In this document: piece after piece, positions 1 to 64,000 of the stretch
How the letters are laid out: each line of letters opens with the position of its first letter
Numbering within the stretch: the first letter of the stretch is position 1
The notes under the pieces: generated by a model
What the model was told of the DNA's origin: nothing
What the model saw: the letters and a program-made list of their open reading frames with translations, nothing else
Databases searched by the model: none
Translations under genes and position numbers: made by a program
Origin: Negaprion brevirostris
Taxonomy: Eukaryota
Length of the DNA: 64,000 nucleotides
NCBI GenBank assembly: GCA_030324005.1
Contig: JARDVH010000124.1
Span: 27,011,296-27,075,295, forward strand
Reading direction: 5' to 3'

Positions 1-959
1 TCTGCTGTATTTTATTTTTATTGATATGATATGAGTTTTGCACCCCTGCAAAACTCATATCATATCAGGAAAAGGATAAATGAAAGGGGAGAAAATGTTG
101 ACAAGTAAAGTTTGCCATGTACTATTTCCATTTATTGCTGTTCTTTTAGATTGCCCTAAGATCCAGCTATAATGATGATTGTAGCAGCCAAGCATTGCAG
201 CCATTACTTTTGATTATATTGCCTGAACGCTTTAGTTCTTGCTTCAACAGGGCTTAGTACTTTGGCGTTCTAAGTCTTGATATTATCCTCCGTCCCTTTC
301 AGGATAACATCAGGACTGTAAGCCAAAATGTGGCCTGTAGCCAAGCAATTCACAAAAGGACCTGGCTGTCCAATAAAAAAGGTGAGACATACAGCACCTT
401 AATGCTTTGACAGAGGAACACAATGAGATAAATGACAGTGTAAACTCTGAGGCAGCAAAAGAAAATTGGAAATACAGAAGTGGTGCCAGCTAAAGACTGG
501 CAAAAAGGTTTATTTTCTAAAAGGCTGTAACTTCATGTCTTATTATTTTCTTTTGTAAATCCCACTGACTTAAAAAATATTTTTGCAAACAGTTTGCATA
601 GTTTTTAATATGTACTTTTAACCCTCTCTAAAATGATACTCTAGTCTCTGCCTCAGTAGCCACTTGTAGTGAAATATCTCCTGATCGAATAGCCTTCAGT
701 TCAAAAACATATTTTTCCATTCCTTCTTGATTCTTTCAGAGGGAATCCTTCATTTCTCTCCCCTTGCTTCCCATTCACCCACAAATGGAAATTATCTTGT
801 ATTATTCACCCAATATGAAATCCTCATCTTTCACTTATCCCTTCTCTCAGCGCCGTTCCTACTCATCACGTTACTGCTACTTCTTTCAGCTCTACGGGGA
901 ATGTTGGGCCCCCATATCTATTTCATTCTTCGGATCTCTCTTGTCCTCTTTCCCCCAAC

Positions 960-1345
960 ACTGCATCTGAACAAAGATCCCCAGACTTCTTTTCTCCAGT
1001 GTCCATGTCTTACCCCAGACCATTTTTCAGTCACCCTCTCTCAAGCAAGTTCTCCTCCCCAATTACCATTCCCAAGTCCCCGTCTCTCTAAGAAACCCAG
1101 TCTCCCTCTGCCCCATACCCAGTTTATCATCATTTTTTGTCCCCAAACCCAATTCTCATCTTTTCGTCACCCTCAGTCCCAGTCACCGATTCTATTTTCT
1201 CCTCTGAGCTCTAAACCCTCTCTCTAGATCCTATTAATTCTAGCCCCATACGTCTATCAGTTCTGTCTCTCTAACCAACCCTCCTCCTATCCTGTTGCCA
1301 ACTCCTATTAACTGGCTGATCTCATTTCTTGCCATCCCTCTCCCT
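960..1345. repeat. Pyrimidine-rich low-complexity / degenerate tandem tract
   Basis: Recurrent cccca/ccagtc/tctctc motifs. Explains the Pro/Ser/Leu-rich ORF 727-1227. Confidence 0.5.
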
Positions 1346-1811
1346 AACTCTCCACAGTGGGGAGTTCTCATCACCAATCTGATAGCCCCCAGTATGGCAG
1401 CAACCAGTGGCATCATGGAATGGGGATGAGGGAAGAAGGGATAAGGAGAATTATAAGTTCATGTCAATTCACAGATTTGGAACTGATTTCCACTGCAAGA
1501 ATTTTAACAACACACCTTGTAGACAAGTGGGGAATTATTGGGAGCAATTTCTGGATTTTTACGTTTAACTATGTATGGGTAGGTACCAGATGCTACTGTT
1601 CGTTTGCATAATTAGAGCAAGCACCAATAGTTTTACTGCCATTGCAACTGCACAGTTTGAAATAATGAAGTACATGTTTCAGTGTACAGCTCATTGACCT
1701 TATCCCAATCTAACATTAGAATACAAGCCCTCAAATTTAACACAATAAATAACTATAAAGCTTTGAACAGATTTTTTTTTGATTCAATGATTACTGCTTA
1801 GTGAAAGCCTT

Positions 1812-2340
1812 AGGGGATGATCTTACCAAAAAAATTCTAAGTGCCTAACAATTGTGAAAGTGGGAGAGAATCGCACCCATTTGTTTGGGCAAGGTCTTAG
1901 ATGCAATTGTATGGCATTTAGGAAAAAATGAATCTGTGTGTGATTCTCACCAGCAAGGGAAGGGGGTGGAGCCTATCCATGCTGGGAAGCTGGCTGTTGA
2001 GCTCTACAGGCATCATTGCGCAGGCAACCCAATCACTGGGAGGTCTGTCACTCCCACGCCCCTCCCCCAGTCACAGCCCCAGTCAATCCCCACACCCAAT
2101 TGCCACCCCAGCTGATCGCTGGCTCCTTTTGTACAGCTACTCTGGCCAATCACTGCCCCCAACCTTCTGATCACAACTCCAGCTGAATCCCAAACCAACC
2201 CTCTCCTCCCCCTGATGCAGAGTACCCAATTCTCTCTCTCCAAGGTACTCCCCTCATCTCCCCATCATGGCCCTGCCCCTTCAGGCCCCACCCCCTTGGC
2301 TGTCAGGGTGCCAATGACTGCCAATTCCAGCCCTTGCTTT
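1812..2340. mobile_element. Harbinger-type MITE fragment
   Basis: Starts ggggatgatcttacc...ttctaagtgc, resembling the left end of the element at 62848 (gctattttacc...ttctaagtgc). C-rich interior; right end not found. Confidence 0.45.
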
Positions 2341-2344
2341 TACA

Positions 2345-3135
2345 TAGGGCATTTTATTACATTAAAGGCATTATAATAAAAACTTGACATTGGGATTCAT
2401 AAAGCAATATTAGAACAGGTGGCCAAAGGCTTGTTTAAAGAACTGTTTTAAGCAGTGTCTTAAAAGAAGAAAGAGAAGTGGAGAGGCAGAGAGGTATAAA
2501 GAGGGAATTCCAGAGTAGAGGGCAAAGATGCTATCACTGATGGTGAAATGATGAAAATCAGGGGTGCACAAGAGGCCAGAATCAGAGGAGCACCTTAGAA
2601 GGGTATAAGGCTGGAGAGGACAAATAGGGAGATAGGGAGGGGCAAAGTGATGGAGGGATTTGAAAACAATGATGAGAATTTTAATATCATAGAATCAACA
2701 GTGTAGAATCCCATCCAGGCCCTATTCCTGTAACCCCTTATATTTACCCTGGTAATCCCCCTGACACTATGGTTAATTTAGCATAGCCAATCCACCTAAC
2801 CCACACATCTTTGGAGTGTGGGACGAAATTGGAGCACCTGGAGGAAACCCATACAGACACAGGGAGAATGTGGAAATCCACACAGACAGTGACCTAAGCC
2901 GGGAATTGAACCCAGGTTCCTGATGCTGTGAGGTAACGGTGCTAACCACTGTGCCACTCCATGGGGAGGCATTGCAGATCCAGGAGCCAATGTAGGTTAA
3001 TGAACACGCACATGATAGATGAAATGGACTTGGTGTGAGTTAGGGCATGGACAAAAGAATTTTGAATGACGGGATGAATGTGGGATGCTGACCAGGAGTG
3101 CATCAGAAAAATCAAGCACGGAAGTAACAAAAGCA
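2345..3135 (-). mobile_element. L2-like LINE 3' fragment, split by a SINE
   Basis: ttttaagcagtgtcttaaaagaagaaagagaagtggagaggcagagagg...gggaattccagag resembles the antisense 3' region of vertebrate L2-clade LINEs. Resumes after 2960. Confidence 0.55.
2686..2957 (-). mobile_element. HE1-like tRNA-derived V-SINE (CR1-type tail)
   Basis: Reverse strand has A-box tggcacagtggttagca and B-box ggttcaattcc; body ggagcacctggaggaaaccc shared with about 9 other copies here. Confidence 0.9.
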
Positions 3136-5065
3136 TACTATTGGCTATGATATAATTGGATGACTATCTCAAGTATTCTTAGATGCCAAAATGAATTACG
3201 AAATTGACATTCTTTGTGGAATATATAACTTGACAATGACAATGGATTAATGATCTGGTACTTTTAACTTTTAGAACATTTTTTACCTCTCTACTGTGAG
3301 TTAAAACTAAATAGATTCATATTATTTCCTAATATTAAACCAACTCTTGGTGAATAAGCATTTGGTCTGGGGAACAGAATGAATTTTGAAAGTAAATAGG
3401 ATGTTTCTAACTAAACTAATATAAACATTTTTAACCCAGTTTACACAGGTGATTGAATTCAATTTAGACCTATTGATCAGAACTGAATTCAATCTCCCTT
3501 AGTGTTTAAGTGGCACCTTCTCCCTCAAGCAATACTGCTCTTGATGACTGTGTATCGATAGTTCTGTGTTGTACATTACTGAAGATACAATCTCCAATGA
3601 AAGATAGATTGCAAAAACCAAAATAAACAAAATGATTCTATAGGAGGACAACTATCAATTGCCATTTAAATTTGACAATTACATGCAAACACAATTCAAA
3701 CTGTTTTGAGTTGCATGGGGTAATGGAAGGATGTCTTATTTCTTTACAGTTCCAGCCAACTAAATTAAACTTGATTGCTTGTACATTGTTGGTCCTTAAA
3801 CATCTGTAGAGTTAGTATAAAACCAGACTGGGCTGAAGGGATAACTCAATAACTGGGAATTCAGATTAGAAGGTCATTCACCTTATTTGCTATTTGTGGG
3901 ATCCCACTGTGTACAAACTGGCATCCTCATGTATTCATAGAAGAGCAGCATTTGCAAAGCAATGTGTTGGATATAAAATATTTTGGAGCATCCTGAAACT
4001 GAGATTTTTAATAATTTTTCTGTGCTGCTCAATCAACATAATCATTGAAAACTATGGCTTTTAGTCAGATGATGATATTTTAATTTCAATTATAATGTCA
4101 ACAGTCCTAGACTAATTTCAGCAGAGGTTTTACTAATATGTTTGATCAGGCTTGTCCAATTAGCTTTGAAAATTTAATTTATGCATCTCAGCCTCTTCCC
4201 ATTACTGATCCAAGCTAGGTTTTGTCACTGGAATCATTCCACTAGAATCAATGATAGTGATTTATTTTTAGAGTTCAAATTTATCATAAAGTCATGTCCT
4301 TTGAGCGATTAAACCACTTTCAGTCATATACCATTTCATACCTACATTTAAATTTTGAGTAATAGAAAATCCATGAAATAAAGGACACCTATTTATTTAA
4401 TTTTTAAAACTCCAATTCAATAATAACATCTTTCAATATTGTCACCTATATGGTTCTTATGGGGAGTGGGGGAGTGCTTAAGCAAAACAATTCTGCTCAA
4501 ATTTATATTTATTTTTTGCTAGTGTATGTACTTAATTTGCTTTCATGTGTCACCAGATCGTGACAAGTAATTAGTGTTTGTTGTGAAATATTAACTTCAT
4601 TTCCAAGCAAAAATTCAAACAATATATAAATATGTCATCAATCTCTAACAACAATTGTGTAGTATGGAAACTAATTCATTGGTTTGACCCAATCTGTGAA
4701 AAATTGTGTGGTTTTGCTAATAATTCTCATTTTATAATAAAATTGCTAACATTCACAGAGCACGATGTACAGATCTGACAATATACAGTTCTGCTATCTC
4801 ACCTCTGTGTCACCCCAATAAAGTACGGTTCAGCAATCACTTCCTTATGTTAAAGATGGCATCCTTAACATGTTGAGTATATACTATAATCTATGCAGTT
4901 TGCCACTGAGAATTAAATGCAAATTTAACAAACAGTAGTTTCAAAACATGATGAAAGGGACTGCCAATTTCTAATCTTATTTGTGTTACAATTGGATCAA
5001 CATTAAGTTCATCTATATTAACCTTACCCCTTAGGCTTTTAGCTAAATAGTGCTACTGAGTCATT

Positions 5066-5360
5066 TAAAGTTTATTTATTATTGTCAGAAGTAGGCTTAC
5101 ATCAACACTACAATGAAGTTACTGTGAAAACCCCTTAGTCATCGCACTCTGCTGCCTGTTTGGGTACACTGAGGGAGAATTTAGCATGGTCAATGCACCT
5201 AACCAATCCATCTTTCAGACTGTGGGAGAAAATTGGAGCACCCAATAGAAACCCACGCAGCCATGGGGAGAATGTGCAAATTTCATACAGATAGTGACCC
5301 AAGATGGGAATCGAACCCGGGGTCCCTGGCATTGTGACGCAGCAGTATCAACCACTGTGT
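5066..5360 (-). mobile_element. HE1-like SINE (alternative tail)
   Basis: Same head and body as the other copies (gggttcgattccc B-box), but the tail is ...cacagtaacttcattgtagtgttgatgtaagcctacttctgacaataataaataaac. Confidence 0.9.
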
Positions 5361-6563
5361 AATGTGTCATCTACATTTAAAGGATTAAGTAGCAGTTTCA
5401 AGAACTCCTAGCTCTGTAATTGTAATGATCATTTCCTAATGCACACTGCCAAAGCATAATCATATTTTGCACAAACATCTCTTTTCATTATCAATTTGCA
5501 CTGAAGAATCTTAAATAAAGCTAAGAGTTCATGTATTGTTTTTGGTTTGTTCTTTGTTAATTATTAACTCCCTGCATTACATTTTTTCCAATGTTGTTAA
5601 TCTTTCTCTTTTAATCCTTGTATATGTACAACACATACCATGATGCCCCTTCAGCAAAGTTCACATTTTACGGGTTGTTTCCAGTCTCCCTCCATTTAGG
5701 ATTAGCTAGCACAATGAATATCTCTCCATTTGACATCATGATTGTTGTATTTTTACCCTTATTTTGTTATCCACCTTATTATAGTGAGCTACCACTTTGC
5801 AGCTTTCTCTTAGAGTCAAAGGTAAATTAATGTATTGCTTCAACTCTTCTGATGTGGACTATAGGATAAAACACTGCTGAGATTCAACTCCCAAAATTAG
5901 GCATCTATCCAAAAACAAGATGAGTACTGACAAAATTAATTAGATATAAACTTAGCTAATCGACCACTCAAAGTATGCATTCATTTGAATTGGTATTGCC
6001 CCCAAAAATTCTGGAAACATTGCTTTCCACAATAACATTTTGTTAAGCCAAAGCATAAACAAATTGCATGCTGCTTCCTTCTAGCCACTGATATTTTTGT
6101 GTCTTTTTATTTCAAAGTATAGAGACCACATGTGCAGTGACCAGAGGGAGTAATCAGCTGCTAGATTCCTCTAGGCAGTACTGCTGCTGCACAAAAGACT
6201 TCATTTCAAATAATCAGCTTGATGACCTATCCCAGAGAATCCATTACACTGCTCTCTCTCCCCTGCTATATCATTAACAGTTGGCTACACATTTTGAATT
6301 AAATGTAGAAAAGCATTCGCCATAGTTTGCACTAAAAATAACAGCATTCACTGTTATTGGGGAGAAAATTGGACAGCAACTTCCAGTGTTCTCACATGCA
6401 CAATTAAACATGGAAATCAGAAAGTTCCTGTCTAACATCCCCTGCTCCTTACAAGCTTTGCCACACTGGTACCTCGCCGACAGACTTGAACATTGAAATA
6501 CATGTAACAACATGACGTTGCGGTAATTACCTAAGAGTTACCAACTAAACATTTCAGAAAAGT

Positions 6564-6755
6564 AGGGTTTGTGCATTGTGCCTACTTGTGATTCCACTGG
6601 GTGCTTTGGTTTCCCCCACAGTTCAAAGGTGTGCAGGTTAGGTGGTTCGACCATGGTAAATGCATGGGATTATGGGGGTAGCGTATGGAGGTGGGCAGGA
6701 TAAGATGTTCTGCCAGAGAGTTGATGCAGATGTGATGGGCTGTATGGATTCTATG
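6564..6755 (+). mobile_element. Old 5'-truncated HE1-like SINE
   Basis: gggtgctttggtttcccccacagttcaaaggtgtgcaggttaggtgg body and ggattctatg tail. Confidence 0.7.
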
Positions 6756-8549
6756 TATGAGTGGAAATTTTAATGCTGTGATAAAACTTAAATTGCTGTC
6801 AAACAATCCGCATTGAAATTTACTTCTACAAGTGTGAAATGTCATTCCTTCAGCTTTTAATTATTGTTAGATGTTTTTAAATATATATATATATACTATA
6901 TATTTCTCTCTCAAACTCATCTTTCTTTCCCTATCTTTGCTGTAGCTAATTTGAAGTGCATTAAATGCTCTACTTTAGACTCCGTAAACTTGATCTCAAT
7001 TCTTTCAAAACCCACATTATAACAGTTGGTGAATGTAATTTTAAGTTTTAATTTTAAAATGTAATTTTAACTTGTCTTGAGTTAAAATCCAGCCAACTGT
7101 GTCTCAGTGAGGATTTTCCAATCTGACTGACGTGATGGGATGAAGTTTCTTGGCACATGTAGGTAAACTTGCCATCAGGAGGAGTTGGGAAAGCCATATT
7201 GCGTTAGTTCTCCATGTCTTCCCCTGCCAGGCAAATTCCCCAAAAGCAGCCAGAGAGAGTTCTGGGAGCAGAATTTCACTAACCAATGGAAGGTATTGAT
7301 TGAAGTTGTTAAAAGGGTCATTAATGGCAATTTCATGCAGTACTTTGAATTTTGTGGATGCCACACAAGTCCTTCACCAGATCGAATGAGGCAAGAACAC
7401 AGCAGGAGTAATTGTTTGCCTGTAACTGAACAGCATTAAGCTGTGCAGAGTTTCTGTGCAGCAAGGATCAGGGCTGCCATTGGAAGGGAATCTGCTTTAA
7501 ATGCATTCCTCTGTCGAGGAACAGCTGCGGAGGCCAATAATTGTGTTGAGGGATTTAAAATACACTGGGACTAAAACACTAATAAAGATTATTAAACAGA
7601 GTGAATTAACTTAGGATGAGTCACCGACTTCCTTATACATATATTTAACAGAGGTACTGTCTGCATAGAAACACATGTAACCACATGCATTTCTGAAAGT
7701 GTATTATTGAAAAAGCATGCATCTTGGCTAATGGCACAGAGTTCTAAGGCATCATGGGAAATTGTTAGGTAAAGTGGACCACATTCTTTGTAACAATACA
7801 CTCAGAAATGTTGCTGTTATCGGCATGGGCTCTAGACAGTCCTCATGAATATAATATTTCATCAGCCAAGGACAAAGCCAATGATCCCAGACAGCTTAAT
7901 GAATAAGCAAAGTATTAAGATAGTCTGGAGCAATCAACACGTGGCCATGGGAAAGACAGTCAGAAATCACTCCTAAGCACTGTTCCCATGGTGTCAGAGA
8001 ATAAATGTAATTGGTCAAGGTATTTACTAACAATGATTGACCTGTACTGATGGTGGTTGGTTCATTTCTGACTGGGATGAGGCAGTGGGAATTGGAAATT
8101 ATATAATTATATTGCCAATATGATGTAACTTCAGAGAAGTGTTGGAACTTTTCTCAGCACTTTTCTTCCAGCATATGTTGGTCAATAAAGAATGTCTTTC
8201 ACAAGGATACTGTTATTGTGAGTCTTTGTATTAGCTGAAGTTTGGCTCAATACTTAGCCCTAAAACCTCTACAAATTGGAAGGTTTTCTTGCAGGAATCC
8301 TGTTGCAAGCCCAGGCAAGGCAAGGGAGTCAACACCCATCGAGAAGTGTTGGCTGCAAAAGGGAGAGTTGATACCCTGCACTCAAGAATTTGTCTTCCCC
8401 AAGCAAGAGGAAGGTGAATGAGAGGAATTTCAAAGTCATGTGGGAGCAAACAATACTGGGCAAAAGAGTGCCAAGGGAATGATGCTATGCTGGCATGTAT
8501 GGAGAGTGCATAGGGCACTAAAACAGTCAAATGCCCAAAGTAGACACTA

Positions 8550-8863
8550 CTCAGTATAATTTGACCTCAGTCAAAGGTTTGGGTTCATGGAACTGTTGGA
8601 GAACTAATCTCTCCAAAGACTGCCATCAGGACATGTGGTGACTAACCTGTGTGGCATGCTGGGAAAAATGTTGTGGCCACTGGGATAAGGTGACCATGGC
8701 TCTCAACCTTTTTGCTACAGGTCATTCCGGGGATTGTCTGGAAACATTTGTGGGATCTTGCTATCTATGGCCCATCCTAGCATAAGGTAGATGATGGATG
8801 TCTTGCTCACAAAAGCAGATGAATATGTAAGATTCTGGACCCATAATACAAGTCATACTAACA
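8550..8863 (+). pseudogene. Harbinger (HARBI1-family) transposase, N-terminal relic
   Basis: Translates, with frameshift and stop, to KVTMALNLFATG..GNICGI..SMAHPSIR*MMDVLLTKADEYVRF, the typical Harbinger helix-turn-helix region. Confidence 0.75.
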
Positions 8864-9255
8864 GACCTGAGAACACCACGCTCGTATTTTAAGAAAGCAG
8901 ATTTAGCTAAAGTTAATTGGTAAACAAATATAAAAAGATAGAACAGTAGAGATACAACAGCAAATTGTTAAGGAGAAATTGAAGAACTCTCAGCAAAGGT
9001 TCCTCATGGTGAGAAAGAAAGACACCAAGGCTGAATAAGTGAGTTAAGGATTACCAAATTGAAAGAAACACCGTACAAATCTACAATGATTAGTGTTCTG
9101 TCATAAGATAGGTCCAAATTTTAAGAACAGGAACAAATGACTAAAACAAAATGGGAGAAAGAAGAGTATGAGTGAAAGCTAGCTAGTTAGATAAAAGCAG
9201 ATAGCAAGAGTTTCTACAAGGACTTAAGTAGGAAGAGAGTGCTAGTCCTCTAGAG

Positions 9256-9738
9256 CAGTGATTCCCAACCAGTGTGCCACAGTACTGGTCTGTTATGAAA
9301 TCCCCTCAAGTGTGCCACAAAAAAAATTTAAAATGATTCAAAATTCATGTAATTAAACTAAATTTGTCTTCAGCTCTGTGGTTGGCATCTCCAAGACTTG
9401 ACGAATCTTGAGCCTCCCACATATTCGCTAGCTAGGAAAGAGTAATATATGCGTGGTTTAGATTTTTTATGTTGGCCAGGCCCAAGTTCATGTCCAACAG
9501 GACTTGGAGCTGAAGACAAAGGTCCCATGTGCCTGCAAGAAAAGCAAAAACTTGAAAAGAAGGCAAAAACCCTGGGAGAAGCTGGAGAGACAAGGAGAGA
9601 TTAAAATAGAACAAGCGACAGGACAGAGAGAAGTTAAAATGAAGTTCCCATTCAGGGAAAAAGACAGAGAAACTAGAAGGTGTGCCTCCATTTTATTTTT
9701 ATGGTATGTCATGACTAATAAAACGTTGGGAACCACTG
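9256..9738. mobile_element. hAT-Charlie-type MITE inserted in the CR1
   Basis: TIRs cagtgattcccaac / gttgggaaccactg; 8-bp TSD ctctagag / ctttggag (Charlie-type NTCTAGAN site). The LINE resumes on both sides. Confidence 0.85.
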
Positions 9739-10666
9739 CTTTGGAGAGAGTGAGTCTGGGGGATTGATAATGGGAAAACAAAAGAGTGGCAGAGGCATTG
9801 AACACATATTTTGTGTCTGTCCTCACCATAGAAAACTTTGAAAATTTCCCAAAGATACTTGAAAATCAAGAGATGGACAGGAGGGAGGAACATAAACAAT
9901 GACTATCTGAGAGAAAGGTGCTGGGAAAACTATTAGACCTAAATGCCAAGGAGTTCCCAGGACAAAAAGGCCTGCATCATAGGCTCTTAAAAAAAGTGGT
10001 TGCAGAGATGGTAGACATATTGACTACAATCATCTAAAATTCTTTAGATTCTGGAAGGGTCCCACTGAATTGGAAAAAGCAGATGTAATATATCTATTCA
10101 AGAAAGAAGGGAGAAGTCAAGAAATTACAAGCCAGTTAGTCCAACATCTGTCCTAGTGAAATTGCTGGAATCCATTATTAAAGAAGGTTTTAGCAGGATA
10201 CTTTGATCAGGCAGAGCCAACATGGGCTTGTCAAAAGGGAAATTATATTGGTTTTTTGAGAAAGTAACAAGTAAAATGAATAAAGGGAAACCTGTAGAAA
10301 TGGTGTATTTGGATTTCCAGAAGGCATTTGATAAGGTACTACATCAAAAACTATTACACAAAATAGGATTACATGGTGTAGAGGGATATATTAACATGGA
10401 TAAAGGATTGGTTAGTTAACAGAGCTTGGGAAGAAGGGGTACTTTTCAGGTTGGTAAGCTTTGACAAGTGGAATGCTATAGCGATCTCAGTGCTGGGGCC
10501 TCGACTATTTACAATCTACATCTATGACTTGGATGAAGCGACTGAATGTATTGTAGCTAAATTTGCCGATGATACCAAGATAGGCAGGAAAGTAAGGTGT
10601 CAAGAGGAGGTGGAAAGTCTGCAAATGGATGCAGACAGATTAAATGATTGGCAAAAAATTGGCAGC

Positions 10667-11097
10667 TGTTGAGGTGGATAAGGACTTCAGTACAGTACAA
10701 CAAACACTTGAATAAAGTGCACACATGGTTTTTCATGTGGTCAAGAGAATTCTAGTTCTATAGTAACAAGAGCCACTTTTATGCTCAAAGATGACAAGAA
10801 GACACATACTCATTATTTTGCACATACTCATTTACTTAGAAAAACTGCAGGCACCACTTCAACGGTTGTTCTTAACACCTGTAGCAGAATTTAGTTTATT
10901 TATGATAACTACTATCTACTACCTGAGCTGCATCATGCTGTGCTTCGCTACACACTTTGCAATTTCATTGTCTAGGTTACAATATTCCATCTTAGACTCA
11001 TTTCTCAAGTACATAATTTAACAATTTATGCTAAGCTTCCCAGTGTTCTCTACATTTCACTGTGTTAGTCTGTCTGACCCAAACATGTGCCCTAACA
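10667..11097. mobile_element. Solo-LTR-like insertion in the CR1
   Basis: 431 bp with tgttgagg...cctaaca ends (TG..CA), interrupting the LINE WQMEYN region (ggcagc|gagtgtaatg). No clean TSD. Confidence 0.55.
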
Positions 11098-11550
11098 GAG
11101 TGTAATGCAAGAAAACATGGACTTGTTCATTTTGTCAGGAAGAATAGAAAAACTGTATACTATTTAAGTGGAGAGAGGTTGCAGAACTTGGTGGCACAGA
11201 AGGATTGAGGTGCCCTAGCACAGAAATCACAACATTTTAGTTTGCAGGTACAGTAAGCAACTAGGAAGACAAATGGAATGTTGTCATTTATTACAAGTGG
11301 AATGGAATATAAAAACAGGGAAGTTTTTACTGCAGCTGTACAGGGCACTGGGGAAGCCAAATCTGGTGTATTGTATACAGTTTTGGTCTTATTTGAAAAA
11401 AAGATATAATTGAATTGGGAGCAGTTCAGAGAACATTCATTGGACTTACACCTGGGACAAAGGGCTTATCTTAAGAAGAAAGTTTGAACATGTTGGGTCT
11501 ATACCCATTGAAGTTTTGAAGAATGAGAGGTGATTGTATTAAAACACAAG

Positions 11551-12170
11551 GGGTGGAATTTTCCAGTCCCACCCCCATGGGAATAGTGGTGGGCAGGACA
11601 TGGAAATTATTGAAACCCTACAGTGTAGAAAGAGGCCATTTGGCCCATCGAGTCTGCACCAACCACAATCCCATCCAGGCCCTACCCCCATATCCTACAC
11701 ATTTACCTGCTAATCCCTCTAACCTATGCATCTCAGGACAATTTTAGCATGGCCAATGAACCTAACCTGCACATCTTTAGACTGTGGGAGGAAACTGGAG
11801 CACCCAGAGAAAACCCACGCAGACACAAGGAGAATGTGCAAACTCCACACAGACAGCAACCCAAGCCGGGAATTGAACCCAAGTCCCTGGAGCTGTGAAG
11901 CAGCAGTGCTAACCATTGTGCTACCNNNNNNNNNNNNNNNNNNNNNNNNNNNNNNNNNNNNNNNNNNNNNNNNNNNNNNNNNNNNNNNNNNNNNNNNNNN
12001 NNNNNNNNNNNNNNNNNNNNNNNNNCCCAAGGTGGGAATCGAACCCAGGTCCTGGAGCTGTGAAGCAGCAGTGCTAACCAGTGTGCTACCATGCCGCCCA
12101 ATGGACCATGTGAAGGTCCGTTGTCCTCATTTTCCGACATTGGGGCAAGCACATCCAGGAAATCCCACCC
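11551..12170. mobile_element. Harbinger-type MITE inserted in the CR1
   Basis: TIRs gggtggaattttcc / ggaaatcccaccc; aag on both flanks (3-bp TSD). Confidence 0.75.
11610..12098 (-). mobile_element. HE1-like SINE(s) inside the MITE, spanning an N-gap
   Basis: Near-complete copy at 11610-11925 and a second head at 12026-12098 (ggcggcatggtagcacactggttagca on the reverse strand). Confidence 0.9.
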
Positions 12171-12548
12171 AAGATGTCTACGACACAAGATTCTCTGGCT
12201 CGAAGATGGTAGGTGGATTTGATAGGGTAGATAGGGAGGATAATTCCATTTGTATGAGAGGCTAAAACCAGGGGGCAGGGGATCTACTGTTGACAGAAAT
12301 GAAGAGACTTTTCCTCTCAAAGGGACATTAGTCCCCAAAAAGCAGTGGAGAGTAAGGATCATTGAATTTACTCAAGGCTGTTAGATGGAGTTTTGATTGA
12401 CAAGGGAGTCAAGAGCTATGGGGGAGGGAGGGAGGGGTTGGGTACACGTGGTGAGACCACAGCCAAATAAAGCCACAATCTACTGAATGGCAGAACAGGC
12501 TTTAAGAGCTAATTGGCCTTTTTCTGATTACAAGTCTTATGTTCCAAT

Positions 12549-13110
12549 GGGCATTGGCATTGACACATTGACAGGATCCTTTCAGGTCCAGGAGATGATT
12601 GAGTGCATGAACGTGACTATCAAGGCTCTCTCAGAACAACCAGTTGCTGTCATTAGCAGGAAAGAGTTTCGCTTCCTCTATGTGTTGATCATGTGCAAAA
12701 GGATCCTGCAGTGTGTGCTAGGCTCCAGGAAGCTGTCATGACTCTTTAACTGGGGCAATCCTAGATGCTTCAATTGTTCCCTGCATCAGAAAGCCTTTGT
12801 GGTTCGATCCTGCGTGACAAGGCATATCCACTGAGGCTGTAGCTGCTCCCACCAATGGAAAGAAACATGCAACCTCAGCCATCTAAGTGCTAGGGTGATC
12901 ATTGAGCAGTCTGAAAATGTGCATCAGATGTTTCACCCACTCTGGGGAAAACTACCCAATGTGGCTCCATAAGTGGCTCCTGTAGCGTGGTGATATGTTG
13001 TGCCACAATCTGACATGCCAAGGAGTTGAACTGATTCTCTTTAGCGCGCTACCTTCTCTGCTGGGAAGGATGAAGGGCAAGCACTGTTTGAATCTGAGAA
13101 AATGACCATG
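12549..13110 (+). pseudogene. Harbinger transposase, catalytic (DDE_Tnp_4) relic
   Basis: GSFQVQEMIECMNVTIKALSEQPVAVISRKEFRFL..KRILQ..GSCHDS parallels GFPQVQGAIDCTHVAIKAP..NRKGFHS..PGSCHDS and the copy at 49093. Confidence 0.8.
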
Positions 13111-13691
13111 CATAGGATGTGTCAATGGCTGTTGTCATTTACATACACACAAGGGAAACTTGTAACATATATGAAACTCTAAATCTTATACAATGAGGTT
13201 TTTACATATTCACTTCTGGGTGCTTGTTCATTGTGCTGCTACTGTGGCTGGAGCTGATATGGGCCAGAATATCGAACTTGCTGCTGCAATGCATTAGGTA
13301 CCCTTGAAAGATGACCTTTGGATTGCGGAGCCCTTGAGGGGCTCTGCATAAACTGGGCCACTTGAAATGTGTACGGGCACCTTGTCATCGGAGTTGGAAA
13401 CAGTGCCCTATCATAAAATTGGTTTTAAAACTAGCCCTTTTTGAGACTGTTCCAGAATAGACACATTCCTTGGATGATCGTTTTCACTTAAGGTTGAGAA
13501 AGACAGACCTCACAAATACTTAAATGGTTCTAAAGAACTGAACTCACTCTCCCTGAAGGAGTTACCAGAGAATAGGACCATCCTCCAGATAGCCTTTATA
13601 ATAAGTTTTCACCCAATTATAACAACCTGGATTTAATAAGAGTACAGGCATCATTCCTCAGTAATGTATCTCTCCACTGACAAGTGTACGG

Positions 13692-15774
13692 CAGTAATGA
13701 GCAACCCAGGCCAGTGAATGATCCGCATGAGTGGCCCTTCATCATGTCTGTGGGCTGTGTAAGTGAAATTGTCATTTGTATTTAACATGGCCCCATGAAT
13801 AAGATTAAACACATGCCAAATATTTCATAACCAGTTACTGGACATGCTTAAATAAACATTCATGTATTAAACAGAACAGTCAACAACTTCAAATTGCAAA
13901 AACAAGTGTAATATTCATACTTACATTATTAATGTGACTTTTGGTTGAGTCTGCCCTCCACAAGTTTTCTTAGGTTAGGACTCAGTGGTGTGCAGACACT
14001 TCACAATTCAGCATTAAAGTTTCCATCTGTCAGTCTATTGCGCTTGCTTTGGATGTGACCCATCAATATGTTGACACAAACACTGATACCAACTTTGCAA
14101 TGCCATGCCAGAGAACTGGACTGGAGTAACTCAAACAAAATTCTCACATACTTTATGAAGTAATTCCTCTTCAACCTTTGACATACTGAGCCTCATTTGC
14201 TTAGATCAAATTCAAATGGATTTGAGAGCAATAAGGGAAAAGGTTTCAGATCACCCCGGGAAGAAAAGTGGCTCTGAAATCATTCTGCCAGTGTAGACTG
14301 CACTTGTATGTGCACTGATGGATATGTATTTCCTTGATCAGAGTGTTTTTTCAGATTTAGAAAGCGTAGTCACTTGAAAGTAATGGAGTGGACATTGACT
14401 GCAGGTGCACAATCAAATTTCTTATGCTCCTACCTAATATGTTCAAGAGGTGATTTCTCCCTGTAATAACTTGTCCAATAAGTTCAGGTGACCAGTGATG
14501 TTGGTGAGAAAAGTCACATCCAAAACCCAGCTCTCATCTTCTAACTCTGGGTATATTTGAGATATCAGTGCAAGAAACTTCTGGATTTCTGATAGAAATA
14601 GTCCAATATTTTAACACGGCTTAGCCAGCATACTTCACTATGCATGACAAGATCTCCAGATTTTGTTTCAATTTTGATCCACAAGTTCCACATACTGACG
14701 GTGATGTATGGGGTGAGCACCTATAAAGTTAATAATCTGTATCACTTTGTCCATTACAACTTTAGGCCTGTCTCCCTGGTCAGGTTTAGCACAAAGTACT
14801 AGGTGTATTACATAACACACAGCAAATATGTTAGGTACACAAACTTTCTACAAGCTACAAATCCATGGTGTATTCCTGATCTGAAGAGGCACCCATCTGT
14901 TATAACTGATACAATATTTCCAAAGATCACTTGTGTTCTTTAAAATAATCAGTAAATGCCTCAAAAAAGAACAGGCCCTGCACACACCCATGTATTACCA
15001 AGAGATCTAAAAATTCTTCTGTCACATTCAAATCATTGTCAGCACAAAAAACCCACATGCAGAACTGAGCAGTGCCATTAATATCTTTGCATTTGTCCAG
15101 TGCTACATTGTTAGCCTCATTTGAAGTTACAGATTGGAAAAACTGTTTTGCCAGTTTGGCAGCCATTTATTGCACTCTGCGACTCACAGTACTCCCACGG
15201 AGTTGCAGACATTTAACACATTTGATAATTTCCTTTTGGTTTTTAAACTCAGCACATTAAACATCTGCAGATTTGATGATGCATTCTTTCACCAATGCAC
15301 CGTCTGAGAATGGCTTTCCATTTATTATCAAGCAATTTGAAAGCTAGCCAAAATCATTTCATATTTGTCAAATTACCAGCCTCTGTGTTTTCATGGCTTC
15401 CTTCAGATTGAAAAGCATGCTGGGCAGAATGAACAGGAACCTTGACCTGTGAGAGGGATGTAATGTTCCATAATACCTGTTAACATTGTATTTTTTTTTT
15501 GGAACTGCTATCACCTCATTGCAAATTAAGTTCAATGGTCTCCCTTTCCATTTAACAACAGAATAATCCAGTTCCCACTCTCTTTCTACCCTCAATCGCC
15601 CATTTTTCTCTTTCTGGCCACTTTTTCCTCTGCATTTTTTGATTTTGCGCTCGATTCTCTCTCCTCCCTACACCACTTCAACAAAAAAAATCCGTCAGGC
15701 AAGAGCAAAACAGATAACATGGGGTCATGGCCAGTCTTTGTGTAAGGGTCAGTCATGTTGCTGCTCATGATATA
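13692..15774 (-). mobile_element. Decayed hAT (Charlie/SPIN, GTF2IRD2-like) transposon
   Basis: EWELDYSVVKWKGRPLNLICNEVIAVPKKKYNVNRYYGTLH and VALDKCKDINGTAQ..NVTEEFLDL; WVLDVTFLTNITGHLNL region near 14480-14530. Weak TIRs cagtaatgagcaacc / ctgctcatgatata. Confidence 0.85.
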
Positions 15775-15819
15775 TTATACAAGTGGGCCTGCCATCCTGC
15801 CAGCATGCATTCCATTCAC

Positions 15820-16010
15820 CTTGTCAGCCCTCACTATGTTATTGAAACATTTCTGCCATTGCAGTCGGGTTTGTCCAACAATCCATATCTTTGCTCAATC
15901 CAGCCAGGACTTTTTTGTGAGGCTCTTGGCCTTCTCCATTTATCCTCTGGAAATAATACCTCTTTTTCTTCACTGTGACCCTTCCACTTCAGCCGTCCCT
16001 GCACCCCTTC
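15820..16010 (-). pseudogene. Harbinger Myb/SANT-like DNA-binding gene, exon 1 relic
   Basis: EKEVLFPEDKWRRPR...LQWQKCFNNIVRADK followed by donor gtgaat; resembles the ..QCRKRFNDL..|gt exon end of Harbinger Myb genes. Confidence 0.7.
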
Positions 16011-19000
16011 TGTAGCCTGTCCTACATGCAGCCAGTTTGAAGTTTGCAGAATGATCTATAAAGATGGTACGCTCAAGCTCACTGATAGCACTAACCTCCA
16101 TCCACCACCTCTTGGTCTGCTCCCCCAAAGGGGTTCTGTTACTTGGCTGCATTGTGCAAAGTTACCTTCAGAAGCACCACCATTAATGCCTCCGGAAAAG
16201 AACTTGGCACTAACCAATCACAAAGTCTAACCCACTACAGCTAATCCTGCTTATACATTCCACTGACGGTGCCACGATGTCTTATGCAAAGCAAGTTGCT
16301 GCTCAAATCCTCAGGAAGTTTGTGGCAGTTATAATGTAATGAAAGGCAAGCACCATTCTTTCTCAATGACAGCAAAATCTGGACCTTGGCACACAGGGCA
16401 GTATAGTACAGCCACGCACTATTCTTTCACCTCTGGGAATTTACACTGTCAAACTCTCTGAGAAGCCTNNNNNNNNNNGTTATGCAAAGTAATTTTAGGT
16501 AGTCTCAAACAAGAACTAGATGCAAACTTGTCTTGATTTGCTGCCAAGTTAGATAACTTACTCAAAGGTGACTGGAATGTTAGCGAGAGCGGTAGAAACG
16601 TTCACCAATGGTTGGGTTTAGACCTGTTAGACAACATGGGTATGATTTTAAATTTGGAAAATAACATCAGATGAGATCTAAAAAGGGGCTGGTTAATCAA
16701 ATTCCCCATCAGGTTAAAATTAACCACATAGGTTGAGCTTTACTGCACAAAATTCTACCCTGGGAAGGTTTGTGGATGACAGACAATGGTGAAAATAGGA
16801 ACTTGCTTCCCTTCATGGAGCACAAAAAATTGTTATTTCATCTTTCTAAAGAAGGGATATCCAAGGATATGTTCTGATGCCTAAATTGTAGTATTTTTCC
16901 CGTTGCAGGAAATAATATGGCAAGAAAATGTTTTCAAACACGTGGTTGTTGGGTGAGCAGATTGTAAAAGTGAATATTGAGTCAACACTAGTAGATGTAT
17001 TTTTGGCTGCCAAAGTAAATAATTTGGACATTTGATATTGAATTTGCAAGGTGTATAGCATTGGAAGTTGCTAAATTTTAATAAAATAAAATGGAATATT
17101 GAGGAAAATTTCTCATAGTAATCCTACTGAAGTGAGTGAATCATATAATCTTTACAAACTACTCCAGCCAAGTCAATTATAATAACAAATAATAAAATAT
17201 TTAGTAATGACCAAGAAGCAAACATATGTTCATTTTGAAATTGGGCACTTTGGTTTGATACAGTAATGCTATTTACAACACACCAATGACCGAGCACATT
17301 GCTATTTTACTTCTATTTTAAAATTAAAATATTGCAATACAGGTTACAACAAATCAGAATTCATCGAATCAAATATCCTGTAATTTATTGATATATTTTG
17401 AAAGAACTGACAAATACTTTTATATTTATTCAACCATGAGAAGGTGCAATAGAACAGTGCACAAATAAAGAAGATGGGATAATAGTTTTTGACTCGAAAT
17501 GGAATGTCCACTGTGAGTTATTGCAAGCTGGCACCATTTGTACAGGTTGAAAAGCGAGAGCATTTTTCCAGCTTGTCACTGTTAGTAATAGTTCATTCAG
17601 TTGAATGATACCTCGAACTGCTCTGTTGCAAGTATCTCTCTCTTGCCATGAGCTGAAATGTATTAGTCTGTACGTAGGGATGGGGTGCATGCAGGCATAT
17701 CATTTGACACATGCTTATATGTCCTAAATATATTGCATTAACGTGCGAGTTGTTTTATTGCCCCTTTCTGTTTGGTGTCTAGATCTCAAAGTTTATGTGA
17801 GAAAAAAAATTAAATGAAACGAACAGCACATTACCCTGTATTGAGTAAATTGTGCGGATATTGCCCAGGTTTTTGTGCATTTTTGTTCCTGCTCATCTGA
17901 TTGGAAATGTGTTAATTAAAACTTAAAGGTCCAAATGATCTCGTGTACAAGGATTCCCTCGTAGAATATTGCTTTCTTACATCTGATGATCTGCTTTAAT
18001 GAACAGTTTAACACATATACAGTTAAAGCAACTCTCAGTTGGGGTAAAAGGTACAGATTTATGAATGTAATATTTAATTGTTCAGTAGAGAATACCAACA
18101 ATACAAAGAATTAACATGTTTGCTCAGCAGGTATGAGGTGGGTTACTGCAGCTGCCAGAGATATACTGAATTAAAAGTTAACAACAGGCAAATCATCAAT
18201 CATAACCTTTCAACTGGATATTATTGTAGTAGGCATTCATCTTTGAGAGAATGCTGTGAAGGTAGATTGCTAGTTAAAATAAATGTTGACATCATTACAT
18301 GCTCCTGGAAGTGTTTTAATGGTTGAGGTAATAAATATACAACATAAAAATGTGTCTCGCATTTTACTTTGATTACAAGGTGATAAGTGCTGAAGCGGCA
18401 TGAATATTATTGTACAATGCAATAGATTTATGAGAATTAAGAGGATGCCGTGGTGGCCATTCAATGGCCATTCCTCCATGCCTGCCTATTCATTTCAGTT
18501 TTTTCTTATGTAGTCACAAGGTGTGTGATCCCAATGATTTATATGTTTTACTATTGGATTAATGGTATAATTTAGGAACATTTCACACATTTTGTACAAT
18601 TAGTAATAAAACTACCATGATATCTTGGGGGAGTGAGTGTTATTTGGACACCTAAAACAGGTGCATTTGAGTCTGGTAGGAATCTCAAAGCCAAACCCTA
18701 CCGCCTCAAAGTATCCCTGATCAGAACACTTATTCCCTACATCTGATGGTCTACTGGCCTGCAACTAAGAGGAATAACCGAATCTGTTTCCAAATGATGA
18801 AAGGCAATGACTTTACTGCAGCATAGTACCGGCTTTAAATTAATCCTTCTGGTATTTGCAGAGGCAGGACAGGGGGCAGAGGAATGTGGATGACCAACAC
18901 TGTCCAGAAAATTAATTATTTTAATAGCTCTGCACGTCTTGGATCTTTTCTCTCTTCCAGGCTAAATCTGGGTTTATTTGGGTTTCCTGGTCCTCCAGGA

Positions 19001-19580
19001 AGCTGTCTGCTGAAGGGTAGCATGTACTAGAGTGTGGAAAGGTAACAGCACAGCTTGTGGGCTGGAGTACTTCACCCCAGCGCACTGAACAAAACTTGTT
19101 TCCCCAACATCATGCATGATTAAGCCGTCCATCCTGTGATCATTGACCAATCTATTATTCCACATTTCTATTGAAAACCCTGCGGTCACCCCCTGCCTTC
19201 AAAACCACACTGTTTCCAGACTACACATTTCAGGACTGTGGCCTCTCCCTGAGGTCCCTCTGGTTTTCAAACAGGGAACTTAGCAAAAAGAAAATGTACA
19301 TGGTGGAGTTCAAACTTCTCAATGTTTGGAGAAACCTGATCTTCCAAGTTGCAGAATTCTACCCTGCATGCTGCTTGGAAATCCCACCCCAGTAAACGTT
19401 GGACCTGTATTTCCAAGATCTGTTTAGAGTATTTGATCTTTTAATATTGGAAAATAATCTGTAAATTTGCAACCCTGGTGCAGCAATGCCAATGTATATT
19501 GTCTTGAAGAAACATGTAAAAGAGTTACTCACCTTCCCCATTCAATTCTAATTTCAAGGAGATGGTGTAACAAAAATATT

Positions 19581-20229
19581 GGGCATGATCTATTGGCCCA
19601 GTTAGCCACGGGCACGAATCCTGTAATGGCCACTAAATCTTGCGACCGTCCGGAAATGGGATTTGCGTAGACAGGAATCTTTGCCCTCTTCCATGACTGA
19701 ATCAGAAACCAGTCATGATAACCACACTGGTGGCACTGGTGTTAAGGGACTAAGGCTGCACATTACTTCCGGCATTCTGACAGTGGGCAGTGTCCAGGAG
19801 GCTACCCTCCTGCATGGGTTGGGTGGGTTCCCGTTATATGTGGGGGTGAGAGGAAAAAGGTGGAGAGCCACTGTGCCAATGAGATGGTGGGAGATGGTTA
19901 TGAAGGGGGTGGGTACTTGCAATACAAGTGTCACCCCAGTGCTTATTGGGGGTCCTCTGTGTCCATGGTGTGGGGGGGCAGAAGGGGAAAAACTTTATTC
20001 TAAATGCAGATTGGGGCACACTTTAAAGATGGCACCTGGATCTCTGTGGAGCCTGCCTTGCTGGCTTGATCAGGCCTTGCCTTACAAGAATGGCACAGAC
20101 AACACCCCAGATTTTCTGTGCACTGAGTCCAGAAAGTCTTGTCTAGGAACTCAGCCGTGTTGCTGGAGAGAAACACGTGGATTTTCAGTCAGAGCCTAAC
20201 ACTCCGACAAACTTGGGAAAATTCCACCC
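19581..20229. mobile_element. Harbinger-type MITE
   Basis: Ends gggcatgatct / gggaaaattccaccc, flanked by att on both sides; G-rich interior. Confidence 0.55.
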
Positions 20230-20246
20230 ATTGCAAAATCAGCTTA

Positions 20247-20426
20247 TCATAGAATCGCTACAGTGCAGAAGGAGATCATTCAGTCCATCGAGTATACACC
20301 AACCACAATCCCACCCAGGTCCTGTTCGCATAACCCCATGCATTTATCCTAGCTAAGGGGCAATTTAATGTACCTAGCCAACACATTTTTGGAGTGTGGG
20401 AGGAAACCGGAGCACCCAGAGGAGAC
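20247..20426 (-). mobile_element. 5'-truncated HE1-like SINE
   Basis: tcatagaatcgctacagtgcagaaggag tail and ggaaaccggagcaccc body. Confidence 0.85.
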
Positions 20427-22719
20427 CTGCAGAAGGGTCGTTCAGCCACACGAGATTGAGCTTGTCTACATTATGCTATTTTGTTTCAAGATCTTCTTCC
20501 AGCTCAAAAAAAAGGAGAATGGCAGATGGGGGTTGGGCAAGAGAAAAAGATACACAGCACAGAGGACAACCCTGGGATACACAGTGCAGACGCCAACACA
20601 AGACTTCTCCCATTCCATACCGCTGTACATTCAATAAATCGAGTTTTTCTTCTACAATGTAGAATAATAAGCTATCTAACAACTCAAATAACAATGACAA
20701 AAAAGGAATTTCATACACACAGGTTGAGCATTTTATATAGCAATGTTGCACAATGTAATTTGATTAAAGTTTAATTTGTATTTTTATCATAAAACTGTAC
20801 TATTTTTTCTTTTAACTGACAGTAATATCTAATATCCTTTTGGGCATCATTGCAACTGAGAAGGTTTGTTAAATTTGAATCTATCTTAGCAGGAAAATTA
20901 ATCTTCCTGATGGGATTATAAAACTATCCTTTACTAACCATTTCTTTAAAACATGTGCAAGTCCCCGTTGTTATAAATTAGTTACAAGTGTATTTTGAAG
21001 TATTGAAGACATTTAGATAACATGTATATTTTAACAGACACTTCTAATGTGTGATAGAACTTTAACATTTTGTGACAAACAATTATTGCTCTTAATAGAT
21101 TTATAAAGTTAGATAGCGCTAAAGACCCATTTATAGATTGGATCTTTTAAGTATGCAATAATAGTAAATGTTCTAGATGGACTTTCTATTTTCATAGATC
21201 ACCTTCAGGGTCTTTGTTACAGTTCATGGGTAGTTGGTGTGTGAATGTGGAAACCTCACTGTACCTGCAGGCATCGTTAGTTAGACTGTACAGGGCTGAT
21301 GGAGCTGATGGAAATGATGGAAATGCTGGCTGCCCTGCTGCCCTTATCGATCCAAGCCAGCGACATCCAGCTGTGGCCTGCACCGAGTCAGGTGGCAAGT
21401 TCCAAGCGAGAAATTCAAAAGCAAAATGCATTTCAGTAAAAGACACTTGTATCATTAATTACAACAGTTTCACCTGTGACAGTGATAAACATGCTGTACT
21501 TTAGGAGGGTTTATGTGGTTAGTACATAAAGTAAATACAAATGAAAAAGATGATTCCAGGCATACAATAGATAAGGACTAGATATCCCCTTAAAGATATT
21601 CAGCGAGTTTTGCAGTCTGCACACCTTTACTTTGTTTAGGTGTTGATAAAAATCGCAGTATGAATTGATGCTGGAACAAAAAGCAGCTATATCTTAAAAG
21701 GCTAGATAGCTGGCATTTACTTGGTAATATACTATATCATAGTTTGAGGTCCATAAAACATATTAACTATGGGTACTTTGATATGTTTATAGTGTTATTA
21801 GTGTGTTACATAAAGAATATACAAATTAGGTAGGTAATTACCATTTATTTTCTCTGGCACATAGCTGTTGAAATTTGAATTTTCTAAAGTAGTGCTAATA
21901 TGTTAAGCACCATTCACATTACAATCATTTTACTACAGTGTAATGTCTTGAGAATGGACATCAGTAAAAGCGTAGTGCTTTTGGCTGCCATTGAAGCATT
22001 TATAATGACAAATTCTGGCATGGGGTAAAATCGCTGATGCTTGACTAACATCCATTTTCTGATATCTCATTGCAGTAAAATGATTGTAGTATAAAAGGAA
22101 GATAAACTTGCCTTGCCCCTCATATTTTGAATTAATACTACAATTTTATAAAATTAAAACCTATTAAGAGCATCAATCTTTACTGCAAAGATTTTCCCCT
22201 GATCTCCTTAGTTGAAGCCCTATTAACATTGGAAATTACTTTTCTGATGCCCTGGGGTCAAAGTATTTGACCCTAGACTTCAGTAAAATAAATGTAATAT
22301 GAAAAGGCTTGGTCACTATTCAAAAAAATTGTGAAATGAGGCAGATAAAATTAATCTGAAATAAATACATGAAATAAGTTTTTGCAATAGGAAAAACTGT
22401 CTACAGTTTGAATTATCCTTTGTAATCCACTATCTTTTTCTTTACCTATTTTCAAGAGCATTCTTCAGTTATAGACTTCCTTGCCCTTCTGTCATATAAG
22501 CAGCTCTAATTGAGAGAATGAACTGACAGCCACCCACTTCCAGTTCCATATCTGAACAGTGTAATGGTTGTTTTTTTAAGAATGGTTGGGCAAGCTTTAA
22601 CTTCTACCAATTTGTAAAACTGTAACACCTATGGTGTTCACGATTTAACTTAGTGAGTGATATTTAATGGGACCTGCAAGAAACATGGTGGGCAGGGGGA
22701 TTTAATTAGGCAGAGGTTG

Positions 22720-22900
22720 AAATCTCAAGAGAGCCTTGAACTTGTTTTGTCTCAACAATTTCTTCTTTAACTTGTCTCACTTCCTCCAAATATAAGGTGT
22801 GGCAGTGGGTCCTATTATTGCCTGTCTCTTTATGGGGTATGTGGAACATTCCTTCTCCCAGTCCTATGCTGCTCCCTCCCATATTTTTTCAAAGATAAAC
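22720..22900 (+). mobile_element. Penelope-like RT fragment
   Basis: QI*GVAVGPIIACLFMGYVEHSFSQS parallels the PLE RT motif GVAMG..GPSYACLFVGYVE. Confidence 0.6.
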
Positions 22901-22999
22901 AACTGCTTGGTGACAGACACTAATTTTCCACTCAGTTGTACACCATGAGTACTCAGTAATTGGGAAGCGCGTCAAATTAAATTTTACCTTCAAGGTCAA

Positions 23000-25700
23000 G
23001 TCACTGATGCATGGGAAACTTGCTTTCCCATGCACACTCCTGTCTCCTGTCTCCTGAAAGCTTGCACCGAGAGAGATTGCCCAACCTTTGGATCGGAGTT
23101 GAGGTTTTGCTGTTGTTTAACTCTCGCTCAGGAGCTGGGCCCAGGAGAAGATGGATCATCTGGTAACGGAAAAGATGAGAGAGTTAAAAAAAAGCTTGTG
23201 GTGCTTGGGCTCTCAAATGGCACAATGGTTGGACTGGCAAGAGGTCATGGATGGTGCTCAGGTCCTGAAGCTGCAGCACAACTTGGCAAACATGGCAGGG
23301 GATAGTGGGAGTGGGAGGGTGAAAGAGAGATCTGAAAGGAGCCAGGCAGCAGCCTATTTGGGGGCTGGGGGGGGCGCGGAATCCATCATTACAACGATCA
23401 TGTCCTGAATGTCCAAGGGCGACAGCTGCACCACCCTTTGCGGGTTAATAATCAGGGAAGGGATCTTGAATTTGAATGATCCAACTGCAGGGGGAGCAGG
23501 TCAATGCTCTCTGAAGGAGGGGTCAGGGAAAATGAAGGATGCTGATCAGACTCTCCAGGATGAGGACTGAAAGGTTGTGGGTGAAGGTGGGAGGGTTGAG
23601 AGTGAGAGTTGGAAGGTTGAGTGTCAGTGGCTCTGGGTCAAGAGTAATGGTTGGATATTCCAGGGAAGGAGCTCAAGGGAGGAGTCAATAAAGATATCAT
23701 AAGCCATCCATCAGCTCCATGCCACAATTGCATAAGCAGCACATCACTTCTCCCACTCACCAGTGACAATGGCCAATTGCCATGCAAATTATTTATGGAG
23801 AAGTCAGCAGATGTTCAGACATGTTGCTTTGCCTTGGGAATACTAATCATGGGCACACATTACCATCCAATGAAGACTGTCATCTAACAAGCTGTCAAAC
23901 GTAGCTGACGACAGGTGAGATGGCTCTCAGTCCCCTTCATTCAACAACATGAAGCATGATAATACAATATACATTACATAGTGCACACAATAGTCAAGGT
24001 AACAAAGTGATATCTCTACACACACGTGCATACCATAACAGTGTCTCACCTGACTTGTTACCATTTTGTCAATACTTCTTAATTTTTCATTTATGACTAC
24101 TATGTCTTGGCACAGCCTTGATATCAGCAGCTGAATGAAGTTAATCTGCTCAGTATGGTGCCTTGGATGATAATAGCAGGTGGCCCTGGAGATCTGGGGC
24201 CCTGTGGGCTGCTAACTGGAAGTTTCTTGCACTGCTACAGGCATCCCATTTGGCTTCACCTGCTGGAGGTAATGGGGTCAGTGTCGGAGAAGTTGAGGAT
24301 TCACCACTCAGCTGAGAGTGCCCTGAGTGGACGGCCCTAGGGGCTATCTCCTTCTCCATCTAGATGCATGAAGGCACCGCCTTGATTCCTTGAAGAGGGA
24401 GGGTTTGATGGGGGAGATGCAGGTGCCTCACTGTCCTCTCACTTAGCCACTGCTGCATTGTGCGCCAGTGGAATGCAGGACGAGTTCATATGGATCAAAT
24501 GCTCAATCAGACTCTCCATTGCAGTCGCCAGCCTTTCTTATATGGAGGCTTGGTGTTTACATGCCTGAGACATGTCAAAATGCATGTTGGTATGGACTTC
24601 TCCATCATCCACACAAATATGATTTCAGACATTTCTGACACATTTTCCTCCAACTTCATGTTTGCTGTAGCCTGTCAGCAGTGTTGGGCTAAACAAAGGC
24701 CTAGTACACGATAGTCCCCAGTATCAGAGATTTCAGCTGACAGTCCCCCTTGGTTGCTGGGGTGTCTTTTGGGTGCTCAACAGATTGTGACAGCTATACA
24801 TCAATTCTACATGTGACCCCTCACCAATCGTGTCGGTGTAACTGTGATGGAGGAAGCTGCTGGTGATGGCACATCCTCTGGGGCATTGGACTAATTGTCC
24901 CCTGATGATGACTTGTCTGGCTCCTGGTTTGGCTGCAGCCTGATCCTGGAATGGCGGTGACCATAGTGGAGAACAATCAGAACTTGATTTAACAAGATCA
25001 GAAGCAAGTGCGTCACATTCTCTTGTGTACCTCCTGTGTGCCCTTTACCACCATTAGGATGGTTGCCTCCTCATCCTTAGACTTGGTTGTTCCAGCCTTG
25101 CCATCTGCAATAGCCTGACCTCCCTCCTCTCTTGAAACCACTTTGTCTATTTCAGCCCCATCACAAGTAACAGCTGCCCAGTCCACTTCATCAGACAGTA
25201 GAGGTTTCTGGAGGAAACAGCCTTTCCCAAATAACCTAGAGGAAAACCTGCAGGAGGCATTGCTGGACTGTGGACCTGGCCTCCATGTAAATTCAGACGT
25301 CTTTTCTGCAGTGCATTGCAGAGGCTGGGACATGGATAAGGGGGTCCCAACACAAGAGAAAATAGTAAGGGGGCAGAGAATGAGGGTATGCAACAAAAAT
25401 GGAATAAAGTACTGAGAATGGGGGTGGACAGCAAAGTTGTGGCCATGAAGAACTGTATCCCTGTTTTTGTAGGAAGTTCTCTTATAGCCTGTCCTTGCTT
25501 GCTGTATTGCTGACTAATGGTAGATTAGGTTTCACAAATGAAAAAATGCCCCCATCATCAGAAGGTATGCATCTCCCACTCCCACCACTGGCAGTTTAAA
25601 ATTAATTGAAGTTGTGTGGGAACCAACATCCATTTCCAGTTCAGCTGTCAGGAATGACTCACCCCAGGTTAAATACTGTCCAGTATGTGGGCACAAGAAT
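23000..25700. mobile_element. Heavily decayed Harbinger-type relic (Myb companion remnants on -)
   Basis: GC-richer block. Minus-strand pieces such as GQAIADGKAGTT and EENVSEMSEII..MEKS resemble the non-catalytic Harbinger gene. No clear catalytic motif. Confidence 0.35.
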
Positions 25701-28700
25701 CACTGAAAATGCTCATGGTAGCTTTTCCCCATTTGCAAAGCCATTATGTACCCTGTAGGAGGTACATCTGCAAGTGCCACACAAATCACAATTTTAATAT
25801 CAAAGGTACCCCAGCTTGTCTGTGGCCCACTCAATCTTTTGTCTCATTCAGCAGCAGTGATTATACTAGTAATATTATTTGTCTCTCTACCATCTGCAGC
25901 TAAGTTAAAATAGCTAAATTTAAGCTAATTGTTTAGCACTTGCACAAGTAAATTTTCTTTGAGGTTTTAAGTTTCAAAAGGGTGACATTTGCAGATGCTG
26001 TTCATTATGTGAATTCAAATCAAGAACAAACCTGATAAATGAAACTATAAACATTGGGTGGAATAAAAGTTTAAAACAGATGCCCTCCAAATCACAGAGA
26101 TGCTGAACTTTAGCATTACCAGGTCATTATGGCTCTCACATTTGAGAAAAAGAGACTGATTGAAATTCTGCCAAAATGTGTGGGGAATGAGATTGTTTTC
26201 ATTCTGGTACAACTCAGATTAAACATTAGATCCAAATTTAAATTCAAGTGTTGTTTGTTCTGTAAAGTAGACTGGACTTGTTTTGATATTTGCTCTGTAC
26301 CATTCCTGTGCAGGGAATTTAATGCAATAGTGAAAAGAAAATATGAGCTTTGGAAATGCAGTTTCTGAATTCAATGTGACAGTTGGTTCAATGTTTGAGG
26401 CATGTGTGGACTCTTAAATGCAGTAATGGTCGTCACTGCTTTATGACACAGGTTTACAAAGTTTCCCACTTCTTGATATGAATTTCCTGACCAATATTGA
26501 AAACAGCCCTTATACAATGTCAAGTTGGGGTTCAGTGAGTGGACCCACTCTTTATGCCTATTGACCTTCTTGTTCCAGGCACTGCTTTATTTTATGTTTT
26601 TCCTAAACTTGACAAAAACTCAAGGACATTTTTGTCAAGAAATACAAGGTGGCAACCTTGCTTTATGGACTTACCCCTGCCCCTCCCATCTTCTGACCCT
26701 CTCACTTTTGGTCACCTTTATTCCCTTGTTCCCTCTCTCCTTGCTGTAGCTCAATATCATTTAATACATTTATCCACATCCTTTGTAGACCATTAAATAT
26801 ACATAACACACTTGTATTTCCTGCTACAGTAAATGGCTGCTCATATCTATCAATAACCTGTCTCTCCTATTCTCCTTAAAGCTAAGATATGGCCAGATTG
26901 CTTTGACTACACAGGTAAGATAGATTGCTTCAAATAAAAAAGGGTAAAACAGATGGTTCTTCACTCCATAGCCACTATCACCGCTCGTCTATAGGTCACA
27001 ACAAGATATACCCATGACAAACCATGTCACAAATGGAACACATTCCCACTTGTACAGGTTAATGCTAACCAAAGTTATGTGATAATTACTTAAAGTATAT
27101 TGAAGGTTATGGACAGAAAGGAGACAAATTGGGACAACACAAAATAGGTCTCAGAGGAGTATAAATTCAGCATGAGCAGAAAGCCCAAACAGCCAAATTG
27201 TCCACCAGTGCTAATTTCTGATTACAGATTCCATTATAGTACACTATCGTAGTGTGGCTGAGAGCTGATAAAATGTAACTCTTCCAACAACTGTGGGTGA
27301 ATTTTGCTGATGGGCAGTCCTGAATTTGTGCCAGTGATCATCTGATTGGGAAGCCAGCGGTGAACTGCTTTGTGTCACTGGGTTGTTTGTCTATAATCAT
27401 TCATTGTTTTGTAATAAATAAATGATTAAACAAAAATGGGATTAAATGGGAAAAAAATGGCAGCAAAGATCAATAACAATGAAACAATGCAAATACTTGA
27501 GGGGAAAATAAAATGTTGCCACAAATGCATTATTTCTCTTTAAGAAAATAAATGCACATAATAAATACGTTAAAACAATTACTTGGCTTCTTTTTCCCTT
27601 TCAGCAATGTGCAATAGAAATTCTCCTTCTGTCCTTAAGCATCAATACAATGGATCAAAATAAAGTAAAGAACATTTGTTCTCTTGCATTACTGTTCATT
27701 AAACAGTTAAAGTGAGGAATAATACTTGCCTCAGAGTTTGCTATGGGGCTATAACATTTTGGAAGTTAGAATAACATGAAAACACACACCAGTGAATGAA
27801 TTCACAGCCATCTTTGAAGGTAGTACAAACCCAGAGTATATTCCCAGATATTCAGTAATCTTTAAAATAAATGGACCTCTCTTCTTCCTTCAAGTGAAAA
27901 TTTGTATTCTTTTTTGATTTGTGCTTCATTGCATGGAAATTCCACAAGGATTCTACTGATGTCCCAGAGTAATTCCAGTCGGAGACCAGTGGAAATTCCA
28001 GGCAATTTTAAACAGTTATTTGCACCATTTCCTTGGGAGATCCACCTGCCTTGTTCTAGCAGGAGGATTTCCAGGCCCATTCTTTACCGTACTCAGCACG
28101 GTGATTAGTACGTTTTGTCACTGTGAGATTTGGAGAGAGAATTTGATGATGCAAGACCATTTTTTTTTAAATCAGAAAATAACAGTAAATTAGAATTTGA
28201 TGTCTCTTGTTCTGATGCCAGGGTGTAATTTACAATTTGAATTTTGCACCAGTAGATCTACACTTTCCTCTTTACCCATTTATACCTAGCATATCTTGGC
28301 TCAATAATAAACAGCAAACTTATAGGGATCACAATAATTGCCTCTTCCTTGTGGCAATATTATTTATATTGTTTCACTTCCCATCTTTCACGAGCTTGAA
28401 GATGAATGAGATTCTGAGTTATTCACCTGCTGCAGAGAAGTAAATTTGCACATAACTGCATGTATTGTGAATATTTTTGTGTCAATACATACAATTAATA
28501 TTTTACTGAATGTAATATGTCTTCATTGTTTTTCAGCATCTGTGCATTTGTGATTCATTTTTGACTCATTGAAATTTACACTGTTAAAACCAGATGAATT
28601 GCCATTCCTCTTGATAAGGCCAAGTTATTTTCTATGGGAGTTATCTCTTTCACTTTTTACATAGTAGCTGCATTCTCAACAACTATGGCCTGGAAATCCA

Positions 28701-28949
28701 CGATGGTGCCATACTTCATTGCTCCTGGCGGGTCTTAACTTTTGTCTGGTGTTGCAAATATTTAATTCATGGTTTCATGTTAATATTTCAGAGGCAACAT
28801 TTAGTTCTGAAAGATTATTGTTGTAAAGGTAAGGACATTAAAATGTTGGGCTTTAGTGATTTCAAGACATCTAAAGAAACAGTTCAAAAGTTTATCATTG
28901 TTAGAACCATTAAAAGCAGTTGGGATTGCTTAGCTGAAGAAATTGTAAA

Positions 28950-29075
28950 TGAGGACAGAAAACACTGGATAAACTCAACAGATCTGGCAGCATCTGTGGA
29001 GAGAGAAACAACAGTTATTGCTTTGTGTCCAATGATCCTTTTACAGCATCTGCAGTATTTTGCTTTTTGTTGTAA
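28950..29075 (-). mobile_element. Penelope-like terminal fragment
   Basis: ctcaacagatctggcagcatctgtggagagag, shared with 29627-29660; ends cagcatctgcagtattttgcttttt. Confidence 0.6.
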
Positions 29076-29160
29076 ATGAGGTTTGGTAAGCTGAAAGGTC
29101 AGTTTGAGGATAGCCCAGAATAGATTGGGTCATTGTGGAGCTAACAAAGGTTTCAGTTTT

Positions 29161-29560
29161 GAACATAGAACAGTTCTGCACAGGAACAGGCCCCTCAGGC
29201 CACAATGTTGTGCTCAACATGATACCAGATTAAACTAATCCCTTCTTCCTGGCCTTGGTCCATATCCCTCTATTCCTTGCATATTCATGTGCTTATCCAA
29301 AAGCCCCTAACATATCTCCTACACCACCAGCCTTAGCAGAACGTTCCAGATATCTACCACTCATATCCTTCACATATCCTTTGAAATTCCCCCTCTCACC
29401 TTAAGTGCACGCCTCCTAGTATTGGACTTTTCAACTCTGGGAAAAAGATTCTGACTGTCAACCCCATCTATGCCTCTCAATTTTATAAGCTTCTATGAGG
29501 TCTCCCCTCAGCCTATGCTGCTCCAGAAAAACAAACCTAGTTTGTCCAGCCTCTTCTTAT
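29161..29560 (-). mobile_element. CR1 LINE 3' end
   Basis: aacatagaacag..acaggaacaggccc tail in antisense, then the reverse complement of the LRGDLIE region. Confidence 0.85.
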
Positions 29561-29564
29561 AGTT

Positions 29565-29790
29565 CAATAAAAGTAAATTTCTGCAGATGCTGGAATCTAA
29601 AACCAAAAGAGAAAATGCTGGAAAATCTCAACAGGTCTGGCAGCATCTGTAAGGAGAGACAAGAGCTGACGTTGAGCCCAGATGACTCTTTGTCAAAGCT
29701 AAAAGGCGTAGAAAAGGGGGAGATATTTACACTGCAGGGTGAAGGAGTGAAAGATGAGTCATAGCCACAGAAACCAGGGAAACCAGCTAA
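29565..29790 (-). mobile_element. Penelope-like terminal fragment with degenerate hammerhead
   Basis: ctgcagatgctggaatct..aaatgctggaaaatctcaacaggtctggcagcatctg. Reverse of 29664-29700 reads agct-ttgacaa-agagtcatctgggctc-aacgtc-agct. Confidence 0.7.
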
Positions 29791-29825
29791 CTGGGGGAGG
29801 GAAGTAGTTTCATCCATTTAGATCT

Positions 29826-30060
29826 TTCATTCCTGGCTTGGGTCACTGCTCAGAGTTTGCATGATCTCCCCATGTCTGCATGGGTTTGCTCCAAGTCCTC
29901 TGGCTTCCTTCTACAGTTTGAAAGACATGCTGGTTAGGGGTATTGGCCATGCTAAATTCTCCCTCAGTGTGTATGAATAGGTGCCAGTGTGGCGTGACTA
30001 AGGGATTTTCACAGTAACTTCATTGCAGTGTTAATGCCAACCCACTTATGACATAAATAA
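29826..30060 (+). mobile_element. HE1-like SINE (alternative tail)
   Basis: Shared body plus tail cacagtaacttcattgcagtgttaatgccaacccacttatgacataaataa. Confidence 0.85.
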
Positions 30061-30085
30061 TGATGTGAAGATGTTGGCATTGCAT

Positions 30086-30160
30086 AGTAAGAAGTCTCAC
30101 AACACCAGGTTAAAGTCCTTACTTGGAATCATTAGCTTTTGGAGCATTGCTCCTTCATCA
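30086..30160 (-). mobile_element. Penelope-like terminus
   Basis: agtaagaagtctcacaacaccaggttaaagtcc..ggagcattgctccttcatca; reverse homolog of 48480-48570. Confidence 0.7.
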
Positions 30161-30164
30161 TAGA

Positions 30165-30497
30165 TTCATAGAATTACAGAATCTCTACAGTGCAGAAGGA
30201 GGCCATTCGGCCCATCGAGTCTGCACCCATCACAATCCCACCCAGGTCCTATTTCCATAACCCCACATATTTACCCTACTAATCCACCTGACACTTGGGT
30301 CAATTTAGCATGGCCAATGCACCCTAACCAGCACACCTTTCAGACTGTGGGAGGAAACTGGAGCACCCGGATGAAACCCAAGCAGACATGGGGAGAACAT
30401 GCGGACTCCGCACAGACAATGACCTAAGACAGGAATCAAACCTGCATCCCTGGCACTGTGAGGCAACAGTACTAACCACAGTACCATCATGCTGCCC
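30165..30497 (-). mobile_element. HE1-like SINE (CR1-type tail)
   Basis: Full head, body and tail. Confidence 0.9.
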
Positions 30498-31019
30498 CAT
30501 GTTATGCACTAAAGCCTGGGTTCAGGTACAAGGTACTTCACTCAGTATCTAGAGGAATACCAAGAGTAAGAGAGGTGCAGACCTCTAAAAACTAATCTGG
30601 CTCATGTATCGTTAATATTGCACCCCAGAAATTGTTACAATTTTGTTTTAAGATGCTTTAGTTCTCGATGAACTCTGGTAGAAAATTGATTATATCTTGT
30701 GTTGAGTAAAAAACCATGAAATATAATTCTTGACCCAAGTGCAAACAATGTAATAAACAATATTTTGTGGTATTGGAATTCAACGAATGTGTTAGGTTTG
30801 CCTTAACTTGCAGTTGGCTGTAGTGCTGACTACATTTTATAGGCCAATGTTCCTCATTATAGAGCCTGGGGAACACCCAGTTCCTAGGCACTGCCGAGAA
30901 GGAGAGGGAGGGAACTGCCTTTTCCTTCTGCATTGCCTCAGCACTTTCAGCCCTTTTTAAAGCTGGTCTGCTTGGATCTGCACATGAAACAATGTTCCGA
31001 TAGAACATTGAGGCAAAAG

Positions 31020-31343
31020 AGGCAGCATGGTGGCACAATGGTTAGCACTGTTGCATCACGGCGCTGGGGACCTGGGTTCAGTTCCAGACTCGAGTCACTG
31101 TCTGTGAATGTTTGCACATTCTCCCTGTGTCTGTGTGGGTTTCTCCGGCTGCTCTGGTTTCTTCCCACAGTCCGAAGATGTGTGGGTTATGTTGATTGGC
31201 CGTGCTAAAATTGACCTGAGTGTCAGGGGATTAACAGGGTAAATAAATGGAGTTATGGGGATAGGGCCTGGGTGGGATTGAGGTCGGTGCAGACTTGATG
31301 GGCTGAATGGCCTCCTTCTGCGCTGTAGGGATTCTATGATGAT
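31020..31343 (+). mobile_element. HE1-like SINE (CR1-type tail)
   Basis: ggcagcatggtggcacaatggttagcactg...gggctgaatggcctccttctgcgctgtagggattctatga. Confidence 0.92.
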
Positions 31344-31354
31344 CTTATGAAAAA

Positions 31355-31612
31355 AGTTGTGCAAATTTAACACTGAGATGAGGAAGAATTTCTTCTGTTG
31401 GGGGATGTGATTCTTTGGAATTCCTTGCCACAGAGAGCTCTGGGGGTAGAGTCTTGTGATTGTTTAAGGCTGAGATTGATAGATTTTTGATTAGTAAAGG
31501 AATCAAGGGTTTCAGGAAAAGGGCAGAAAGGAATGTTGGTTTAATCATGATCCTACTGAATGGCGGACCAAGCTCAAGGGGCCAAGCAGCCAACTCCAGT
31601 TCTTATTTCTTA
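31355..31612 (+). mobile_element. CR1 LINE 3' fragment
   Basis: gagatgaggaagaatttcttc..tggaattccttgccacagaga..tttaaggctgagattgatagatttttg; homologous to 37385-37620. Confidence 0.85.
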
Positions 31613-32931
31613 GGTCTTATAAAGGGTGAACTGTGTCCAGCATGGACAAGGAATAAAAGGGAAATGTGCACAGTGTGCTATCTTGCCTGCTCTGGTGAAG
31701 ATGTGGAGCATTCTGTAGTACTGTTCTACAATACTAATGGTGAGGGAGTCGGCAGTCTGTGGCAGTGCCACCTTCTCCATAACCTAAGTGAAAACGCTGG
31801 TAGCATCCACACCCAGGAATCGGTTCATCTTGCCTTCGGTGAGCTCCTGAATAACAGGAGCTCACCTTTGACTTGGTGCCATGCTGTACTACCCACTGAG
31901 TGCAGATAGTGTACAATTAATAATGCTCCTGTAGAAATATGATAAAAATATTGCTAAGACACGCGGTGTAATTATTTGACAGTGCAGCACATAGGGACTG
32001 TTCTACTCTTACTGCCTCGTCTTCTGGTAAACAATTGCCTTTTTGAAGATTGTACAGAAGCATCTAAGGCAGTTCAGTTGCTTAAACCAGTTTTACATCA
32101 ATCCTGCACCAATTGATGTGCGAGTGAAGAGACCTTGGAAATATGTGTACATCTCCCTCTAGAGACCATCAATGGGTTCAACACTTTTATAACAACAGTA
32201 GTGTGACTATTGGTTATACTCCAGCTATAATACTTAAAATTATATTTAGGAAGTGAACTTTAGTTTGAACTGGTTAGAATTTGAGAATTTTGCTAAGACT
32301 TTTAAAACTACAGCAATTCCAAATTGTAACGAGTTGCAGTTATACATTGGCTTTAACATTGAGAAAAGTCCCAACTTCTTTAGCCTTATTACTGGGATGT
32401 ATCCATCACAAAACAGGTATCACATTTGTGTATGAATCAGCTGATTGGCACAAATATCATTTTCCCAAAAGAAGAAGGGTAGGATTTGCCCAGCCTCAGT
32501 GTGGTGGACAGGGAGGGCAGGGAAAATAGCAGGCAGTTATTTTCCCAACAGCAGAACTGAGTGCAGAGAGACTGCCTGACGAAAAAGGGGCAGGCAGCCA
32601 ATTTAAGTATTTAAGAACCCAATTAGGATTGATTCTTCAGGCATGCCGGTGGGGCCTCCCCTGGGGTAACAAAGAACCATCCAGATTGGCTTGCCTGCCT
32701 GCCTGCTTGGCCCCTTTGATTTTCATTTTATTAATTTTCTCTGTGTCCTCTCAATCCCCAAGCTGTCTCAGCAGCTTGGGGATTGCATGCCGAAGCATGC
32801 CTGGCAGGGCTACTGAGGCTCCAAAGCTGCCAGCCTCCTGATTGGACTGGCAGCTTCAGGAGGTACAACAAGCCTGGAGGCATCCAATTAGGAGACGAGT
32901 TCTGGTGAAATTATGAAAGCTGTCCTGCTGC

Positions 32932-33190
32932 CAGCACGGTAGCACAGTGGTTAGCACTGCTACCTCACAGTGCCAAGGACCTGGCTTCGATTCCAGTCTT
33001 GGGTGACTGTGTTGAGTTTATACATTGCCTGGGTTTCCTCCGGGTGCTCCGGTTTCCACACACAGTCCAAAGATGTGTAAGTTAGGTGGATTAGNNNNNN
33101 NNNNAGAGGGGGGGGTGGGGGGCCTCAGCAAGTCAGTGCAGACTTGAAGGGCCAACTGGTCTCCTTCTGCATTGGAAGATTCAATGATGA
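32932..33190 (+). mobile_element. HE1-like SINE with internal gap
   Basis: cagcacggtagcacagtggttagcactgct head; tail ctccttctgcattggaagattcaatga. Confidence 0.85.
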
Positions 33191-33855
33191 CATCTTTATG
33201 AACTACAGGCTCATATCCTCCATTTTGTCCCAAAGTAGGATCACAATATCTGTATCTGTGTGCACCAAATTACAATTTACACAAATTAAAACAATGGCAA
33301 GCAAGTATTCTGTAACCTCACCAGTCTGGAAACTTATTGCTCAGAGACACGATTGTCCACAAATCTTTTGAACAGAATCATCTGTCCCCTTGATTTCAGT
33401 TTCATCATTTTAATACAGTACTTTNNNNNNNNNNACTTTGGCAGTGGAAACATGAAGATACAACATTTGGGTCAGTAACACAATTTCTATTAGTGTATAA
33501 TTTTTTTTATCACTATTTTATGTTTCAGGTAAATATTTATAGCTATAGTGTTTTCTAGTTCACACACTTGTCATTAAGCATTCTAATGTCATTCTATAAT
33601 CCAGAAATTTCCAAAATCCAGTAATGACTCATTTCTAACACTTGCAGATTGGTGGTTACAAACATTATAAAGAACTGCCAAAGAGGGACAAACCTGCAGC
33701 AATTATGAATCAGCAGATGGAATGAAATGACCAACAAGGAGATTAACCATTGAAATCATTCCAAATACTTTTGGTCTCTATTTTGGCCCAAATCTTTCAA
33801 TCAGGGTTGAACCCATTGTATTTGACACCAATCAGAGAGAAATCTACCCATTTCC

Positions 33856-34041
33856 TGTAGCATAAGGGGTTAATATTAAATATGTAGTTTACCTCATCAA
33901 TGACATAGCATCACATGACAACAGAGCATGGCGAGAGATAATTCCATGTAGAATCTCTTGCTGAGCATGTATTGTACATAATTAGTATAATAGTTAATAA
34001 AACGTGAAGTTTACCAACATTATCTGAGAATTTCCACGACA
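33856..34041 (+). mobile_element. Possible short solo LTR
   Basis: tgtagc...aataaaa...ccacgaca (TG..CA, with a polyA signal near the 3' end). No TSD seen. Confidence 0.3.
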
Positions 34042-34309
34042 AAGGGACTTGTGCATGAGTGACTTCAACCTGTAATTTGATCACCAAACTAAACCTGTAT
34101 CAATCTGTTTAATAAGGACTTTTAAAATACAAGGATGACACTGGCTAAAGTTGTTCACCATAAGTCACCATAAGTTGACCAGTTTCATGGAAAGCTCTTA
34201 CATGAATAAAACATGCAAAAACATCATTCTCTTGGAATGTTACATCTAAGAATGTCTAATTTCAAAAGAAAATTTCTGTAAAGGTATTGGACTGAAAGGT
34301 ACTCTCATG

Positions 34310-34670
34310 GGAAGGCAATGGTATAGTGGTATTGTCACTGGACTACTAATCCAGAGACCGGGACAATGCCCTGGAAACCGAGGTTCAAACCCCACCATGG
34401 AGACAGTGAAATTTGAATCCAATAAAAACTGGAATTAGAAGTCTAATAATGACCATGGAACCATTGTCAATTTGTCGTAAAAATCCATTTGTTTCACTAA
34501 TGTCCTTTAAGGAGAGAAATTTGCATCCTTATCTGGTCTTCCGATCCACAGCAATATGATTGATTCTTAACCTTCTCCTTAAATAGCCCAACAAGCACTT
34601 GGTTCAAGAGTGATTAGGGTTGGGCATTAAATCTTGGCCTAACCAGCGACACCCACATCTTATAAATTAA
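34310..34670 (+). mobile_element. Second tRNA-derived SINE family
   Basis: A-box tggtatagtgg, B-box ggttcaaaccc; body unrelated to the HE1-like copies; A-rich end. Confidence 0.75.
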
Positions 34671-35116
34671 TATAAAAAATAACTGCTTCTATAGGACAAT
34701 AGCCAAGATTCTCTGGCCCACTTTGCTGCTCGAGTAGTGCAGCAAGGCAGAAGACATCAGTGGGAGACCTGTAGCAGGACTTGTGACCAGTGTCCAGCTG
34801 ATTCCGAGTCTCCCAGGCCACGTTTTTAGATGTAATCAGCCTCATGCCGGAAAACGGTGCAGACTGTTTACCATATTGAAATTATCATTTCTATATGATT
34901 AGTAAACCAGGGACAATAGTCTCCAGTGTCTTCCACAACCTGCCAGGAGAGGTTCCCACCAGTGGAGTTTACAACTGGTCCCCATCAACGGGAATCAAGC
35001 ATGATCACCCTGCTGGNNNNNNNNNNNNNNNNNNNNNNNNNNNNNNNNNNNNNNNNNNNNNNNNNNNNNNNNNNNNNNNNNNNNNNNNNNNNNNNNNNNN
35101 NNNNNNNNNNNNNNNN

Positions 35117-35207
35117 AGATAGGTCTATAGATTGGTAGGTGTTGATGTGATCGGCGCAACTCGTGGGCCGAAGGGCCTGTTTGTGCTGTAGTGCTCTATG
35201 TTCTATG
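35117..35207 (+). mobile_element. CR1 3' tail next to an N-gap
   Basis: gggccgaagggcctgtttgtgctgtagtgctctatgttctatgt. Confidence 0.8.
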
Positions 35208-37635
35208 TAACAAAGGGAGCCTTGATGAGGAATTTTTGGAATGTTTTCAGGATACTTTCTTAGAACAGCAAATTCAGGTGTCAACAGAGAGGAGGCTATA
35301 CTAGATCTGGTATTGTGCAATGAGATAGGATTAATTGACAATCTCAGAGTGAATCTTGTGAGGAGCAGGAGCTGGAAGATTACCAAGTTTAAGGCTAGTG
35401 CGAGAATTGAAGTAGGCCTCGTAATGTCTTCAGCAAAGAAAATAACCAGAGAAGCTTGAAAGTATTGGAAAAATAACTTGAAAAGGGGGCTTGCACAGGG
35501 CCTATTGGGGAAAACAAAAGCAGTAATCATAATGTAACTGAATTTAACATTATTTGAGACAGAGAAGTGAGTATAAGACTAATATTTTAAACTTAAATAC
35601 GGGAAATTATGAAGAGACGAAAGCATAGTCAGCTACAGTGAAATCAAAATTAGGATAAGCAATAGGTCGATAGAGATGCAGTGGTCAACATTTAAAGGGA
35701 TATTTCCGAATACACAGAATTGATACATTCCAATGAGAAAAAGTTTCAAAGGGGAGGACCTATCATATATGGTTAATTAAGTTAAAGATAGTATCAAACT
35801 TAATGAAAGGACATATCATTGCGCGAGGAAAGGTGGCAGATCAGAAAATTGGACAGAATATCATAAAATGAATGACTAAAAGATTAATGAGGAGAGGAAC
35901 ATTATATTTCTAGCTGGCTTTCTCTCATACTTTTGGTAGACATTTCCTATAGATATTTTAGAAAGAGAGGAGTTAAGAAAGTGAGCTTTGGTCCTACAAA
36001 AAGTGAGGCTGTAGAATTAATAATAAAAAGATGAGATGGCAAATGAATTGAACAGGTATTTTGCATTCACTCTAGAGGATACAGTAACATCCCAGACATA
36101 GCTCCAAATCAGGAAATGGAAGGGAGGGAGGAACTCAGGGAAAATAACAATTACCAGGGAAGTGGTACCAAACAAATTGTTAGATCTGTCTAAGAAGTCC
36201 TTGGGTCCTGGTGGACTTCATCCAGTCTTAATGTAAGCAGCTAGTGAGAGAATTGATGCTTTGATTTTAATTTTCCAAAATATCAAATTTAACTCCGTTA
36301 TTCAAAAGGGGAAAGATATAGAAAGCAGGAAACTACCTTAACATCTGTCGTAGGGAAAATGTTAAAGCAGACATTATAACTGAGCACTTAGATACTTTCA
36401 AGGTAATCAGGCAGAGTAAACGCAACATAGTTTTGTGAAAGGGAAATCACGTTTGACCAATTTTTTGGAGTTCTTTGAAGAATAACAAGTGCTGTGGGTA
36501 AAGGGGAACCAGTGAATGTACTTGACTTAGACTTCCATCAAGCTTTTGTTAAGGTACCCGATCAGACTATGATGTAGTGGGCAACATATTGGAATGGATA
36601 ACAGATTAGCTAGCTTAACAGGAAATGGAGAGTAGGTATAAATACATCATTTTCTGTTTGGCAAGATGCAAGAAGTGGTGTGCCACAGAGATCAGTGCAG
36701 GAACCTCAGTGGTTTGCAATTTATATAACTGAGTTGGATGAAGGCATCAGAGATATGGTTTCTAAATTTGCTAAGTTGTGAAGCAGACATAAGGAAGTTA
36801 TAAAGAGACCAGTTAAGAGACTGAGCAAAGATCTGGCAAATGGAATATAATGTAGGAAAATGTGAAATTGTCCCTTCAGGCAAAAAGAATTTTAAAAAGC
36901 AGGTTATTACATGGTGAGAGATTGCTAAGCTCTGGGATGCAAAGGAATCTGGGTGCCCTAGTGCATGAATCACATAAGGTTTGTTTCCGGATGCAACAAG
37001 TAATTAGAAAAGCTTATAGAATCTTACTGTTTATTGCAAGGGGGATCAAATACCAAAGTAGGGAGGTTTTGCTTCCAGGAAATACTGGGAAATGGTGCTA
37101 TCAGATCTGTAGTACTGTACACATTATTGGCCTCCTTATTTAAAGAAAGTGAAAATGCATTGAATCAGTTCAGAGAAGTTTACTAGACTAATACCTTGTT
37201 TGGGTGGGTTCTCTTATGAGGAATGGTTGGACTGGCTAGACTTATATTCACTGAAGTTTAGAAGAGCAAGAGGCAACTTGACTAAAACATAAGATCCTGA
37301 GGGGTCTTGACAGGGAAATAATATTTCCTCTTTTGGTGAAGCCAGAACTAGGGCTCTGTTTAAAAATAAGGGATTGTCTATTTAAGACAGAGATGAGGAG
37401 AATCTTTTCTCTGAGGTTCAGGAATATTTGGAACAGTCTTCCTCAGAGGGCAATGGAAGTCAAATCAAGCAGAGGTAGATAAAATCTTGATAAACAAGGG
37501 GATGAAAGGTTATCGGAGGTAAACAGCAATGTAGTGTTGAGCTATAAGCATGAGCGTCTTAATGAATGATGAAGCGAGCTTGAGAAATGGAGTGGCCTAC
37601 TTGAGCTCCTAATGCATATGTCAATATGTATGTTT
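35208..37635 (+). mobile_element. Decayed CR1 LINE ORF2 (endonuclease end, RT, 3' UTR)
   Basis: NREEAILDLVLCNEIGLIDNL; FVKGKSRLTNFLEFFE; WQMEYNVGKCEI; QRNLGALVHESHK; tail atatgtcaatatgtatgt. Confidence 0.9.
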
Positions 37636-50399: not shown

Positions 50400-52260
50400 T
50401 AGTCACAGGTGTGGGGTGAAATAATATTTATTGTTGTCGATAATGATGCTTTCAAAATAAGTGATAATATAAAAACATGTAAACGTGAGACTTTAAAGTA
50501 CCAACTATACTATCTACCTCGTGTTGGCCTTACCTATGCCATCTTAGTGCCGCTACAACTTCTTAACTTCGCGTGGCCTACCACTACATCTCAGTGTCTC
50601 CCCAGGGTGTATGTTGAGGGGATGGCCAGCTTTCTACCATGCCCCATGGCCTATAATGCCCTTGGTGTGGGTTTCCTGGAGGGTCTGGACTTTGAGGACC
50701 TCAGATCTCAGTGAAGTATCCATGATACCCTCCTCATCCTGTTGTCCCCGAGATGCCCCATTGTCAGGAACATGGGAGTAAGAAAGTGTAGCCACAGCCA
50801 CAGTCTCCTGGGTGGTAGGGCCCGGCGTGGCTCGAGCCTTTTCCCCCTCCCTCAGGATTCCTGTGGGCCAGTGGGCACTCCATGGGGTGGCAGTGCTTTT
50901 GCAGTGAGCGACAGAAGCTCTTGCGTCACCAGACCTGCCAGTCCTAGAGTTCTTGCCATAGTAATGTGATGGCTGTCTGAGTTGGGGGCCACCTGTCAAT
51001 GGCAGCAGCAGGAGCCTCGGAGAAATTGTTTCAGTTTTCTTCCATGTTTACTCTTTAGGCCAGACTCTTCAGTGCTTAAAAAAGGAAGTCTTGTTACAAA
51101 GTCTTGAGGATCCAAAGTTTCAATGGATAGGTCCAAATCGACTAATTATTAAAGTGTATCACAACCCCAAAAAAAGTGTTCAGCTGGAAGCAGATTTCTA
51201 CACAACTAAATGCACCAATAATGAAATAACTAAGTTTAAGAAACAGCTTGAAGATGCTGTTCAGGACTTTCAGTGTGAAGTACAACACTGGAATTCAACC
51301 TGTCACAGTATAAAACCATCAAAGATACCACCAAGTCGTACATTTAATTTCCAATTCATTGTATTGTAACTGGGCCACGTTCTCAAGGACTGAAGCCATA
51401 GCCTGCTGTGTTTTAGCACTGTCCCGCTGGGTTTCCTGCAAGCTCTCGAGCTTTTTAGATAGGGGCCACAGAATCGTGAGAAGCTGGTTGAGGCCCTTAG
51501 CAGGCCTGCTGTGACTCAGCCATTGCTTGGAACCTGCCACTTATGGTGAGGATATTCTGCCCCGGGCTTTCCACCATGGACATCACCCTTGCAGTGTTGG
51601 CCCGAGAACCACACAGGACAGGCAATAGTTGGTCCACCTGAAAGCTTCGGGACTCCTCACAACACCCTTGCAGTCAGTCCAGTGTTGCTGTCAGCCTCTC
51701 CAGCATTCCCTGGCTCTGTTGCTGCATCTCCAGTGGCTGAGCATGTAGCCTGGGGCCAGCTGAGTCCTCGTTTCCAGCAGGCCCCGGCATGCCAGAAGCC
51801 TTGGACTTTCCTTCAACCACTCAGTGTACATCAGCAGATGTGTCGTGTGTACCAGAGTGACCCAGGTGTCTCACTAACTTTACCCACTGATATGAGAGTC
51901 TCTGGGATGGTGTTGTGAGGTGGAAGCTGATGCAAAATTAATGCTGGCTCAGGGGTCCTTTCATCCGTTTCCTCCGAGGAGTTTTCTGAGCTGTCAGGGG
52001 CAGGATGGGCTGGACCATCATGTTGGGGGCCACAATGCCAGATGGTCCAGGCACAAAGGTGTCCCTTCCTGCAACACAGGACACAAGGTTAAGTGCAAAG
52101 GGTGAGAAAGGAATCTGAGCTGCACATAACTTGAGATTTCTCCAACATGTGGAGGATTGGCAGGTACTCACTTCTGTGCTCCAGCCCAACCATGCTGTCG
52201 CTAATGGTCAACATACCCTCCTCCCGCAAGCTCCAGTGCCCACTCCTCAAAGGGGGTGAG
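50400..52260 (-). pseudogene. Harbinger Myb/SANT companion-gene relic, interrupted at 51021-51369
   Basis: Convergent to the transposase; low-complexity LESLQETQRDSAKTQQAMASVLENVAQ segment. The SANT domain itself was not seen (probably cut off by the CR1). Confidence 0.55.
51022..51369 (+). pseudogene. ZPBP/Sp38 (zona pellucida-binding protein)-like coding fragment, apparently spliced
   Basis: EIVSVFFHVYSLGQTLQCLKKEVLLQSLEDPKFQWIGPNRLIIK-VYHNPKKSVQLEADFYTTKC..VQDFQCEVQHWNSTCHSIK..TFNFQFIV. Aligns by eye with ZPBP ..HVLCV..LIDPSFQWYGP.. and AYREP..APC..LLDLSCEISLLKSECHRVK..FFAFSV. Confidence 0.7.
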
Positions 52261-52264
52261 GACT

Positions 52265-53325
52265 GGAACTGATGACAGAAGGTGGTTGTGGAGGGTTGTT
52301 TTCAAACTGGAGGCCTGTGACCAGCTGTGTGCCTGAGGGTCCACTGTTATTTGTCATTTATATTAATGATTTGGATGAGAATATAGGAAGTATAGTTAGT
52401 AAGTTTTCAAGTGACACCAAGATTGGTAGCATAATGGACAGTAAAGAAGATTACCTCAGATTGCAACAGGATCTTGATCAATTGGGCCAATGGGCTGATG
52501 AATGGCAGATGGAGTTTAATTTAGATAAATGCGAGGTGATGCATTATGGTAGATTGAACCAGGACAGGACTTACTCAGTTAATGGTAGGGCATTAGGGAG
52601 AGTTACAGAGCAAAGAGATCTAGGGGTACAGGTCCATAGTTCCTTGAAAGTGGAGTCACAGGTGGACAGAGTGATAAGGCATTCAGCATGCTTGGTTTCA
52701 TTGGTCAGAACATTGAATACAGGAGTTGGGATGTCTTGTTGAACTTGCACAAGACATTGGTAAAGGCCACACTTGGAATACTGTGTACAGTTCTGGTCAT
52801 CCTATTATTAGAAAAGATCTTATTAAACTAGAAAGAGTGCAGAAAAGATTTACTAAGATGCTACTGGGACTTGATGGTTTGAGTTATAAGGAGAAGCTAG
52901 ATCGAGAAGGGCTTTTTTCTCTGGGGCGTAGAAGGCTAAGGGATGATCTCATAGAGGTCTATAAAATAATAAGGGACATAGATCAGCTAAATAGTTAATA
53001 TCTTTTCCCAAAGGTAGAGAAATCTAAAACTAGAGGGCATAGGTTTAAGGTGAGAGGGGAGAGATACAAAAGTGTCCAGAGGGGCAATTTTTTCACACAG
53101 AGGGTGGTGAGTGTCTGGAACAAGCTGCCAGAGGTAGTAGTAGAGGCGGGTACAATTTTGTCTTTTAAAAAGCATTTAGATAGTTACATGGGTATGATGG
53201 GTATAAAAGGATATGGGCCTCATGTGGGCAATTGGGAATAGCTTAGGGGTTTTAAAAAAGAAAGGGTGGCATGGACAAGTTGGGCCAAAGGGCCTGTTTC
53301 CATGCTGTAAACCTCTATGACTTCA
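52265..53325 (+). mobile_element. Comparatively young CR1 LINE 3' portion (RT C-terminus plus tail)
   Basis: GPLLFVIYINDLDENIGSIVSKFSSDTKIG..WQMEFNLDKCEVMH; LERVQKRFTKML; FFTQRVVSVWNKLPE. Confidence 0.95.
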
Positions 53326-54459
53326 TGATTATCCATGTGGCTATATAATCCATGTTGAAATTACAATGCAAATATGTTATGTTCAGGACAGAATACTCTT
53401 TTACTCACTTGGTCAGTGGGAGTATGTATGCAGATAAATCTCTGCAGTTTCCTCTATGCCTGTTTAGCATCACTTCCTGTGAGCTCAACCCACAGTATTG
53501 AAGTTCCCATTGAGTAATAACAGGGAGTTCTACCAAAGCAAAGGTTGTGAGGAACTGTGCTACTGGAGTGGTGGTAGCTTGTATTAATTTACTGATGTGT
53601 GACAGGAGGGAATGTAATTAATATAGACTCCTGCTTTCTGGCAACAATGTAAAATATTGCAGTTGAAAGGGGAGCAGTGGTTTGCAGTAAGGTCTGTAAT
53701 TGTATTGGCTGCTTCTGTAACCCTGAGGCCATTTATCTTTTTGAACTATGGCCTTAACATCTAATCATTATATTCATAAGAACATGTTACCATCACTACC
53801 TGTTGCTCCTCTACTTTAAGTTCCTTTCCCAAAAAAGCTCAATTAATGCTATTGATATCCTGTAACCAACAGTGTTTCTTCTCAACAGTTATTAGTCTGG
53901 CTCTCAAAACATTAAAGATGTTCAGTGGTGCAGAATCAGCTAACTTTGAGGAGTCAACTGCACATGCTCACTATCCCAAGAGAAAAATAAGCTGCCAATC
54001 TTTTTGGTGTTGGTGTTGTTTAGTCCAATGGTTACTAAGTTGCATAATATGCTTATTTCAACCTCCATGTAGCTTCCATTATCCAAAAGATGATCATGTT
54101 TCCCAACAGATTCCCTTCAGGTTTAGACTCCATGATCAAGCAGTGTCCAACATGGCCCAAGTGACACTGGAGAAAAGGCTGTCACTCCAGTGAGTAATTA
54201 TTTCTAATCCTTGAGCTGCAATGTACCAAAAGGGTGAAACCTGAGTTGGCATTTAGGGAGGTTTCAGCTGTTAGAGTTCTCAGCAGATTTACTAGTTATA
54301 AAGACTTGTGCAGTGTGAGTTTGTTGGATGATGTAGCTTGATGTTGACATTTTAAAATAAACAGTTGAAATGAGTGTGGGGAATGATGGAAGGGGCACCA
54401 AAATTGGGAGAAAATTTTAAATGAATCCTTACTTTTTCCCTCTTTATAATGTATAAGGA

Positions 54460-54630
54460 TCTTCCTCCATTTCTGCCAAAAGGTAGATCTGAACCACAGT
54501 GCCACAGTGCCATTTTGAGTAGGGCAAAGGTGCAGGCCCTAAATCCACCCAGCTGGAATGGAGATTCAACCCCATGTTGACGACACCAATCTGATCCACA
54601 CTAGAGTGCAGCCAACTGAGCCAACCACCC
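54460..54630 (-). mobile_element. Third tRNA-derived SINE family
   Basis: Reverse strand gggtggttggctcagttggc (A-box) ... ggggttgaatctcc (B-box-like); no tRNA cloverleaf. Confidence 0.6.
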
Positions 54631-56814
54631 TCAAATCCCGGGATTACTGCTGTTATTTTACATACATGCAAAAATGGATATTGAAGACTAATTTTTACAT
54701 CATTAATAGGGTTTGATCCTTAGCTTTATACCTTTTATTTATTTCTCCAAGTAGTGCTCTCAGCAATTGCTAGAGGTTATTTCATTAGATATCTGTGCTT
54801 GTCAGAGATATCTCAAGCGATGGTTTTGTAATCTAACACAAGAAATATATGTACAAAGTTTAAATCAAAAGCTTTGGTATTTTTAAAAATTATTCTGGAA
54901 ATGGATTGCATTATAACAGATGGCATAAAAATACTATAGAAGCTACAAGGTTGCAATTCAATTGAAAGACTCTGATGCTATTATGAGCACCAGGATTACA
55001 GTTCAAGAGGTTAATGAGTATCAGCAGAACCAGAGATTAAATAATTGCTTTTAGCTCTCTTCACAGTTTTAAATATAAATATATGTTAAGTGAAAAATGA
55101 AATTAGTAACATACAGACTTAAAGAGACCTGGTGATATTAAAAAAAATCAAGGACATTAGATGCCAAAGCTATGGTAACTATTGATTGTGCATAAGGAGA
55201 TGAAGTTAATTTTTGCAAATTCCTACCAATGTCATGTTGATTCAAGTTTAGCAAAGGAATCCAGCGATGTCACAGTTGAAAAGACATAAAATGAGTCCCA
55301 AGCTGCACATACTATGTTGGGCAAAATTTCTCCCACAGCGTGCACTATGCCCATATAAAATAGGCACAGTTATCCATTACTGATTCTTAAAAGAAGGCCA
55401 TTTCAGTCTTACTTCAGATTGGGGAAAGTTAGGTGAATATCTGGGTTAGACAATGTTGAATGACAGGTCCAGATTAATGTCAACAAAAATGAAGTAACAG
55501 AATACTGGAAATCTGAAACAAAACCATTGAAATGCTTTAAATCTAGAATAATTTCATTGCTTCACTGAAATGATCTCCATCAGATTTTCCCTTTATCTAA
55601 TTTTTCAAAAAGTGGTTTGGGCATTCTAGCAATTGTTTGCTAACCTTTTTCTTTTCCACCACTTTATGCCCTATGGAAAGATTTAAATTAAGGTCAGCAA
55701 AGATTGGGTTAGAATATTGTAAATGTTTAAGTGTTTTACTGTGAGGGAAATGTTTTAATTCACCTGAATTTAGGTCAAACTCCCACCAATTAGAGAGAAT
55801 TCTTCATCAGTCCTCCAGGTTACAGTACTCAAAGCACCGTAAGCCATAAAAAAAACATTAATCTCACTGAGCAGGTCGGGGTGGTGAAGATTGCACAAAT
55901 GGATAAGGTGGCAATAGGAGAGATCAAGGTTGGCTGTAGCGTAACAGCAACAGAATGAGCAGAGCTGGCAATTGAGTACAGTGGACACCAAGACAAAAAA
56001 GAGCAGCAAAACAGACTAAAGTGGACAGCAGTGAAGAATGGGAAGCAGACTAACAGAAGACAAGAAACAGTGATGGAGCAGCCTGGAGCTGACCAGGCCA
56101 GGAAAAGAAAGCAGAGTAATTAAGGATCAGAGAGTGGAGATCATCAGAGAGCAGAAAAAGGAACAGGCTGCCAGACAATCTTAGTGAAAGGGATATTGAA
56201 CTTTATAAAATTTGGATGTCCTTTTTTAATGAGAGCTAATGGAAATCAATGCACATGGTATTTTTTGCCACTTATATTACCTGTTTTAGATTGTAACCAT
56301 GATTCTAATTGTCCTAAAAAGTAGCTTAATCCCCATCAGATGGATCACAATGCCTGGCCCAATAGGTTGGGCACTCCAGCTTAGATCACATAAAGCTTAA
56401 CCAAATGCTTTTCAAATAAGCTAATTGCCATCAGATGGCCTTTGAAGATTTTGGCAATGAATGGCATTTCTTGGTAGACATTCAGTGAAAAGATGGAGCA
56501 CGATAACTGGAAATTATCAGTTAACAATGTGCATGATCATAGGCTACCAATAGGTCCTCCTGAAAAGCAAAGAAACTAGCTGTGAGATGTGCACCAAAGT
56601 CATTGTAAAATTAAACATGACCAAATCATCAGTTGCCAGCCCCACTGTTTACTCACATCTAAAACCATTGGAAATTATTGCAGCAGGGTCAATGACACAC
56701 TGTTTGGCTAGGAATGCCAAGTTTGGCACTCCGTTCTTCATTGTAAGATCAGAAAGCCCAAAGTATACTATGAAGCCAGACTAGACTCCAACAATTTTGC
56801 TGTTTTGGCATTAA

Positions 56815-57460
56815 TGTGAGGATAGGATGTTTCATTCCAGGTGTGATTCTACTGACAAACTAGGGAGCTTTTAACAAAACAAATTTTATTTAACAGTTTA
56901 ACTAGAACAAATGTATTGGCTTAACTCTTAACAATTGAACAATATTTAAACATGACAAGATACAATTCTTAACTGCTAACCTATCACTATGAGTTCCAAT
57001 CAAGCAGAATTTCCCTGAGAGACTTAAATGCTTCTTTATAATTAGTTAGCAAAATACAGGCAAACTGGCTTGTGACTTAGGTTAACAGTCTGGGAGTTCT
57101 CAGAAAACCTCTAGAGAGAGAGAGAGAGAGATCTGTTTCTCCTAGCAAATCCAGGCAGCATCTGCTTGAATTTTAAATGAAAAATGAAATAGGTCTGAAA
57201 GCTTAGCTGTTCCTGTTAATCACATGACTCTGTCCTTATCAATCATTCTAATCAAAAACTCACATGACTCTGCATACCTAGTCTAAAATCCCAGGAGAAC
57301 CTAAACAAACAAAAGGTCCATTTACTCTGTAAAGTAACAGAATCCTAGCTAAAATCAGTTGTTACCCTTCATTCTCAGCACTTGGGCTGCATGGTTTCCC
57401 AGACAAATCGATTCTTGTAACAAAACACTGCCTCTTAAAGCAACCCCACCTTATCAACCA
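56815..57460 (-). mobile_element. Solo-LTR candidate with an internal (GA)n tract
   Basis: tgtgaggatagg...ccttatcaacca ends; antisense polyA signal tttatt at ~56885; (GA)n at ~57113-57131. Confidence 0.45.
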
Positions 57461-59523
57461 CTGCTTTCTCCATTCAGAATAATAATGGTGGAAAAGTCAA
57501 TTCAGACTGGTAGCAACATCTGATGAACATTGATATTACTGCTAAGAAACAGGTCAGGGATGTTTCAGAGCATGTTCCATTGCTCATTCAACTGATTCTC
57601 AGAGATTGGGACTTTAGAAGTGATGATGTTCAAAGATTACAACTTGATGGGTGCATGTTGATGATGATGAGAATATTAATTATTGCTTAACAGCAATAAA
57701 CTCAGGAATGGGTGGTCTTCTGTGTGTTTGTTGTGCCACAAAGCATGTCAACAAAGAAAGCCAACTGCATATGTGTTAAATCAATTGTGATGGGGGGTAT
57801 GGGGTGTTCTCACTTTGAAGGGTTTTAACTCTGGGTAGAAGAAAAACAAGAATTATATTGCTGCACCAAGGTGAATATTGATAGCTTATCCATCAAACTA
57901 GATTAGGGTCACATTCAAGTCAATGGTGGAGGTGGATCCAGGTGGAAAGCCAAAAAGAAAAAAAAAATAGAATGTATATTTAAATAGTACTTTACATATT
58001 CTCTAGGAGTGCCAAAACATTTAATAGGCACTTAATTTCTTTTGATGCGCTGTCAGTGTTATGTTGACCAACAGTGAATAATATGAATGTTAAACATAAA
58101 GGCATATAATAGAATCCAACAACAACTCTTCGGTATTTGGGAAGTAAGGTATCACCTGTGCACAAAAGTCAAGGTAAAATTTCTGTATTCCAGTGCACAT
58201 CTCAAATGACGGTGGATGAAGTACATTTTATCGCTACTTTTACAGACCTTCCCAAGTGAGCTCTGACCTGGTCACTCCTACTTAGAAGACACATTCAAAG
58301 AGAAAAAAGATCTTACAAATATTTAAAAGCAAGTGTTAATAGAATTGAATGCTGTGTGTATATTCTGTAACTATCAATAGTGTGATAGAAAAAGATTTTC
58401 TTTAACTTATTCCTACTCTGAAGTGAACTAATTCTGTTACCAGTTTCTAAATGTGACTTATTTTGATTCCTACTTAGTGTATGTAATATCTTTGAGGATA
58501 GATCTGTTTTATTACTCCAGGTTATGTATTTTCTTCTTCCACTTTCTTGCCAAACTCATTGTTGAATATGACTCCCTGTTCTCCATTCATTTAAAAATGT
58601 GTTGCCTTTGTGACTGAAACTATTCCAAAAGCAGGAGGTTGCATTTATATTAAGAAAGGAATCAATTCTCTCACAAACCAATAACAAATGAGAGCACCAT
58701 AGTTGATTACATTTCCGATATTATTATAGGTAAACTTATGAGCTTACAATAGCATGGCTGTTTTTGCACTGGTTTACTAAGCCATTATGTTTATTGGATA
58801 TGTTTATTTTACAAACAGTAAATGTATATCATAAATGGAATGCTGACTTCATTAATGAAAAACCTGAATAACTAATGAGAACCAGATCAATGGATATTTA
58901 CTTGTGAATGGTACTGTTTAAGTAGCCAGTAGGAATAGAGAGAAAAAATAATACTCAAAGGGCTATTGAATGAACAGGTCTTTTACTTAATCCTCCTTTG
59001 TTGCCTTCTCAGCATCTATATCGATCTCCTCTTTCTCCTGGAATATAATTTTGTCATTGGAAATCATATATACTATCCCCACTTTCTGAACCCTTTATTG
59101 GTGTAAACGACCAACAACAGCAGTAAACCCCTTCATAATTTTCAAAACTTCTGTTTGAAATCTCTTTTCTTCAGCTTTCTTAACCATAATTTGGTCAAAA
59201 ATGACACCATGAGTACAAAAGTAGAGATCATCTTTTCTATTCATTCTGGCTGTTTAAAATTATTGGCATGAAGAATTTTACCCATTCCATTTTTGTTACA
59301 CTATATCTGAAGATTTTCTTTAATTCTGCAACAGCTTGTTATAATTACAAGATTTTATAAGATGGCTATATTTTAAACTGTCTCCTTTAACTTAGAGAGT
59401 AAAATGTAGCAGTAGAGTGGGGCATGTGACTTCCAACTAATTCAGCTCAACAATAAGCTGCACAGGAGCTCATTAGGAATTTTGTGGAAAGTTACTTATT
59501 AAAGATATTGATTTTCTAACAGG

Positions 59524-60215
59524 AAATGACCAAGCTGGATAAAAGGTCCTACCATTCCTCAGTGATGTCAAAAAAGCCTGGTGAAGGCCTTAAAACTGAA
59601 AATGTACAAAAGAAATCAAATGTCAGACAAAATTCCATGACTCCCTCTAAACCTGCTGTGAAAATTACTAGTTCAACTATTCAAGGAGTCAGAAACTCAG
59701 AATGTTAATAATAAAGGAACATTAGATTGACGATAAAGTATTAAGAGCAGTTGGAGGTGACTGAAAGCTTTCTGAAGTAACCATGCAGATGGAACCGGAG
59801 CAAAAGATATCACAGCAGATGGCAACAGTACTCAAGGCTGATGATAGAACAAAAGAAAGCATTGCTTTGAAACAAAAAGACTTTGTTATAGCCAATAATG
59901 ATACCATCAAGCTATGAAGAAGGATGCATGTTCTTAAACATAAATTTTAAACTCCAGAATGACAAAGCGATTGCTCTTGCTCAGAGAGAACTGGACAAAG
60001 CTCGTGCTGAATGGAAAATTGAAAAGCAAAAGGAATTTATTGTGTCTTATCACAAACATACCTTAACAATGCTTTTAATTTTATTTGACAGAAAAACAAG
60101 CTGCTCGAGCTGAAGGAGACAGTGTCAAACCCGGGTATTCTGGAAAAGGACACCAACTGGCAGGTGGAAGTAATCCTTCATTTAAACAGCATGAGGACAA
60201 TTCTGATGTGTGGCG
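59524..60215 (+). pseudogene. Decayed CEP152-like pseudogene fragment
   Basis: Colinear pieces SSVMSKK, QNDKAIALAQRELDKARAEWKIEKQKE, NFI*QKNKLLELKET, KQHED match recalled CEP152 [55 protein letters not shown]. Many stops and deletions. Confidence 0.6.
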
Positions 60216-62847
60216 ACTTAAGATTTTCATTATTGACTTGGACATTTAGAAAATATGCGGACATGGAAGAGAATGGAGATCAAAAATTAAAACAGGAACA
60301 CAGCGGATCAAAGACTGTGTTAAAAGGCTTTGATGGCTATGTTGTTCGTGACAGTGTACCAGACCAAACCAAATATAAAATTTTCTAACCAAGGACATGG
60401 AAAAGCTGTAAAACTGCATACCATGAGAAAGGGCTTTTGCTGTGATGGATAACAGAGAGTGAACCCACTAGTAATAATGTAAATTCTCCTTTGTAAGAAA
60501 GCTAGAATTCTAAGAACTCATGCAAACTGGACTTTAAATCCTAACTTGCACATCCACTTAGTTGTTGTGAGTTAAGTATGATGATGTGGTCTGTGTTTTA
60601 ATGGTGAAATGTCACATCAAGAGAAATTATATTACTTGTACATAGTCAAGGTGCTTACATTGTTATGTTAAGATAGTGTTGTAGAGAAAATATTACTTTG
60701 TAAATTTTTCAGTTTTCGGGAGGAAGAGTTACGAATGTGAGGTTTTATAAAATGGTTATGTTTCAAACTATCTCCTTTATTTCAAGGTAAAATTGGGTAG
60801 AGGAGATGAACATGTGACCTCCTATCTATGTGACCTAGTTGTGATGCGGCAAGGGCACAGGTCAGGCCCTATTGAAAGCAATATGCCAATTTTTTATACT
60901 GGCGACAAAGAAAACGCCAGTCGGAGAGAGGGGAAGCAAAAACTGCAGCTCTGAAAACATCAGAAAAAAGGGCTGTTTCCTGTTAACCACCAGACAGGTT
61001 GCTGGTGGGAATTCATTCTCTGGTTGAAAGGATAGGAACAATGGAGGAGATCGGAAGATTTGCGCTGACATGGCCAGGGGAAGAAGTCACCAAACTGAAC
61101 CCTGCTGCAGGAAACTCTTTTGGGAATTTTCAGAAGTCTGAGGAAATGACTTTTGATGAATTGGACGTTATGACTCAATAGAACAGGGAAGCAAACTTTT
61201 TGGAAGCTTGGAGTTACGTTGGATTCATATCTGTAAAGATTACAATTATGCTGAGATATATCTGTTTTTGTAACCTCATCTGCAGTTCTGCACACAGTAT
61301 TGCTCACCATACCAGAAGGATGCTATTATCATCCCCTCAGGCACGCTTTGGTTTATAGCTTTAAAACTAATTATTTAATATTTTATTGTTTGAACTTGGA
61401 CATTTATACCATGGAATATGTATTTTCTTGCATGGCAGCTGTAAAATATCATAATTTGCCTAAACAATGTTAATTTTTTTCTTCACAGTTGAAATGGTGA
61501 ATTAAAAATATATATTTATTTTGTTTGCTGGCAACTAGCACTTGCAAACCAGTTGCCTAATTTATCAGTGAAAGAAATCCAGGTTTAGGACCAAGACAAT
61601 TCCTGTAATTTAATAGTTCATTGAGGAAATTTTCAAATTAACCATTGGATTTGTATGTAGTGAGGTGAGAGATGGTTCAATTTAATAAATAAATATCCTT
61701 TATTCACACACATGTTGGAAGTTCACATTATGAGGGGCACTGGAAATTCAAGTTGAATCTATTCGAGAATAGCATCTTTTCTGTTTCTGGTTTTGTTACT
61801 TGTACATCATCAAGTCTTTCCCTTTGATAGGATAAATTGAATATTTCACTGTTCTCTACTACAGTTCCTTTGTTTACACATACTGAAACATCATAGGTTA
61901 AATACCACATTTCAATTCCAATTTATTTAATATTTTGCAGACACTTTTAACAGCAATTCAGGAAAATGTATTCTGTTGATGTATCCAATCTTTGGCCATC
62001 GTAACATCTGAAGCTTGAGTCTTACTGCCAGTGAATGGCTTTCAGCAGGATTATAAAAAGTGTCAGTCTTTTTTCCCAATAATGCTGAGGCAATGGCTGT
62101 GACTTCAAAACACCTCAAAAAATATCAACTCACTGTTGATTAATATTATGGGAACAAGCCATAGGTTAGAAATTGGTTCATGCCTAGCTTTGGCCATAAG
62201 CTCAACGGTGATGATGAACTGCAGTACTGAAACTAATGCACAATGTAACACAATGTAGGTTTTAAATGAAACATTTCTTAGTTAAAAAAGCAACCTGATT
62301 GTGTCTTTTAGGTGGGATCTTATGAAGTTGCTGTAGAATAGTGGACTCCAAAGTAGATTTAAAACTAAAAGGATTATCACCATGACCTAAAATGAACCTG
62401 CTAACATCCCACATGAACGTACAATCATTTATTTAATAGAACTCACTGACCAAATCCTTTTTCATATACTATTTGTCATTTTCAGCATAAGGTGATCAAT
62501 ATCTTGGCTTTGAAATAAATAATATATTACAACTGTCACAATAAGTTACATCATCTACAGCTGATCATATTTGAAGCATAAAGCACAACATTGGCTAATA
62601 TCGAATGTAAAAGTCCAGTTGGTTATATTTTTTAAAGAAGGTTGTTGAGAACGGCAGATGAAACAATGCTATATTATTGCTCCCTCCATAACTATCTTAA
62701 GGAGATTTCATAATTTAGTCCCAAATTTGTCCTTGTATTTGGCACAGACACAATTGCCTAAGACCACACAGCATTCTCTGTTGTAGCTTTACTACAATTT
62801 GGCATTGTGTCACCTCTGGTCTAAAGAAAATTAAAGTTAACACAGCA

Positions 62848-63754
62848 GGCGCTATTTTACCATTTGGATTCTAAGTGCTGGGCGGACTTGAAACTGGGAG
62901 TGTTTCAGATCCAACNNNNNNNNNNNNNNNNNNNNNNNNNNNNNNNNNNNNNNNNNNNNNNNNNNNNNNNNNNNNNNNNNNNNNNNNNNNNNNNNNNNNN
63001 NNNNNNNNNNNNNNNNNNNNNNNNNNNNNNNNNNNNNNNNNNNNNNNNNNNNNNNNNNNNNNNNNNNNNNNNNNNNNNNNNNNNNNNNNNNNNNNNNNNN
63101 NNNNNNNNNNNNNNNNNNNNNNNNNNNNNNNNNNNNNNNNNNNNNNNNNNNNNNNNNNNNNNNNNNNNNNNNNNNNNNNNNNNNNNNNNNNNNNNNNNNN
63201 NNNNNNNNNNNNNNNNNNNNNNNNNNNNNNNNNNNNNNNNNNNNNNNNNNNNNNNNNNNNNNNNNNNNNNNNNNNNNNNNNNNNNNNNNNNNNNNNNNNN
63301 NNNNNNNNNNNNNNNNNNNNNNNNNNNNNNNNNNNNNNNNNNNNNNNNNNNNNNNNNNNNNNNNNNNNNNNNNNNNNNNNNNNNNNNNNNNNNNNNNNNN
63401 NNNNNNNNNNNNNNNNNNNNNNNNNNNNNNNNNNAGCCATTAGACATGCGGCACTGACCTCCTCACTCACTGGAGAGCCCAAATCAGATTTTTATGGAGC
63501 ATGCCTGTTTCTGCCGATTCTGGATGGGTGAACATGGTGGTAACGGGGAAAGTGCCAGTAAGGCTGGGCGTGCAGCCCACTAAATCAATTTAAATGCATG
63601 CAGATATATTTAAATAGCCATCGTGACCATTTCCGGGCCTTGGTAAAGGGGGAACCAGTGCGGAGGCAGGTGCAGATTGTGCTACTCACCACAACCCAAC
63701 TTTACCAAGTTTTCTGCCCGAAAATGGGCGCAACTTGATGGTAAAATCAGGCTC
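62848..63754. mobile_element. Harbinger-type MITE spanning an N-gap
   Basis: Inverted ends attttaccat / atggtaaaat; CpG-retaining interior. Confidence 0.6.
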
Positions 63755-64000
63755 AGTGTCTCAGAAATTCATTCCACTTAAAGAAGCATCACAGGCCACA
63801 CTAGTTAGATTTCAGTGTGTGCTGATAGGTTGCTCAGACGATGCAGATTATTTGCCTTGTTTTCACCAAATCCTGAAGCATCAGTAGCCCTGAGTCTCCG
63901 GCCATTCATGTCCTGCTGCCACTGCTGTGGGAACGAAGAATCTGTTGGTCAGCAAAGGCTGAGTTCACTGCAGTGGCACCTGAGAATCCCAGCTGCGGTG

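Follow-up and report, generated by a model that had tools for sequence, protein, structure and literature searches.

The window analysed here is a stretch of 64,000 nt of the genome of Negaprion brevirostris, in which a Harbinger-type DNA transposon copy carries an intron-less copy of part of a ZPBP2-like gene located on contig C132. This insert is 347 nt long (51019-51365). The features of the locus are collected in Table 1; the LINE fragment that adjoins the truncated right side of the transposon copy is one that we take to be CR1-like. None of the 17 other frames of the window gave a Pfam match that would indicate a host gene elsewhere in it.

Table 1 Features of the insert and its surroundings (positions in the window)
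Feature	Position	Strand	Basis and remarks
Host: decayed, truncated Harbinger-type DNA transposon copy	48641..52263	.	Part alignable to family copies
Transposase gene fragment (DDE_Tnp_4)	49081..49437	+	Pfam PF13359, E 1.2e-5, 25.4 bits, cut-off 24.8
Decayed companion gene, antisense to insert	50300..52263	-	Boundaries approximate; stop-riddled frames here, longer frames in other copies
Stop-free frame, 134 codons, no Met	50965..51369	+	Both ends are host sequence
Exon X, last 10 nt	51019..51028	+	Alignment to parent
Parent exon A (126 nt; first half of Sp38 Ig domain)	51029..51154	+	C132:46750477-46750602, AG/GT ends, 14 mismatches
Exon A/exon C join, exon B skipped	51154..51155	+	End of A and start of C joined exactly
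Parent exon C	51155..51361	+	C132:46762914-46763132; 219 nt in parent, 207 in insert
Exon D, first 4 nt (TATT)	51362..51365	+	Exon D is C132:46766493-46766572
LINE 3' fragment, right end approximate	52260..53330	+	Pfam RVT_1, E 3.8e-6, 27.2 bits, below cut-off 29.6

Both flanks of the insert align to one transposon family with a DDE_Tnp_4 gene, for which 820 first-look candidates were found, the best other matches being 72-82% identical. A blastn comparison with 12 wider copies covered the host extent given in Table 1 and nothing beyond it within 47000-56000, and parts seen further out in other copies were not found near the window copy on either side. Alignment of the ends of six to seven copies did not define the terminal inverted repeats or target site duplication of the family, and no convincing terminal inverted repeat was present in 46000-56000. 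The companion gene of other copies presumably carries a Myb-like motif; four fragments of this gene gave no Pfam match to Myb/SANT.

An earlier, sequence-only reading of this DNA had noticed an AT-rich block, and the GC content, 0.37-0.40 in 51000-51399, is indeed below the 0.54-0.60 of the bins on either side. That the block is derived from cDNA also held, with its limits moved from 51022-51369 to the actual extent. A DNA search of the same genome gave three candidates, all accounted for by the insert itself and two places 12.3 kb from each other on C132, with 90% and 86% identity to the insert. The end of exon X, exon A, exon C and 4 nt of exon D follow each other in this order and are joined at GT/AG sites of the parent, which does not contain the sequence as one contiguous exon. 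Where a single join on an exon boundary had been placed at 51152/51153, there are three such joins, X/A at 51028/51029, A/C at 51154/51155 and C/D at 51361/51362. The first two are exact, and the third is based on just 4 nt, with another base at 51363 in the related organisms C-F and without a listed difference at this position in organisms A, B and G. Near 51238, exon C has lost 12 nt between direct repeats of 7 nt that lie 12 nt apart.

Exon B (144 nt, 48 codons, C132:46754715-46754858) has phase-1 boundaries on both sides and canonical ends, and holds the second Ig cysteine. Since it is intact in the parent and absent from the insert, the exon skip is genuine, as had been deduced earlier from the lack of some 50 amino acids including this cysteine and from a phase-1 to phase-1 join. 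Besides the exons in the insert, no other parent exon was found within the window. The proposed similarity to Sp38/ZPBP proteins was only weakly reproduced by Pfam, which scored the frame of the insert below the cut-off for Sp38 (PF07354; E 0.011, 16.1 bits, cut-off 23.1); the orthologous protein P0005 clears it with 52.6 bits. The identity of the insert as ZPBP-like is settled by its DNA match to the parent.

ZPBP genes act in sperm. The parent gene occupies C132:46736334-46802606 and shows eight exon-sized matches to P0005 in a protein search that gave 14 matches out of 34 candidates, located on C132, in the insert and, more weakly, on C146, C154 and C73. Because this search yields one close gene, on C132 and with exon B, there is one parent in which exon B is present. 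A paralogue without exon B was considered as the source and rejected, as the search gave one parent carrying exon B and two distant ZPBP genes. Parent orthologues carry Sp38 (PF07354), EGF_Sp38_C (PF20626) and Ephrin_rec_like domains. A homologue search, which covered only longer proteins with exact words in common, found 13 homologues among 112 candidates; 12 of them are named, all as ZPBP-like, uncharacterised or ephrin-receptor-like-domain proteins from cartilaginous fishes. The parent is the third of the ZPBP-like paralogues; it has gained an Ephrin_rec_like domain and also shows a hydrophobic stretch (putative transmembrane helix) and a long C-terminal tail.

Among 45 database proteins of parent orthologues, 39 contain exons A, B and C, five lack exon A and one begins inside exon B. 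Exon A is joined to exon C in none of them, so that the form without exon B is a minor or unrecorded isoform. The proteins without exon A (P0013, P0025, P0028, P0042, P0046) indicate that skipping of an Ig-domain exon is a repeated event in this gene.

Two further observations concern the relatives and the surroundings of the parent gene. On C146 a ZPBP frame of 342 codons is intact and has no introns (L012:1330-2358; G000:C146, about 37788200-37789228, + strand); it encodes complete domains of both kinds, Sp38 (E 5e-24) as well as EGF_Sp38_C (E 1e-16), and is followed by AATAAA, while the paralogues on C154 and C132 have introns; judged by its sequence, this is likely to be an old functional retrogene or a gene that lost its introns. 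An intron of the parent itself contains a piece of the Harbinger family (G000:C132:46790495-46791523) that is 66-70% identical to the window copy. Homology-guided capture by way of this piece was rejected, since its orientation is opposite and only the transposase part is covered; its presence is probably due to chance, the family being abundant.

The insertion site lies in a 42-bp tandem unit of the companion gene, which has the features of a slippage-prone coding repeat. The number of units varies (one, two or more) across copies L022-L050 and L063-L102, several of which have small internal deletions. In a survey of 68 loci, 50 passed both anchors, and the 18 that failed an anchor were judged by eye. 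A foreign insert at the site was present in none of the 50 scored family copies, and the idea that the repeat is a hotspot for capture was dropped for that reason. Of these empty copies, 33 have 68-73 nt across the site and four have 28-29 nt, equal to one unit; the remaining copies have partial or longer element-derived forms (the longer ones 122-217 nt), and L041 is broken by an internal deletion. Since the window copy has 28 nt of host sequence across the site, where 33 of the 50 have 68-73 nt, either one unit was probably replaced or a one-unit copy received a blunt insertion. To judge from these spacings, the insert most likely replaced one 42-bp host unit, with about 37-43 bp being lost.

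Similarity to the host family reaches 51023 and restarts at 51365. At the left junction 4 nt (51020-51023, GAGA) also match the host, and at the right junction 1 nt (51365) is shared. The absence of a polyA tail, noticed in the earlier reading, was borne out, the 3' end lying 4 nt into exon D. The target site duplication that the same reading had found missing is not clearly seen either: there is none of at least 8 nt, and the candidate 5-mers agree at only two of five positions, although a decayed duplication of 3-5 bp may be present.

Eight runs from eight studies, of 24 listed, were compared for the presence of the insert; the list contained no RNA run, which speaks neither for nor against expression. 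Both host junctions are found on single contigs in X2, X9 and X10, which represent three studies and three organism labels and show 14, 21 and 11 differences, respectively. In X1 and X8 each junction is bridged on separate contigs; X1 is identical to the window and possibly its source, and thus not independent. The right junction is bridged in X14 and X16, and the A/C join in X16 and X18. At least one host junction is bridged in seven of the eight runs, at identical positions in every bridging run, and the insertion is common to seven to eight organism labels. The contigs from three other studies that cross both junctions imply that there is no misassembly, which the earlier reading had named as a way in which it could fail, and that the insert is shared among related species.

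With respect to timing, the insert differs from the parent at 10/214 A/T sites (4.7%) and by transversions at 10/347 positions (2.9%), against 30/261 (11.5%) and 40/741 (5.4%) for the host copy versus the family majority. The lower divergence of the insert fits an insertion after the host copy had settled. Other family copies differ from the column majority by about 3.1-3.4% transversions, near the value of the insert, and such soft dating would also be compatible with insertion while the family was active. Change seems to be quicker in the flanks than in the insert, with 5/133 against 6/345 in organism E. Eight of the derived amino-acid changes in the insert took place before the split from organism G and nine after it, so the insertion would be roughly twice as old as that split.

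The removal of introns at splice sites shows that there was an RNA intermediate, and that the transcript was a germline one follows from the heritability of the insert. The insert is a tail-less processed-pseudogene fragment, and the earlier proposal that a spliced and exon-skipped ZPBP-like transcript had been copied into a Harbinger-type element is in agreement with the three joins at parent splice sites. The block comes from the interior of a spliced ZPBP2-like transcript that lacked exon B, and we consider it fairly probable (about 0.6) that it was reverse-transcribed, used as a cDNA patch at a germline break and has been decaying neutrally. On this view the element copy had already settled when a break arose in its 42-bp tandem repeat. 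A reverse transcriptase, probably supplied in trans by a LINE, would have started on the mRNA a few nucleotides into exon D and run back as far as the end of exon X. Then 4-5 nt of microhomology could have guided end joining on the left side, with loss of one host repeat unit (about 37-43 bp), after which the allele would have been fixed before the sampled species split and would have drifted since. The transposon would thus have been the landing site and not the agent.

The exact joining of parent exons, the single parent, the single insert and the lack of polyA speak for a patch at a break, as do the points where the host family match stops and resumes and the likely loss of a unit. Class 2 templated sequence insertions are characterised in the cited part of the work of Onozawa and Aplan (2016; PMC5110952) by microhomology and a microdeletion, with neither target site duplication nor polyA and with spliced cDNAs among the templates, and the insert matches this description, its microdeletion being probable. 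Repair of a break with a cDNA template was one of two routes suggested earlier, and it fits the tail-less end, the microhomology and the probable unit loss. On the other side, the break itself would be deduced from the junctions only, and LINE-primed insertions, according to the passages used from PMC4245944, also yield 5' microhomology and target truncations. With four of the 50 empty copies being one-unit forms, a blunt insertion without deletion is possible as well. Furthermore, the C/D join consists of only 4 nt, and skipping of exon B occurs in none of the 45 database isoforms.

The main rival is target-primed retrotransposition by a LINE in trans, in which a nick, priming inside exon D, 5' truncation and trimming of the target would give the same product from a different lesion. 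Apart from the junction features just mentioned, it is favoured by duplications of only 3-5 bp for L2/CR1 elements, which would fade fast (PMC4245944, as excerpted), by internal priming as a source of 3'-truncated, tail-less retrocopies (PMC5322556, in the part cited) and by retrocopy counts that follow LINE content, with 14,081 retrocopies in cartilaginous fishes (bioRxiv 10.64898/2026.06.26.734816, in the portion drawn on). However, tail-less retropseudogenes are defined in that same part of PMC5322556 with target site duplications of 8-35 nt and an A-rich target, whereas the insert lies in a GC-rich target, shares no more than 1 nt with it at the 3' junction and has a candidate 5-bp duplication of which 2/5 positions agree. 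We regard LINE priming inside the mRNA as a tentative second choice, clearly less probable than a patch at a break.

A longer conventional retrocopy, with a tail and target site duplications, of which both ends were later trimmed by deletions, would suit an old locus in a host with other deletions and truncations. It requires two deletions that jointly took at most about 43 bp of host sequence, the junctions are the same in all bridging runs and the window holds no further parent exon, all of which makes such trimming improbable.

The other route suggested earlier was Pack-type capture, in which the cDNA entered a Harbinger that was still active and was carried along by it; cut-and-paste transposition could leave one copy, the insert does lie inside the element, and the dating allows insertion during family activity. 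The search for other Harbinger copies with the insert gave none, the insert being single-copy and the site free of foreign DNA in all scored copies, and this part of the reading was not supported; the host copy is truncated, and no terminal sequence was matched near it. The Pack-TIR survey of Tan et al. (2021; PMC8277862), in the text cited, sets aside as retroduplicates the intron-less copies of genes that have several exons, and holds most single-copy cases to be independent of transposition. We thus find Pack-type capture very hard to maintain. We judge scarcely better the conjecture of an RNA-route Pack element, in which a vertebrate Harbinger, still able to transpose, would have taken a spliced germline mRNA into its own 42-bp repeat. 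If true, such elements would belong to the class that DNA-based Pack-TIR surveys filter out, and this one would preserve a B-skipped isoform.

The open frame had also been given weight in the sequence-only reading. It is open from 50965 to the TAA at 51369, its first 18 codons and the stop being host transposon sequence. A special status of this frame was not supported: it has no Met, and simulation gives a chance of 0.27-0.43 of acquiring no stop with 20-30 random changes. A retro-fragment that is functional, exonised or translated and held open by selection could be seen in the 115 open codons, in a sole indel that is in frame, and in a pairwise dN of 0.073 against a dS of 0.189 (31/345 nt differ between insert and parent, 19 nonsynonymous and 12 synonymous). 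The insert changes at 51037-51058 lengthen a pyrimidine tract ahead of an AG (51057-51058) in exon A, to 17/20 pyrimidines, and this candidate acceptor-like site would likewise be in line with exonisation.

Nevertheless, the low pairwise ratio is due to constraint on the parent. Comparison with orthologues shows 18 of the 19 amino-acid differences to be derived in the insert. With organism G as a partial outgroup for polarising changes, the window branch has nine nonsynonymous and four synonymous changes among the differences listed, small numbers that are neutral-like (expectation 73-76% nonsynonymous, p 0.37-0.48). The position of the 12-nt deletion between direct repeats also argues against a function, as do the lack of an in-frame ATG, the loss of the first Ig cysteine in organisms B and D, and an in-frame TGA at 51076-51078 in organism G, which is on one contig at depth 3 and may be an error. 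The insert is likely decaying neutrally, without function, and a role maintained by selection is highly implausible. An assembly chimera is practically out of the question, as single contigs of X2, X9 and X10 cross both host junctions.

The insert shows neither new transposon behaviour nor a new gene. It is a clean example, of modest significance, of a tail-less cDNA insertion without target site duplication in a cartilaginous fish; its shared presence can mark out related species as a group, and it is a fossil of a B-skipped transcript that the database isoforms do not show. It would matter more if Harbinger copies held spliced inserts more often than other neutral DNA. Literature searches, in which Harbinger was not combined with cDNA or retrocopy, gave no mention of the locus or of cDNA capture by Harbinger.

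Comparison with known systems places the insert near several of them. Unlike members of the ZPBP/Sp38 family (PF07354, PF20626), it has half an Ig domain plus the next exon and falls below the Pfam cut-off. It resembles single-copy Pack-TIRs, as presented in the parts used of Tan et al. (2021; PMC8277862), in that foreign gene sequence occurs in a terminal inverted repeat element as a single copy, with microhomology and, in the insert probably, a small loss of element sequence, and probably independently of transposition; most such cases were ascribed to gap filling without transposition. However, Pack-TIRs are copies of genomic DNA, often from the same chromosome, from which intron-less ones were excluded, whereas the insert is spliced, and the words "Harbinger" and "PIF" are absent from the main text of that survey. 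With tail-less retropseudogenes (PMC5322556, same part as above) it has the 3' truncation and the missing oligo(A) tail in common, but those are from therian mammals and show 8-35 nt target site duplications and A-rich L1 targets, neither of which is found here. Retrocopies, common in cartilaginous fishes (bioRxiv 10.64898/2026.06.26.734816, portion as above), are similar in being intron-less, with a multi-exon parent, no start codon and neutral decay, and differ in that the insert is truncated at both ends and has no tail or target site duplication. In junctions and template the insert is like class 2 templated sequence insertions, interpreted as cDNA patches at breaks in the cited text (PMC5110952): both are short (73-414 bp in experiments) and come from a distant locus by way of a spliced cDNA, with microhomology, no polyA and no target site duplication (none of 5 bp or more in the insert), and a microdeletion is probable in the insert. 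Those insertions have been described as human polymorphisms, whereas the present one is old, shared among species of cartilaginous fish and derived from an exon-skipped isoform.
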